From Candidatus Thorarchaeota archaeon (GTDB lineage: Archaea; Asgardarchaeota; Thorarchaeia; Thorarchaeales; Thorarchaeaceae): a DNA stretch of 48,190 nucleotides. This document shows positions 1 through 48,190 of the stretch, piece after piece. The position numbers and the translations under genes were made by a program. The notes beneath the pieces were generated by a model. That model searched no databases and had not been told where the DNA came from. It was given only the letters and a program-made list of their open reading frames with translations. The stretch covers positions 1 through 48,190 of the forward strand of contig SDNP01000023.1 of the NCBI GenBank assembly GCA_004524445.1. The letters run 5' to 3'. The first letter of the stretch is position 1. Each line of letters begins with the position of its first letter.

Positions 1-969
1 AGTTGGAGAGAGCAATTACTCACCGCTACCGAGTACGAGGACGTCTATGAGGCAGCTATCGAGATGCAGAGGATTTGGGTACATGCCTGTCCCAATATCA
101 TTGCGTACGAAAATACATTGCTGTCCGCATACCGAAACGATAAGTTCGAGGGCTTCGTCAACGATGTAAGCGACGGAGTTCCAGGCTACTGGACCAACTA
201 CCGTGTCCATTTGAAAGAAGAGCTTGGTGGTCCATTTGGCGACACCTTCCGCTGGAGTAATCCACTGGATATTGACTCGTTCAACACTATGGTCACCTCC
301 TCCGCCTACTCTATGAACATCCTGATGATGCTGTACGACAGCTTGATTACACAGGATGAAGAGGGTGAGGACGTGTTGTGGTTGGCGGAGTCATATGAGG
401 CTGAGACGCATGACGACAACCCTGCTGTTCCAGAAGGGTACACACGGTTCATATTTGACATCATTCAGAATGCAACCTGGACGGATGGAACCCCACTGAC
501 AGCTGAGGATATAGCATTCTCCCTCAACTACTTCAGGGATGCACCTGGCAATCCATATGGAACCGACCTGACTGAGATGACCGCTGCCTATGCTCCAACC
601 ACGTATCGTGTGATTGTTGAGTTCCGCACCGAGTCATTCTGGCACCTCCACACTGTGGGGTACAAGCCAATTCTTCCGAAGCACATCTTCGAGGATATCG
701 GTCTTGAAGGTTGGAACCTTTGGAATCCAATTCCGCCAGATGATGAGATGGTCACCTCTGGCCCCTATAATGTGTCAGACTATGTAGCTGGCGAGTTTGC
801 AGAACTCACTCGCTACGACAATTTCTTCTATGGTTTCGATTATGGAGAAGGTAATGGCGATGATAGCGACGTCTTTCCACAAGAACTACTTCTAGCGGTT
901 GTGGCTGGTGCTGTTGGTGCCGCGGTGGTCATCCTCGTTGGTGGCTATGTCCTGATGCGACAGAGATAG
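1..969 (+). CDS. ABC transporter substrate-binding protein, family 5 (peptide/oligopeptide), 5'-truncated, C-terminal membrane anchor
   Basis: Frame is open from base 1 (SWREQLLTATEYEDVYEAAIEM...). Contains W-DG-PLTAEDIAFS and SGPY motifs of SBP family 5. Ends in a hydrophobic helix plus RQR. Confidence 0.9.
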   Translation, partial: SWREQLLTATEYEDVYEAAIEMQRIWVHACPNIIAYENTLLSAYRNDKFEGFVNDVSDGVPGYWTNYRVHLKEELGGPFGDTFRWSNPLDIDSFNTMVTSSAYSMNILMMLYDSLITQDEEGEDVLWLAESYEAETHDDNPAVPEGYTRFIFDIIQNATWTDGTPLTAEDIAFSLNYFRDAPGNPYGTDLTEMTAAYAPTTYRVIVEFRTESFWHLHTVGYKPILPKHIFEDIGLEGWNLWNPIPPDDEMVTSGPYNVSDYVAGEFAELTRYDNFFYGFDYGEGNGDDSDVFPQELLLAVVAGAVGAAVVILVGGYVLMRQR

Positions 970-979
970 AAACAGTTCA

Positions 980-1011
980 AGGGGACGCTTGTCCCCTATT
1001 TTTCTTATTTT
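980..1011 (+). terminator. Hairpin plus T-tract terminator
   Basis: AGGGGAC-GCTT-GTCCCCT followed by ATTTTTCTTATTTT, 11 nt after the stop codon. Confidence 0.75.
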
Positions 1012-1120
1012 CGTAGATTGAATAATCGGTTGTTCTTTTGTAAATGGATCAACACAAGAACATTTTTCATATGTCTAGCCTATTCAGTACCATGTTCTAA
1101 GAAGGCAGGATGGGACTTAG

Positions 1121-2929
1121 TTGTCAATCGGAATTCGGAATTGCTTCTATGCAATTCTTCTTTCTATGCTCCTTGCAGCAATCATGCCTTTTCCTGTGAC
1201 GTCACAAGGCGTGAATACTCATGCAGGTACCGGTGCCTTCGTGAATAAAATCCTCTACAATGTTATTGAAGGTGAGGACCAGCAAGTGCTTGCCTTACAG
1301 AACGATGAAATAGACCTAATTGGGGAGTTCGTTGACCATGCTTTCTATGACACACTCCAGCAAGCAGAAGGAATTGAAGCCGTCCAAACACCCAGAAACG
1401 GTTATGGATATATCACAATAAACTGTGAGAAGTACCCTCTCAATTTGACCGCGTTCAGGAGAGCCTTTGCTTTTGCACTAGACAAAGAAGCAATCTGTAC
1501 TGATGTTTGGGACGGATTCGCTGTTCCTCAGGATAGCTGTGTGCCGCAGGTCAATCCCTTTTCAATTGAGGGACAATTACCCTACACCTATTATGAGGCT
1601 GAAGTAGACATCGCCAATCATATTCTTGATGAAGAAGGATTCGAAATAGACCCTGAAACCGGATATCGAACTGCTCCAAATGGTACAGCTTTTCATATTG
1701 CCTTGGAGGTTGCGATGTCTTCCAGCACAGCCTATGAAACATGTCGTGTGGCTTCCAATGCTTTGGACGAGTTGAAAATCGAAAACTATGTTGGTTGGCC
1801 TTGGAATCCTTTCCCTCGACTGTACTTCCATGGGGACTATGACATGATGTTCCTAGGTTCTAGCTTCTCCACCTTTGATGTTGATTGGCTTGCCTACGAG
1901 TACTGGTCAGAATATGCTGATGAGCCATACTGGAACTTTCCAATGTTCCAGAACTCGACCTATGATGGTTGGAGAGATCAGCTCCTTCATGCTACCGAGT
2001 ATGAGGACGTCTACGAGGCAGCTATCGAGATGCAGAGAATTTTGGTCTATGAGAGCCCCATAATCATCTGCTATGAGAATACCTTGCTTTCTGCATATAG
2101 GGGGGATAGATTCAACAAATTTGTGCAGGATGTCAACCATGGAATTTCTTGTTACTGGACCAACTACCGTGCTCATCTGAAGGAGCCTGTCGATGGATTG
2201 TTTGGCGGAATACTCCGTTGGAGTACACCTCTGGCTATTGACTCGTTCAATATTATGGTCACCTCCTCTGCGCATTCTATGGACATTCTAAACATGCTAT
2301 ACGATAGCCTCATTATGCAAGATGAGAAAGGCGAGGACGTACTATGGTTAGCAGAGTCCTGTAGAGCTGAAACACATGATGATAATCCATCTGTGCCCGA
2401 TGGTCATACGCGGCTAACTTTCGATTTGGTTCAGAATGCGACCTGGACTGACGGTACTCCTCTAACGGCTGCAGATGTAGCGTTCTCGCTTAACTACTAT
2501 CGAGACGCTCCGGATAATCCGCTGGGCATGGATCTGACTTCGGTGAATGCAATCTATGCTCTAACCGACCATTCAGTTGCAGTCGAATTCCAAACAGAGT
2601 CATACTGGCATGTCCACACCGTCGGATACAAGCCCATCATTCCGAAGCACGTTTTCGAAGACATCGGTGTTGAGGATTGGAGCCATTGGAATCCGGAGCC
2701 CCCCGAGGATGAGATGGTAACCTCGGGTCCCTATAATGTTTCAAATTATGTGCCATGGGATCATACCGAGCTGACGTACAACCCGCATTTCTTCTACAGC
2801 TCTCGTCCTGAACCAACGACATCATATATCGCACCGGTAAGCAACTTGGAACTGTTTGTCACAGCCAGTGCTACAGTTGCTGGAATTATGCTGCTTGCAG
2901 CAATCTACCACCTAGAAAAGCCTGAATGA
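1121..2929 (+). CDS. ABC transporter substrate-binding protein, family 5, paralog of the upstream gene
   Basis: N-terminal signal-like hydrophobic segment, FRRAFAFALDKE, WTDGTPLTAADVAFS, C-terminal TM helix. C-terminal half is highly similar to 1..969. Confidence 0.9.
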   Translation: MSIGIRNCFYAILLSMLLAAIMPFPVTSQGVNTHAGTGAFVNKILYNVIEGEDQQVLALQNDEIDLIGEFVDHAFYDTLQQAEGIEAVQTPRNGYGYITINCEKYPLNLTAFRRAFAFALDKEAICTDVWDGFAVPQDSCVPQVNPFSIEGQLPYTYYEAEVDIANHILDEEGFEIDPETGYRTAPNGTAFHIALEVAMSSSTAYETCRVASNALDELKIENYVGWPWNPFPRLYFHGDYDMMFLGSSFSTFDVDWLAYEYWSEYADEPYWNFPMFQNSTYDGWRDQLLHATEYEDVYEAAIEMQRILVYESPIIICYENTLLSAYRGDRFNKFVQDVNHGISCYWTNYRAHLKEPVDGLFGGILRWSTPLAIDSFNIMVTSSAHSMDILNMLYDSLIMQDEKGEDVLWLAESCRAETHDDNPSVPDGHTRLTFDLVQNATWTDGTPLTAADVAFSLNYYRDAPDNPLGMDLTSVNAIYALTDHSVAVEFQTESYWHVHTVGYKPIIPKHVFEDIGVEDWSHWNPEPPEDEMVTSGPYNVSNYVPWDHTELTYNPHFFYSSRPEPTTSYIAPVSNLELFVTASATVAGIMLLAAIYHLEKPE

Positions 2930-3068
2930 CGATATTCGCATATTTTCAATCTGAATAATTAATCTGCTATTAATTCAATCGGAGTAAATCTTGTCATCAG
3001 AAGGTAACACTAATACGCCACGATGAACGTACTGAATTGGCTGAACGCAGCAATGGAGCGATTGAAGA

Positions 3069-3566
3069 ATGGGAATAATGCGAACCGCAGCAGTAAAAGG
3101 ATTGATTCCACCAGGGAACAAAATAAGCGAACTGAGAGGTAACTTGACTAGACTGATGACTACAATGGCTTCTGTCCTAGAATCTCGTTTTGGGTCAGAA
3201 GGTTTAGACGCAATTTCAGAGATATTCAGGAGGCTTGGTGAAGAGGACGCCAAAGCTATGAAAGACCGCCTATCTCTTGGATCGAGTCTCAAAGATGCAA
3301 TCGATGGGTGGATTGTTGTTGGTAACGTTATGGGTGCAAAGATGGAGGCAAAATGGGACAGCGAGAAACGGGCAGAAACCCATCATCCGTATTGTCCTCA
3401 ATATGAATCATTCAAGGAAGGAGGAACCCTCTACTGTGAATCTATATGTCTGCCATACGTTGAAGCTGTAGCAAAAGGTATTGCCCCTGAAGTAGAGATG
3501 GAAGTTGTAAGGCCCGCCGATGATGATTCGACATGTGTTAAGGCTCTCGTCACTGACGACTCATGA
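3069..3566 (+). CDS. Cys-containing small protein, V4R/ATC-hydrolase-like (uncertain)
   Basis: Helical N-terminal part, then HPYCPQY...CESIC...TC pattern typical of V4R-like metal/ligand-binding folds. Stop overlaps the next start. Confidence 0.55.
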   Translation: MGIMRTAAVKGLIPPGNKISELRGNLTRLMTTMASVLESRFGSEGLDAISEIFRRLGEEDAKAMKDRLSLGSSLKDAIDGWIVVGNVMGAKMEAKWDSEKRAETHHPYCPQYESFKEGGTLYCESICLPYVEAVAKGIAPEVEMEVVRPADDDSTCVKALVTDDS

Positions 3567-4219
3567 TGTGTGTGACCCGAGTGGCTGAGACAGATATCGA
3601 ATTCAGTTCAAATGGTCATACACTAGTTGGAATGCTAAATACGCCATCCAGTGCTGTTTCCCATGCTGCATTGCTTCTACATCCCCATCCGCGCTTTGGG
3701 GGATCGATGGATAATCTAGTGGTCCGTGAACTTGAGCAGATTGCTATAGACTCAGGTATGGCAACTCTGCGCTTCAATTTCCGAGGTGCAACCAGTAATC
3801 CATTTAGTTTTGATGGCGTTTCAGGAGCTGTTGACGATGCGATGGCTGCATTGAACTACATGAAGAAAGAGCTTGGCACTGCAAATCTAGGACTTCTAGG
3901 TTATTCATTTGGGGCATCCGTTGGTCTAGGTGTTGCAGCTCAAGAAAGGCTTAGCTTTCTTGTTTGTCTAAGCGCCTCGTATGACATCTTCTTATCAACT
4001 GGTTTGAAATTGGATGCATTGTCAACAATAGATTGCCCCGTTCTGCTTTTCCACGGCATGGATGATACCGTAATATCCCCGCAGGATGCTGACCGATTTT
4101 CGTATGCCGTCGGGAGTAACTCTGAAGTCGTTCAAATTGCAGATGAAGGACATTTTTATCAAAACTCCATGAATCGGGTCAGAATTAGAATCAAAGATTT
4201 CCTGAGGGCGATTCTATGA
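3563..4219 (+). CDS. Alpha/beta hydrolase
   Basis: HPHPRFGGSMDN, RFNFRG, GYSFG nucleophile elbow, HGxDD and GHF catalytic Asp/His. Confidence 0.9.
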   Translation: MMCVTRVAETDIEFSSNGHTLVGMLNTPSSAVSHAALLLHPHPRFGGSMDNLVVRELEQIAIDSGMATLRFNFRGATSNPFSFDGVSGAVDDAMAALNYMKKELGTANLGLLGYSFGASVGLGVAAQERLSFLVCLSASYDIFLSTGLKLDALSTIDCPVLLFHGMDDTVISPQDADRFSYAVGSNSEVVQIADEGHFYQNSMNRVRIRIKDFLRAIL

Positions 4220-4307
4220 ATCGAATTTCAGGCCGAACAGAAATGCAAACCAACAAATGAGTAGGCTTAAGTGGATTATTCTTTTGGCGAAATCTGGGAT
4301 AACGAGT

Positions 4308-4982
4308 ATGTTGAAGGCTATCATCTTTGACCTTGATGGCACAATAACAAAATTGGAGCTACCACTTGAAGACATGCGTAGAGATACAAAGAACTACTAC
4401 ATAAGAAAGGGACTTCCCGCGAAATTGCTTGATGCCGCGGATGGAATATCGAGTTCTACGGAGAAAGCGAAGACCTACTTTGAGGAGAGTGGAATATCAT
4501 CTCAGGAGTGGAGTAGAATGGAGCGTGAAATAGATAAAATCCTATCTTCTCACGAAGGTGGCTCGGCCCAAGAAGTAACTCTGATGAAAGATTCTCTTGA
4601 AACAGTGAGCAAAATAAAGGAAATGGGTTTCAAGACGGCAATTCTTACGAACAACGGGAGGGCCGCTGTTGATATTATCGCGAAGCAGATTCCTTTGCAT
4701 AGATATTTTGATTTAATACATACTCGCCATGAGGTTCCTAATCCCAAACCATTCCCAGATGGCTTAAACAAAATATTGCGTGATCTCTCCGTGAAACCAG
4801 ACGAGTCGGTTTATGTGGGAGATGCCCTAATCGATGCTGTTGCTGCAAACAGGGCTCAAATAGAGTTCTGGGGAGTTACCACGGGCGAAACATCTGAAGG
4901 TGCTCTAAGAGAAGCCGGTGCAAGTGAGGTTTTTGACAGGTTATCAGGCATTATTGACCTGGCAAGAAAGCGGATGAATTAA
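4308..4982 (+). CDS. HAD-family phosphatase (phosphoglycolate-phosphatase-like)
   Basis: FDLDGT motif I, LTNN, KPxP, VGDxxxD. Start moved to ATG 4308, just before motif I. Confidence 0.9.
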   Translation: MLKAIIFDLDGTITKLELPLEDMRRDTKNYYIRKGLPAKLLDAADGISSSTEKAKTYFEESGISSQEWSRMEREIDKILSSHEGGSAQEVTLMKDSLETVSKIKEMGFKTAILTNNGRAAVDIIAKQIPLHRYFDLIHTRHEVPNPKPFPDGLNKILRDLSVKPDESVYVGDALIDAVAANRAQIEFWGVTTGETSEGALREAGASEVFDRLSGIIDLARKRMN

Positions 4983-5150
4983 CGAAACTGTTACGAAGAG
5001 TGTGTCCATTTGTTAAGACAATATCGGTTTTTTCTTCCTTTTCATGTTCCCTATGTCCAGATAAAGCGGCGAGCGAACCACTTTAGTTCCAATTTGACAG
5101 AATTGCATCTTCTGCCCATCTAGTGCCTAAATTCGGGCATCTAGAACACA

Positions 5151-5194
5151 TATTCCGAACCGCATTATTCGATTCTATTATATACTATTCGATG
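5151..5194. promoter_or_regulatory. Repeated TATTCGA boxes flanking a TATA-like element
   Basis: TATTCCGA (5151), TATTCGAT (5166) and TATTCGAT (5186) around TATTATATA, upstream of the 5258 ORF. Confidence 0.3.
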
Positions 5195-5257
5195 CACTAT
5201 GGCAGTAGAAACCTTCCCTCGTCAGTGAAACACAGGAGCGTTTAGAGAATAAACACA

Positions 5258-5647
5258 ATGATGATAGATGAGGGTCTCTTATCAATTCTGAAGAGTGCAA
5301 ATGGAGCGTATTCCTGCAAGAGACCGCCTATACCCAAAAACTGGAATTCCGTTGACCGTCCTTATGTCGCTCTTCTGCTTCCCGGTGTAGATGAAAAAGA
5401 GGTCTTTAGATTTGTGCTCTCTCAACCACCCAGCGATTTCGGTGACCTTTCTGGTGAGCTCGAAACTGCAGATCTAGATACTCTCCCATCACTTTCCATT
5501 ATCGAGGTAAAGCATAATGGCCACGAGTACTCATACTACAGATTAGACCCAGATGGGTGGAAGAAAGTTGCAGAATCAAAGAGTCCGTTTATGGTCGAAG
5601 TGTTTTCTCATGGAACGCAGCCGATTATTCTGGGCGTAGGAAACTAG
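5258..5647 (+). CDS. Hypothetical protein
   Basis: 129-aa ORF with plausible composition and upstream TATA-like and AGGAG sequences. No recognised motif. Confidence 0.6.
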   Translation: MMIDEGLLSILKSANGAYSCKRPPIPKNWNSVDRPYVALLLPGVDEKEVFRFVLSQPPSDFGDLSGELETADLDTLPSLSIIEVKHNGHEYSYYRLDPDGWKKVAESKSPFMVEVFSHGTQPIILGVGN

Positions 5648-5702
5648 ATTCAATATTCCCCTGGATTTTGAGCACGGCAAGTACCAAACTCATTCATAGC
5701 TT

Positions 5703-6131
5703 TCACAAAGTCTTGCCGAAATAGTATTTCTTGATGTTACTTGGATAGCCTTCAAACTTGCCAAACAACTCATAACCGAGCCCTCTGTAGAACTCGGGGG
5801 CCTGAAAGGAATAAGTGGAAGTCTGAGCGGATATACAGCCATGTTCCTTCGCAACCTTCTCTGCGTTTGCCACAAGTCGTCCTCCATTTCCTCGGTCCCG
5901 ATAGTCTTCAGCTATCCACAATACATCAATCATGAAGCTCTTGTATATCGCTCGTCCCCAGAGTGCTCCTTGGATTTCCCCATTATCATCCTTCAGAACA
6001 AGTTGTATACTTATGCCCGGATCCCTTGATAATCCATCACTTCGTTCCGCATTGAAATGCGAAAGATTCGAATGGATTTTTTCGATATCTTCATCTGATA
6101 GTTCATTTGACATTGTAAGATTAGGGGACAC
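5703..6131 (-). CDS. GNAT N-acetyltransferase
   Basis: LWIAEDYRDRGNGGRL acetyl-CoA motif, TYSFQAPEFYRGLGY. GAGGT Shine-Dalgarno before GTG. Confidence 0.9.
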   Translation of the reverse strand: MSPNLTMSNELSDEDIEKIHSNLSHFNAERSDGLSRDPGISIQLVLKDDNGEIQGALWGRAIYKSFMIDVLWIAEDYRDRGNGGRLVANAEKVAKEHGCISAQTSTYSFQAPEFYRGLGYELFGKFEGYPSNIKKYYFGKTL

Positions 6132-6387
6132 TCGATGACCTCACGTTAATTATGTGCTCGCGTCTGATTCAGACATGTAAATTTTCCCGCGTATCATAAC
6201 ATAACCTGTCAAATATGAGTATCCCCTCTGATTCTACTCTTCAACAGTACACGAGTCAGGTCCTTGTAAAGAGGAAATAGTTGAGATGTGAACCGCTTTC
6301 GTTGCGAGAAGCATTACTATTCCTGATTTCTCTAGTAAATCTCTTCTCAAACGAGATTATATTATATGTGGATTTGAACATAATATG

Positions 6388-6480
6388 AATCGAGAAGCTC
6401 GGGGGCCATCCTCTCATAGAGTGTCATTCTCTCTCCTCCTTCCAACGTTCTTTGGCCCCCGTCACGATTTTTCTGTTTCT
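6388..6480 (+). ncRNA. Candidate small structured RNA
   Basis: Perfect 9-bp GC stem CGGGGGCCA(6400-6408)/TGGCCCCCG(6453-6461), outer AATCG/CGATT, pyrimidine-rich loop, upstream TTATAT and downstream T-tract, in a 530-bp intergenic gap. Confidence 0.4.
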
Positions 6481-6717
6481 TCCTAACGACCTTCTCTTGT
6501 TTTTGATCCTAATCCTGCTTCGTATTTGGTTCCTTTATGAAACCTATTTGAGATATGACGACTAAACTTATATGAAATAATATTAAATAATATGTTGTAC
6601 GAGCTCGCAGGAATCCGCTACAGTATCTCTCTCAGATTCATTAGTTGAAAGCACCGGCAAATGCTTGAACCTGTGAGCTCCTACTCTCACTCCAAATTTC
6701 GTCTTGTTTTCCAGCAA

Positions 6718-7098
6718 ATGTTAAAAGGAAGGCAAAGCTCTCGCAAACCAGAGGAATACGATTTGTCAGGTGCCAGGAAAGCCGTAGATAGTACCATTCG
6801 AAGAATTCTCGTTTACACCGCGGAGATCATAGCATCGATTATCCTGCTCATCATCATTTGTCTTCCACTAGCATTTGTGGTTCCCATGTGGATTCAGCAG
6901 GTGGTTTTTGGCACTCCTACAGCTCAATTGCTTGTCAATCCTATTGCTTGGTTCGGTCCGGTTGGTGCTGTGTTCATCACCTTGGGACTCGGCGGTGTAT
7001 CTTCTGTGGTCGGATATCTCTATGTCACAAGACTTCTCCTGACCGGGGACACGGTTTCGTCGGATTCCGATGCCATACTCTCTGATGAAGACGAATAG
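6718..7098 (+). CDS. Small membrane protein (2 TM)
   Basis: Two long hydrophobic segments and an acidic tail. Start uncertain (6661 or 6718). Confidence 0.7.
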   Translation: MLKGRQSSRKPEEYDLSGARKAVDSTIRRILVYTAEIIASIILLIIICLPLAFVVPMWIQQVVFGTPTAQLLVNPIAWFGPVGAVFITLGLGGVSSVVGYLYVTRLLLTGDTVSSDSDAILSDEDE

Positions 7099-7412
7099 AG
7101 AGACCTACGCTACAAGAAGATGAATAAGATAGAATCCCCCAAGGTCTCTCGTCTATCGGGGTTACCATTGGTTCAGCGTCATAATCCTGATTACATCTAG
7201 GTTTATCACTCCATCTCGCTACCAGAAATCGAAGCTTTAGAGCAGGAATGCAATCTCAATAGTTACTACTAATTTCCTGAAGCTAACCACCGGCCTTAGA
7301 TATGAGTTGCTGAATACATTCAGCTGAAGGCTAATCTACTGATAATGCATCTGATGAAGTTGCTCATGAAGTTAAGATACCAATCGGAATATCTTCAGAC
7401 GTTTTGACCTTC

Positions 7413-8228
7413 TCAAGAGGCTCCGATTTTTTCCTTTAGTTTGGTTACAATCTCTTCAAACCTTTCTGCAGCGACCGCATCGGGTGCCTGAATAACAAAT
7501 GGGGTTCCCCTGTCACTAGCTGTTGTGACTCTGGGATCTAGAGGAAGTGATCCAAGATAGTCGACTTCATATCTCTCACTTGCCTCTTTAGCTGCCCCGC
7601 CACCAAAAATCTGATACGAACTTCCACATTCAGGACAGATGAACTCACTCATATTCTCGATGATTCCCAAGACCGGAACTCCCATCTTGTTCACCAGTTG
7701 TATTGCCCGTCTTGCGTCCTGAACCGCAACTTCCTGTGGAGTGGACACAATAACCACTCCGTCAATGTCGGGAATGGACTGAAGGATACTGAGAATCTCG
7801 TCACCAGTGCCTGGGGGCAGATCTGCTACCATCACGTCTAGTTTTCCCCACTCGACATCTGACAGAAACTGACTAATTGCTCTTGCAACTAGAGGGCCTC
7901 TCCAAGCAACTGCATCATCTTGGTTTCTGAGCAGAAAACCCATGCTCATGACCTTAACCCCAAGTGGGCCTTCAATTGGATGAATCTTGTTCTCTTCTGC
8001 TACAGGATGCTGTCCTTCTAATCCGAGCAGTTTCGGCACGTTGGGACCGTAGATATCAACATCGACTATGCCTGTAGATAATCCCTGTTTTGCGAACGAC
8101 ATGGCCAAGTTAGTGGCAACAGTTGTCTTGCCGACACCGCCTTTACCAGAGAGAACCACTATCTTGTGTTTCACATCTTTCATCGATTCTTTGATTTCTT
8201 CGGGAATTTCGAGCTTTGGCTGTGACAT
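7413..8228 (-). CDS. mrp: Mrp/NBP35 (ApbC) Fe-S cluster carrier ATPase
   Basis: SGKGGVGKTT, DVDIYGPN, WRGP, DLPPGTGD, ENMS-FICPECG. Confidence 0.95.
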   Translation of the reverse strand: MSQPKLEIPEEIKESMKDVKHKIVVLSGKGGVGKTTVATNLAMSFAKQGLSTGIVDVDIYGPNVPKLLGLEGQHPVAEENKIHPIEGPLGVKVMSMGFLLRNQDDAVAWRGPLVARAISQFLSDVEWGKLDVMVADLPPGTGDEILSILQSIPDIDGVVIVSTPQEVAVQDARRAIQLVNKMGVPVLGIIENMSEFICPECGSSYQIFGGGAAKEASERYEVDYLGSLPLDPRVTTASDRGTPFVIQAPDAVAAERFEEIVTKLKEKIGAS

Positions 8229-8299
8229 GAATGCAACCTCTATTTTTGAGAAATTTAGATGAGTTATAAAATGTTAGATGCGACTAAGTTTTAGAACAA

Positions 8300-9112
8300 T
8301 CACTCAAGACGAAACCCTTTGAGAATGGTTTCTGCTAATTCCCTTGTATTTGCAGCTATGAAACTCATTCTATGGTCCAGATTCAGTGGAATTTCGAAGG
8401 GATAACCGGATTCATCAATTACAATTCCTCCTGCCTCTATAACCATATGTGTTCCAGACACATGCACTACAGGAAGTATATTGCGCATATCAACCATGGC
8501 ATCAAGTTTTCCTGCAGCTGTCCAGCAGAGGTCGAGAAGATTGGCTCCTGTTCTTCTCATATCATACACCTGCTGTAATGCTCCTAATGAGGCTGGTCCA
8601 AAATCCGATTTCAAAGCCTTCTTTGTGTCATAAGAAATAATGACCCTCTCAGATAATTTTCTTGATGAGGGCTGTATTGATTTGTTATTTAATTTGGCTC
8701 CTTCTCCCGCAATTGCTAGGTATTCTTCTTCACTGAAGATTGACGTGATCACACTGATTTCAACGTCAGAGGACGTCACTTCATTGTCAAATGGTGCTAT
8801 ACTTATTCCAACTGCGCAAAGAGGAATCCCCCTCGATAAATTGGTTGAACCATCAATAGGGTCAATCACCGCTACATATTCCGGATTTTCTGAAATATCG
8901 ATCTCTCCGACTTCCTCTGTCAAAACGGTGAAATCGTATTTTGAGTTTCGAAGCACCTCAATGATACTGTCCTCTGCTTGCTTATCAAGAAGTAGAGTTG
9001 CATCGCCAAAAGGGTTCTCTCCACCAGTCAGCTCAGCTGCGTCTTCCAGATTATCAAGTACGAGTTTCTTTGCTTTCCGTGCAGCTTTTTGGGCAATACT
9101 AAGTAAGGACAT
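8300..9112 (-). CDS. suhB: Inositol monophosphatase / FBPase family protein
   Basis: TEE, IDPIDGSTN, RRTGA...DLCWTAAG, EAGG motifs. Confidence 0.88.
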   Translation of the reverse strand: MSLLSIAQKAARKAKKLVLDNLEDAAELTGGENPFGDATLLLDKQAEDSIIEVLRNSKYDFTVLTEEVGEIDISENPEYVAVIDPIDGSTNLSRGIPLCAVGISIAPFDNEVTSSDVEISVITSIFSEEEYLAIAGEGAKLNNKSIQPSSRKLSERVIISYDTKKALKSDFGPASLGALQQVYDMRRTGANLLDLCWTAAGKLDAMVDMRNILPVVHVSGTHMVIEAGGIVIDESGYPFEIPLNLDHRMSFIAANTRELAETILKGFRLE

Positions 9113-9230
9113 TGCAATTCAACTCTGAGAGGGACTGAAATATGCTTCCCTATGATATTGGTTTCCCTCACAATTCTTTAAATACGTGAGATTATGACAT
9201 CATCATGTATGGGCTGGTGCGGTATAACCA

Positions 9231-9881
9231 ATGGGTTTCTTAGGCGGTAAGAAGAAGGTCGACACCGAACGCGGTATCTTGGAAATAAAAGGCAGCATGA
9301 ATGCTTTGACCCTGAGGATACGACGTTTAGAAACTAGAATGGCGGAGGAGCGGAAGAAAGCAAAAGAGGCCATGGCGAATGGCAATCGCTCCGGTGCTCG
9401 TTCCCATCTATCTATAGTGGTTGACTTAGAGAATAGAAGAAATCGCTATCAGCAGCAGTTTCTAACATTGGAAACGGCACTTCTAAATCTGGAAGAAGCA
9501 AAAGATCAAGCAGAAGTTCTCCGTGCTTTCAAAATTGCGAACGAGGCCCTTGAGTCTGCAAGGAAGATGCTAAGTCCGACGGAAATACAGCAGCAACTGG
9601 ATAAGTTATCGGATTCCTTTGAGCATATTTCGGTTGCAGGTGAACTACTGTCCGAAGATATCTCAACAACTGGGACTTCGCTTGAATCTGATGAACGTAT
9701 TGAAAGACAACTCGAGCAAATGGAAGCAGAGGTTCTTCTAGAGAAAGAGGGCGTCTTACCTCCATTAGACGAGCAGAAAGAGAAATCAGATAAGGAAAAA
9801 GAAAGCGAAGAACAGAGAATTGATGAATTGCTAGCCAATCTCGAAGAAGAAGCCAAGAAAGAGCGAGAGGCTGAGAGCTGA
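9231..9881 (+). CDS. ESCRT-III Snf7-family protein (Vps20/32/60 class)
   Basis: Basic N-terminal helical hairpin (RIRRLE...AKEAMANGNRSGARSHL), LETALLNLE...EVLRAFKIANEAL pattern, acidic C-terminal half ending in an amphipathic IDELLANLEEE helix. Confidence 0.85.
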   Translation: MGFLGGKKKVDTERGILEIKGSMNALTLRIRRLETRMAEERKKAKEAMANGNRSGARSHLSIVVDLENRRNRYQQQFLTLETALLNLEEAKDQAEVLRAFKIANEALESARKMLSPTEIQQQLDKLSDSFEHISVAGELLSEDISTTGTSLESDERIERQLEQMEAEVLLEKEGVLPPLDEQKEKSDKEKESEEQRIDELLANLEEEAKKEREAES

Positions 9882-9909
9882 GCAAAAACTAGTTAATGGA
9901 GGATTCCTC

Positions 9910-10542
9910 ATGCCCATACGTTTGGTTGTATTTGATTTAGATGGTACTCTAACAACCCACAATAGTTCGTGGTGGCGGCTGCATGAGGTTTTTGGCACTC
10001 ATGAAGAGGGACAGAAATACTATGATCAGTATTTTGCGGGTGAAATTAACTATCAGCAATGGGCAGACCTGGACGCTGGCCTCTGGAAGGGTAAATCTCT
10101 TGCTGAGGTTGAACGAATCGCCAATGAAACCCACCTTGTTCCTGGAGCTCGGGAAACGATTGAAGAGCTTAAGAAACATTCTATTGATGTTGCTATCCTT
10201 TCAGGAGGCATTGACATATTAGCCAACAGAATAGCTGCGCGTCTGGCGATTGACTATGTCATGGTAAATAAAATCCACCACGAGAATGGTGCTTTGACAG
10301 GAGAAGTTGAGGTTGTTGTTGGGTGGGGTGGAAAGGCTGAAGAGATCAAACAAGTCTTCAATGATTTCAAAGTCCTTCCAGAAGACACTGCATTCGTTGG
10401 AGACGGAAAGAATGACGTTAGTGCATTCTCTGTTGTAGGTCTTTCTATTGCCTTCAATCCCGAACATGAAGAAGTGGCAAGAGCGGCAGACATAGTTGTT
10501 CGTGGAAATGATCTGAGAGCGATACTCAAGCATGTCCTTTAG
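9910..10542 (+). CDS. serB: HAD-IB phosphatase, phosphoserine-phosphatase-like
   Basis: FDLDGTL, LSGG, K, GDGKND, SIAFN. Confidence 0.8.
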   Translation: MPIRLVVFDLDGTLTTHNSSWWRLHEVFGTHEEGQKYYDQYFAGEINYQQWADLDAGLWKGKSLAEVERIANETHLVPGARETIEELKKHSIDVAILSGGIDILANRIAARLAIDYVMVNKIHHENGALTGEVEVVVGWGGKAEEIKQVFNDFKVLPEDTAFVGDGKNDVSAFSVVGLSIAFNPEHEEVARAADIVVRGNDLRAILKHVL

Positions 10543-10597
10543 AAGAGTGTTTTTCTTATCTTGAGTTGGCCTAAGTTTCAGTATCATTGTAACTTTA

Positions 10598-11746
10598 TCA
10601 GCCATATCGCATGCTGGAGCCGGTATTCAGAACAACAATTTCCTCGTCGTAGTCTACAATGCTGCTTTCAACCAAGTTCCTGAGACCAGAAAATCCTACA
10701 GCGGCTTCCGGGCATATATCAATGCCCTCAATTCTGGGTACCAGTTTCATCATGGGTTTTACTTCTGCCTCGGCTACCGCAACGGCGCCTCCTTCTGACT
10801 GGTTGATAATCTTCATTATTAGTCGGTCTGCAAAAGGTGATGGAACTCTTAGCCCGAAGGCGGAGGTTTCAGCATCAGTCCATGGTTCGATATCCCCTGA
10901 ATTCTTTTCGTACGCCCTTACAATTGGTGCGCATCCTTCGCTTTGCGCAGCAAACATCCGTGGTGTCTTGCGTTCAAGCAACCCGATTTGCTGTAGTTCC
11001 TCAATCCCCTTCCAAATCCCTAGCATTGCTGTTCCCCCTCCCGTGGGGCAAACGATAACGTCCGGTATATTCCAATCCAACTGTTCGGCAATTTCAAATG
11101 CTAGAGTCTTTTTGCCTTCCACTCGGAAGGGTTCTTTCGTAGTTGAAAGGTTTGTCCACTTCCCTCCAGCCTTGGCCATGGCTTCTCCACAATCTGAAAT
11201 ATTGCCATCGACTTCGTGAATTATTCCTCCATACATTTCACAGCCTTCAAAGAACGCCTTAGGCGTATCCTTTGGCATGAAGATATCAGCCTCTGCATTT
11301 CCTGCTGCTGAGTAAGCACATACTGAAACCGCCGCGTTCCCAGCTGAGGGCAATGCGAATCTTGTGGATCCAAGTTCTAGATGTTTTGATATTGCAACTG
11401 ATATTCCTCTATCTTTGAAACTGAGTGTCGGATTTCGAGCCTCATCCTTTACCCTAAGATTCTGAAGCCCTAGATGCTTTCCAAGCCGATTTGCAAACAA
11501 GAGCGGGGTCCATCCTTCTCCCAATGTGGTTATGTTTGATGGAGGTCTCACGGGAAGCAAATCTGCATATCTCCACAAAGAATTCTCGGTTGATGGGAAT
11601 TGATTAGACTGGGCAGCTTCTTCAACCAGCTTCATATTGTATCGTGCAAATAGAGGTGATCCACAGACGCAGTATGAAACATCTCTCCTTACAGAATGAC
11701 TTCTTCCACATGCAGGGCATTCAAGATGAGTCAGTCGTGTGAACAC
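10598..11746 (-). CDS. thrC: Threonine synthase-like PLP enzyme
   Basis: N-terminal CxxC...Cx[22 protein letters not shown] (PLP Lys), EGKKT, PTGGG, NTG. Confidence 0.85.
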
Positions 11747-11820
11747 TAAATCAACTCATCTTTACTTCTATCCTCACTGTTATATGTGTCTGTGCCTTTT
11801 GGGGTTCGGAGGCAATAGAA

Positions 11821-13014
11821 CTGGAAACTGGTGAACGACTAGTTCTACCATTCACTGCATTAGTTGGCCTAGAGCGCCTTAAGCTAGCCCTACTGCTAAA
11901 TGGAGTGAATCCACGAATTGGTGGCGTTTTGGTCTCTGGTCCTAAGGGAACGGGCAAGACTACTATTGTCAGGGCCTTTGCGGATCTTCTGCCTGAGGTC
12001 GAGGTGGTAAAAGGTTGCCGCTTTGGCTGTAATCCAAACAATCCCGATGCGTTGTGTGCTGAATGCCGTACACGAAGAGATGACGGTGAGAAAATAGAAA
12101 CCACAACGCGGAAGATGAGAGTGGTGAATCTCCCTCTTTCGACCACAGAAGACCGCCTTGTGGGTTCGCTTGATATTGAGAAAGTCCTGCAAGAGGGAAT
12201 TCAAGCTCTGAAGCCCGGAATTCTAGCAGAAGCGCATCAAAACGTTCTCTATGTTGATGAAGTGAATCTTCTTCCTGACCACTTAGTTGATGATCTCCTT
12301 GATGCAGCGGCGACAAAAGTGAATGTGATAGAACGTGAGGGCATATCGATTTCACATGCTTCTGATTTTGTTCTCATGGGATCGATGAATCCCGAAGAAG
12401 GAGAATTGCGGCCTCAGCTTCTTGATAGATTTCCACTCCATATATCAGTAGGAGGAAAACATAGCATTGAGGAACGCATGGAACTAGTTAGACGAAATCT
12501 AGAGTTTGAAAAAGATCCTGATGCTTTCTCTAAGAAATGGTCGGAAGAGCAAAACGAGTTAAGGCGCAAAATTGTCCAAGCGAGAGAACTAGTGGACTCC
12601 GTATTCCTGCCGGATGCAAAACTAAGAGCTATCGCAATGGCTTGCGATGCATTGGAAGTCGACGGTGTCCGACCTGATATCATAATCAGCAAAGCCGCAA
12701 TTTCTCTGGCCGCATTTGACGGGAGAAAAGAAGTAAATCTTGAGGATATGAAATTAGCATCTCAGCTGGCTCTGAGCCATCGTACTAGACGTGGAGGTCT
12801 ATTGGAGCCACCCTCTGCTTCGGAGATTGACGAATCTATCTCGAAGGCACACGAAGTCGCCAAAAAAAGAGACAAGAGAAAATCGCCAACAGAAATGACT
12901 GAGGAATCCAAGGATAAATCTGGCCCCAGGATGAGTGGTGGCAAATTCGGTCGCCAGTCAACAGTTGCAGAAACTGATATGGCAAATGGCAAAAAAAAAC
13001 TCCGAAGAAAATAA
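11821..13014 (+). CDS. chlI: Magnesium/cobalt chelatase ChlI-like AAA+ ATPase (0-frame product)
   Basis: GPKGTGKT Walker [17 protein letters not shown] Walker [16 protein letters not shown]. The conserved [15 protein letters not shown]-terminus lies upstream of the GTG call; CTG at 11821 follows GGAGG (11808-11812). Confidence 0.88.
12991..13000 (+). other. Putative programmed -1 frameshift / slippage site (A9C)
   Basis: GGC AAA AAA AAA CTC. The -1 frame is open from 12978 through the vWA ORF; the 0 frame stops at 13012-13014. Confidence 0.7.
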
Positions 13015-14492
13015 GAAATCCAAGGGGTAATCCCATAAAGGGAACAATCCTCGTAATTATGATGGTCGTAGCTTTCTCATATTTTGCTTGGCTTGCTTTC
13101 AGCCCAATCAATTTTCTATTCGGAATTCCATTTGCCACATTTCCTCCTGCCCCGTTAATCATCATCAATTCCATTCTATACATTCCACTCATCTTTCTTT
13201 TAATTCGGAGATGGCTCCGTACAATGATGAACAGAAAGGGTGGTCCTGCTGCTGGGATTGATACTGTGGAGCCTGGCAAGGCGGTCGCAGAACCCGGTGA
13301 TGAGTGGGGGACAGCGACAAGATCGTATAAGGCAAAAGCCGAGTCTAAGGTAACAGGATCAAAATCTGAGATTCGTGGAACGCCCCTTACGCTAGATGAC
13401 GGGTTTTTCGTGAAGACGCCAGATATGGATACTGGGCAGCCTCTCTTCGACCCCGAGAAACTGAAGGCTAGAGCGATGGTTAAATCGAAGGTGTCGTCAG
13501 GTGGATGGAGTGATAAACGGGTCAGTTCACGAGCCACGGGGAGCCTAAAAGCATCGGAAACAGAGAAGCATGGACGCCCAACTAGGTCACGTAGACCTCA
13601 TAGGGAAATCTCAAACATTCACCTCCCCTCAACATTGTTGGCTACTGTTCTTCGAGAAGGCAAGAATAGAGAGGGCAAAGGCATTTCCATAAAAGCTGAA
13701 GATATCAGGGAGACTGTATTTAGTGGGAAGACCCCCCTGACTGTCATACTCGTTATTGATGTGAGTCTCTCAATGAAGAGAAGCATGTCAGAAGTGCGTA
13801 AATTGGTCGAAAGGGTAGAGAGAGAAACCAGAGGCTCCAAGGACCGAGTCGGAATTGTTGCCTTCAAAGACAGTGGTGCTGTAGAGATTCAAGCACCAAC
13901 AACCAACTGGAACAAAATCTATCGCTCACTCGCGAGGCTGCGCATTTCTGGTCTAACCCCTCTTGCTGATGCCTTGGTGAAGTCTCTAGAATCCATAAAG
14001 CGCGAACGAATGAGAAACGACCTAATTGAACCACTCGTTATAGTCATCTCTGACTTTAATCCAAACATACCCTTGGCTCAATCTGTTGGCCCCGGGCATG
14101 AAAGATATACTCCAATTAGAGACCTAGTGCGAGCATCACGAATTCTGAGGAAGCAGAAGGTACGAGTTGCGACAGTGAGCGTTGACTATGAGCAAGCGAA
14201 TTTTTCCAAATTTCTGAAAAGGCCGTTTCATGATGCTATGGAACTTGCAGCTCTACTCAGGATGAGAAAGGAAGGGTACAATGATATAATGGAGACCATT
14301 CTGTCCGTTCCTCCGTTCCGAAAAACATTCGGCGCGTATATTATTGCCCGTGCCAGTGGGGGACATGCCTTTCTTTCTAAGGAACTCCTGAACGCTCAAT
14401 CTGTGATTGGCACGATTCTGGCAGCAATTGAATCTAAGACAAAAATGAGTGTCAAGAATCTTCGTGAGGTAAAATCCTATTTGCAGCGCTGA
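12999..14492 (+). CDS. chlD: ChlD-like C-terminal part: two TM helices, linker, vWA domain (-1 frame; ORF track start 13059)
   Basis: MIDAS DVSLS, GLTPLA, ISD. ChlD-type IHLPSTL...I...DIRE segment precedes the vWA. No SD before ATG 13059. Confidence 0.8.
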
Positions 14493-14540
14493 TTTCCAAC
14501 AATCAATCTGAATAATGCCGTCTCGATTAGATTATTAGCG

Positions 14541-14679
14541 CCCATGTGAAGCGATATTTGCGTACGGGATCCCACCATTTCCTGATGTCATAGTGAGTGT
14601 TGAGAGCCCTGAATTGGGTATTCGATGAAATCACTTTTCATACTTCAGGAACAGGGCCCGTATGCACTATTTACATGGG
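14541..14679 (+). ncRNA. Candidate long imperfect hairpin RNA / leader element
   Basis: Nested stems CCCATGTGAA/TTTACATGGG, TGCGTACGGG/CCCGTATGCA, TTCCTGA/TCAGGAA, AGTGA/TCACT, GCCC/GGGT, with G-U pairs on the + strand. Confidence 0.55.
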
Positions 14680-14689
14680 GAATGATTGA

Positions 14690-15700
14690 TTGCTACCGGG
14701 AAAGGTACCGCCAGAGATTCTAGAGAAGCATGTATTCACTCATTTGGGAAAGCAGCATCCTGACTTGATTCTAGGTCCTGCAATGGGTCAAGATGCATCT
14801 CTGATTCGTATTGGTGATAGAATCACTGTAGCGGCGACAGATCCGATTACTGGCTCAATTGAGGATATTGGATGGCTAGCTGTTCATGTAAATGCCAATG
14901 ATATAGCAACTTTCGGAGTGCGTCCTTCATGGTTTCTGTGTTCGATTATGTTGCCTGAAGGAACAGGAGTTCACGACATTGAGAAGATAATGAAGCAAAT
15001 TGATGAAGCAGCTCAAGGTCTTGGAATAGGTATAGCTGGCGGGCATACTGAGATCACTGCAGGACTAGACCGACCAATAATTGCCGGATTCATGTTGGGC
15101 GTGACTGAAGAAGGGCAGTATGTGACCTCCTCTGGTGCACAGCCTGGTGATTCAATCATCATGACAAAGTCAATTGCAATAGAAGGAACCGCCATCTTGG
15201 CTACGGAGGGTTATGATGTGCTATCTGAAACCCTTCCCCCCGAACTCCTCTCTCAAGGCAAATCTCTGAGAGCGAATATCAGCGTTGTCGAGGAAGGAAT
15301 CGCCGCATTTGAAACGGGTTATATCACTGCGATGCATGACCCAACAGAGGGTGGACTAGCTGGAGGGCTACACGAGCTTTGTGATGCCAGTTCAGTCGGT
15401 TGTGAAATTGAGTACAATTCAATTCCTATCGAGAATTCAACAAAGGCCATCTGTGAGCGGCTTGAAATTAATCCCCTGCGGCTGATCAGTAGTGGGTGTA
15501 TGTTAATCACTTGCAAGCAAGAACACACATCAAGCGTCATCGAGAAAATAGAAGAAGCTGGAGTTGGAGCATCAGTTATTGGCAAGATTGTTACTGACAG
15601 AACTAGAAGGGTTCTGATAATGGATGAGAGGACACAGGAATTCGATTATCCTGAAACAGATGAATTATGGCTTGGGCTAAAGAAAATCTCTAGCTCATGA
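14690..15700 (+). CDS. AIR synthase-related protein (HypE/ThiL-like family)
   Basis: GKVP, GQDA, ATDPIT, VNANDIA, GGHTE, HDPTEGG motifs. Confidence 0.88.
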   Translation: MLPGKVPPEILEKHVFTHLGKQHPDLILGPAMGQDASLIRIGDRITVAATDPITGSIEDIGWLAVHVNANDIATFGVRPSWFLCSIMLPEGTGVHDIEKIMKQIDEAAQGLGIGIAGGHTEITAGLDRPIIAGFMLGVTEEGQYVTSSGAQPGDSIIMTKSIAIEGTAILATEGYDVLSETLPPELLSQGKSLRANISVVEEGIAAFETGYITAMHDPTEGGLAGGLHELCDASSVGCEIEYNSIPIENSTKAICERLEINPLRLISSGCMLITCKQEHTSSVIEKIEEAGVGASVIGKIVTDRTRRVLIMDERTQEFDYPETDELWLGLKKISSS

Positions 15701-16466
15701 ATGATTTCAAATCCTGCATATGTTTCTCAGATATACAGTCTAATACTATTGGTGAGAGAGAAGCTTTGTTCTTCTCCAGAACCGTATGAACATCTAGCCC
15801 CTCTTTACCTGCTACCTCCACACCACGGAACCAATAGTATGTTCTTCCATGAGGGTCTATCCGCTCCTCTACTTCATTTCGCATTCTCACTCTGCTAGGT
15901 CTAGTTATCTCTATGACGGTATCTCTATTTGTTTCACATGGAAAATTAAGATTTAGCAAATCAATCCCAAGTGGAAGGCCCTTGTTCAGGATCTTGTTGA
16001 TAACTGTCATTGTGAGATCACAAACTATCTCATAGCTTCTTCTTGGACCATTTGGGTTGAACCAATCATCGGCGCCGGCTTCCATTGACACTGCGAGTGC
16101 AGGATACCCCTTCAGTGCAGCTTCCATTGCTGCGCCCACGGTTCCACTAGTCAGCAAGCTCTGATAGCCTAAGTTACCTCCTGCGTTAATTCCGGATACA
16201 AAGAGCTCGATTTCCTCTAACATTGAATCCGCAAGAACAACGGAGTCTGCAGGAGTTCCATCATGAGTTATTAATCTATATCCATTGATTTCATGATTTT
16301 CTAAAACACGAAGTGGTCGATTAAGCGTCAAAGATTTGCCTGTTGCGCTTCTTTGTGCATTTGGCGTTACCACTACGAGATTCTGCCTCTCGGATATTTT
16401 CTCCGCAAGTTTCTGAAGCCCAATGCTATATGGGCCGTCATCATTTGTCAGGCAAACCAGCTTCAT
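15690..16466 (-). CDS. surE: 5'/3'-nucleotidase SurE
   Basis: LTNDDG, GTPAD, SGINxGxN, SGTVGAAMEA, DPHGRTYYW. Confidence 0.95.
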   Translation of the reverse strand: MKLVCLTNDDGPYSIGLQKLAEKISERQNLVVVTPNAQRSATGKSLTLNRPLRVLENHEINGYRLITHDGTPADSVVLADSMLEEIELFVSGINAGGNLGYQSLLTSGTVGAAMEAALKGYPALAVSMEAGADDWFNPNGPRRSYEIVCDLTMTVINKILNKGLPLGIDLLNLNFPCETNRDTVIEITRPSRVRMRNEVEERIDPHGRTYYWFRGVEVAGKEGLDVHTVLEKNKASLSPIVLDCISEKHMQDLKSFMS

Positions 16467-16524
16467 AGTCTTTCTCCACTTGCCTCTTAAAGAGAGCGAA
16501 ATAGTTTGCTGATAAGATTGACGG

Positions 16525-16564
16525 AAAGAAAAAGATAGGGGCCGGAAGCGATTAGCCGCCTCCG
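16525..16564 (-). terminator. Hairpin plus T-tract after the histone gene
   Basis: Minus strand CGGAGGCG-GCTAAT-CGCTTCCG followed by GCCCCTATCTTTTTCTTT. Confidence 0.65.
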
Positions 16565-16599
16565 AACTTCATATACTACTAGGTTAATTCGAGGATTAA

Positions 16600-16770
16600 T
16601 CATAGGTCGTAAGGCTTGAGCGTCTTACGCTTGTTTGACTTAGTGCGCTCGGCAGCTGCTTTGAGCATTTTCTCAATGTGCTTGTCCAATGCGCCGTAGA
16701 AATCCCCGGCAACCTGCATGTTGTTTCTCTTCGCGAAATCCTGAATTGCTTTCTTTACAATATATGACAA
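16600..16770 (-). CDS. Archaeal histone-fold protein with truncated alpha3 (face-to-face type), 56 aa; not in ORF track
   Basis: MSYIVKKAIQDFAKRNNMQVAGDFYGALDKHIEKMLKAAAERTKSNKRKTLKPYDL. Has the RKTxxxxD histone motif, TTG start with GAGGTG SD, upstream CTTATAAG TATA-like element and its own terminator. Confidence 0.88.
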   Translation of the reverse strand: MSYIVKKAIQDFAKRNNMQVAGDFYGALDKHIEKMLKAAAERTKSNKRKTLKPYDL

Positions 16771-16893
16771 TTGAACACCTCACTTATGACAATGGGTAAC
16801 AATAGATATCTAGATACCCTCTTATAAGCATATCCAGAAATGAGGTTTAGGGCGCTCTGGAGCCCATAGTATGATGACCTTATAAGGGGCCTT

Positions 16894-17991
16894 TTATTTT
16901 TGTTTTTTCTCAAGAATATCTAAAATTTTGATTGCCGCTGTCCCGTCCCCATATGGGCAGCTCCTTCTCTTCTTTGGATTGTCTAATCCTTTCTTGATGC
17001 GTTTAGGAAATACGTCTTTATCGATGCCTACAACCATCACATGTCCCGAATTTACCGCTTCAGGCCGTTCAGTCGATGTTCTCAATACAAAAGCTTGCTT
17101 ATTCAAAGAGGGTGCTGTAACTTCCTCCTGCAACCCACCTGAATCAGTAATAATGAATGACGCCTCCTCCATTAAATAGAGGAATTGAAGGTATCCCACT
17201 GGTTCTATAATGCGGATTTTCGGTGAATCCTCCAACTTGAGAAGCATATCAAATGCTCTAAGTCTAGAGATGGTTCTTGGATGAGCTGGAAAAATAATGG
17301 GAGTTTCCAACCTTAGCAGGCCTTCAATGATTCCACTCAATATTTCTTTGTCATCCACATTCTCTGCACGATGTAATGTCAGGAGGGCGAATTCATCAGG
17401 CAGATTCATGTCGCTATTGGAAAACCGTTTTTGGGCAATAGGAATCCGGGATTCTAGTGTATCAATTACGGTGTTGCCGGTCACGAAAATCTCTCCCCAT
17501 ACTGACTCATCTTCCAAAATCCTCTTTGAGTTCTCGGTTGGTGCAAACAGATACGCTGATGCATGATCAGTCAGGCGGCGGTTGTGTTCCTCTGGCATTC
17601 TCACATCATAGCTCCTGAGCCCCGCCTCAACATGAGCAACCGGTATGTTCAGCTTTACAGCGGCCAGTGCTGCTGATAAGACTGCGTTCGTGTCGCCCTG
17701 GACTAGTACAACATCAGGTTTTTCCTGAATCAATTCCTTTTCTATTCCAACCAATGCTTTTGCTGTTTGGGTTGAATGCGACCCGGATCCAATATTCAGA
17801 TTCTTATCTGGTGCTGCAAGGTCCAGGTCCTTGAAGAATTCTTGACTCATCTTTCGTGAATAGTGCTGCCCAGTGTGAAGCACATAATGAGGTGTTCCCC
17901 GTTTCCTGCATTCATGAATGATGGGTGCCATCTTGATTATCTCTGGACGGGTACCAATCACTACAAAGATGTCTGGTTCTGCCATGGACAT
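16894..17991 (-). CDS. wecB: UDP-N-acetylglucosamine 2-epimerase (non-hydrolysing)
   Basis: GTRPEIIK, TGQH, QGDT, HVEAGLRS, PEE, HRAEN, TDSGGLQEE, TERPE, YGDG. Start 17991 or 17985. Confidence 0.95.
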   Translation of the reverse strand: MSMAEPDIFVVIGTRPEIIKMAPIIHECRKRGTPHYVLHTGQHYSRKMSQEFFKDLDLAAPDKNLNIGSGSHSTQTAKALVGIEKELIQEKPDVVLVQGDTNAVLSAALAAVKLNIPVAHVEAGLRSYDVRMPEEHNRRLTDHASAYLFAPTENSKRILEDESVWGEIFVTGNTVIDTLESRIPIAQKRFSNSDMNLPDEFALLTLHRAENVDDKEILSGIIEGLLRLETPIIFPAHPRTISRLRAFDMLLKLEDSPKIRIIEPVGYLQFLYLMEEASFIITDSGGLQEEVTAPSLNKQAFVLRTSTERPEAVNSGHVMVVGIDKDVFPKRIKKGLDNPKKRRSCPYGDGTAAIKILDILEKKQK

Positions 17992-18113
17992 GTGTATCGA
18001 TGGCATACGATAAAAGTCGAATGGTATAATGACCAGACTAGGACATTTAGAAAACACCTTTAAGATTCAAATCAATGGCATAATCGCAGCGCTCTGCAGG
18101 GTGTATATGTTCC

Positions 18114-18893
18114 ATGAGATACGGCTTTGGCATTTTGCTTGGTTTCGTTCTTTCGGGAGTAATATTTCTTGGAAGTACAGCAATCAAGATTCTCGGATTT
18201 GCAGCAGAGAGTTCATCTGCTCTTGCCAGTATGTGGAACCTATTCCTGGTGTGGTTTGTAATTTCCCTGATTATTCTCATTTCACCACTCATTATCGCCT
18301 TCATAGCCTATAAAGAGCAGTTCAAACAAATCCTCCTGTTTGAAATTGGTGGAGTATCATTTTTCACACCATTCTGGCTGGGAATTGCAACAGAACTCTC
18401 AGGAGAACCCTTCATGAATTTGCTGCGTAATGGTATTGAAGATGGGTTGCCCTATATCGACTCTCAGGGAATTGTAAGAGGTCTTAGCATAGGTCCAATT
18501 ATAGTCCTTCCCTCCTTGGTTGCAATGCTTGCTATCGGTTTGCTGATACTGCGCCCGTCTTTTGTCAAGTCATCAGGGACAAAACCTGAGAGCGCTGAAC
18601 TGTCCAAGTTGCGTGCTGATGCTGATGAGGCACCCCGGGTCGAAGCGGAAGTGATTTCCATAGAACCACCTGAAAGCAATGAAGAAAGCATTGCAGAAAT
18701 GAGAAGCATACTAACTGAAATCGGAATCGAAGCCGCTACAATTGATGCATTGCTCAATGCTGGATTTGGAAACATCACTGACCTCATGGGAACCAGTTCT
18801 GACCAGATTTCTTCTGATACTGGAATTGAGGTTTCAGAGATTCAGAAATTACAGATAAAACTTCAGAAACGAATTTGGTTCAGTGGCATCTGA
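18114..18893 (+). CDS. Membrane protein with C-terminal helix-hairpin-helix (RadA-N/HhH_5-like) domain
   Basis: About 4 hydrophobic segments, then IGIEAATIDALLNAGFGNITDL...ISSDTGI. Confidence 0.7.
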   Translation: MRYGFGILLGFVLSGVIFLGSTAIKILGFAAESSSALASMWNLFLVWFVISLIILISPLIIAFIAYKEQFKQILLFEIGGVSFFTPFWLGIATELSGEPFMNLLRNGIEDGLPYIDSQGIVRGLSIGPIIVLPSLVAMLAIGLLILRPSFVKSSGTKPESAELSKLRADADEAPRVEAEVISIEPPESNEESIAEMRSILTEIGIEAATIDALLNAGFGNITDLMGTSSDQISSDTGIEVSEIQKLQIKLQKRIWFSGI

Positions 18894-18916
18894 CGAAGAA
18901 TATGAGGTTCCTTCAA

Positions 18917-19654
18917 TTAGAAAGTTATTGCTGCATCTAAGGCAATACTGACCAGATCATCAAGTTTGGGTTTTCCCTGAATCTCCTTTTCTTCTTCAAT
19001 GGGTTCACCAACAATGACACAAGCGCTGCCCACTCTAACAGCGCGCAATTGTCCTAATGTAAATAGTACTGCAGCCTCCATTTCTGTAGCAAGCACATTC
19101 GAATTCCTGAGCCAATTCCATCTCCTTTCCATTGCTTCAGAATCAGCAACCATTGATGGATATTCACTATAGAATGCGTCTTTACTGTGTCCTATGCCCA
19201 CTTTGAATCTGGCCCTTCTTTTCTTTGCAGCATCAGTTAGTGCCATCACCATCTCAGGGTTTCCGACAGCCGGAAATTCAACAGGAACATATTGTTTTGA
19301 AGTACCATCATCTCGGACCGCTCCACTGAAAATGACGATGTCTCCGGACTTGAGCGATGAATCGATTGCTCCTGAGGTTCCAACTCTTATGAATGTCTTA
19401 CATCCGACTTTCACTAGTTCCTCTAGAGCAATTGCTGCAGATGGACATCCGATTCCAGTTGAGCATACTGCGACTGGTACTCCCTTCCAAGTCCCCTTGA
19501 AACTCCAATACTCTCTCTTGTGTGCTATTTCCTGGGGGTTGTCAAAGAATTCATCTGCAATCTTTTTGGAGCGAAATGGGTTGCCTGGCAGTAGTACGCG
19601 TTCCGGAATCTCATTCGGTGCTATGTCAATATGATATTGCTTGTCCTTTCGCAT
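18917..19654 (-). CDS. udp: Uridine phosphorylase / nucleoside phosphorylase
   Basis: QYHI, PGNPxR, REY, STGIGCPSAAIALEEL, RVGTSG, RDDGTS, EME. Confidence 0.92.
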   Translation of the reverse strand: MRKDKQYHIDIAPNEIPERVLLPGNPFRSKKIADEFFDNPQEIAHKREYWSFKGTWKGVPVAVCSTGIGCPSAAIALEELVKVGCKTFIRVGTSGAIDSSLKSGDIVIFSGAVRDDGTSKQYVPVEFPAVGNPEMVMALTDAAKKRRARFKVGIGHSKDAFYSEYPSMVADSEAMERRWNWLRNSNVLATEMEAAVLFTLGQLRAVRVGSACVIVGEPIEEEKEIQGKPKLDDLVSIALDAAITF

Positions 19655-19775
19655 TGGTGATGCAATCCCAGCTCCCCGGTTCTCAAGCTGAACAAAAGGG
19701 TTTCGAAGGTTACTATCTACCGGAGCCAGAGATAGTCTTAAAAGAATGACCTAGGTCAGCTTCGATTGTGTAGCC

Positions 19776-20000
19776 ATGAGTGAAGAAATTTCAGAAATTG
19801 ACAAAGCAATATTGTCCGCTATTTTGGAGGATAGTCATAGGCCTTCAGCAATCACGAGCATTGTAAATGGTCGTGGTGTGAACTGTACTCAGAATGAAGT
19901 AGTGAAGGCTCTCAATGAACTAGAAGATAAGGGTCTGGTGGAAAGGTATACATCTAAGACATGGCTTGCAAAGCCTAGTGCCGCAGATTATATCGATTAG
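19776..20000 (+). CDS. Small winged-helix protein
   Basis: IDKAILSAI...EVVKALNELEDKGLVER...TW wHTH pattern. Confidence 0.7.
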   Translation: MSEEISEIDKAILSAILEDSHRPSAITSIVNGRGVNCTQNEVVKALNELEDKGLVERYTSKTWLAKPSAADYID

Positions 20001-20050
20001 GTTTGGCTTTGCTCTCTCAGAACAGACGAGTAAGGCATCAAATTAGCGAC

Positions 20051-21037
20051 TCATAATCGCTTCACAAGTGAGTCAACAACATTGTAGGTTAGTTCTGGGT
20101 TCTTCACGCAGAATACATCTGTTTTCACCGTGTTCGATGCAACAATTTTACCATCGATTTTCTTAACCAAGTTTTCAAGCAATTCCTCGCCTTCTTCAAT
20201 AAGTGGAAGCGCATGAACAACCGCAAAGGCGATTTCCTTGGCTTCTTGTTTTCTGAGTCTATCAGCGGTCTTCAGTAGTGTACCACCACTCTTGGTCAAA
20301 TCGTCTATAACAACCACATTCTTTCCTTTGACTTTCAAATCACCATGAAGCTCCACAGAAAATGAATTCTCTCTGCTTTTTCCAAAGCCTGCGACATCAA
20401 ATCTTTCTTGGCCCCCTTCATCGGGCGTGATGACAACATAATCATCAAAGCCAAACTGGTTTCCTGCAAATTCTATTAGACGAGGAGTGATATCTATATA
20501 CTCCAGTAGACCTCTACGCTGAAGGTTTTCCACCCAATCCAAGCTTTCTGGCGCATGAGGATTAATCACCCAGACTTTGTTGCATGCACCGGCAACCAAT
20601 TGAAGAGCCCATTTAGCAGAAACTGCTTCTCCAGTCTTGAAAGCTTTATCCTGAAGAGCAAAAGGCTGGAAACTCAGAACAACTTCGACCTTTCGAGGAG
20701 GTTCTACGGGATCAGCTTTGTAGGTTTTATGATTCAATTGATCTACCCTTACTGGATTATGAAGGAGGTTCAAGATGAGCATCAATTCCACCAGTCTGTC
20801 AGATGTGGAGTATGACTCCTCTTCGGCGGGACCTGATCCTGTACAGCACTGCACAACCACTACTTTCCGATTGGATAATCGAGAGATTCTAGGAATTCTG
20901 ACATACAAGTCCCCGTTGGGAAACATTCGCTTATTATCATAATTCAATGCTGATCTGTAGACATTGAAGCCATGCTGCTTGAATCTCAAGCCTAGATGTT
21001 CAGCTCCACTAGCAAGAATAACATCGTAATCTCTCAT
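20051..21037 (-). CDS. prs: Divergent ribose-phosphate pyrophosphokinase-like protein
   Basis: FPNGDLYVRI, QDKxFxxGEAVSAK, PDEGG, VVVIDDLTKSGGTL PRT motif. Confidence 0.75.
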   Translation of the reverse strand: MRDYDVILASGAEHLGLRFKQHGFNVYRSALNYDNKRMFPNGDLYVRIPRISRLSNRKVVVVQCCTGSGPAEEESYSTSDRLVELMLILNLLHNPVRVDQLNHKTYKADPVEPPRKVEVVLSFQPFALQDKAFKTGEAVSAKWALQLVAGACNKVWVINPHAPESLDWVENLQRRGLLEYIDITPRLIEFAGNQFGFDDYVVITPDEGGQERFDVAGFGKSRENSFSVELHGDLKVKGKNVVVIDDLTKSGGTLLKTADRLRKQEAKEIAFAVVHALPLIEEGEELLENLVKKIDGKIVASNTVKTDVFCVKNPELTYNVVDSLVKRL

Positions 21038-21089
21038 GGTTATCCGCCACTTATTCCCGGACTGTCTTCCTTTATGTGGCTTTCCCCAG

Positions 21090-21632
21090 TTATCCTATTT
21101 CTGGCTTGTCTTGTCCTACATAGTGACTACCCGGTCGTTGGTCATATCCCATTTTCGACGGTGATGTTAGTGGAACAAACATCAGTTGCACAATCTTCAT
21201 TCCCGGGTGTAGTAGGACTGGACTGAGATTTTCACAGAATATTTCCAGAGTCAATTTGCTGGGTTTTTCAAGTCCAGTACCAGGATTCACCAAACCTGCT
21301 GCATGAACAATTATGCCAAGCCTAGCAACGCTGGAGCGCCCTTCAAGTAGTCCTGCATATGACTTGCTCAGAGAAATCTTCTCTAAGGTTTGGGCCAAAA
21401 TGAATTGTCCTGGCAAAATCATGAACGGGTCTTCTCCTGTGTCAACCAACTTGGTGTGCTGGCCTTCAAGATTTTCAGATCTAAAATCAACAGGTTCTCC
21501 TGGGCTATATATCCTGAAAACGCTGTCAAGCTTCAAGTCAACACTACAGGGCCCCACTACCTCAGGATCAAATGGCGTGATTACAATCTCTTTCGATTTG
21601 ATAGCTTCTAGTATGTCTACATCTGATAGCAT
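21090..21632 (-). CDS. dcd: dCTP deaminase
   Basis: MLSDxDI, PCSVDLKL, PGQFIL, GRSSVARLG, AGLVNPG, TLEI, QL. Confidence 0.9.
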   Translation of the reverse strand: MLSDVDILEAIKSKEIVITPFDPEVVGPCSVDLKLDSVFRIYSPGEPVDFRSENLEGQHTKLVDTGEDPFMILPGQFILAQTLEKISLSKSYAGLLEGRSSVARLGIIVHAAGLVNPGTGLEKPSKLTLEIFCENLSPVLLHPGMKIVQLMFVPLTSPSKMGYDQRPGSHYVGQDKPEIG

Positions 21633-21725
21633 CCTTGTAGTCACCCTGATTAGCCACATGCAAACCTGTAATACTGACACACTTAAAATGAGCCTACTGG
21701 TTATATATCACACCACCAAGGAAAT

Positions 21726-22445
21726 GTGTTTGGTTTGAGCTTGACGGCCCGAGAGATTCTCCATAGGATAGCACAAGACTCCGGTATCTCCTATAGAGTC
21801 ATAGCTCAGAGAGTAAATTCTGATGTTCAAAAGGGTATTCCACTGTTAAAATCGCTTCACAGAGTGGCCACAGAGAATGGCTTAGACCCGAACAAATTCA
21901 CTCTCAATTCGGAAGATATTATCAAAGAAATAGAACGCATTATGACAGAAAACTACTCACAAACTCTGATGATATCTGCTGTACTGGCAAGGATGGTGGA
22001 ATCAAAAGATAGAGACCGTTTTCCTGCACCTGCTTTCTTTGCCTTTCTAGAGATAATGTCCAATATTCCTGATGAATCCATGATTCGCAAAAAAGAACCC
22101 TCTGAGGATGTGGATGACAAAACTGCTGCCATAATTGAGATGTCCACAACATTGGTTTCACTCATCTGCCAATGGGGCAAAGATGGAATCATTGGCATTG
22201 CTCCCAGCTTAGATGATAAGACAAAGTCAATTGCAAAGTCTATCTATAGAAAAACAAAACTGCTCCAATCAGGTATGTGGGTGTGTCTTTCGTGCGGTGA
22301 GATAGTGAATGTCAAGGAAACATATGCGCTATTATGTAGAAAATGCAACGCTGCACTCGCAGATGCAACCAGCAGTGCAGCAAAGCGCAGAGAACGAGAA
22401 CGTACTGGATATGGGAGAACAAAAAAAGGGTCATTGTTAGAATAG
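21726..22445 (+). CDS. Hypothetical protein with C-terminal Zn ribbon
   Basis: Helical body, CLSC...CRKC, basic tail. Confidence 0.7.
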   Translation: MFGLSLTAREILHRIAQDSGISYRVIAQRVNSDVQKGIPLLKSLHRVATENGLDPNKFTLNSEDIIKEIERIMTENYSQTLMISAVLARMVESKDRDRFPAPAFFAFLEIMSNIPDESMIRKKEPSEDVDDKTAAIIEMSTTLVSLICQWGKDGIIGIAPSLDDKTKSIAKSIYRKTKLLQSGMWVCLSCGEIVNVKETYALLCRKCNAALADATSSAAKRRERERTGYGRTKKGSLLE

Positions 22446-22607
22446 CCGCCTTCTTTTTGACCGTACTCTCCGTTGCCCTAAATCATAGCCTTATTCCACA
22501 GGAAGCTCGTCCAAATTCTACGAATCTATCCTAAAACGATTCATTTATCAATAAGAGCGAACGGGTGCCAGCTTGCCTATTAGTGGAAGCTTTGTGAGGT
22601 CATTTCA

Positions 22608-23957
22608 TTGAAAAGCTATATTGAAAATGTATACAATAAGGTCGTTGAGAAAGATCCCGGTCAAGAGGTCTTTCACCAAGCCGTCGAAGAAGTGCTCGAA
22701 TCTCTTGAGCCCGCTATTGAAAAGTATCCTAAATTCAAAGAACATGCCATTCTAGAGAGGATTGTTGAGCCCGAACGTGTGATTCTGTTCCGTGTTCCTT
22801 GGCTCAATAAAGATGGTGAGGTCAAGGTCAATCGAGGATTCAGAGTTCAATTTAACTCAGCTATTGGCCCCTATAAGGGAGGACTTAGGTTTCATAACAC
22901 TGTGAATCTTGGGGTCCTGAAGTTTCTTGGATTTGAGCAGACATTCAAGAACGGTCTTACCGGCCTACCCATGGGTGGCGGAAAAGGAGGGTCTGACTTT
23001 GACCCTCATGGTAAGACAGATGCTGAAGTCCGTAATTTCTGCCATAATTACATGACTGAACTCTACAAACATGTAGGGCAATTTACTGACGTACCCGCAG
23101 GAGATATTGGCGTAGGTGCTCGAGAGATTGGTTACCTCTATGGAATGTACCGCAAGATAACCAATAAGCATGGTACCTGTGTCTTAACGGGAAAAGGCCC
23201 CACCTATGGTGGATCTCTAATCAGACCTGAAGCAACCGGATACGGTACTGTTTACTTCGTTCAGGAAATGCTCAAGACAAAGAACGAAAACCTGAAGGAC
23301 AAAAAAGTCTGCATATCTGGTTCAGGAAATGTTGCTCAGTTTGCCGCTGAAAAGAGCAATCAGTTGGGTGCCAAGGTCATTGCAATGAGTGACTCTTCCG
23401 GTTGGGTACATGATCCTGACGGTATAGACCAAGAGAAACTTGAGTGGATTATGGAACTCAAGAATGTACGAAGAGGCAGAATCAAGGAGTTTGCAGAAGA
23501 ATTCAAGGGTGTCGAATATCACACAGACAAGAGTCCGTGGTACCTGCCATGTGACATTGCTATGCCCTGTGCAACTCAAAATGAAGTCGATGCAAAGGAG
23601 GCAAAGGCTCTTGTCGACAATGGTGTGATAGCATTAGGCGAAGGTGCCAATATGCCACTTACACCAGACGCCATCGAAATAGTTCAAGAGGCCAATGTCC
23701 TATACGCTCCTGGCAAGGCTGCTAACGCTGGTGGTGTATCTGTGTCCGGTCTCGAGATGGCTCAGAACAGTATGCGATACTTCTGGACGCGCGAAGAAGT
23801 AGACCAGAAGCTGCACCAAATCATGGTTAGCATACACAAGACTGCTTATGATACGGCAGAGCTCTTTGGCGAAAAGGGCAATTATGTCTTGGGAGCGAAT
23901 ATTGCTGGTTTCTTGAAAGTTGCCAATGCAATGGTTGCTCAGGGTTACATAAGCTAA
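22608..23957 (+). CDS. gdhA: NADP-specific glutamate dehydrogenase
   Basis: GPYKGGLRF, GLPMGGGKGG, DVPAGDIG, RPEATGYG, GSGNVA, EGANMP, KAANAGGV. GAGG SD before TTG. Confidence 0.96.
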   Translation: MKSYIENVYNKVVEKDPGQEVFHQAVEEVLESLEPAIEKYPKFKEHAILERIVEPERVILFRVPWLNKDGEVKVNRGFRVQFNSAIGPYKGGLRFHNTVNLGVLKFLGFEQTFKNGLTGLPMGGGKGGSDFDPHGKTDAEVRNFCHNYMTELYKHVGQFTDVPAGDIGVGAREIGYLYGMYRKITNKHGTCVLTGKGPTYGGSLIRPEATGYGTVYFVQEMLKTKNENLKDKKVCISGSGNVAQFAAEKSNQLGAKVIAMSDSSGWVHDPDGIDQEKLEWIMELKNVRRGRIKEFAEEFKGVEYHTDKSPWYLPCDIAMPCATQNEVDAKEAKALVDNGVIALGEGANMPLTPDAIEIVQEANVLYAPGKAANAGGVSVSGLEMAQNSMRYFWTREEVDQKLHQIMVSIHKTAYDTAELFGEKGNYVLGANIAGFLKVANAMVAQGYIS

Positions 23958-23969
23958 ATTTCAAGATGC

Positions 23970-24003
23970 GAACCCTCTAGAGGGTTCCCCCTCTTTTTTC
24001 TTT
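23970..24003 (+). terminator. Perfect 18-bp palindrome plus T-tract
   Basis: GAACCCTCTAGAGGGTTC (23970-23987) followed by CCCCTCTTTTTTCTTT. Confidence 0.75.
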
Positions 24004-24049
24004 AAACATCAGAAAAACTCCTGCAAGATTTAAAAAAAGGCTGCACAAT

Positions 24050-24652
24050 CTATTTTCTTATCACATCTAACAATTCGTTCAGCCTACGCTTAATATCGGA
24101 TTCAACCCTACTGAGTTCAGCAAGTTTTCCTATTTGTTCAACTTTTCCTTTTCTATAAATTTCATCCGAGATTTCATTTTGTTCTCTCTTTTTATCAAGC
24201 CTATCCATCTCATCCGATATTTGTTTCCGCTCATTAGAAACCAGTTCGAATCCCTTCTTCAATGACATCCATTCAATCATGGCATTGCTTTTCTCTTGCT
24301 CAATTCTCTCTCTCCGGCGTTTCTGTTGTTCTTGTTCTTTGAGCGCTTTATTTGCCGCCCTAATATCTCTCTGAATTTCAAACAGCCTAGACTCTACTTC
24401 CCTCTTAACTTGAACAATCTCCGTGGATTCGAGCCATTTATCTCTGTATTGTTGGATGTGTTCTTTTTCTGAAATACTCCCCTCTTCGAGTTTGCTGTCA
24501 ATCTCACTCAGATCTCGTTGAATATCAGTCAGCTTCTTTTTAATCTCCTCATAGGATTTTCGCAGACTCATCCATTCAACCGAATACTGGGAGAGCACCT
24601 CCTTAGGGTCCAAAAACAGGTGGTCTTCAGGGATATCCTTTCCATGACTCAT
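24050..24652 (-). CDS. Coiled-coil protein with internal duplication (CdvA-like helical repeats, tentative)
   Basis: Two EWMSL(R/K)K...(G/N)(S/E)IS..E repeats. GGAGG SD. Confidence 0.75.
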   Translation of the reverse strand: MSHGKDIPEDHLFLDPKEVLSQYSVEWMSLRKSYEEIKKKLTDIQRDLSEIDSKLEEGSISEKEHIQQYRDKWLESTEIVQVKREVESRLFEIQRDIRAANKALKEQEQQKRRRERIEQEKSNAMIEWMSLKKGFELVSNERKQISDEMDRLDKKREQNEISDEIYRKGKVEQIGKLAELSRVESDIKRRLNELLDVIRK

Positions 24653-24825
24653 CCTCTATCCTCCGGCATCTGATTATGAATCTGCAAATGTGACTTAAGG
24701 CATTTTCTGAGTCAATATGAAAAATAACATCATGCTCTTGTTGTACAAAGAATAGCGGGCGCCAAATTTTGACCTATTCTCTTAAGAGGGAGAATGTATT
24801 CACAATACAGGTGTGTGGGAAGAGA

Positions 24826-25893
24826 ATGAAGATTGAGAAGAATCTATTATCTGATGCAGAGAGGAAGCAAAAACCCCAACAGGTGGAAGATTTGTCTTTT
24901 GGCTCAGTTTTCACCGACCATATGCTAACGATGACATATTCGGGTGGAAAATGGCACTCTCCTCGAATCACTCCATATTCACTTCTAGAGTTGGATCCAG
25001 CATCTTTAGTATTGCATTATGGACAGGGCATCTTCGAGGGTATGAAAGCATATCGGCGAGGCAACGATGTTTTTCTCTTCCGGCCGACTCAGAACATAAG
25101 CCGATTCAACAGATCTGCATCAAGGATGGTAATGCCAAAAATGGATGAAACATTCATGCTAGAAGCAATTGAAGAGCTAATATGCATCGAAAGAGATTGG
25201 ATTCCATCAAAATCTGGGACGTCTCTATATATTCGACCAACAATGATTGCTACTGAAAGGAAGCTGGGTGTGAAACCATCGGATGAGTATATTTTCTTCA
25301 TAATCCTTAGTCCTGTCGGCCCCTATTTCAAAGAGGGCTTTAAGCCAATCCGAATAATGATTGCAGAAAGTTATGCAAGGGCGGCCCCTGGTGGAGTTGG
25401 AGCTGCAAAGACAATTGGCAATTATGCTGCTAGTCTAAAAGAAGAAAAGAGGGCAAAAGAATCGGGATACTCACAGGTCTTGTGGCTCGATGCATGTGAT
25501 AACAAATATTTGGAGGAAGTAGGAACCATGAATGTCTTCGTTGTTTTTGAAGATGAGATTGCTACCCCCGAACTTGGAGGGACCATACTTCCTGGAATAA
25601 CGCGCGACTCTGTTATCACCCTTCTTCGCAACTGGGATATGGATGTGGTGGAGAGAAAAATCTCTGTCGATGAAGTTCTCGCTGGAGTGCAAGATGGTCA
25701 TCTAACGGAAATGTTTGGATGTGGTACTGCTGCTATAATTGCTCCTATCGGGGTTTTGGGCTATCAGAGAAAAGAATATCCGATTTCTAATGGCCGAATT
25801 GGCAATGTCACTAAGCGGCTTTATGACGAACTAACCGGAATCCAATCTGGTGAGAGAAAGGACAACTATGGATGGGTACATTCAGTCTGTTGA
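24826..25893 (+). CDS. ilvE: Branched-chain amino acid aminotransferase (bacterial-type)
   Basis: FGxxFTDHM, LHYGQGIFEGMKAY, LYIRP, GAAKTIGNYA, EEVGTMN, ILPGITRDS, GTAA. Confidence 0.95.
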   Translation: MKIEKNLLSDAERKQKPQQVEDLSFGSVFTDHMLTMTYSGGKWHSPRITPYSLLELDPASLVLHYGQGIFEGMKAYRRGNDVFLFRPTQNISRFNRSASRMVMPKMDETFMLEAIEELICIERDWIPSKSGTSLYIRPTMIATERKLGVKPSDEYIFFIILSPVGPYFKEGFKPIRIMIAESYARAAPGGVGAAKTIGNYAASLKEEKRAKESGYSQVLWLDACDNKYLEEVGTMNVFVVFEDEIATPELGGTILPGITRDSVITLLRNWDMDVVERKISVDEVLAGVQDGHLTEMFGCGTAAIIAPIGVLGYQRKEYPISNGRIGNVTKRLYDELTGIQSGERKDNYGWVHSVC

Positions 25894-25899
25894 ATTATA

Positions 25900-26400
25900 C
25901 TATAAATCCCGCTTAAGTTCGTCTGACTCCAGTTCTGATTCTGATATTGGCGGGGTGTCTTCTTCTAAAGACTCCCAATCAGGGGGTGGTTCAAGATATG
26001 CCTCTCGAGGAATCTCTTCGTCATCAACTTTCTCACTGGTATATTCTTCCTCTTCGGCATCGCTCTCTAAAGAATCGTCGTTATCGTAGGACTCTTCTTC
26101 CTCATAGTCGTAAGAATCTTCTTCCTCCGACCACTCATCTTCAAGTTCTTCGCTTTCTTCCCACTCATCAATTTCCTCTTGGTCTTCTTCCCAATCTTCT
26201 TCATCCTCTTCCCACGACTCGTCTTCCCATTCATCTTCATCAGGAATCTCCAGTGTGGCAACAAGACCTCCAGATTCAAGCTTCTCAATGAGTAGCTGGA
26301 ACATCCTTTCAACGGCATCACTACGCCCCCTTGCCTCAAACTCGATATCGCCGATTTCAAATTCCATTTCGATATAGTTGTCCTTTTTCTCATTATCCAT
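25900..26400 (-). CDS. Highly acidic low-complexity protein with Trp/Tyr-acidic repeats
   Basis: Small N-terminal beta-beta-alpha segment followed by an E/D-rich tract with periodic W/Y. Confidence 0.75.
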   Translation of the reverse strand: MDNEKKDNYIEMEFEIGDIEFEARGRSDAVERMFQLLIEKLESGGLVATLEIPDEDEWEDESWEEDEEDWEEDQEEIDEWEESEELEDEWSEEEDSYDYEEEESYDNDDSLESDAEEEEYTSEKVDDEEIPREAYLEPPPDWESLEEDTPPISESELESDELKRDL

Positions 26401-26516
26401 GGGAATCACATCGCATTTGGAGACATTCAGTACATATAAACGCTTCAAGTGTAGGCCATCTCATTAGCTAAACCTTTTAGCCAGTTCCTTACCCACATTC
26501 TTTTCGGGTACCAACC

Positions 26517-27023
26517 GTGCCGTCACAGTTAATCGTAGACTATTCGAAATGTACTGGGTGCAGAATCTGTGAACTTGCCTGCAGTGCAAAGCATGAGAAG
26601 ACATTCCAGCCCACTTTAGCTCGTCTAAGGATTGTGAAATACGATGATTTGGGTGTTGATATCCCACATGTGTGTGGGCCGTGTGAAGATGCACCATGCG
26701 TTGACATCTGCCCAGTATATGCGATGCGACGGGACCCAGAAACCAATATGGTCTTCATTGACCAAGATAAATGCATATTATGCAAATCCTGCGTTGGCGT
26801 TTGTGTCAATGGTGTTATCCGCCTCGATACCCAAAAAATGAGAATCATCAAATGCGATCACTGTGGCGGCGACCCAGAATGTGCCAACGTATGCCCGACA
26901 GGTGCAATTCGTTATGGACTGATTAGCCCAATTGATACAGTGGATAAACACTCTAAGGTATCAAGCTATCTCAGCGAGATTTCTAGGACTGCAAAAACAG
27001 AGAAATCACTGGAGGAGGCATAA
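26517..27023 (+). CDS. 4Fe-4S multicluster electron-transfer subunit (AOR partner)
   Basis: Four Cys clusters: CTGCRICELAC, CGPCEDAPCVDICP, CILCKSCVGVC, CDHCGGDPECANVCP. Confidence 0.93.
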   Translation: MPSQLIVDYSKCTGCRICELACSAKHEKTFQPTLARLRIVKYDDLGVDIPHVCGPCEDAPCVDICPVYAMRRDPETNMVFIDQDKCILCKSCVGVCVNGVIRLDTQKMRIIKCDHCGGDPECANVCPTGAIRYGLISPIDTVDKHSKVSSYLSEISRTAKTEKSLEEA

Positions 27024-28910
27024 GTGGATAGGGGCGGATATACCGGTCAAATCCTTCGTGTCGATTTGACATCCAACAAATTCTCCCTGGAGAATACCCC
27101 CTCTGATTGGATACGAGATTATATTGGCGGGGATGGATTTGCTCTCCGTTTATTGTATGAGGAAGTTGAGAGCGGAACGGACCCATTATCAGCCAATAAC
27201 AAATTGATGATTTCCACCGGTCCCATCACAGGCACTTTATGGCCAATGAGTGGCAGAACGGTCTTTGTCAGCAAATCTCCGCTTACTGGAATATGGGGCG
27301 AGAGTCATGTCGGGGGTTTTCTCGGCCCCGAACTCAAATATGCCGGATATGACATGCTAGTCGTGGAAGGAAAAGCAGAGCAACCAGTGTATATCTCGGT
27401 TCTGGATGATGAACTAGAAATTCTTGACGCAACTGACCTTTGGGGGATGAAAACAAACGAGGTTTCAGCTGGAATCAAGAAACGGCATGCTGATCCAGAC
27501 ACTCAAATTGCAGCTATAGGGCCTGCGGGTGAGAATCTTGTTAGCTTCTCTTCGGTTATCGTAAACAACGCTAGAGCTGCAGGCAGAACGGGAATGGGTG
27601 CTGTACTTGGTTCTAAGAATGTGAAGGCCATTGCTATTCGTGGCACAGGCGCAGTGGATGTTGCAGATCATGAAGGTTTTACAGAATTGGCAAAGCAAGC
27701 CCATATGAAGGTCCGAGAGAATCCCCAAGCTCAAGAGATGCATAAATGGGGGACCTGGATTCTGACTTCCGTCAAACAAGAAATTGGTGAACTCCCCACC
27801 TATAATCATCGTACTGGGGTTTTCTCGGGATGGGAGGCCTTGAGCGGCGAATACATACGTCCCCGATTTACTATATCTGACCGTGCGTGTTTTGGCTGTT
27901 CACTGGGCTGTAAGAAAGTCAATTATGTTCCTGAAGGTGAGTTCGAAGGGACTCTTGAAGAAGGGCCAGAGTATGAAGGGTTAATGGCCATAGGTAGCAG
28001 TTTGGGTATTGATGATTATCCGACTACCCTGAAAGCCAATCAAATCTGCAATAGATACGGAATGGATGTCATTTCAGCTGGAGGGACTCTGGCTTTTGCT
28101 ATTGAAGCTTTTGAGAATGGACTTATTGACGAAGATGATACTGGTGGCATAACGCTCGAATGGGGTAATTCAGACCTAATCATCGAGCTACTCAAAATGA
28201 TTGGAAAACGAGAAGGATTTGGAGACATCCTTGCAAAAGGTACTCGAGCTGCCTCTGAAGAGTTGGGTGAACGTACAAAGAAGTATGCCATGCATGTAAA
28301 GGGCCTTGAGGTGTCGGGACAAGATGGACGTACACATCGTAGTATCGGACTCTCACATGCAACTGCAGCAAGAGGTGCAGACCACCTGAGGAGTCTCGTA
28401 GTAGTTGACCAATTAGGGTATGAAGATGTGGCTGCCAAACGATGGGGGGCAGACAAGCTACCAGAGATATTGAATCCATATGTGGAGAAATACAAGGCTG
28501 CAGCTGTAGTCGAAACTGAAAATGCATACTGCATTCGTGACACTCTGATTGTATGTTGGTATTCCGTTTCCTGGCCGCCTATTTTCTGGATGGAAGACTT
28601 CGCGGAGATGCTTCCATTAGCAACAGGTGTGAGTTACTTCGGTAGTACTAAAAATCTGACAGAAATTGCTGAACGGCAGCTAAATCTTAAGCGTCTATTC
28701 AATGCTCGAGAAGGTATAACCAGAAAGGACGATACGTTGCCGCACCGATTTACCCATGAGCCAATGCCTGAAGGACCTGGTAAGGGACAAGTTGTTGATT
28801 TAGAGCCCATGCTCGACGATTACTATCAAAGAAGGGGCTGGGACAAAGAAACAGGCCTTCCAACATCTGAAACACTGCAGCGCTTATCTTTAGAGTGGGC
28901 TGAATTCTAA
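27024..28910 (+). CDS. aor: Tungsten-dependent aldehyde:ferredoxin oxidoreductase family protein
   Basis: KSPLTG..GES, AAIGPAGEN, GRTGMGAVLGSKN, CFGCSLGC, GPEYE, GMDVIS, RGADH, DTLPxRF, YYxxRGWD. Confidence 0.95.
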   Translation: MDRGGYTGQILRVDLTSNKFSLENTPSDWIRDYIGGDGFALRLLYEEVESGTDPLSANNKLMISTGPITGTLWPMSGRTVFVSKSPLTGIWGESHVGGFLGPELKYAGYDMLVVEGKAEQPVYISVLDDELEILDATDLWGMKTNEVSAGIKKRHADPDTQIAAIGPAGENLVSFSSVIVNNARAAGRTGMGAVLGSKNVKAIAIRGTGAVDVADHEGFTELAKQAHMKVRENPQAQEMHKWGTWILTSVKQEIGELPTYNHRTGVFSGWEALSGEYIRPRFTISDRACFGCSLGCKKVNYVPEGEFEGTLEEGPEYEGLMAIGSSLGIDDYPTTLKANQICNRYGMDVISAGGTLAFAIEAFENGLIDEDDTGGITLEWGNSDLIIELLKMIGKREGFGDILAKGTRAASEELGERTKKYAMHVKGLEVSGQDGRTHRSIGLSHATAARGADHLRSLVVVDQLGYEDVAAKRWGADKLPEILNPYVEKYKAAAVVETENAYCIRDTLIVCWYSVSWPPIFWMEDFAEMLPLATGVSYFGSTKNLTEIAERQLNLKRLFNAREGITRKDDTLPHRFTHEPMPEGPGKGQVVDLEPMLDDYYQRRGWDKETGLPTSETLQRLSLEWAEF

Positions 28911-28928
28911 TCAAACGCTAGAATTGCA

Positions 28929-29891
28929 TTACATCCTGCTATATTGCACGGTATGAGTATGACGGCAGTGCGGGCAGGAGTATTGATCTGGTCCAGTCCA
29001 GTCAATTTGTTCCCAAGACATTGGGGCTCCACAATTATCACATTTGTTCTTGATCACTGGTCGGACGAAAACTGTTGAACCACTTGCCTTGCTCGTTGAG
29101 TCCATCTCAATTTCATCGGAAGTTTCCTCAGCTACGGGACTATAGGTTTGTGATGCAGTATCTGCAACTTCATACTGAGAGAGCGGATGCCGGGCTTGAA
29201 TATATCGGAAGGGTCTCACTAGCCAATCCAGGTGTTCTTTTGGTAATGAGGTCCATTCTCGATTTTGCCATACTTTCAACATGTGGTCTTGTCGTGGTAC
29301 GTGACCTCTTACCTCAAAATTCCCAGTGGTTGCCTTTACCCTGAGTTTCCCTTTTCTTGCCTCGAATGTTTCTATCATATAGAACGGGAACATGTAGAGT
29401 TTGTTCTTTCTCGAGTCTCTTTGGTAGAGTCTATAGTTTGTCATAACGAAGTTGTCGGGATAATATGTGAATACTGCTTCACCCTTTAGCCACGCAAACT
29501 CGGTGTAGAAGTGCTTGGAGAATTTTCTGTGATAACCAACTGATACCCATCGATTATAGGGCTGATTTGGATGAACAAAAGGAACCCCACAGACCTCGCA
29601 TATTTTTCGCTGCTCCCCAATGTTGAGGTTCTCAAACTCTCGTAATCCTAGAGCTCCTCGAAGTTCCTCACGACGCGGCATTGCCCCTAGAACATTGATG
29701 ATGCCATTGATTACCTTGAACATTGCAGCTCTTGAGGTCAACTTGTATTCCTTTATGATGTGAAGCGGAATACTAACCACTGTTCTTGAGCCGCGGTCGT
29801 ATTGAACAATTCTGTAGTTGCTGATGAGATACTCACTACTCTCAGCAATCAGCCTTTCGCCATCAATGGGGATGTAAGTAAGGGTTGTCAA
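28929..29891 (-). CDS. Tandem PH-like repeat protein with Zn ribbon (tentative)
   Basis: Two repeats GE..I/F.....ISNYRI/MTNYRL..D......IP/FP...I, central CEVC, C-terminal CDNC...CPHC. Confidence 0.65.
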   Translation of the reverse strand: MTTLTYIPIDGERLIAESSEYLISNYRIVQYDRGSRTVVSIPLHIIKEYKLTSRAAMFKVINGIINVLGAMPRREELRGALGLREFENLNIGEQRKICEVCGVPFVHPNQPYNRWVSVGYHRKFSKHFYTEFAWLKGEAVFTYYPDNFVMTNYRLYQRDSRKNKLYMFPFYMIETFEARKGKLRVKATTGNFEVRGHVPRQDHMLKVWQNREWTSLPKEHLDWLVRPFRYIQARHPLSQYEVADTASQTYSPVAEETSDEIEMDSTSKASGSTVFVRPVIKNKCDNCGAPMSWEQIDWTGPDQYSCPHCRHTHTVQYSRM

Positions 29892-29988
29892 GACTCGTAA
29901 CCTCAGAATATCTTGCGTTGAGAATTTCTACACTTGAGCGTATTAAAAGGTTGAGCGTAGACATCCTCCTATTTTGCATGAAACACGC

Positions 29989-30201
29989 TCACTGTCTAGG
30001 AATGGAGATGTATAGGATATCTTCGTATCCTAATACCCCATATCCCGATGGGTTTTCTAGTTTAATATGATCTTCATAGATTTCGTTCACGGTTACGTTA
30101 GGAATCTTTGCAAGTGTTTCCTTCTGCATATAACGAAGATATACTGTGAATTTTTTCTCTGATGTTTTCAAATCCTGAAAAATGCTCTTCCAATTGGGCA
30201 T
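29989..30201 (-). CDS. 70-aa hypothetical protein, possible Sm/LSm-like beta-barrel
   Basis: ATG at 30201 with GGAGG SD. N-terminal helix followed by five short beta-like segments. Confidence 0.65.
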   Translation of the reverse strand: MPNWKSIFQDLKTSEKKFTVYLRYMQKETLAKIPNVTVNEIYEDHIKLENPSGYGVLGYEDILYISIPRQ

Positions 30202-30280
30202 ATTTTTTCCTCCATTATGGTGCAACAAACTTGCGAATTTAATAGTTGTTGCTTACAAAAGTAGTTACACATTATTCTTA

Positions 30281-30745
30281 CTAACTTGATGGCTTATGCA
30301 ATACATGGGTATACAAGGACGGGTTCAAACCCATATCTTTGAAGGTTTCACCGACTATTTTCTTGATATCTGAATCGAGTCCAAAATGAATAAGGTGGGA
30401 CCTACATCCTGATTCACAATCACTCGCACCAAACCTAATGGGTCCCCAGTCTGCCTCGTCGCGAGAAGCAAGCCTCTTAGCAACCAGACACTCAACCGGC
30501 TCAGCGCTTTCTGAAAACACCGCATCTAGGATTTCAACATCTGCATCTAGAAGATAGTCTATATGCCAATGTACTTTCTTCTCCTTGCTGAAATGTCTAG
30601 ATAGTCTATTTTCTAGATTCATTGATTGTCCTTGAGCTGAACCCACATACACATAGTATCCTTCAAGAAACTTTGTTTCCCCTAGAGCGCCAATTCTCAC
30701 CTTAATCGGACAGGGAACCACAATTATCAATCCATAGACCCCCAT
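30281..30745 (-). CDS. GIY-YIG (DUF123/Uri) nuclease-family protein
   Basis: GVYGL, GYYVYVGSA, RLSRH, HWHIDYL, EC, FGASDC..C.SHL. Confidence 0.9.
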   Translation of the reverse strand: MGVYGLIIVVPCPIKVRIGALGETKFLEGYYVYVGSAQGQSMNLENRLSRHFSKEKKVHWHIDYLLDADVEILDAVFSESAEPVECLVAKRLASRDEADWGPIRFGASDCESGCRSHLIHFGLDSDIKKIVGETFKDMGLNPSLYTHVLHKPSS

Positions 30746-30765
30746 CAATCCAGATTCAACTCCAT

Positions 30766-31827
30766 TCAGCAATCATTCTTGGCACGGTTTCGTTTCTTCA
30801 AGCATTCTAAAGACGGTCCTAAGATATTCTTGATTTGTTGTAGCGATTGTCCTGTACTCAGGATCCCTGCTTCTGTTTCTCTAAGTACACGGTATATTGA
30901 TGGTCCTATCATCTTCCATCCCTTCTGATGACAACGTGATAGCAGTCTACACCCGAATCGCTCTTGTTTATGTTTCATCCCAAGGCATGATGAAATCTTT
31001 CTGGTTCTGTACTTCGATAGTGACAAAGTAGCTGGCAGATGAATAATCATTAAATCATCCATTAGCTCAATACTCTGTCGTCCTGTTGGCAGCAATTCGC
31101 CTGTGAGTAGAAGATCTACTCCCAAATCTCGGGCTGAGTTTCTGATGCTCTCCATCAACGTTCGATGACATCGTCCACAAGGGTGGAGTTTTTCCTTGAT
31201 TGCCCCCTCGAAAATCTTCTCTAGATTGGAAGATGCGTCAATGAAGTATTGTGATATCTCCAAATTCTCAGATATATATCTAATGGCTCTTTTCTCGGGA
31301 TTGCCCATTACTTGACACCCCAAGTCTGCAGTTAGGCTAATAACCGACCTTGTTTGTCTGGTCGCCCAATATAAAGCAGCGCCACTATCGACCCCGCCAG
31401 AGAAGGCAACTGCAACTATTGTTCCGGTATCTTCCTTTCTCATGTCGATTTGCCTTCTTGGATACTCCATTTCTTTCTCAATATCCAGTCTCAGTTGCTG
31501 TAAAATCGGCTTTTGATTTGGCGACGAATCACTAAGGAGCTTACCAATTCTCTGAAACGTTAGCCTAAGTTGCCGCTCTCTCAGTAGCAACTCACAATTA
31601 GAGTGAACAGTAATCGGAGTTCCAAACACCTCACTTAATTTTGCTACTACTCTCCCGCCAGGGCCAAGTAGAAGGCTTTTTTCTGCTCGATCTGGGACAA
31701 GCACATGTAGCCGGTCTTCAGTTTCAATAACTTTCGAGATAAGTGGGGCAACGCCCCGTTCGTAATCAAGACTATCTCGAATTTCTCTAACAGATACAGA
31801 AAATTGATTCTTATCAACCATGATCAA
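30766..31827 (-). CDS. KH-like plus PP-loop ATPase (COG1365-like, putative RNA-modification enzyme)
   Basis: DRAEKSLLLGPGGRVV KH-like loop, AFSGGVDS PP-loop, HPCGRCH, RVLRETEAG. Confidence 0.8.
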   Translation of the reverse strand: MIMVDKNQFSVSVREIRDSLDYERGVAPLISKVIETEDRLHVLVPDRAEKSLLLGPGGRVVAKLSEVFGTPITVHSNCELLLRERQLRLTFQRIGKLLSDSSPNQKPILQQLRLDIEKEMEYPRRQIDMRKEDTGTIVAVAFSGGVDSGAALYWATRQTRSVISLTADLGCQVMGNPEKRAIRYISENLEISQYFIDASSNLEKIFEGAIKEKLHPCGRCHRTLMESIRNSARDLGVDLLLTGELLPTGRQSIELMDDLMIIHLPATLSLSKYRTRKISSCLGMKHKQERFGCRLLSRCHQKGWKMIGPSIYRVLRETEAGILSTGQSLQQIKNILGPSLECLKKRNRAKNDC

Positions 31828-31894
31828 GCCTCCAAATATTCTGATGCTACCTTACTGGCGATAGCATCTTAAGGACTGATGAAGTAATCGGATT

Positions 31895-32848
31895 GTGAAA
31901 ATGGCTTCTCGAGAAATTGTTCCTGGAATAGTGTCAATCCAGGGTGAGTATGAACCTGGGTTCGGGTATCTAACTAGCCAACTGATACTTGGAGATGAAG
32001 AACTAGTAATTGTTGATCCCGGAACTGCTGGTTCGCCCGGTCGGGAAGTCATCGAAACAATTGAGGAATTGGGTTTCAATTCAAAAAGTGATGTTGCTGC
32101 GATTCTCTGTACTCATGGGCACCCTGACCATATTGGGGGCTGTTCGAGAATTCAAAAACATACAAAAGCTCCAGTTATGATTCATAATTCAGACGCCATT
32201 TTGATTGAAAACCCCTCCTCTTTCATACAAGATAGGCTAAGACTTGATTTTGCCGGGAAACTGGCAATGAAACTCGAAAGAGGTCCACTCAAGGTCAATT
32301 ACAAATCGATCAGCGTGGACAAAAAACTCCAGGGGAACGAATCGTTGAGTTTTGGTGATATTGAAGTTGAGGTAATACATACTGGAGGGCATTCCCAGGG
32401 ACACTGCGTGTTTTATGTGAGAGATACGAAAACGCTATTTTCTGGAGACGAACTCAACAATTATCCCAATAATCCTAGAAAATTCTATGTTGACTTATCT
32501 GGCAGCCTGACTGCAAAAGCCGATGCCGCACGAAAGCTTCAGGAGCTTGAAATTAATACACTGATTCCGAGTCACGATGAAGTACATCTGGATGCGGATG
32601 TGCCCCTGCAATTCAGGGAAGTCCGGAGCGGAATAATCGATTTTCAGGATGCTATTCTGAATCATGTGTCCGCACGCGGCGATGTAGACATCGAACAATT
32701 AGTCTATGACATAAAACAGTCTAGAAGTGTTCCCATCCCTGAGGGCTTAGATTCCCTATTGCCCACCACAATCGTGGTATGCCTGCACGATTTGGAAAAA
32801 GCCGGGCTTGTGCGTCAAGATTTGGATGACATATGGCATAAAGTATGA
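31895..32848 (+). CDS. Metallo-beta-lactamase-fold hydrolase with C-terminal winged helix
   Basis: VDPG, THGHPDHIGG, GGHSQGH, SGD, PSH. C-terminal LHDLEKAGLV. Confidence 0.9.
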   Translation: MKMASREIVPGIVSIQGEYEPGFGYLTSQLILGDEELVIVDPGTAGSPGREVIETIEELGFNSKSDVAAILCTHGHPDHIGGCSRIQKHTKAPVMIHNSDAILIENPSSFIQDRLRLDFAGKLAMKLERGPLKVNYKSISVDKKLQGNESLSFGDIEVEVIHTGGHSQGHCVFYVRDTKTLFSGDELNNYPNNPRKFYVDLSGSLTAKADAARKLQELEINTLIPSHDEVHLDADVPLQFREVRSGIIDFQDAILNHVSARGDVDIEQLVYDIKQSRSVPIPEGLDSLLPTTIVVCLHDLEKAGLVRQDLDDIWHKV

Positions 32849-32968
32849 GCCAAAAACAGCTACATTCGAGCTATATTCAAAAGATTGCCACTATTACTCT
32901 CATTGATGAAAATCGTACTATGCAAGGTTAATGCAGGAATAGAAGCCATAGTGAGAAGTGAATAAGCA

Positions 32969-35548
32969 ATGTCCAAATCTAAACATAGCGATGACCGAGT
33001 AGTGAGCACTGCAGAAGCAATTCGCATGGCTTCGGCTTCCATATTAGGAACCACTACTAGTCAAGATATTGCCCTGGGCAGCGCCACGGGTTCTGGGACG
33101 AAATTAGAAGAAAATTCTCGGATTGTTGCAATGGGAGTGGTCCCTCTTGTTTCTGCATTTTCCCAAAAACTGCACGATAAAACCAATGTTGAACTGATAT
33201 CATTGGAGTGGGATTTAGGATCTGGTTCAAGTTCTGAAATTCTACCTGAACATCTGATAGTCTGTGCAGGCGGTGCAGACAGCTTTACAACCCATACTTG
33301 TGCTATTAGCTGGGAGAAAGGAGTAGTCGATCCCTTTCGTTTGAATTCGTATTTGCATCGTCTATCCGCAAAGATGAAACAAGTCGAAGATGCAATTCTT
33401 TCTAATCAGCTTGATTATGAGAAAGAAGGCATGTCAGTGCTTCGCCAATTCTGTGACAGATTCAATCTTGTCACTTTCGTTGAAATGCTCGATCGCAGGT
33501 TTCAAGAGAGTTGGGACTCGAAGAAGATTCAACAAGATGATGTTGACCTTCTCACTTCCTTAGCTGCAGGGATTAGAACGGACTACTCAACCGTGCCACC
33601 TGGACTGACGCTGACTGGAGGAATGTCTTTTACATTTGACAATCCATCTGCTTCCGAAAATCAGATTTTGGAACATCTCAGGAATCGCATCATTTCCCCC
33701 GTTTCTTTGGATAGCCTCGTGCAGGGTATCACTGAGCTTGGACAAGCAATAATAGCTGAGATAAACACCTATGCATATAGTACCGAAGAGGTTGACATCA
33801 CTCGCGCCACAATTGCCATGTTGGTGAAGTATCTTGGGACTGATAGTGTACCTATCAGCAATTTGGATATGGTTGCATCACGCATACATGATTTTGGGCT
33901 GATGATTCAATCAATTATGAACACATTCTCGGATATCACCGAGGCCCACATCCGCTCTGGTGAATCGTTAACCACTCATGGTCATAAGAAGAAGATTGTA
34001 GAGCACATGGAAGCGTCAACCCTTAAAGAAAATGAATTACAAAAAGCCTATGCCAAAGTCTTGATTGAGCATCTAGTATCATCTATTGAAAAGGAAATCA
34101 GCTTTGATGGACCCTATCGGGCATGGATGCTTCGAAGTATCATAACGTATTTCAATTATATGGCAAAGCGTGTTCATTCCTTCTTTGAGGAGGAATTGTC
34201 TAACTACATTGCAGCAAGAGCGGTTAAGGAATCGATGTATAAAGCATTGAGATCATTTGAGGGGGACGTGAATCCTGACGGAATGGCTTCAGAAGACTTT
34301 AGAGTATTTGAGGAATTCCAAAAAGCATTAACAAACCAAATTGACAGAACAGTCGATCGAAAGAGCTACGAGGGCGATGCAGAGATAGAACACCTTCTTC
34401 GAATTGCATCAGATGAAATTAGAGACGAGTTCCAAAAAATCAATATCTGGGACCTGATAGATTTTGCTGATGTTGCTGAGGTTACCAGAAATGAAATAGC
34501 AGCTATGAGAGAAAATTCTGGTGAATATGAAACAGTCGATCCTTCACAAATATCTCAATTATTGACTCGCTATGAAAACTTGGAAACTGAAATAATCCCC
34601 CACTTGGCTGAACACATTCTCTCAAAGGAGAGTATCCTGAAGCTCACTTCATCCACCAGAGAAGACTTTCTACGGATATTGAATGTAGTTGTTCAATCTC
34701 AAGATGATATGCCCGAAGAGTGGTATGCAGAGGCAAAACGGTGGATTGATCGGATTGACGTATTGATTAGCAATGATGCTCCCGTTTCAGAACGAATGAA
34801 GATTAGTATTGAAACAATATTTTCAGAATTGATGGAAGGAAGCAAAGCCGCCTCTATCATTGACCGCGTCAGAAAAGAAGCCGACCTAAGAGAGAATGAA
34901 TATGCACAAGTAGTAGATGAATGGAAGGCTGAATGTAAAAGAATTGAAGATGATAATATTCCAATACGGAAACACAATCGTGAAAGAGAGGAAATGAAGA
35001 AGAACGCCAGAGAGCAATATGAAAAGGAAACGCATGCTTATGAGGCAAAACTAGTAGAATACAATAGTCGGGCAAGTGATGAAGCGGACTCTTATGCTGT
35101 CCAAAAACCACAGGAACCAGATTCTTTGGAAAACAGGCTTGTGCGAATCGACGAACAATACCCTCACAAGAAGGAAATTCCTCTCCCTCCCAAACCGGAG
35201 ACACCTGAAATCACAAAGCAGTATTCTGTCCTGGCAGCCCTGTTGGATGATATTGTATCAAAGCTTAGAAAAAGTCAGGGTCAGATGCAAGACCGGTTTC
35301 TGAATGAATTGTCAAATTTGCAGCAACAAGCAGAGCAAGCGTACGAGAATATTACAATCCGCGTTGATACTGAGTTCTTGGAGTATTTAATGGATTCGAA
35401 GATCCGCAGATTGAGTAGAGCTGTTGCTACGCCAATTCGTGCTTATTTGCGAAATACCATTAATCCGGATATACTGTATCTTGTGAAATACAGCTTTTCT
35501 GAAAATGAGTTTCTGGTCGAAATTGGAAATAATCTGTTGAAGGGGTGA
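32969..35548 (+). CDS. Large hypothetical helical/coiled-coil protein (859 aa)
   Basis: Long uninterrupted ORF with a coiled-coil and Pro-rich region near the C-terminus. No recognised catalytic motif. Confidence 0.85.
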   Translation: MSKSKHSDDRVVSTAEAIRMASASILGTTTSQDIALGSATGSGTKLEENSRIVAMGVVPLVSAFSQKLHDKTNVELISLEWDLGSGSSSEILPEHLIVCAGGADSFTTHTCAISWEKGVVDPFRLNSYLHRLSAKMKQVEDAILSNQLDYEKEGMSVLRQFCDRFNLVTFVEMLDRRFQESWDSKKIQQDDVDLLTSLAAGIRTDYSTVPPGLTLTGGMSFTFDNPSASENQILEHLRNRIISPVSLDSLVQGITELGQAIIAEINTYAYSTEEVDITRATIAMLVKYLGTDSVPISNLDMVASRIHDFGLMIQSIMNTFSDITEAHIRSGESLTTHGHKKKIVEHMEASTLKENELQKAYAKVLIEHLVSSIEKEISFDGPYRAWMLRSIITYFNYMAKRVHSFFEEELSNYIAARAVKESMYKALRSFEGDVNPDGMASEDFRVFEEFQKALTNQIDRTVDRKSYEGDAEIEHLLRIASDEIRDEFQKINIWDLIDFADVAEVTRNEIAAMRENSGEYETVDPSQISQLLTRYENLETEIIPHLAEHILSKESILKLTSSTREDFLRILNVVVQSQDDMPEEWYAEAKRWIDRIDVLISNDAPVSERMKISIETIFSELMEGSKAASIIDRVRKEADLRENEYAQVVDEWKAECKRIEDDNIPIRKHNREREEMKKNAREQYEKETHAYEAKLVEYNSRASDEADSYAVQKPQEPDSLENRLVRIDEQYPHKKEIPLPPKPETPEITKQYSVLAALLDDIVSKLRKSQGQMQDRFLNELSNLQQQAEQAYENITIRVDTEFLEYLMDSKIRRLSRAVATPIRAYLRNTINPDILYLVKYSFSENEFLVEIGNNLLKG

Positions 35549-35552
35549 AGAT

Positions 35553-37991
35553 ATGTCAAGTTCATGGTTTTTCAAAACCCGTCAAATGAGTGAGGCTGGA
35601 AAAGAATTCTTGCTTACCCAAGCTCTGGCAACCCACATGAGGAGTCCTAGAGACCGTGAGTTGGTTAGAGAGAGTATGGCTGAGGAGAAACCACTGGAAG
35701 ACATTTTTTCCTTTTTTGGTGCCTTTTATCTGTACCATTATCAGGGGGTTCGATTGCTAGATATTACTGATCAGGGGGAAATGACTATTGAGGAGCAACA
35801 AGCGCTTAGCGTGAAAGAAAGAGAAATGCTTGAGCTGGAGATACGTCAACTACTGGGCAATAAGCAACGTGAGGAATTAGATGTATCGAAACTGGTTAGC
35901 GAATTTTTCGTGTCAGCAATAGATGATTTTTCGGATAGCCTGCAGGAGCATTCGAAGGTAGTTGAACCACTTATCAACTTGCTTGAAAAATTCCTACAAA
36001 AAATTCCGGGAGAGTATTCCCTGAATGCTGTTATTGATTTTCTTCTAGAAGTAACGGGCTGGGGGGAAAAATGGCGAGAAGAAATCTACATGAAAGCCTC
36101 TGGATTAAAAGAATCTTCTCTTTCCCTAAGGGACGAGCTGCTAAGGAATCATGAGGAAGAAGTGATTGAAAGCACACTAGTCAAACGCGCACAAGACATG
36201 TTATCAATTAATCTGCAGTCTATCGATGAAAATAACTGGAAGGATATGTTGGCGACTCAAACTAAGCATACGGTCGCAGAGGCGATTATTGAAAACCGAC
36301 TTAATACCAGGATATCTCTCAATGGATTTCGTTCAGGGCACAAAATAAGAATCTCTTTGTTAGAAGCGTTTGAAGCTGAAATTGAAATGCCTACCAATTT
36401 GGACTCATTTGAAGCTCAAATGGCTGAACTAGCTTCAAACCTCCTTGTGGACTCATTCGCAGAGAATCCGGACGAGATTTTTGATGCTCTCTCTGTACTG
36501 ACTGAAATGAGAACGGACGAAATTTCCGAGGAGTTAGCCTCCGGGGGAATACGAACAGGACATAACCTGATGGAGGGTCTTTCAATCAAAGCTCCAGATG
36601 AGGAAGAGGATAGTGAATTGAATCTCTCCCGAGAAGAGCTTGAAGAGATTTCGCGTTCATTGCGTCGGTTGGAGAAAATTGAAGAAACATTAGAGAAGCC
36701 AGTGAAAGGAATGCTTCGAGCCAGAGGACTCAGGTCGTCTGAAATCGATAAGGTTTCGGTAGAAACCTTGACAAAAAATCCAAGTGAACTCATTGCTATT
36801 GAATCCCAAGTTATTGCAGAACTAAAAAAGAAGTTGCGTCTACCTACGCCCGAGGAAATCTCACAACTCTTGGAGCTCAGAGCGGAATATGAAGACAAGA
36901 ACTTGGATCAAATTGGCTCTACTGCAGCAAGAATGGGTCAGAAACTTCAATACGGTGAAACTGTGGAGAAACTCAAGTATGACCTGGTTTGGCATTCAGT
37001 TATTTCAGTCTTGAAGAACCTGGCTCGAGTCATCGAAATATACATCCGTTCAAAGCACGACTTGGTCCGGATTAAGGCCATTCTCAAGAGCATCTATGAA
37101 GAGTCAGAATTAGAACTGCAATTTCTTCGTGAGGAAATCCTAATGGATCTTGCCTCAGATCGACTACTCGAAACTAAGCGGGTACATCCTGATCTTGACG
37201 CCTCGATAATACGGTCTTGGTATCACGCACGGCTTCAGGGAATAGATTTGAATACCGCTATTTCCGAAGTTGAAAAGAGCCCTTCACCCGTTTTCAAGGA
37301 CATAATTGAAAAACCACTGAAGACAGCGGATCTCAAGATAGATAATTATGCTATCGCATTCGACCTCATGCAGAGATTTCTTACTAAACAACGCCAAGAG
37401 AAAGTGGAACGGGAGGCTTTGATGATTGAGGCAAAGAAAAGAGAAGAAAGACTTCTCGAGTCCAAGAAAGACGACTTGGATGTGATGAACTATGTTTCGA
37501 CCAAAGCATACACCGCTTTTCGTGCAATTGGCAGAGTGGGCAAGAGAGGGCTAGAATGGAACTCAAACGATGACACCAAGCTGGCGAATCTCCTGTCTTT
37601 CTACATCAGGCGGAATCGAGGACGCACTATCTGTAGTTCCTGCGGGGAAGAGGTATCTGAAGAATACTGTCCTCAGCATGGCTCAGCAAATATCCGAAAC
37701 TCGAATGACATAGACAACTTGAGCAATTTTGTTAGGCAAGCTGTTTCGGATATCAAAGAAGGTCTGATTGGACCTAAGAGTGAATCAATGACATGGGATG
37801 AAGCCCGGTCTCTTGTGAAAAGAGAAATATCCAAACTAAAGCAAAGAGGCAAAATCACAGGAAAAACTGATGTTAACAATTTACTTCCAGGAGAAATCAA
37901 CTACATAGTCGGCCCTGCAATTGCAGAGATCATCGGACAGTATTTCAATGACTCCTTGAAGTACGCTGCTCGTAGTGCAGATATCGCATAG
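35553..37991 (+). CDS. Large hypothetical helical protein with Zn finger (812 aa)
   Basis: Starts 4 nt after the previous stop with a GGGGTGA SD. Glu/Leu-rich helices, CSSC...CPQH. Confidence 0.85.
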   Translation: MSSSWFFKTRQMSEAGKEFLLTQALATHMRSPRDRELVRESMAEEKPLEDIFSFFGAFYLYHYQGVRLLDITDQGEMTIEEQQALSVKEREMLELEIRQLLGNKQREELDVSKLVSEFFVSAIDDFSDSLQEHSKVVEPLINLLEKFLQKIPGEYSLNAVIDFLLEVTGWGEKWREEIYMKASGLKESSLSLRDELLRNHEEEVIESTLVKRAQDMLSINLQSIDENNWKDMLATQTKHTVAEAIIENRLNTRISLNGFRSGHKIRISLLEAFEAEIEMPTNLDSFEAQMAELASNLLVDSFAENPDEIFDALSVLTEMRTDEISEELASGGIRTGHNLMEGLSIKAPDEEEDSELNLSREELEEISRSLRRLEKIEETLEKPVKGMLRARGLRSSEIDKVSVETLTKNPSELIAIESQVIAELKKKLRLPTPEEISQLLELRAEYEDKNLDQIGSTAARMGQKLQYGETVEKLKYDLVWHSVISVLKNLARVIEIYIRSKHDLVRIKAILKSIYEESELELQFLREEILMDLASDRLLETKRVHPDLDASIIRSWYHARLQGIDLNTAISEVEKSPSPVFKDIIEKPLKTADLKIDNYAIAFDLMQRFLTKQRQEKVEREALMIEAKKREERLLESKKDDLDVMNYVSTKAYTAFRAIGRVGKRGLEWNSNDDTKLANLLSFYIRRNRGRTICSSCGEEVSEEYCPQHGSANIRNSNDIDNLSNFVRQAVSDIKEGLIGPKSESMTWDEARSLVKREISKLKQRGKITGKTDVNNLLPGEINYIVGPAIAEIIGQYFNDSLKYAARSADIA

Positions 37992-38007
37992 AGATTTACA
38001 CAGCGCC

Positions 38008-38322
38008 CTAGCCCACGACGTCTGAGATCCACTCTAGGTACGCCTTTGCCCCAGATTCAATGTCAACTACAACGAACTCTGGAACCTCATAAGAGTGGGA
38101 TTCTTCAACCACCGCCTGTAGCTCTTTGAGATGTTCCTCCAATGTTTTCAACATCAAAATCGATTCTCTGGAAGTTTCCAAATTGCCTTTCCAATGAAAT
38201 ATGCTATGAACATTCTCAATTATGTTCACACATGCTGCCTTTCTTGATTCCGCAATTACTTTGGCCAGTTTGTATGCTTCATCCGCGGGACATGTCGTTA
38301 TAGCAAGCTTGTATTCCGTCAT
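38008..38322 (-). CDS. cutA: Divalent-cation tolerance protein CutA
   Basis: AACVNI, SIFHWKG, E..L.LKT, HSYEVPE, YLEWI. Confidence 0.93.
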   Translation of the reverse strand: MTEYKLAITTCPADEAYKLAKVIAESRKAACVNIIENVHSIFHWKGNLETSRESILMLKTLEEHLKELQAVVEESHSYEVPEFVVVDIESGAKAYLEWISDVVG

Positions 38323-38390
38323 ACAACCTATGGTGAAAGAGATACATATATACAGAGTGCCGAATCCGAAGGTATCATCTGGTGACATTC

Positions 38391-39791
38391 ATGGGGAAGA
38401 AATTCTATCCGCAGGGTGTAATGCCCGCTCTCGTAACTCCATTTAGTAAGGATGGAGACATGATGGAGGAAAGCTTTCGGCAAATAATCGATCATACAAT
38501 AGAAAAGGGAGCTACTGGCGTAGTTCCTGCAGGAACTACTGGTGAATTCGTATATATGCGGACTGAGGAACGAAAAAAGCTTCTACGATTAACTGTAGAG
38601 TATGTTGATGGTAGGGTTCCAGTGGTTGCAGGCACAGGTCAGAATAGCACAAGAGCGACTATAGAATTGACAAAATATGCAGCCGATATCGGTTGTGACG
38701 CCGCTCTTGTAATATCACCGTTTTACCTGCGACCGGCTGATAAGGGATACTTCGAGCATTATCAATCAGTTGCTCTCAAGGGTGGATTACCGATAATTGC
38801 CTACAATATCCCCCAATGCACCTTGGGATGGTTGCAATCAAATGTGCTGGAAGATTTGGCTGAGATTGACACCATGGTCGGTGTAAAGGATAGCAGCGGC
38901 AACATCGGACACACAATAGAACTCATTCAAAAGCTCAGAGGAAAGATGTCTGTAGTCATAGGTCACGATGAATGTTTTCTATCTGCTGTTGCTGCGGGGG
39001 CTGATGCTGCAATAATGGCGTCAGCAAATATCATGCCTGACTTATGGCTGGATATCATGCAGAAAGTGAAAGAGGGCAAGATTGAGGAAGCAAGAGATTT
39101 GCAGCTCTCAGCTCAGACGTTTGCACGAATTGTTACACGTAAGGGCGGTGCTCCTCCAGTAAAGGCCGCGCTCAGAATGATGGGCATAGATGCTGGCAGA
39201 GCAAGGATGCCTCTGAACAGCGGTGGCACTCTCACTGTCGAATTGAGGGATGAAATAAAGGTCGAACTTGAGAAGCTTGGCATTATCAAAAAGAAGGAAC
39301 ATAAGCAACTGAAGACTGACCTTAATGTCATTCAGGCAATGGAAAAAGAAGGATTCAAGATTTCAAATCTAGAGAAAGTCAAAACTTCAAACTCCGAGAA
39401 TGAAACCATATCAGTAGGCATTGCTATCGGTCCAAAGACCGGAGATCTTGGACGTGCTTTTGTCAAACTACTAACAACTCCGAGAAACGGTCACGAGGCA
39501 CTCACAGTAATACTTGAGCCAAACCTTGCAGTGAAGCCCAGTAGTATTATGTGGCCGGCAAGGAGAATCAAATCAATGCGACAAGCATCCATGTTTTATG
39601 GACCCGTACAATCTGGTGCTGGGAAAGCAATATCTAGACTCTTAGGAGAGAACGAGATTCCTCATGACACGTTGAACAGCGAGGTTCTACTGATTGTTGC
39701 GGATGCTGATTTGAATTTCAGGGATCGGAGAGCTGTGACACATGCAACTGAAGAAGCAGTATATGCTGCATTAAGGGAGATATGGAGGTAA
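38391..39791 (+). CDS. DapA-family class I aldolase fused to a degenerate Fae domain (subunit 1)
   Basis: PALVTPF, GTTGE, PFY, YNIP, VKDSSG. C-terminal IGPKTG..G.AF...L..P..GH..L.VI.PNL.VKP...Q...F.GP.Q matches Fae. Confidence 0.85.
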   Translation: MGKKFYPQGVMPALVTPFSKDGDMMEESFRQIIDHTIEKGATGVVPAGTTGEFVYMRTEERKKLLRLTVEYVDGRVPVVAGTGQNSTRATIELTKYAADIGCDAALVISPFYLRPADKGYFEHYQSVALKGGLPIIAYNIPQCTLGWLQSNVLEDLAEIDTMVGVKDSSGNIGHTIELIQKLRGKMSVVIGHDECFLSAVAAGADAAIMASANIMPDLWLDIMQKVKEGKIEEARDLQLSAQTFARIVTRKGGAPPVKAALRMMGIDAGRARMPLNSGGTLTVELRDEIKVELEKLGIIKKKEHKQLKTDLNVIQAMEKEGFKISNLEKVKTSNSENETISVGIAIGPKTGDLGRAFVKLLTTPRNGHEALTVILEPNLAVKPSSIMWPARRIKSMRQASMFYGPVQSGAGKAISRLLGENEIPHDTLNSEVLLIVADADLNFRDRRAVTHATEEAVYAALREIWR

Positions 39792-39796
39792 ATACA

Positions 39797-41269
39797 ATGT
39801 CTGATTTCAAGTTCAAAGGTGTATACCCAGCGCTTGTGACCCCTTTCGATGAAAATGGTGTCGATGAAGAAAAATACAGGAATCTGATTGATTTTACGAT
39901 AAAGTCGGGTGCCACCGGTATAGTACCTTGTGGTACAACTGGCGAGTTCACATCTATGAGATTCGAAGAAAAATTGGACGCAATCAAAATTGCCTGTGAC
40001 GCCGCAAAGGGTCGTGTACCAGTTATTGCTGGGACGGGAGCAGCACATACGGGAGATGTGATTAAGCTAACACGAAGCGCTGCCGAATTCGGTGCGAGTG
40101 CCGCTCTTGTGGTTACACCTTACTTCCTTAAGCCTAGCAACAAGGAAGTGTTCGAGCACTTCGAGAAAATTGCTAACAACTCTGATATCCCGATATTCAT
40201 GTACAACATTCCTCAAGTAACTGGAGTTCCCATTCATTGGACGCTCGTTGATGGTCTGCGAGAAATTGACGGTATAATTGGAATGAAGGATTCAAGTGGG
40301 AATCTAGTCAATCTTACAACAATCCTAGTGAGGAGGCCAGACGACTTTCAGGTTGTGGTTGGGCACGATGAGGTGGCATTACCTGCTCTAGCAAGTGGCT
40401 GTGATGGTGCTATTCTCGCTAGTGCAAACGTATTTCCTGGTAGATATATCAGGATGCAAAATGCCCTGGCAGCGGGTGACCTGCGAGAAGCTCTAATCAT
40501 TCAAAGAAGTATCCAACGAACAGTCAGAATCATCGTAAACAAGGGAGGCGGTCTTGCAGTTAAGGCTGCGCTGAATATGATCGGCATTCCTGTTGGAAAA
40601 GCAAGACCTCCTTTGATTGAAGGAGATGTCTTGAGCTATGAGGATATTGATGAGTTACGTACCTGTCTAGAAGACCTGCAACTGATTCCTCGGGGAAGAG
40701 TCACATTCAGGGCCGGTGAGAATTCTATTGTGGCTGAGGCGTATCCGAAGGCTGTTGGCTTAGTTCCCGACTCTGTAGATGATATCAGTCTGCTACATGG
40801 TGAGTCACTCTGTGGTGGAGGAACAGAGGTTGCCCATGTTGATTTGATTATGGGGTTACGAGATGGGCCTATGAGAGAGGCATTGAAGAACGCTGGAAAG
40901 ATTAGGGATGGCTTTCACTCGTCGAATACTATCAAGGGCCTGGAACCAACCACGGTCTTTGCACCAACAGTTACTGTGACAACCGAGAAGCATCAAAAGC
41001 TCATCTATGATGTTGCACAGAAAGCCGTTTCTGATGCGGTTTCACGGTCGATAACGGATGGTGTAGTACCAGAGGAACTAGTTGACGATCTCATATTAGC
41101 TGTCAATGTGTTTGTTCATCCTGATGCTACTAATCCCAAAAGGGTTCACATCAACAACTTCAGAGCAGTACGTCATGCATTACGGAGAGCAATTGAAGGT
41201 AGGCAGTCACGAGATGAGATAGAAGCTCGAATTGATTCAGCTAGGCATCCATTCGCCTACAATCCTTAA
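39797..41269 (+). CDS. DapA-family class I aldolase fused to a Fae domain (subunit 2)
   Basis: PALVTPF, GTTGE, PYF, YNIP, MKDSSG. C-terminal GESLCGGGTEVAHVDLIMG...AQ.AV..AV...G..P....DDL....VFVHP.A...N...A...A....RHPF matches Fae. GGAGGT SD. Confidence 0.88.
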   Translation: MSDFKFKGVYPALVTPFDENGVDEEKYRNLIDFTIKSGATGIVPCGTTGEFTSMRFEEKLDAIKIACDAAKGRVPVIAGTGAAHTGDVIKLTRSAAEFGASAALVVTPYFLKPSNKEVFEHFEKIANNSDIPIFMYNIPQVTGVPIHWTLVDGLREIDGIIGMKDSSGNLVNLTTILVRRPDDFQVVVGHDEVALPALASGCDGAILASANVFPGRYIRMQNALAAGDLREALIIQRSIQRTVRIIVNKGGGLAVKAALNMIGIPVGKARPPLIEGDVLSYEDIDELRTCLEDLQLIPRGRVTFRAGENSIVAEAYPKAVGLVPDSVDDISLLHGESLCGGGTEVAHVDLIMGLRDGPMREALKNAGKIRDGFHSSNTIKGLEPTTVFAPTVTVTTEKHQKLIYDVAQKAVSDAVSRSITDGVVPEELVDDLILAVNVFVHPDATNPKRVHINNFRAVRHALRRAIEGRQSRDEIEARIDSARHPFAYNP

Positions 41270-41293
41270 GATTGTGTAAGTCATTGCTGGGCT

Positions 41294-41338
41294 ATTGAAG
41301 TCACCCCGCAATTGGACTCCACCATGTGGGGTGTCAAT
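41294..41338 (+). terminator. 3' hairpin after the DapA-Fae operon
   Basis: CACCCCGCA(41302-41310)/TGTGGGGTG(41325-41333) with outer ATTGA/TCAAT, followed by a pyrimidine run. Confidence 0.45.
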
Positions 41339-41618
41339 TCTCCCTCCTAGGTTAATCATCGAGCAAGCGCTGAAATTATCTGTTTGTCCATTTGTTAAGT
41401 TCGTTGCCTGTTATGATGTTCTCTACTTGCTTCTCAATACCATCTTCTATCATGCCCATTGATGCCATCCGTTGAGCGTCCAATATAATGCCATAGATGG
41501 CGATTTTAGCAGCCTCTCTTCCTTCTATTTCTATATATAGCTAGGTGCAGTGTTGATATCTGCGCTTAGCATCCCTAACGGCGACGGCGTCACCACCGCA
41601 TCCGTGGAATGAACAAAT

Positions 41619-41840
41619 ATGGTTGAGACCTGCATAATCCAGCTGAAGGAGCTACCCTCACGCAGTTTACAGAGTCAAGTGCGAAGCTTCATCAATGGAC
41701 AAAAGGTGTCAGTTATGGACTCATCTGGACGTCTCTATGATGTGGGAATTAAACAGAACAAGCTGGTTTTGATATCCGATGACATCTACTATGCCTACAA
41801 AACTGACGGGGATTGTGGGTTAGGTTCTGTGTCCTACTGA
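41619..41840 (+). CDS. Possible small hypothetical protein
   Basis: 73-aa ATG ORF in an otherwise ORF-poor gap. No motif. Confidence 0.35.
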   Translation: MVETCIIQLKELPSRSLQSQVRSFINGQKVSVMDSSGRLYDVGIKQNKLVLISDDIYYAYKTDGDCGLGSVSY

Positions 41841-42099
41841 TTGAGCAAGACGGGTCTCAGCCACCCTTTCGTTTTAGAATCAAAGAAATAATGTGGCAAG
41901 TCTCAGCCTGCTCTTGGTCTTCATAGCCTCGTGGCTCCGACAGGGGTAGCGTCTTCATCGACCGCCAAATAGCTGGAGGATGGAATCCTTATCAATATGT
42001 GGCATGATGCGTGCATCTGACCATAATATCCACATTATCCCTTTTCAGTGTCCAATCCACCATTTCATTTAATAGCTGCCTAAGTTATACCTAAGAAGT

Positions 42100-42885
42100 A
42101 TGCCAGGTGTAATGACTATTTCCACGGAGTTTTCTAGTGGCGACAGAATTCTGAAGGGCAGCTTTGTGATTCCGGATGGGATTGGCCCATTTCCCGGGAT
42201 CTGCAAGTTCCATGGCTTACCCGGCGGACCTGACCAAGTTTCGGGAATTGCCACAATGCTGGCTCAAGCAGGGTTCATGGTTCTGACCTTTGACTTTACT
42301 GGGTTCAGGAAAAGCGAGGGGATATTTAGACTTGCGAGATCTATTGAAGATGCAGGAGAAGCGGTAAGCCATCTTCTGGAATCAGATCTTTCTCTTGGAT
42401 CATGGATGGGAGTTTACGGAGCCAGCTATGGTGGTGCGATTGGTGTATGTGCAGCCGCAAGAGACCCACGTATCAGCGCTTTGTGTCTTCGTGCTCCTGT
42501 TTATGACACATTATGGTTCGCCCAATCATCCATGATTCGCCCAGCTGTTGACAATATAGTAGAAAATGATCCAAGTCAAATAAGGGGAATTGAAGACTCT
42601 GAAACGCAAGAACTAATCCTCAATAACCTTGTTGAGGATGCAAAGATACATAATCCGATGAATGAGATCTCGAAAATCTCGCCCCGTCCGTTATTTATCA
42701 TTCATGGGTCCGATGACGAAGGGATCGATTTAGCTGGAGTCAAACGGCTTTTCGAAGCAGCCGGAGCACCAAAGAATCTGGTTGTTGTTGAAGGCGCCAA
42801 TCACGTGCTATCTGATCCCACTGCCTATGAAATCACAATGAAATCCATAGTAGATTGGTTCTCGAATACATTCAAGCGAAGATAG
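42100..42885 (+). CDS. Alpha/beta hydrolase (peptidase S9/S15-like)
   Basis: HGLPG, FDFTGFRKSEG, GASYGG, IHGSDD, GANH. Confidence 0.9.
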   Translation: MPGVMTISTEFSSGDRILKGSFVIPDGIGPFPGICKFHGLPGGPDQVSGIATMLAQAGFMVLTFDFTGFRKSEGIFRLARSIEDAGEAVSHLLESDLSLGSWMGVYGASYGGAIGVCAAARDPRISALCLRAPVYDTLWFAQSSMIRPAVDNIVENDPSQIRGIEDSETQELILNNLVEDAKIHNPMNEISKISPRPLFIIHGSDDEGIDLAGVKRLFEAAGAPKNLVVVEGANHVLSDPTAYEITMKSIVDWFSNTFKRR

Positions 42886-42986
42886 GACTGCAATATGAGA
42901 AAAGGAGAAACAATAATACGAGGGGCATGTGGTAGGATATCGTCAACGAAGGAAACTCATTCCTTCTAATCCCGAGGTGATTAGAC

Positions 42987-44120
42987 TTGGATACCACTAG
43001 GATGATAAAGCTGGCACAACAACTTGTTTCCATAAATTCAGAGAGTCCCCCTGGCAGAGAAGAGGATGTGGCGAAGTACCTGAGGGAGTTTATGAAGAAT
43101 CAAGGAATCTCATGCAGAAGCGTGGGCCCCTCTTCTCGCCCGAATCTATTGTTTTCTACCCATGATGGTGAAACCGGTGATCTCGTCTTACATGGACATA
43201 TGGATACAGTACCAGCCGGGAATATTGACCAGTGGTCCCACGACCCCTTCTCAGGGGCAATTGAATCTGGTAGGTTGTATGGCCGTGGTGCATGTGATAT
43301 GAAGGGACCGCTTGCTACCTTGGCTGAGACCTTGATCTGCTACAAGGAAGAGAAACACAAAACGCCCCTTCTAATGCTGGCCACCTCTGATGAGGAAAGC
43401 GGGTGTTCTGGCGCAGAAGAGGTTGCTAAGAGTGGTATTCTCAAAGGCGTCACTTATGGTGTCTGCGCAGAACCTACATCTCTTAATGTCTTGGTCGGCG
43501 AAAAGGGCATGTTATGGACAAAGATATTGGCAACGGGAAAATCTGCTCATGGGTCAAGGCCAAATGAAGGTATCAATGCCATCGATCTATGCATGAGGGC
43601 TACTTCATTGCTCCTCGAGACAGAGTATGCTAGCGAACCCGATGATGTCATGGGCGAAATGACTGTCAATCTTGGAATTATGAAGGGCGGCGTTAAAATC
43701 AATGTTGTTCCGAGTGATTGTGAATCCCACTTAGACATGCGGCTGGTAAAAGGGCAAACAATTGAGGGTATTATGGGGGCCATGCAACAGGTACTAGATG
43801 ATGCCCGATTATCCGATAGGGTCGAAATCGAATACATACATGGAAAGCCTGCAGTAATTACGCCGCGCAACTCAAAAATTGTTGAGAGGGCAGTATCATC
43901 AGTGGAATCCATAGTTGGTTTGAAATCAGATATGAAAGCCGCGACATATGGAACAGACTGCTCGGTTTTGCAACCAAAGATTGGCATAATCAACATCATA
44001 TGTGGACCTGGTTCAATTGAACAAGCGCATCAACCAAATGAATTCATAGAGATAGAACAAATGGAACATGCTGTAGATGTATATCTTGATATCGCGCGCC
44101 AATTTGTTTCTGAGGAATAG
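42987..44120 (+). CDS. M20 family metallopeptidase/deacylase (ArgE/DapE-like)
   Basis: GHMDTV, GRGACDMKG, DEE, EPT, AHGS, NVVP, AHQPNE. Confidence 0.93.
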   Translation: MDTTRMIKLAQQLVSINSESPPGREEDVAKYLREFMKNQGISCRSVGPSSRPNLLFSTHDGETGDLVLHGHMDTVPAGNIDQWSHDPFSGAIESGRLYGRGACDMKGPLATLAETLICYKEEKHKTPLLMLATSDEESGCSGAEEVAKSGILKGVTYGVCAEPTSLNVLVGEKGMLWTKILATGKSAHGSRPNEGINAIDLCMRATSLLLETEYASEPDDVMGEMTVNLGIMKGGVKINVVPSDCESHLDMRLVKGQTIEGIMGAMQQVLDDARLSDRVEIEYIHGKPAVITPRNSKIVERAVSSVESIVGLKSDMKAATYGTDCSVLQPKIGIINIICGPGSIEQAHQPNEFIEIEQMEHAVDVYLDIARQFVSEE

Positions 44121-44148
44121 AGTTCAATGTCTTCAATTTTTTCAGGCT

Positions 44149-44946
44149 CTAGCCTTGCTTATCACGAATCTTAGCACACCGCTTTGCTATTAGGCAGGCT
44201 ATCGAACCAGCACCTAATCCATTTCCAATATTCACGACTGCCAACCCTGGGGCGCAGGACTGCAACATCGATGCTAGTGCTGTTTCTCCATTTCCGCCGT
44301 ATCCATATCCAATCGGTACCGGGAGTCCAATCACAGGAATGTCAAGAAGGGAAGCAACCACCGTGGGGAGAGCGCCCTCCATGCCTGCTACAACAACCAC
44401 TGCGTCAGTATCATTCTTGATAATTTCCTCCATTGGCTCGACCAAACGATGAATTCCTGCGACGCCTACATCGTAGAATTTCAAAACCTCAATCCCCATA
44501 ACACGAGCAATCATTTCCACTTCTATGGAAAATGGGATGTCTGACGTTCCCGCTGTGACCACGGCTATCTTTCCATTGATATCAGGAGGCGACCAGTCTT
44601 CTGAGTAAACGAGTGCAGTATAATGACCCGGTTTTCCGAGAACCTCCAAATTGTAATCAGAGAATTCCTTCTCTAGCCTATTCCGTTTTTCATCATCTAC
44701 TCGTGTGCCCATTGCAACTCCGTGTGTTGTTGCAATGTTGCGCATTATTTCCATGAACTGCTCGGTGTCCTTTGTATCAGCCAAGACTACTTCGGGAATA
44801 CCGCTCCTACTCTCCCTTTCTGTATCTATGGCTGCAAAATCACTAACTCGCTTAAGGGAGAGATTCCTCAATAACTGCTCTGCATCCTCGAGGGAGATTC
44901 TCTCTTCTACCAAGTCTTCGAGCAGGTTTCTGATATTTCTGGTCAT
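44149..44946 (-). CDS. larB: Nickel-pincer cofactor biosynthesis carboxylase LarB
   Basis: R..R.GIPEVV, AGTSD, DVGVAGIHRL, AGMEGALP, P.GYG, MLQSCAPG..VVNI.NG.GA. Confidence 0.92.
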   Translation of the reverse strand: MTRNIRNLLEDLVEERISLEDAEQLLRNLSLKRVSDFAAIDTERESRSGIPEVVLADTKDTEQFMEIMRNIATTHGVAMGTRVDDEKRNRLEKEFSDYNLEVLGKPGHYTALVYSEDWSPPDINGKIAVVTAGTSDIPFSIEVEMIARVMGIEVLKFYDVGVAGIHRLVEPMEEIIKNDTDAVVVVAGMEGALPTVVASLLDIPVIGLPVPIGYGYGGNGETALASMLQSCAPGLAVVNIGNGLGAGSIACLIAKRCAKIRDKQG

Positions 44947-45050
44947 TCTTCTACCTCGCTTTCTTGCCGTCAATCCTCTCATGAGAAACCTTAAAGTTGA
45001 CGTTTGATACGATGGAGCTCTGTATAACTGAACAACGAAGGTCACTAGGC

Positions 45051-45566
45051 ATGCAGATTGAAACTATAATACAAAGTTTGCTCACTCCTCCCGTTGTTTA
45101 TGTTCTGCTTTTCATTATTGTCATCATACTTGTAATTGCAGGACTGAGAGTCCGTAGGCGAAGATCTATGGACCCAAGAATCAGGCAAATTGATAAACTT
45201 CAGTCCGCAATTGAAAAAGGTAAAGATCCACCTACGCTACAAGTAAGTACAAGACAAGATATCATAACCGAGATATTTGAAAGAAAAATGAATGCTGTAG
45301 GAATGGCTCCCTCTGACGACTCGGGCTATATCCCCACATCTCAAACGCCTCTTGCAAATTATCTCAAGAAATACAATATTTCAGATGACATTATTGATGC
45401 AATTCAAACGGGACTTGATGAAGAAGAATCTGAGGAGGCTGTTCGTGGAATAATAAGAGCGGCAGCGGATACGCCTGACGTAAACCTTGATGGGATCTTC
45501 TTGGAAAAGGCTGAGGAAATTGCTGTTGAAGAGTGGAAACGTAGGAGAGGCATCGGATCACCTTAG
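45051..45566 (+). CDS. Single-pass membrane protein with cytoplasmic helical domain
   Basis: N-terminal TM helix followed by RVRRRR (positive-inside), then an acidic helical domain. Confidence 0.75.
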   Translation: MQIETIIQSLLTPPVVYVLLFIIVIILVIAGLRVRRRRSMDPRIRQIDKLQSAIEKGKDPPTLQVSTRQDIITEIFERKMNAVGMAPSDDSGYIPTSQTPLANYLKKYNISDDIIDAIQTGLDEEESEEAVRGIIRAAADTPDVNLDGIFLEKAEEIAVEEWKRRRGIGSP

Positions 45567-45578
45567 GTGAAATGAATA

Positions 45579-46301
45579 ATGACTGATTTGCTCTACATGC
45601 GGGATAATTATGTTAAGGAATTTGAAGCAGTCGTGATGGAAGTCACCGAGGATTCAATTGTAACTGACCAGACCGCTTTCTATCCTGAGGGCGGTGGACA
45701 GGTTGGAGACAAAGGTTTCTTCAAGAACAATAAGTCCAGCATGGAAGTGGTGAACACCAAGCGAAGGAATCGTGAAGTGCATCACATCTCGAAAAATGAG
45801 GTACCCTTTGGTATTGGAGATTCGGTGCGGGGTATTCTCGACTGGGAACGAAGATATGAGCTTATGCGGTTTCACACCGCGCAGCACCTGATTTCTCGAT
45901 ATCTACAAATGAATCATGACTTGGAAACAGTCGGCAATCAGATTAAAACTGGACAGAGTCGAGCAGACTATTCTCCCATCGATGAATTCACTGATGAAAT
46001 GATTACCGATTTAGAGGATGGCATTGCTGACCTAGTGAGCCAAGAGATTGATGTCGAAATTCAGTTTATGCCCCGTGAAAAAGCTGTGGAATTTCTTCAA
46101 GAGAGAGGCTATCAGACACGGTATTTGGACATGGTGCCCAAGTCAGTTAAGGAGTTCAGAATCCTTCTCATTGGTGACTATGACGCTGCTTCTTGTGCTG
46201 GCACACATGTCAGAAACACCCGTGAAATTGGTGGCGTCACCATTGATAAGACGAAGAATGTTGGCTCAGGCAAACAAAGAATCTACTTCTCACTAACTTG
46301 A
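45579..46301 (+). CDS. alaXM: Alanyl-tRNA editing protein AlaX-M
   Basis: T.FYPEGGGQ.GD, DWERR...M.FHTAQH, CAGTHV. Confidence 0.93.
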   Translation: MTDLLYMRDNYVKEFEAVVMEVTEDSIVTDQTAFYPEGGGQVGDKGFFKNNKSSMEVVNTKRRNREVHHISKNEVPFGIGDSVRGILDWERRYELMRFHTAQHLISRYLQMNHDLETVGNQIKTGQSRADYSPIDEFTDEMITDLEDGIADLVSQEIDVEIQFMPREKAVEFLQERGYQTRYLDMVPKSVKEFRILLIGDYDAASCAGTHVRNTREIGGVTIDKTKNVGSGKQRIYFSLT

Positions 46302-46370
46302 AAAGGGATGGGCATTCACTGTGCCAATATCTTTAACCGAGTATATGATTCATAATTAGGTGTGACACCA

Positions 46371-47663
46371 ATGAAGGCTCTTGTACTGACTGCGGGAAAA
46401 GGAAAACGGCTTCGCCCACTCACCACTGACCGGTCGAAATCAATGCTCATGCTTGCAGGTCGACCCGTCCTAGACTACATATTGAATAGCTTGGAGGACA
46501 ACGGAATCAATGACGTAGTCGTGGTTGTAGGTCATGGTCGTGAAGAGATTATCGATCATTTCCAGCATGGTAGCGACCGTGGTCTCAAGATTCGATATGT
46601 AATCCAGCATGAGCAGAAGGGTGTGGAACATGCTATCCTCACCGCTCGCGATGAGCTAGAAGATAGCGACCAATTTCTACTTGTAAATGGTGACGTTCTT
46701 GTAGAATCTGATATGGTCAAGCGGACTTTGAATAATCATAAGAACATGAACGCTGACATTACGATGCTTGTTACACTGGTTCCTAATCCTGAGCAGTTTG
46801 GAACTGTAAGGATAGGTAAGAACGGCGTAGTTGAGCAGCTTGTGGAGAAGGGTGGGCCTGATAGGTATGTAAGCAATTATGCGGTTGCAGGTGTATCAGT
46901 TTTTAGTACTGATGTGCTACCTATTTTGGAGGAAAATGAAACTATGGAGAAAACCGTAGAAACAATGATTTCCTCTGGGAAGAAAGTTACTGCCGCTGTT
47001 TGGGAGAAGGAATGGGCAGAATTCACCTGGCCTTGGGACATTCTCAAAGCTAACCGAATAATAATGGACCGTAATCTTCGGGGAAGAGGAAGCTTCATCG
47101 CAGAATCTGCAACAGTCCATAATACTGTAGTTTTAGAGGGGCCGGTTTACATTGATGAACAAGCAGTAATTAGACCTGGCACTACCATCAGGGGGCCCGT
47201 CTATATTGGAAAGAAAGTCTATATTGGCAACAATTCACTGGTTCGAGACTATACCTGCCTTTGTGATGGGGTGCATATAGGCTACGCCGTAGAAGTGCGA
47301 AATAGCATGGTATTCAATGGTGTAGACGTTGGACGAATGACCTACCTTGCCGACTCAATAGTTGGCGCGAATTCTTGCATAGAAGCAGGCGCGCAAATGT
47401 GGAATTGGCGGCCGGGTAGTGAACCACTATTTCTTGAGGAAAACGGAGAGAAAATTAGGATTCCGCTGAAGAAATTTGGAGCGATGATAGGCGACAATGT
47501 TGTCATCGGGGTCAATTCTTCAATTTATCCTGCTAAGAGATTGGGTGGAGGTAGTGTTATTGCTCCTGGGTGTATAGTTGATAGGGATATTCCTCCCAAA
47601 TCTGCAGTTTCAACAAAGCAAGAACTTGTCATTTCTAAGCTTGACGAAACAGAATCCTGCTGA
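46371..47663 (+). CDS. glmU: Bifunctional sugar-1-phosphate nucleotidylyltransferase/acetyltransferase (archaeal GlmU-like)
   Basis: LTAGKGKRLRPLT..K, NGD, EK, PWDIL, C-terminal hexapeptide repeats and KFGAMIGD. Confidence 0.88.
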   Translation: MKALVLTAGKGKRLRPLTTDRSKSMLMLAGRPVLDYILNSLEDNGINDVVVVVGHGREEIIDHFQHGSDRGLKIRYVIQHEQKGVEHAILTARDELEDSDQFLLVNGDVLVESDMVKRTLNNHKNMNADITMLVTLVPNPEQFGTVRIGKNGVVEQLVEKGGPDRYVSNYAVAGVSVFSTDVLPILEENETMEKTVETMISSGKKVTAAVWEKEWAEFTWPWDILKANRIIMDRNLRGRGSFIAESATVHNTVVLEGPVYIDEQAVIRPGTTIRGPVYIGKKVYIGNNSLVRDYTCLCDGVHIGYAVEVRNSMVFNGVDVGRMTYLADSIVGANSCIEAGAQMWNWRPGSEPLFLEENGEKIRIPLKKFGAMIGDNVVIGVNSSIYPAKRLGGGSVIAPGCIVDRDIPPKSAVSTKQELVISKLDETESC

Positions 47664-47762
47664 AACACAATATGATGCAATAAGTTCGTCTAACGTATGA
47701 GCATCTTTAAAAGCCAAACTCGGGAGCTTCGCGATGACCCGGGAAAAATACCTAGGAGAGTA

Positions 47763-48190
47763 ATGACTATTAGCCGGAAGAAATGGGGTAAATCAGCAGT
47801 TAAGACAGACCGTGTCATTAGAGATGCTGTGCCAAAAGACGAAGTCCTAGAAGAGATAAATGATTACCTGAAGAATGCCAAATCGGTCACAAGATTCGAT
47901 CTTGCAAACAAATTTGGCATCAGGGCTAGCGTTGCGAAGAAGATTCTGAAAGAGCATGAAGAGGAAGGAAGCCTTATTCCATATATCCGTGAAAGTGGCT
48001 TCGTTGTATATACCACTCCTGAGGAAATGGAAAAACGTGAGCGTGGAGTGCCTATCATGACACAGGATGTTCTTGAAGAAGTTGCTGCTTCAACTCCCAA
48101 AGAATCTGTAATTGATGATGAAATGGAAGCGGCATTGGCTGCTGCATCCTCTGTGGGTCCGGTAAAACCCAGCAAATTGGCAAGGAAGAG
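47763..48190 (+). CDS. rps25e: 30S ribosomal protein eS25 with C-terminal extension, 3'-truncated; not in ORF track
   Basis: MTISRKKWGK...KSVTRFDLANKFGIRASVAKKILKEHEEEGSL...VVYT matches the eS25 winged helix. GGAG SD. Frame is open to the window end. Confidence 0.85.
   Translation, partial: MTISRKKWGKSAVKTDRVIRDAVPKDEVLEEINDYLKNAKSVTRFDLANKFGIRASVAKKILKEHEEEGSLIPYIRESGFVVYTTPEEMEKRERGVPIMTQDVLEEVAASTPKESVIDDEMEAALAAASSVGPVKPSKLARK

Follow-up and report, generated by a model that had tools for sequence, protein, structure and literature searches.

The 48,190-nucleotide stretch of Candidatus Thorarchaeota DNA analyzed in this study (contig SDNP01000023.1, hereafter the window) contains a frame encoding a ChlI-type AAA+ ATPase and a frame encoding a vWA domain, which very probably constitute a single gene that is recoded at a run of nine adenines, at the transcriptional or the ribosomal level. 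The preliminary description of this locus had proposed one gene with a slip at the A run, yielding a short ChlI-like and a long ChlD-like subunit. This core reading was borne out by the conservation of the run and of the frame offset, by protein-level selection on the -1 frame, by natural in-frame fusions with one extra A, and by the match to the published frameshifted chlD genes (fs-chlD). The device itself has already been published for chlD genes, where it was tested between 2013 and 2022, and no new principle is involved; new here are the Asgard lineage, a membrane hairpin within the linker, which spans about 250 residues, and the lack of a downstream RNA structure. These results add a case of poly-A recoding that is deeply conserved throughout a family of Asgard archaea, a group in which, to our knowledge, recoding is barely documented. 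In public annotations of Thorarchaeota, the neighboring 'ChlI' and 'VWA domain-containing protein' entries would represent one recoded gene, of which 17 conserved codons and the fusion have been missed.

Reading frames and predicted products

The ATPase frame ends GGC AAA AAA AAA CTC CGA AGA AAA TAA, as read directly from the sequence, and these are the same letters, including the A9 run, that the preliminary description had given (Table 1). A TGA at 12975-12977 closes the -1 frame; from 12978 onward, no stop occurs until 14490-14492, and the frame runs into the vWA frame as had been described. Both frames are open together over only 34 nt (12978-13011; about 35 nt had been estimated), a stretch centered on the run.

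The start of the ATPase frame was identified by comparison with relatives. No in-frame ATG, GTG, or TTG was found between the stop at 11740-11742 and GTG 11905. The ATG, GTG, or TTG starts of the orthologues align exactly with CTG 11821, eight codons ahead of a conserved LPF motif, and a genome of the same genus also has CTG at this position. From this alignment, the ATPase frame probably starts at the non-canonical CTG.

Table 1. Features of the recoded gene, with positions in the window
Feature	Position	Strand	Basis or remark
GGAGG (11808-11812), 8-nt spacer, and CTG (11821-11823)	11808..11823	+	Probable non-canonical start of the ATPase frame
Zero-frame ORF, ChlI-type AAA+ ATPase, 397 aa	11821..13014	+	Predicted short product, standard decoding
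A9 slip site, GGC AAA AAA AAA, with in-phase A_AAA_AAA heptamer	12991..12999	+	Sequence and relatives
-1-frame part of the predicted long product, 497 codons past the slip	12999..14492	+	TIGR02442, Pfam VWA_2 and VWA
Zero-frame TAA, 12 nt past the run, end of the short product	13012..13014	+	Sequence
Two-helix membrane hairpin between the AAA+ and vWA parts	13035..13232	+	Kyte-Doolittle, AlphaFold2
vWA domain with intact MIDAS motif	13584..14198	+	Alignment, model, Foldseek

Under standard decoding, translation from CTG 11821 would pass the A9 run and end at the stop at 13012, and the resulting ChlI-type AAA+ ATPase, about 397 aa long, would be soluble. Some events would involve the gain or re-reading of one base on the run, a net -1 shift after which reading would go on in the frame 12978-14492. 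The protein of about 890 aa thereby predicted would consist of the same ATPase followed by the two-helix membrane hairpin, the disordered linker, and the vWA/MIDAS domain. The sizes computed from the frames (397 aa, and 890 aa given the shift) are the same as those anticipated earlier.

The ATPase frame matched the NCBIfam model TIGR02030 (BchI-ChlI) with an E-value of 1e-118, the Pfam models AAA_5, AAA_lid_2, and Mg_chelatase, and the solved ChlI structure 8osf (E 6e-99). Its Walker A (GPKGTGKT) and Walker B (DE in LYVDEVN) motifs are both intact. Against the fused family TIGR02442 (641 positions), the ATPase frame covered positions 2-355 and the -1 frame positions 389-620; the -1 ORF also matched positions 344-547 of TIGR02031. 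Since both frames match TIGR02442 in order, they are collinear halves of one gene type. A MoxR-family identity of the ATPase (AAA_3/bpMoxR type) was considered and rejected, because bpMoxR scored 22.1 bits, below its cut-off of 27, and the ChlI-type models scored far higher. A whole-genome search revealed no separate ChlI-type gene elsewhere in the genome, the sole other match being weak and MoxR-like (E 3e-4).

From its N- to its C-terminus, the -1 part comprises a basic peptide, the membrane hairpin, a disordered linker, the vWA/MIDAS domain, and a helical C-terminal extension. Kyte-Doolittle analysis with a 19-residue window showed two hydrophobic peaks in the -1 part (residues 12-41 and 48-73), and an AlphaFold2 model built from 36 homologues placed the hairpin helices at residues 13-40 and 51-78 (pLDDT 77-87). 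In the same model, residues 83-196 were disordered; a vWA fold came next, and the C-terminal extension behind it was confidently modeled as helical. The hairpin was conserved in all orthologues. Each flank of its hydrophobic helices carries five K/R residues, and these basic flanks on both sides place the AAA+ and vWA parts on the same face of the membrane, presumably the cytoplasmic one. The MIDAS residues D254, S256, S258, T320, and D352 (numbering of the -1 part; D254 corresponds to 13758-13760) were invariant among the aligned orthologues. Foldseek searches with the -1 part returned the vWA domains of Rpn10, NorD, ANTXR, and BatB with E-values of about 1e-6; these matches were generic to vWA domains, and none was specific to ChlD/BchD.

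Conservation of the A run and selection on the -1 frame

A total of 46 distinct Thorarchaeota junctions were pooled from whole-genome searches, fetched regions, and a species-genome collection. The frames were split by -1 at the A run in 43 junctions, comprising 35 copies with A9, four with A10, three with A11, and one with A7. One additional copy was a +1 split with A9, bringing the split state of either sign to 44 of 46, and the remaining two were in frame with A10. At the same place, 45 of the 46 junctions carry 9-11 consecutive A's. Both the run and the -1 offset thus proved conserved in the comparison of orthologues that the preliminary description had proposed. The zero-frame stop lies 0-60 nt past the run in all split orthologues and exactly 12 nt past it in most.

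The run is retained in genomes whose lysine codons are otherwise of a different type. In two copies (L015 and L017), the upstream lysine codons include no AAA and 10-11 AAG, and the junction is still AAA AAA AAA; the local GC content of genomes with AAG-only lysine upstream and AAA AAA AAA at the junction is 58-61%. Seven genomes have a TAA that closes the -1 frame and extends into the first A's of the run (GGTAAAAAAAAA); the two frames share only 10-19 nt in these genomes, so that a shift is possible there only on the run. In genome G023, a G breaks the A9 run, and an in-phase CC A_AAA_AAA TAA occurs 12 nt downstream; G009, a congener of G023, has both slip sites. This replacement is what one would expect under selection for a slippery site.

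In-frame fusions within Thorarchaeota were identified in G012 (A10, 888-893 aa), in L052 (A10), and in P0124 (A11), a JGI metagenome protein of 880 aa that stands outside the tally of 46 junctions. These natural variants read through the segment past the run and give exactly the predicted fusion. Both alternative frames of the in-frame copies close after 1-8 codons; therefore, a slip there would still yield a short ATPase. A search with the linker region found only four proteins of at least 488 residues with a similar linker, among which P0124 was the only full fusion; the linker is too divergent for such a search to trace it outside Thorarchaeota. Outgroup Asgard families have an uninterrupted homologue of 876-900 aa with hydrophobic linker segments and no A run, indicating that, among the searched genomes, the split is specific to this Thorarchaeota family. 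Given these uninterrupted genes, and given that no separate short ATPase gene was found in at least one outgroup genome (G035), the short product is not obviously essential to the protein family.

Homopolymers are error-prone, and the in-frame length does occur in two species genomes and one metagenome copy, as would be seen if the split were a sequencing or assembly error, or a recent pseudogene, of a gene that is truly an in-frame fusion. The same split recurs across 43 independent assemblies in which neither frame is broken and the early zero-frame stop is conserved, and we give this explanation only a minimal chance. Phase variation at the DNA level is slightly better placed and still highly improbable. 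Replication slippage would in that case switch the run between A9 (off) and A10 (on), and the long protein would be made only in cells with A10, consistent with the in-frame A10 or A11 copies found beside split A9/A10 relatives in at least three separate lineages. However, 44 of the 46 genomes, from many studies and habitats, are split, and a conserved vWA frame without interruptions is present in every one, which indicates that the split state itself must be expressed.

Over the 17 codons from the run to the first Met, the column entropy by codon position of the -1 frame was 0.53/0.27/1.43, and a three-base periodicity of variation was clear in that frame. The peptide (I/V)RNPRG(D/N)PIKGTI, encoded in the -1 frame past the run, was conserved with synonymous changes. 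In 29 of 40 evaluable copies, ATG, GTG, and TTG were all absent between the -1-frame stop and this peptide; among the other 11, the sole candidate was an occasional GTG at the I/V position (nine copies) or an ATG (two copies, L018 and L026). Protein-level selection on a segment that mostly lacks a start codon indicates that this segment is translated but not independently initiated, and that the long product must enter the -1 frame at the run.

These results bear on the view that the locus holds two independent genes, in which the ATPase ends at 13014, a hairpin-vWA protein starts at ATG 13059, and the run is a mere lysine stretch. More than 120 annotated clusters of a 475-477-aa 'VWA domain-containing protein' begin at the equivalent of ATG 13059, all 22 aligned orthologues retain an ATG there or immediately beside it, and downstream initiation was seen alongside frameshifting in some constructs of Antonov et al. 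(PMC3711429). Nevertheless, protein-level selection acts on the -1 frame over the 17 codons that precede this ATG, the codons AAA AAA AAA are retained against codon usage, the frame offset is conserved, and natural in-frame fusions differ from split copies by a single A. The Met of ATG 13059 is also present in the uninterrupted outgroup fusions, and no SD lies 5-10 nt from this ATG, as the preliminary description had observed. Two independent genes are thus a very unlikely account of the locus, as is an artefact. Separate initiation of the hairpin-vWA protein at ATG 13059 may provide an additional route beside recoding at the run.

Level of the slip

The predicted junction of the long product, G-K-K-K-T-P-K-K, would be identical whether RNA polymerase adds an extra A, giving an A10 mRNA, or the ribosome slips by -1 on A_AAA_AAA, and sequence alone cannot separate these two levels. 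The preliminary description had spoken of programmed -1 frameshifting; recoding at the run stands, and the evidence does not favor a ribosomal over a transcriptional level. We lean slightly toward polymerase slippage as the main route, because a run of at least nine A's appears to be selected, no conserved downstream stimulator is present, and the +1 and in-frame variants keep the run. This lean is weakened by the A7 variant, which argues that a ribosomal heptamer can suffice, and a ribosomal contribution besides polymerase slippage is likely. Among the 46 junctions, the run starts in codon phase 0 in 38, phase 1 in two, and phase 2 in six copies, and each copy offers an in-phase A_AAA_AAA or A_AAA_AAG irrespective of that phase. 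In E. coli reporters, frameshifting reached 10%, 40%, and 63% for 7, 9, and 11 A's, an increase with run length in which transcription and translation were not separated (PMC3711429).

A purely ribosomal main route, with -1 frameshifting on A_AAA_AAA aided by a downstream RNA structure, would be a sub-case of recoding at the run, and we regard it as plausible but, on balance, doubtful. It would account for the X_XXY_YYZ heptamer that is in phase in every copy regardless of the phase of the run, and for the G023 junction, which has only A7, in phase and with a zero-frame TAA directly after it, and should be slipped on poorly by polymerase. In addition, frameshifting on A_AAA_AAR is how the published cases have been described (PMC5009743, PMC3711429), and in many orthologues the run is closely preceded by a purine-rich sequence resembling an SD (AGGAAGG, GGAG), although this sequence is absent from the locus in the window. 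Against this route, at least nine A's are kept in 45 of 46 copies even though seven suffice for the heptamer, and a conserved downstream structure was not detected: RNAalifold predicted 0 pairs across 22 orthologous junctions, and folding 12985-13085 as a single sequence gave a result indistinguishable from that of shuffled sequences (z = 0.11).

The GGG and CCC triplets that the preliminary description had reported at 13024-13043 do exist; a role for them as a downstream stimulator was rejected on all of the above tests and on covariation. In the alignment, the two candidate helices would join columns 58-60 to 66-68 and columns 48-50 to 58-60; neither their pairing nor their covariation exceeded that of shuffled controls, and they start 25 nt past the run, farther than is usual for a stimulator. 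As no conserved downstream RNA structure was found, these pairings represent only Pro/Gly codons. The natural variants of this family (A9, A10, and A11 in -1, +1, and in-frame arrangements) offer a comparative series for polymerase versus ribosomal slippage.

Possible function and comparison with known systems

The gene order is syntenic across Thorarchaeota: threonine synthase (- strand), the gene described here (+), an AIR-synthase-related gene (+), and surE (-). The AIR-synthase-related neighbor scored below every NCBIfam cut-off, including those of HypE (144 versus 251.6 bits), ThiL, SelD, and methanogenesis marker 2, and therefore offers no functional clue.

The name of TIGR02442 would suggest a simple cobaltochelatase. 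The large subunit of class I tetrapyrrole chelatases (ChlIDH/CobNST), CobN/ChlH (PF02514), had no matches in the genome of origin (90% complete) and none in 41 family genomes including it, 20 of which are of high quality, and the positive controls were matched. This absence removes the cobaltochelatase reading and makes the "chelatase" label doubtful. Thus, the term chelatase-type subunits, used in the preliminary description, fits the products as a matter of homology and not of demonstrated function. Together with the membrane hairpin, the missing large subunit suggests that the ChlI/ChlD motor serves a purpose other than chelation in these archaea.

By analogy with ChlI/ChlD, the short and long products would co-assemble, and the slip rate would set the ratio of soluble to membrane-tethered subunits. 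On the same analogy, and more loosely on those of NorQ-NorD and RavA-ViaA, we infer that short and long subunits would form a mixed ring docked on the membrane and act on a client, probably one other than the large subunit of a tetrapyrrole chelatase. The full proposal, plausible rather than probable, is that the slip rate sets the ratio of ATPase to ATPase-vWA subunits in a membrane-docked AAA+/MIDAS motor, which might, for example, mature or remodel a membrane complex in the manner of NorQD or RavA-ViaA. If true, the archaeal lineage nearest to eukaryotes would show an ancestral role of the ChlI/ChlD motor that predates its use in chelatases.

Compared with ChlI/ChlD (BchI/BchD) and CobS/CobT, the locus shares an ATPase half that is a close homologue of ChlI, a ChlD-type segment ahead of the vWA domain, and a vWA domain with an intact MIDAS. 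It differs from both in that no CobN/ChlH accompanies it in its own genome or in 40 others of the family, and in that the protein is predicted to be membrane-anchored. In contrast to ChlI/ChlD, the AAA+ module of the predicted long subunit would be the fully active one, identical in sequence to the short product.

The MoxR-type AAA+/vWA systems that act on membrane complexes (NorQ-NorD, RavA-ViaA, and BatA/BatB) likewise combine an AAA+ ring with a MIDAS vWA adaptor. The vWA domains of NorD and BatB were among the structural matches of the -1 part, and vWA proteins of the BatA/B type are membrane-anchored. Nevertheless, the ATPase here is ChlI-type, with the MoxR Pfam match below cut-off, and the partners derive from one recoded gene rather than from two, so that the analogy is functional only.

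The dnaX gene yields tau and gamma as two products of one gene by slippage on an A run, which is ribosomal at A_AAA_AAG in E. coli and transcriptional at A9 in Thermus thermophilus. There too, a homopolymeric A site leads to full-length and truncated AAA+ forms that co-assemble. In the Thorarchaeota gene, by contrast, standard decoding would give the short form and slippage the long form, and the protein family is unrelated.

The closest known system is fs-chlD (Antonov et al. 2013, PMC3711429; Kuznetsov, Milenkin and Antonov 2022, PMC9227772; reviewed in PMC5009743). In this system, -1 frameshifting at poly-A sites forms a cluster of 'magnesium chelatase' genes that includes archaea, with cases in Methanocaldococcus and Methanococcus (PMC3711429, PMC9227772, PMC5009743). 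The mention of such archaeal cases in the preliminary description was accurate in this respect, and the gene agrees with the published ones (PMC3711429, PMC9227772). As in fs-chlD, a ChlI-type AAA+ frame is followed by a ChlD-type vWA frame in -1, the join lies at a conserved poly-A slippery site at the boundary of the AAA+ domain and the linker, the halves are annotated as two genes, relatives have in-frame fusions, and a short and a long subunit are predicted from one gene. The resemblance extends to the 'stage 1' fs-chlD genomes, which have two AAA+/vWA proteins without a known chelatase partner, and in which, as here, no large subunit was found in the genome (PMC9227772).

A literature search combining Asgard archaea, frameshifting, and chelatase found no paper naming Asgard cases, and the Thorarchaeota lineage distinguishes the present gene from the published ones. 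A downstream RNA structure, described as usual for fs-chlD and not obligatory (PMC9227772), was not conserved here. Finally, the two-helix membrane hairpin conserved in the linker of about 250 residues sets the Thorarchaeota protein apart from fs-chlD, with a predicted length of about 890 aa as against the 641 positions of TIGR02442.

Start of the ATPase frame and flanking sequence

No ATG, GTG, or TTG was found in the ATPase frame 5' of the conserved N-terminus (window 11743-11905). The CTG codon at 11821 aligned with the ATG, GTG, or TTG start of the orthologues, and a CTG occupied the same position in the same-genus genome G001. Preceded by a GGAGG motif, CTG 11821 is probably the start codon of the ATPase frame. 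Gene callers would be expected to choose GTG 11905, with the loss of 28 conserved residues. Additionally, a TTATAT box was identified 5' of the CTG, at 11780-11785.

Downstream, a 197-nt gap (14493-14689) separated the chlD-like gene from an AIR-synthase-related gene in the same orientation, and this gene order was kept in all Thorarchaeota loci examined.

Features identified in the window and in related genomes
Feature	Location	Remarks
GGAGG	8 nt upstream of CTG 11821	window
AIR-synthase-related gene	start TTG 14690	window; co-oriented with the chlD-like gene
Region with the second slippery site, L011 (G023 locus)	2670-2705	gene (+) orientation
Region with the second slippery site, L019 (G009 locus)	2683-2705	gene (+) orientation; the stored locus matches on its - strand
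ChlI/ChlD-like region, G029	C23:13608-14669
ChlI/ChlD-like region, G029	C14:34488-35509

Variation in related loci

In genus g9, the sequence CC A_AAA_AAA TAA, lying 12 nt 3' of the main run, provided a second slippery site in phase. In genome G023 of this genus, the main run was broken (AAAAAGAAA), leaving the A7-plus-stop site as the sole one. The A9 run was present in locus L040 (2900-2990) of one Thorarchaeota MAG, with GAGGC for GAAGGC just upstream; because of this missing G, the vWA frame lies at +1 and not at -1. The locus could be a genuine +1 variant or the product of faulty assembly. Multiple ChlI/ChlD-like copies were present in the more distant Asgard genome G029, and two were interrupted by in-frame stops (TAG or TAA); these could be pseudogenes, further cases of recoding, or assembly faults.

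Purine-rich stretch upstream of the run

An SD-like stretch rich in purines (AGGAAGG, GGAGA, or GAGGA), coding for Q-E-G or G-D-G, was located 3-12 nt 5' of the run in most genera (e.g., loci L008, L019, and L033); the window's own sequence there (ATGGCAAATGGC) contained no such stretch. This element could merely reflect coding constraint, or could act as an upstream stimulator like that of dnaX.

Follow-up and report, generated by a model that had tools for sequence, protein, structure and literature searches.

The stretch of DNA analysed in this study (the window, 48,190 nucleotides of contig SDNP01000023.1 from a Candidatus Thorarchaeota archaeon) contains two co-oriented neighbouring genes, A and B, each of which encodes a class I aldolase domain of the DHDPS family with a Fae-like domain at its C terminus (Table 1). 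Both open reading frames had been delineated in an earlier, sequence-only reading, and both are present, each with two candidate starts. The same reading placed the genes 5 nt apart, which holds if gene B begins at the ATG at 39797 and encodes 490 aa, but not if it begins at the upstream ATG at 39782, in which case the product has 495 aa and B overlaps the end of A by 10 nt; the same overlap is seen in relatives, and with either start the two genes are tightly coupled. Orthologues of B have 491-495 aa and are 66-93 % identical. RNA-library contigs from two studies match both A and B, although they are short and cover parts of the genes only, and since DNA carry-over is possible they do not prove transcription. 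One RNA-library contig also spans 41618-41795, over the small open reading frame downstream of B, for which a Pfam search returned no family. No tRNA or Rfam family was found in the window, and a conserved intergenic stretch at 41870-42020 folds no better than shuffled sequences (z = 0.97).

Table 1. Features of the A/B locus, with positions in the window
Feature	Position	Strand	Details and evidence
Gene A, aldolase-Fae fusion with degenerate Fae 'His face'	38391..39791	+	466 aa; ORF, Pfam DHDPS + Fae
Gene A, alternative ORF start	38382 (end 39791)	+	ORF list
A, DHDPS-family class I aldolase domain	38412..39260	+	Pfam DHDPS E 1.9e-73, alignment
A, truncated Fae-like domain	39393..39776	+	Pfam Fae E 7.2e-24, profile positions 8-135 of 159
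Gene B, aldolase-Fae fusion with Fae catalytic His	39782..41269	+	ORF, Pfam, orthologues
B, DHDPS-family aldolase domain	39809..40621	+	Pfam DHDPS E 2.3e-72, alignment
B, near full-length Fae domain	40799..41254	+	Pfam Fae E 4.2e-31, profile positions 2-158 of 159
Small ORF	41619..41840	+	73 aa; tblastn, conserved shortly after B at seven related loci

The proposed fusion architecture was borne out by the Pfam profile search, in which the DHDPS (PF00701) and Fae matches of both genes all exceed the curated cut-offs. The GTTGE, YNIP and KDSSG motifs attributed to both aldolase domains are there, the second in the form YNIPQ(C/V)T, and in an alignment with Escherichia coli DapA the residues Thr44, Thr45, Tyr133 and Lys161 are retained (T49/T50, Y138 and K166 in A; T47/T48, Y136 and K164 in B). 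Tyr107 of the E. coli enzyme corresponds to Y112 in A and is replaced by F110 in B. The arginine that binds aspartate semialdehyde, Arg138 in E. coli, is indeed missing as had been claimed, with Cys143 in its place in A and Val141 in B, and this position is C or V in all 46 of the 46 fusions aligned. It is extremely improbable, in our view, that A and B are the genuine 4-hydroxy-tetrahydrodipicolinate synthases (DapA) that the databases take them for. Their scores of 214.4 and 239.6 bits against the DapA equivalog TIGR00674 do lie above its cut-off of 206 bits, which accounts for the database label, and the nearest solved structures by sequence are DHDPS. However, Arg138 is lost from every fusion, no match to DapB (TIGR00036) was found in the genome, which is about 90 % complete, and lysine synthesis has no role for a Fae domain. 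Judged by these sequence features, A and B are not DapA. They also score far under the cut-offs of the NCBIfam models for N-acetylneuraminate lyase (nanA, 150-152 versus 382), KDG aldolase (Arch_KDGaldase, 114-122 versus 390), HpaI-like aldolases and KdgD, and the sole further DHDPS-family gene in the genome is KdgD-like. Well over 200 database proteins have both domains, and many of these are labelled '4-hydroxy-tetrahydrodipicolinate synthase', by the look of it wrongly.

The sequence-only reading had described two intact aldolase barrels, each fused to a Fae-like domain. This is correct for the barrels, but the Fae domains are not equal. In A, the domain reads ETISVG where EVAHxD is expected, and it lacks the C-terminal ~25 aa including HPF; in B, the motifs EVAHVD (His347, Asp349), FVHP and the C-terminal HPFAYNP are retained, but in the centre the ILEPN/GP motifs have been lost by deletion or have diverged. 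A 2005 paper on the Fae structure reportedly named His22 as the acid catalyst. This histidine, which lies in an E-V-A-H-x-D motif, is present in B as His347 and is replaced by Ser341 in A. Conversely, ILEPNL and RQAxxYGPVQ of A are invariant in 20 orthologues, as are the retained Fae motifs of B in 20 orthologues of its own, and both halves are under purifying selection. Compared with Fae of Methylobacterium extorquens (1Y5Y/1Y60, a homopentamer), B aligns over nearly the full length, with both the His22/Asp24 motif and HPFA at the C terminus, and A aligns over the central part only, so that both thorarchaeotal domains are incomplete and what each retains is complementary to the other. On this comparison, the two domains are complementary halves of one putative ancestral Fae site. 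As the catalytic histidine is found in B only, the pair would present this feature of Fae only if both proteins act jointly. No Fae domain other than those of A and B is encoded in the genome.

The profile scores leave room for a different view of these domains, namely that they have lost their role with formaldehyde and instead give an otherwise ordinary pyruvate aldolase a module for oligomerization or regulation, or bind some other ligand. Their Pfam Fae scores, 85 bits (A) and 108.5 bits (B) with a cut-off of 27, are far below the roughly 195-240 bits seen in other Asgard families. Against the Fae equivalog TIGR03126 (cut-off 118.05), A reaches 73.6 bits (profile positions 12-137 of 160) and B falls narrowly short at 118.0 bits. 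Nevertheless, we regard a loss of the Fae function as quite improbable, since what has been kept, invariant among the orthologues of each gene, is precisely the His/Asp catalytic face in B and, in A, the loops that belong to the neighbouring face, and since the ancestral single-copy fusions carry full Fae domains with all the motifs.

A structure prediction of the B-Fae/A-Fae complex gave an ipSAE of 0.87 (0.87, 0.72 and 0.87 in three runs), compared with 0.00 for the best of three controls; the mark applied is one that 58 of 80 solved complexes attain, as do two of 110 mismatched pairs. The runs had at least 58 % of the contacts in common, with a partner pLDDT of at least 73. In the predicted interface, His28 and Asp30 of B (domain numbering) face residues 55-63 (ILEPNLAVK) and 85-90 (GP, QSG) of A. 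This interface may simply reproduce the solved Fae homopentamer, which the prediction program could have learnt. A cyclic homopentamer is unlikely for the A/B pair. The prediction does not distinguish A/B from A/A or B/B pairing.

In a phylogenetic tree, all A sequences form one clade and all B sequences another (SH-aLRT 100 and 99), and each clade spans the families f1, f8 and f21, from which we conclude that a single old duplication took place and that both copies were retained thereafter. Within the thorarchaeotal family f1, the fusion is present in 71 of 76 genomes, nearly always with two matches, and neither a canonical Fae nor a Fae-Hps was found in this family. In other Asgard families, an aldolase-Fae fusion in single copy is widespread, and fused Fae-Hps also occurs, as judged by domain architecture. 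It had been stated that no DapA-Fae fusion has been characterized; our literature search on Fae and DapA/DHDPS fusions in Thorarchaeota, Lokiarchaeota and other Asgard archaea agrees with this, as it found no paper on the aldolase-Fae architecture. For aldolases acting on 4-hydroxy-2-oxobutanoate and formaldehyde, the literature search yielded only reviews of synthetic methylotrophy, among them PMC8879981.

Taken together, A and B probably constitute a single, hitherto unstudied enzyme by which a C1 unit on a carrier and pyruvate are linked to the four-carbon keto acid next to homoserine. We propose that the two proteins are subunits of one hetero-oligomer derived from the single-copy Asgard fusion. 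Each subunit would contribute a class I (Schiff-base) aldolase barrel of the pyruvate type, and the Fae activity would require both, with the His347/Asp349 face and the C-terminal elements coming from B and the loops ILEPNL and GPVQ of the adjoining Fae face from A. As suggested by the domain families, the most likely reaction would be 5,10-methylene-H4MPT (or a related pterin) + pyruvate <-> H4MPT + 4-hydroxy-2-oxobutanoate (HOB), in which formaldehyde would be exchanged between the Fae and aldolase sites without being released. One transamination would then convert HOB to homoserine, and in Thorarchaeota the enzyme would probably work in the direction of synthesis, that is, as a C1 + C3 route to the skeleton of homoserine, threonine and methionine. 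For this explanation as a whole, we consider the chances to be evenly balanced.

With respect to the C1 donor, the sequence-only reading had asked for the H4MPT pathway in the genome. Mer, Mtd, Mch and Ftr, a gene set for the methyl branch, are encoded on contig C9, and the genome has two copies of Mch, but β-RFAP synthase, the committed enzyme of H4MPT biosynthesis, was not found in this genome; it was found in only one of 77 genomes of the family, and the identity of the pterin carrier is therefore not certain. With respect to the acceptor, it could be argued that a 2-oxo acid other than pyruvate is hydroxymethylated, such as 2-oxoisovalerate, in a PanB-like synthesis of ketopantoate, or 2-oxobutanoate. 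PanB performs the analogous transfer, moving a hydroxymethyl group from methylene-THF to C3 of a 2-oxo acid, and the residues at and near E. coli position 138 (C/V, TG/TL) are not the same in A, in B and in the single-copy fusions, which leaves the pocket undefined. However, to our knowledge all DHDPS-family enzymes characterized so far use pyruvate as the donor, the pyruvate-binding GTTGE motif, Tyr133 and Lys161 are retained, and the gene contexts suggest homoserine and threonine rather than pantothenate; a substrate other than pyruvate is in our opinion improbable.

The link to homoserine and threonine genes that had been suggested for this pair is a genomic one. It comes from the contexts of Hom, of ThrC-like genes and of X430, a conserved TIM-barrel protein, and these contexts point to the homoserine node. 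The single-copy fusion is directly preceded by the X430 gene in at least 38 genomes of the Lokiarchaeota-type families f9, f24 and f27; families f22 and f5, which have no fusion, carry X430 as the first gene of an operon X430 - aminotransferase - Hom - AOR - C-S lyase; and in Thorarchaeota it adjoins a ThrC-like gene in 10 of 12 sampled genomes. A component of an ECF-type transporter is also encoded next to X430 in Thorarchaeota. X430 is 65 % identical between distant families and is absent from f12 and f13, although both have the fusion. It matches no Pfam or NCBIfam family, an Atlas feature search gave no usable match, and Foldseek against the PDB returned nothing at E <= 1e-3. VIA-align retrieved generic TIM barrels only (best Z 12.2 for CutC; 11.3 for the U32 peptidase Mk0906), the best Atlas shape match is the U32 'peptidase' family (TM 0.56/0.75), and X430 weakly resembles mannonate dehydratase and other sugar-acid enzymes.

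Among genomes of family f1, Hom is found in three of 77 and Asd in 15 of 77, yet a ThrC-like gene is kept in 75 of 76, and it is because most of these genomes lack Asd and Hom but retain ThrC-like genes that we favour the direction of synthesis for Thorarchaeota. In family f9, Hom or the fusion is present in 63 of 68 genomes, and where Hom is missing, so is the Hom-linked ThrC. A strict rule by which the fusion replaces Hom was nevertheless rejected, as 16 genomes of f9 and the genome studied here carry both, and the fusion is therefore no simple replacement of Hom. The Hom gene of the studied genome is bona fide; contamination was considered and dismissed, since the right half of its contig is 82 % identical to a genome of the same genus, which identifies the contig as thorarchaeotal. 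A gap remains in the route to threonine, as no homoserine kinase was found: neither ThrB nor the PGM-like type scores over its cut-off in any of the 77 genomes of f1, the matches to the PGM-like 'proposed homoserine kinase' being ApgM and under the cut-off. X430 was considered for the missing kinase and rejected, as ThrB was not found in ten further Asgard genomes either, with or without X430, and there is thus no complementary pattern. A fuller version of the proposal, tentative and rather doubtful as a whole, would be that Asgard archaea have a natural methylene-H4MPT:pyruvate hydroxymethyltransferase built from an aldolase-Fae fusion. This enzyme, in Thorarchaeota an obligate heteromer of A and B whose Fae site is split, would start a C1 + C3 route to homoserine, threonine and methionine that does not depend on aspartate, and X430 would perform a further step of that pathway.

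The same genes can be read catabolically. HOB would in this case be cleaved to pyruvate and formaldehyde, and Fae would trap the toxic formaldehyde as methylene-H4MPT for oxidation via Mtd, Mch and Ftr. HOB would stem from transamination of homoserine, or from X430 acting on another substrate, for example as a C4 sugar-acid dehydratase (compare dehydratase plus KDG aldolase), which would fit its faint resemblance to sugar-acid enzymes and the neighbouring transporter component. Fae-Hps, as a precedent, operates in the formaldehyde-releasing direction, the window and the genome resemble those of an amino-acid fermenter (peptide-binding protein, GDH, aminotransferases, AOR), and the operon of f22 and f5 can be read as a linear sequence HOB -> homoserine -> aspartate semialdehyde -> aspartate. 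Cleavage would, however, leave the ThrC-like genes of families f1, f12, f13 and f27, which lack Hom, without a source of homoserine; X430 is conserved across distant families to a degree seen more often in core enzymes than in peripheral, catabolic ones; and f12 and f13, lacking X430, would have no identified source of HOB. We therefore consider the catabolic direction unlikely.

The hetero-oligomeric, synthetic enzyme that we favour would have several partial counterparts. The archaeal Fae-Hps (5,6,7,8-tetrahydromethanopterin hydro-lyase/3-hexulose-6-phosphate synthase) of H4MPT-using archaea, including methanogens and other Asgard families, is likewise a fusion of Fae to a formaldehyde-handling aldolase; there, however, the aldolase is a C-terminal Hps of the OMP-decarboxylase fold, whereas here a Schiff-base DHDPS barrel is N-terminal to Fae, and in Thorarchaeota the Fae site appears divided over two paralogous subunits. 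The Fae-Hps model NF009833 (cut-off 274 bits) matches A and B in the Fae part only, with 58 and 87 bits, the other domain being DHDPS here. DapA shares the fold and the pyruvate Schiff-base machinery of A and B but differs in having Arg138 and no Fae domain, and B in addition has Phe at the position of Tyr107. PanB resembles the proposed enzyme in transferring a hydroxymethyl group from a methylene-pterin to a 2-oxo acid, but it depends on a metal, comes from a different superfamily and does without a separate Fae module. In engineered 'homoserine cycle' routes of synthetic methanol assimilation, pyruvate and formaldehyde are joined to HOB, which is transaminated to homoserine. The HOB aldolases used there, promiscuous or engineered, catalyse the reaction proposed for A and B, but with free formaldehyde and as side activities of unrelated or unfused aldolases, whereas the A/B enzyme would be dedicated and pterin-coupled.

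Newly recognized here are the complementary Fae remnants, the single duplication after which both copies were kept, and the predicted B/A interface; with these, the thorarchaeotal pair would be a clean natural example of an active site divided between two paralogues after duplication. If the proposed reaction is correct, it would be a natural counterpart to the engineered homoserine cycle and would provide synthetic methylotrophy with a dedicated, formaldehyde-channelling aldolase. Metabolic reconstructions of Asgard archaea, in which genes of this type are now read as lysine biosynthesis, would change, and a new natural, C-C bond-forming entry of C1 units into central amino-acid metabolism would be placed in the archaeal lineage closest to eukaryotes.

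In this study, we show that the two adjacent genes A and B are DHDPS-family aldolases with a C-terminal Fae domain, and the main new point, as judged from their residues, is that the pair appears to be a split enzyme. The two ORFs, A then B, have the same orientation and fill the interval flagged by the sequence-only reading; the architecture proposed there is borne out by the Pfam profiles for the aldolase (A, E 1.9e-73; B, E 2.3e-72) and for Fae (A, E 7.2e-24; B, E 4.2e-31), and the motifs quoted there were found in both sequences. The claimed 5-nt spacing holds between the stop codon of A and the ATG of B at 39797; the alternative ATG at 39782 would give a 10-nt overlap with A, and the same overlap is seen in relatives. 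The window is contig C62 of a 2.79-Mb genome that is approximately 90% complete and holds no Fae domains besides these two, and the close protein relatives of the window are all labelled Thorarchaeota or Promethearchaeota. That reading knew of no characterised DapA-Fae fusion, and our literature search likewise found no paper on the architecture. Compared with the known theme of Fae fused to a formaldehyde aldolase, the pair is a new variant, which differs by its unusual split active site.

Features of the window and of the X430 locus in the same genome
Feature	Coordinates	Strand	Remark
Large protein, 859 aa	32969-35548	+	no Pfam family
Large protein, 812 aa	35553-37991	+	no Pfam family
Gene A	38391-39791	+	ORF
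Gene B	39782 or 39797 to 41269	+	ORF
73-aa ORF	41619-41840	+	conserved; in ~830-nt gap 3' of gene B
X430, 426 aa	G000:C53:9347-10624 = L049:4348-5625	-	65% identical between distant Asgard families
ECF-type riboflavin-transporter-like S component	L049:5798-6361	-	separates ThrC-like gene from X430
ThrC-like protein of Thor	L049:6467-7954	+	C-terminal PadR-type winged-helix domain

B retains GExLxG...EVAHxDL (with His347 and Asp349), FVHP, NN and the C-terminal ARHPFxYxP and has lost ILEPN and GP. A retains GxExLxxILEPNLxVxP and RQAxxYGPVQ; its catalytic-motif His is replaced by Ser and the last ~25 residues of the Fae domain are missing. A non-catalytic Fae remnant is the second of three less likely readings that we considered; the complementary motif sets are invariant in 20 A and 20 B orthologues, and all Fae motifs are present in the single-copy fusions. 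When the tree is rooted on Escherichia coli DapA, A and B separate into one clade each (SH-aLRT 100 for A, 99 for B), and since each clade includes the window's own Thor family, f1, as well as families f8 and f21, a single old duplication, with both copies kept everywhere, is indicated. The predicted complex between the two Fae domains reached an ipSAE of 0.87 (runs 0.87, 0.72 and 0.87; best control 0.00), with a contact agreement of at least 58% and a partner pLDDT of at least 73; in the calibration, 58 of 80 solved complexes attained that ipSAE mark, as did 2 of 110 mismatched pairs. The predicted interface places the His/Asp face of B opposite the A loops ILEPNLAVK and GP/QSG. As the Fae homopentamer has been solved (1Y5Y/1Y60), this prediction may simply reproduce that interface. 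The model shows that the retained halves lie on opposite sides of a single ancestral site between subunits; A-B binding itself is predicted.

True DapA is the third of the less likely readings. Both proteins score slightly over the cut-off of the NCBIfam dapA model (A 214 and B 240 bits; cut-off 206), which is why the whole family carries the database label 4-hydroxy-tetrahydrodipicolinate synthase, and Thr44, Thr45, Tyr133 and the Schiff-base Lys161 are retained in all 46 fusions aligned to E. coli DapA. Arg138 of DapA binds aspartate semialdehyde; as had been claimed, this Arg is absent, with Cys or Val at the position in 46/46 fusions, and the single-copy fusions of other families likewise lack it. 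A search of the genome gave no DapB, and the one further DHDPS-family gene is KdgD-like. A and B are very unlikely to be DapA. Tyr107 (E. coli numbering) in DHDPS dimers reaches into the active site of the partner subunit; in f1 this position is Phe in B and Tyr is kept in A.

Among 301 genomes scanned across the phylum, 71 of the 76 from f1 carry the fusion, nearly always as two hits, and this family has no canonical Fae. In f9, f12, f13, f27 and other families, canonical Fae occurs in a frame of ~400-440 aa, presumably Fae-Hps, often together with one fusion of ~500 aa that has a full Fae domain. Neighbours of single-copy fusions include glycerate 2-kinase and an ApgM-type phosphoglycerate mutase (f13; L021, L022), the glycine-cleavage P protein (f9; L024) and a CitG-like protein (f12; L025).

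Gene A is matched perfectly, and gene B almost perfectly, by short contigs from salt-lake metatranscriptomes of two studies, and one contig spans the A/B junction. These matches lend weak support to expression. The 73-aa ORF, for which no Pfam family match was found, recurs at this position and in this orientation in seven related Thor loci (37-99% identity), and one RNA-library contig covers 41618-41795 in this region. Further downstream, a ~120-nt stretch (~41880-42012) is 76-85% conserved in five other Thor loci, and L038 carries two tandem copies of it. The stretch matches no tRNA or Rfam family, and its predicted fold is no better than that of shuffles. Directly upstream of the pair, a protein of ~813 aa is syntenic in almost every Thor locus compared. 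Close to the C terminus, the 812-aa protein carries a zinc-ribbon-like motif, CxxC...CxxH.

The sequence-only reading had tied the fusions to the H4MPT pathway. Of its marker genes, mtd, mch and ftr lie side by side with mer on contig C9, with a second Mch gene elsewhere, and therefore methylene-H4MPT-type metabolism is encoded. On the biosynthetic side, β-RFAP synthase, which catalyses the committed step of H4MPT synthesis, gave no hit in this genome despite these four genes, and it occurs in only 1 of 77 f1 genomes.

At the family level, homoserine dehydrogenase (Hom) and the fusion have largely complementary distributions. Hom is present in 2/76 f1 genomes plus this one and in no genome of f12, f13, f21 or f27, and in f3, f5, f7, f14, f19 and f22 most genomes carry Hom without the fusion. 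A strict rule that the fusion replaces Hom is ruled out by f9, where 16 genomes have both (fusion only, 28; Hom only, 19; neither, 5), and by this genome, where a bona fide Hom (425 bits) lies on a contig that is genuinely Thor. This genome is without Asd, and its Hom is directly followed by an aldehyde:ferredoxin oxidoreductase (AOR) gene (G000:C28; L048:5984-8846); Hom also directly precedes AOR in the fusion-less f22/f5 loci L068, L069, L070, L071 and L073. An AOR-dependent aspartate/aspartate-semialdehyde step, bypassing aspartate kinase and Asd, is conceivable.

X430, a protein of ~430 aa, is the immediate upstream neighbour of the fusion in at least 38 genomes from families f9, f24 and f27, and the two occur together in 43 of the 46 f9 genomes with either one. 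In this genome a 65%-identical copy on contig C53 is away from the A/B pair and beside a ThrC-like gene, with the S-component gene in between, an arrangement shared by 10 of the 12 Thor genomes that were sampled. In fusion-less f22 and f5, X430 comes first in an operon followed by an aspartate-aminotransferase-like gene, Hom, AOR and a PatB-type C-S lyase. X430 always adjoins homoserine/threonine-related genes or the fusion and is therefore a homoserine-neighbourhood gene, beside which the fusion takes the place held elsewhere by Hom and its aminotransferase. It matched no Pfam family; its predicted fold is a helical domain plus TIM barrel (pLDDT 91.8), and structure comparison matched no specific solved family.

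We propose that the Fae module would supply formaldehyde or methylene-pterin as substrate and the DHDPS-type barrel a pyruvate enamine, and that these would combine to 4-hydroxy-2-oxobutanoate (HOB), the transamination partner of homoserine, a product that fits the homoserine gene contexts. Acceptors other than the pyruvate-derived one are the first of the three less likely readings. A serious rival is the cleavage direction, in which HOB is split and the formaldehyde trapped at release, matching the logic of Fae-Hps. Among f1 genomes, Asd is present in 15/77, no known homoserine kinase was found, and a ThrC-like gene is present in 75/76. For Thor we favour the synthetic direction, in which the fusions would make HOB, since ThrC-like genes are retained even where Hom and Asd are absent.

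Follow-up and report, generated by a model that had tools for sequence, protein, structure and literature searches.

Two adjacent aldolase-Fae fusion genes in a Thorarchaeota-type Asgard archaeon retain complementary parts of the canonical Fae site

Results

Layout of the gene pair

The stretch of DNA analysed (the window, 48,190 nucleotides) comes from an Asgard archaeon of the Thorarchaeota type. Profile searches showed that it carries two neighbouring genes, copy 1 (type 1) and copy 2 (type 2), each of which encodes a fusion of an aldolase with Fae. In both open reading frames a PF00701 domain (DHDPS, E 1e-72 to 1e-73) is followed by a PF08714 (Fae) domain (Table 1).

Table 1. Features of the paired fusion genes (positions in the window)
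Feature	Position	Strand	Basis or remark
Copy 1 (type 1), 469 aa: DHDPS-family class I aldolase domain, linker and truncated Fae-like domain	38382..39791	+	ORF; PF00701 residues 11-293, PF08714 residues 338-465
Copy 1 aldolase domain	38412..39260	+	PF00701
Copy 1 Fae-like domain	39393..39776	+	PF08714; AF2 pLDDT 88; dN/dS 0.04-0.14
GGAGG, Shine-Dalgarno-like, for copy 2	39784..39788	+	within the final two sense codons of copy 1 (TGG AGG)
Copy 2 (type 2): aldolase domain, linker and Fae domain	39797..41269	+	490 aa from likely start 39797; 495 aa from upstream ATG 39782
Copy 2 aldolase domain	39809..40621	+	PF00701
Copy 2 Fae domain	40799..41254	+	PF08714; dN/dS 0.03-0.04

The start of copy 2 is most likely the ATG that lies 8 nt past the GGAGG, not the ATG upstream of it. 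The ribosome-binding site of copy 2 sits in the end codons of copy 1, and the two copies are translationally coupled. The TGGAGG-stop-(5-10 nt)-ATG/GTG arrangement recurs in most of 21 Thorarchaeota loci, and in some Thorarchaeota relatives both genes are in one frame with a single stop between them. The neighbours in the window, namely CutA, an alpha/beta hydrolase, an M20 peptidase, an AIRC-domain (PurE-like) protein and an uncharacterised 812-aa protein, gave no pathway clue. Pieces of both genes (151-224 nt) occur in salt-lake metatranscriptome contigs from two studies, which may reflect DNA carry-over; none of the pieces in these samples validly spans the junction of copy 1 and copy 2.

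The aldolase domains

Both aldolase domains have the motifs that contain Lys161, Tyr133 and Thr44. Copy 1 has GTTGEF (38532-38549), SPFYLRP with Tyr107 (38715-38735), YNIPQCTLG (38802-38828) with Tyr133 present and Cys at the position of Arg138, and the Schiff-base Lys within VKDSSG (38883-38900). Copy 2 has GTTGEF (39932-39949), TPYFLKP with Phe at position 107 (40115-40135), YNIPQVTGV (40202-40228) with Val at the position of Arg138, and the Schiff-base Lys within MKDSSG (40283-40300). Public records label both proteins 4-hydroxy-tetrahydrodipicolinate synthase, and both score over the cut-off of the dapA profile TIGR00674 (239.6 for copy 1 and 214.4 for copy 2; cut-off 206.15). Arg138, which in E. 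coli DHDPS binds aspartate semialdehyde, is found in no fusion; the plain DapA outgroups have (K/S/A)R-T. A search of the 90%-complete genome for dapB (TIGR00036) had no match, and the same search was positive in 11 of 14 control genomes. Because Arg138 is missing and dapB was not found, neither copy appears to be a real DapA. Position 107 is Phe in 20 of 21 Thorarchaeota type-2 proteins and Tyr in 18 of 21 type-1 proteins. In the DHDPS family Tyr107 is lent to the neighbouring subunit, and the Tyr/Phe split hints at an aldolase heterodimer.

The Fae domains of copy 1 and copy 2

Both copies exceed the Pfam cut-off for Fae (27 bits) with 85 bits for copy 1 and 108.5 bits for copy 2, and both fall under the cut-off of the NCBIfam equivalog TIGR03126 (one_C_fae; 73.6 and 118.0, cut-off 118.05). 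Copy 1 covers only positions 8-135 of the 159 positions of the Fae profile; copy 2 covers positions 2-158. The genome has no Fae domain besides these two.

Alignment to PDB 1Y5Y places copy 1 ENETISVGIAIGP (39396-39434) opposite Fae GNEVAHIDLIIGP. The His22 and Asp24 positions are Ser and Gly in copy 1 and are both canonical in copy 2 only. In addition, VFIH (VFxH) is replaced by ADAD in copy 1 (39693-39713), which ends about 25 residues short, without the C-terminal arm and HPF. Copy 1 retains ILEPNLAVKP (39510-39539) and MRQASMFYGPVQ (39576-39611). Copy 2 aligns to residues 8-168 of Fae 1Y5Y/1Y60 with His22, VFxH and HPF conserved; it retains HGESLCGGGTEVAHVDL (40796-40846; GESL..EVAHVDL), including His22 and Asp24, as well as NVFVHPDA (41105-41128), INNFRA (41150-41167) and SARHPFAYNP (41237-41266). 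Its central segment GFHSSNTIKGLEPTT (40910-40954) is without the PNL loop, as GFHSSNTIKG----LEPTT has a 4-residue deletion there. The first-pass annotation had described copy 1 as having lost the N-terminal GEAL..EVAH, VFxH and HPF and kept the PNL loop and GP.Q, which the alignment to 1Y5Y bore out, and copy 2 as having kept GESL..EVAH, VFVHP, NN and RHPF around a shortened central segment, which proved to be the 4-residue deletion.

The predicted model of the copy 1 Fae-like domain has its best PDB matches in Fae 1Y60/1Y5Y (Foldseek; TM 0.84, rmsd 1.7-2.0 A), and on this model the domain retains the Fae fold. A predicted model of the copy 2 Fae domain in the orthologue from a Thorarchaeota relative, L013, has its secondary-structure elements in the order of Fae.

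Complementary retention of canonical positions

We took as canonical the 53 Fae positions that do not vary across standalone Fae and the single-copy Asgard fusions. Of these, 13 are retained in copy 1 only, 27 in copy 2 only, 6 in both and 7 in neither. The copy 1-only set includes Leu53, the EPNL loop and GPxQ; the copy 2-only set includes GE..EVAH (with His22 and Asp24), VFVHP, NN and the C-terminal HPF arm. Thus 46 of the 53 positions are kept in at least one copy, and the canonical set is complete in neither alone. Retention in copy 1 and in copy 2 is negatively associated (Fisher odds ratio 0.12, p 0.001), a p-value that is overstated because the canonical positions cluster along the sequence.

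Residues were counted in 30 type-1, 30 type-2 and 8 single-copy proteins, the type-1 and type-2 sets being 21 Thorarchaeota pairs plus nine further sequences of each type. His22 is present in 0/30 type-1, 30/30 type-2 and 8/8 single-copy proteins, Asp24 in 2/30, 30/30 and 8/8, and the His of HPF in 0/30, 30/30 and 8/8, respectively. Leu53 has the opposite distribution (28/30, 1/30 and 8/8), as do Pro57 and Asn58, which occur in 29 and 28 type-1 proteins, in no type-2 protein and in all eight single-copy proteins. The PNL loop is present in 29 of 30 type-1 proteins and deleted in all 30 type-2 proteins. Gln88 is still found in copy 2 of 18 of the 21 Thorarchaeota pairs, so that the split is imperfectly clean. 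Across these sequences the split is the clade consensus and is not peculiar to one genome.

Conservation of the pair

In all 20 Thorarchaeota loci sampled, type 1 lies directly upstream of type 2, and pairs from two other Asgard families (f8 and f21) have the same split and gene order. This agrees with the earlier expectation that the two genes always co-occur. In Asgard families f9, f12 and f13 the fusion is a single gene whose Fae domain is complete; its neighbours are mostly of no known function and gave no pathway clue. Orthologues occurring singly had been named as evidence against a heteromer; such genes do exist, but only as fusions with a complete Fae domain, and wherever the contig permitted checking neither degenerate type was found alone. 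Metagenomic clusters of type-1 and type-2 proteins also exist (P0245, P0251-55, P0241, P0244, P0246 and P0247).

Among 20 Thorarchaeota genomes, orthologues are 60-86% identical for copy 1 and 67-94% identical for copy 2; the paralogues copy 1 and copy 2 are about 35% identical. All type-2 proteins fall in one clade (SH-aLRT 99.8). At 50% identity type 1 forms several clusters and Thorarchaeota type 2 forms one, and the mean identity of the Fae domain is 0.58 for type 1 and 0.69 for type 2. Both Fae domains have dN/dS of 0.03-0.14, indicating strong purifying selection, which rules out that they are relics. A literature search found no paper on paired split aldolase-Fae genes.

Fae structure and modelling of the pair

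Fae is reportedly a homopentamer whose neighbouring subunits form the cleft that binds methylene-H4MPT; the acid catalyst is said to be His22, with Gln88 flipping and the C-terminal arm becoming rigid. PDB entries 1Y60 and 1Y5Y each contain five chains of a single sequence, with 168-169 modelled residues per chain in holo 1Y60 and 158-161 in apo 1Y5Y. Because more residues are modelled in the holo than in the apo chains, the C-terminal arm of Fae orders on coenzyme binding.

As a modelling device we read through the stop between the two genes of L013 and predicted the copy 1 Fae domain together with copy 2 as a pseudo-cofold. The model had a pTM of 0.71, with pLDDT of about 73 for the EPNL loop and 42-58 for the type-2 C-terminal arm, the copy 1 part being covered by only 6 alignment rows. 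With that coverage, loop and arm were poorly defined and gave no positive indication of a Fae:Fae contact.

C1 and homoserine genes

Mch is present in the genome, and therefore H4MPT C1 metabolism exists in it. No Hps was found over the cut-off anywhere in the genome. Homoserine dehydrogenase is present; aspartate-semialdehyde dehydrogenase (Asd) was not found in the genome.

Discussion

In the reading that we find best, and consider somewhat more probable than not, copies 1 and 2 form a hetero-oligomer with composite Fae sites. The two genes would encode two subunits of one enzyme complex. Their ancestor would have been a single aldolase-Fae fusion with a complete Fae domain, as survives in other Asgard lineages, and after its duplication each Fae domain would have lost the half of the canonical coenzyme site that the other kept. 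Type 2 would have kept the catalytic side (His22, Asp24, VFxHP, NN and the C-terminal HPF arm) and type 1 the other one (Leu53, EPNL loop, and Gln88 within GPxQ). As the H4MPT site lies in the cleft between Fae neighbours, a working site would then require the face of a type-2 subunit to abut that of a type-1 subunit, and the pair would therefore be an obligate hetero-oligomer. Since seven canonical positions are gone from both copies, such a site, if real, is not fully canonical.

Both aldolase domains retain the Schiff-base Lys and the Tyr/Thr relay but not the DapA-defining Arg. The analogy with Fae-Hps leads us to infer that a pyruvate-type aldol reaction, with formaldehyde as product or substrate, is coupled in the complex to the exchange of formaldehyde and methylene-H4MPT at the composite Fae site; the simplest candidate would be pyruvate + formaldehyde <-> 4-hydroxy-2-oxobutanoate. 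The data show the domain composition, the complementary retention and its conservation, the selection, the coupling and the preserved fold; the physical heteromer, the assignment of faces, the substrate and the direction are what we infer from them.

The first-pass annotation had proposed an obligate heteromer. Co-occurrence, coupling, purifying selection and the joint retention of 46 of 53 positions speak for it, but the geometry of the ring does not fit it simply: two subunit types cannot alternate in a ring of five, and therefore at most two composite sites could form per ring, unless the fused domains assemble otherwise, a point that the first-pass annotation had left out of account. The fusion of a ring-forming with a dimer-forming domain might build a D5 or cage-like closed assembly; that such a cage confines formaldehyde is pure speculation.

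Several other explanations have to be weighed. Type 2 might handle the coenzyme alone, in an altered site for which the PNL/GPxQ side is dispensable, leaving no composite site; the Fae-like domain of type 1 would then be a non-catalytic scaffold or regulatory module, with association still possible, for example through a tight aldolase dimer. The loss of the catalytic His from every type-1 protein (30/30) together with the whole C-terminal arm, the faster evolution of type 1 (cluster counts and mean identity), the Gln88 kept by Thorarchaeota type 2 and the heterodimer hinted at by Tyr107 (type 1) and Phe (type 2) all fit this explanation. We nevertheless find it doubtful, as the invariants of type 1 are canonical Fae residues (ILEPNL.V.P and RQAS..YGP.Q), exactly those that type 2 has deleted, and coenzyme-site motifs at a dN/dS of about 0.1 are unexpected in a mere scaffold. 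It is still less probable that each paralogue acquired a new function as a homo-oligomer and that adjacency reflects a shared pathway only. The complete Lys/Tyr/Thr set in both aldolase domains, the low paralogue identity (only about 35%) and the consistently different active-site segment (YNIPQC-TLG vs YNIPQV-TGV) would suit two independent enzymes, but these would not account for the negative association of the retained Fae positions, for a gene order and coupling that are the same across three Asgard families, or for the finding, among the contigs that permitted checking, of no genome with one type alone.

That the annotation is correct, with a lysine-pathway DapA dragging along a decaying, functionless Fae appendix, we regard as very improbable. 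The scores over the TIGR00674 cut-off and the names in the public records agree with it; against it stand the lack of Arg138 in every fusion and its presence in the plain DapA outgroups, the failure to find dapB in the 90%-complete genome, and Fae domains that are strongly constrained and Fae-like in fold.

Among the known systems close to the proposed hetero-oligomer is Fae-Hps (NF009833), the bifunctional 5,6,7,8-tetrahydromethanopterin hydro-lyase / 3-hexulose-6-phosphate synthase found in methanogens and many archaea. It too joins Fae to an aldolase with formaldehyde as product or substrate, in H4MPT-using archaea, and in other Asgard families it sits beside the single-copy aldolase-Fae fusion. 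Here, however, the partner is an N-terminal Schiff-base (class I) aldolase of the DHDPS/NAL family and not Hps, the genome has no Hps, the Fae site is split over two paralogous chains, and the copies score only 58 and 86.7 bits with NF009833 (cut-off 274), matching in the Fae part alone. Methylobacterium extorquens Fae (1Y5Y/1Y60) shares the fold of the copy 1 model (TM 0.84) but stands alone as a homopentamer, its chain of about 170 residues carrying all motifs, whereas the chains here carry part of the motif set and are fused to a 300-residue aldolase. With the DHDPS/N-acetylneuraminate-lyase family (PF00701) the fusions share the TIM-barrel, Lys161, Tyr133 and Thr44/45, and Tyr107 in copy 1; they differ in having no Arg138, no lysine-pathway context and a C-terminal Fae.

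Complementary loss of this kind has precedents. The ring subunits Vma3 and Vma11 of the fungal V-ATPase reportedly became an obligate paralogue heteromer in this way: a homo-oligomeric ring protein was duplicated, each paralogue keeps one of two interface functions, and both are required. In heteropentameric Cys-loop receptors the ligand sites form at particular subunit interfaces only, which is likewise a case of functional sites confined to specific heteromeric interfaces in a ring of five. Unlike in these two systems, catalytic and coenzyme-binding residues are lost here and not packing alone, and the assembly is a putative one.

If the heteromer is real, it would be an unusually clean natural case in which duplication and complementary loss led to an obligate two-gene enzyme, and the unsplit, ancestor-like form living in sister lineages permits comparison. 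The genomes of Thorarchaeota, which use H4MPT, have no Fae-type function other than this pair; it is therefore probably the one enzyme system that connects free formaldehyde with their H4MPT C1 pool, and it is joined to an uncharacterised pyruvate-type aldolase. The DapA name on hundreds of database entries is contradicted by sequence and genome context, and this misannotation affects metabolic reconstructions of Asgard archaea, such as inferred lysine synthesis.

A more specific version, which we think unlikely, is a natural "methylene-H4MPT : pyruvate hydroxymethyl-transferring" machine made up of both copies. From the composite site, where H4MPT releases or captures it, formaldehyde would pass directly to the pyruvate enamine of the aldolase, giving 4-hydroxy-2-oxobutanoate that feeds the homoserine/threonine node and would serve Asgard lineages without Asd, this genome included. 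To our knowledge, chemistry of this kind is known so far from engineered pathways only. In a set of 300 Asgard genomes, Asd and the fusion complement each other only in part, a distribution that is suggestive of the homoserine route but not decisive: the fusion occurs without Asd in most of f1 and in families f12, f13, f21 and f27, whereas both are mostly present in f9 and both mostly absent from f5, f17, f20 and f22.

Results

Each gene of the pair encodes a DHDPS-family domain (PF00701, E 1e-72 to 1e-73) at the N-terminus and a Fae domain (PF08714) at the C-terminus, and these two Fae domains are the only Fae matches in this Thorarchaeota-type Asgard genome (90% complete). The first-pass annotation had assigned complementary sets of Fae motifs to the two copies and proposed an obligate heteromer. 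Pairwise alignment with Fae of Methylobacterium extorquens (PDB 1Y5Y/1Y60) showed that all of its motif statements on both copies were correct. Copy 2 aligned over residues 8-168, with GE.L.G...EVAH.DL, VF.H and HPF conserved and a gap at the position of the APNL loop. Copy 1 aligned over residues 16-115 only, has Ser in place of His22 and stops about 25 residues short of the Fae C-terminus, and it keeps EPNL..KP and RQA..(M)F(Y)GP.Q.

The family alignment comprised 21 copy-1 (type 1) and 21 copy-2 (type 2) proteins of the window's family (Thor), 7 single-copy Asgard fusions with a complete Fae domain, 51 standalone Fae proteins (Planctomycetes and others) and 46 Bathyarchaeia proteins. Fifty-three Fae positions were invariant across all canonical groups; both Thor copies keep 6 of these, copy 1 alone keeps 13, copy 2 alone keeps 27, and 7 are lost from both. 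Retention in copy 1 and in copy 2 is negatively associated (odds ratio 0.12, Fisher p 0.001); since these positions cluster in the sequence, the p value makes the case look stronger than it is.

Fae residues kept in type-1 (n = 30), type-2 (n = 30) and single-copy (n = 8) proteins
Residue	Type 1	Type 2	Single-copy
His22	0/30	30/30	8/8
Asp24	2/30	30/30	8/8
Leu53	28/30	1/30	8/8
Pro57	29/30	0/30	8/8
Asn58	28/30	0/30	8/8
Gln88	29/30	18/30 (Thor only)	8/8
His of VFxH	4/30	30/30	8/8
His of HPF	0/30	30/30	8/8

Of 300 genomes sampled from the phylum, 76 belong to the window's family; 71 of these had Fae matches, nearly all of them exactly two (E ~1e-30), and canonical Fae was found in none. As the first-pass annotation had expected, the copies occur together: in 20/20 fetched Thor loci from at least 15 genera, copy 2 directly follows copy 1 in the same orientation, with an overlap of a few bases or a gap of up to ~36 nt, and where a genome gave a single Fae hit the gene was broken by a contig end. 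One Thor genome (93% complete) has neither copy.

Copy 1 ends in TGG AGG TAA, in which TGG AGG encodes its conserved C-terminal Trp-Arg and doubles as a Shine-Dalgarno-like motif for copy 2 (window 39774-39800). Because GGAGG stands 8 nt upstream of ATG 39797 and the layout of TGGAGG followed by a start recurs in most Thor loci, copy 2 probably starts at 39797 rather than 39782, with its ribosome-binding site inside copy 1. Such a placement is typical of genes whose translation is coupled and equimolar. Salt-lake metatranscriptome contigs contain short pieces of both genes, which prove neither transcription nor a shared transcript. An 812-aa Glu/Leu-rich protein without a Pfam match is encoded upstream of the pair.

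Strong purifying selection acts on both Fae domains: Nei-Gojobori dN/dS was 0.04-0.14 in copy 1 and 0.03-0.04 in copy 2, and the aldolase domains gave 0.03-0.05. The AlphaFold2 model of the copy-1 Fae-like domain (pLDDT 88, pTM 0.85) had Fae chains as its best PDB matches (TM 0.84, rmsd 1.7-2.0 A, 24-25% identity). The selection and the confident Fae-like model rule out that this domain is a relic; it is a folded, maintained domain. A single-chain co-fold of a Thor relative with both genes in frame, the stop being read through as a modelling device, gave pTM 0.71 with loop and arm poorly defined, and speaks neither for nor against a contact between the domains.

In the aldolase halves, Thr44/45, Tyr133 and the Schiff-base Lys161 (DHDPS numbering) are kept in all fusions, and Arg138 is present in plain DapA relatives and in no fusion. 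The public name of the copies, '4-hydroxy-tetrahydrodipicolinate synthase', is very probably wrong, since Arg138 is absent and neither dapB (DapB, TIGR00036) nor another dapA-grade gene was found in the window's genome; its third family member (130 bits) is KdgD-like. Tyr107 of DHDPS-family enzymes is contributed to the active site of the neighbouring subunit. Its equivalent is Phe in 20/21 Thor type-2 proteins and Tyr in 18/21 Thor type-1 and 8/8 single-copy proteins, an asymmetry that would fit an aldolase heterodimer with the full relay at only one of two sites.

A single aldolase-Fae gene, coding for 494-503 aa and with every canonical motif in its Fae domain (190-208 bits), is found in other Asgard families (f9, f12, f13 and others). 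Among 1.84 billion cluster representatives, only ~13 full-length aldolase-Fae clusters were found, and these sort into the complete type and the same two degenerate types. Tandem type-1 to type-2 pairs with the motifs divided as in Thor occur in two further Asgard families (genome G007 of f8; G053 and G044 of f21). The type-2 proteins group in a single clade (99.8 SH-aLRT), and the type-1 proteins fall together on one side of an unsupported branch, a topology that fits one old duplication. Bathyarchaeia Fae proteins of 230-233 aa (P0132, P0138, P0142, P0146) share 66-69% identity with the Fae domain of the single-copy fusion in Asgard archaea; they are not fragments, because some lie on contigs of >150 kb, and may represent the fusion in split form, or its donor.

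Coordinates of features in the window, its genome (G000) and the loci of relatives (L)
Feature	Position	Strand	Remarks
812-aa protein	35553-37991		
Copy 1	38382-39791	+	ORF, 469 aa; head to tail with copy 2
Copy 2	39782-41269	+	ORF, 495 aa from ATG 39782
GGAGG	39784-39788	+	Shine-Dalgarno-like; 8 nt 5' of ATG 39797; inside copy 1
Tyr107-equivalent segment, copy 1	38715-38735		SPFYLRP
Tyr107-equivalent segment, copy 2	40115-40135		TPYFLKP
Mch (two)	G000:C9:52472-53401; G000:C9:27286-28209		one contig; one canonical (394 bits), one divergent (260 bits)
Homoserine dehydrogenase	G000:C28:70457-70993		present
315-aa protein	L007:4039-4983; L009:7494-8441; L030:4026-4970	+; -; +	directly upstream of aldolase-Fae gene(s)
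426-435-aa protein	L005:7505-8782; L006:7504-8784; L008:3683-4990	-; -; +	directly upstream of single-copy fusion, f9

Discussion

Fae is reportedly a homopentamer that binds methylene-H4MPT in a cleft between adjacent subunits; His22 is said to be the acid catalyst, Gln88 to flip upon binding and the C-terminal arm to become ordered. Entries 1Y5Y and 1Y60 each have five chains of one sequence, with 168-169 modelled residues per holo chain versus 158-161 per apo chain, which indirectly supports the pentamer and the arm ordering. A site made by two neighbouring subunits is of a kind that could be divided between paralogues, type 2 keeping the catalytic face and the arm and type 1 the opposite wall. 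The complementary degeneration noted in the first-pass annotation stands and extends across families; for its obligate heteromer the evidence is comparative, and a heteromer with a composite Fae site is the best-supported reading, with a slightly better than even chance of being right. Such a site would explain why selection keeps canonical coenzyme-site residues in both degenerate domains, why neither degenerate type occurs alone, the conserved gene order and coupling, and the full motif set of the unsplit form.

A composite site does not explain how the ring is filled: two subunit types match a ring of five poorly, and a five-membered ring holds two type-2/type-1 interfaces at most, as heteropentameric receptors do. 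Instead of a mixed ring, fusion to a dimer-forming aldolase may have altered the assembly. The cage-like assembly suggested in the first-pass annotation is speculative.

By analogy with Fae-Hps, in which Fae is likewise fused to an aldolase, a pyruvate-type aldol reaction may make or use formaldehyde coupled to the H4MPT pool, the simplest candidate being the reversible conversion of pyruvate and formaldehyde to 4-hydroxy-2-oxobutanoate. Mch is present in the genome and Hps was not found there. As to a possible feed of the product into homoserine, Asd (TIGR00978) was not found in this 90%-complete genome, homoserine dehydrogenase is present, and across Asgard families the fusion and Asd are complementary in part only. 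Unlike Fae-Hps, the present fusion has a DHDPS-family aldolase and, judging from sequence, a Fae site apparently split between two paralogous chains. No description of an aldolase-Fae (DapA-Fae) fusion was found in the literature searched, relative to which such a split fusion would be new.

The 315-aa protein occurs in two Asgard families, f12 (single-copy) and f8 (pair), with 68% identity between the L007 and L030 copies. Sequence searches of Pfam, NCBIfam and PDB gave no match for it, and it did not turn up in the genome of the window; it may be a pathway partner. The 426-435-aa protein of f9 is a different protein without a Pfam match (L005, L008) or NCBIfam match (L005), and in L008 it overlaps the start of the fusion.
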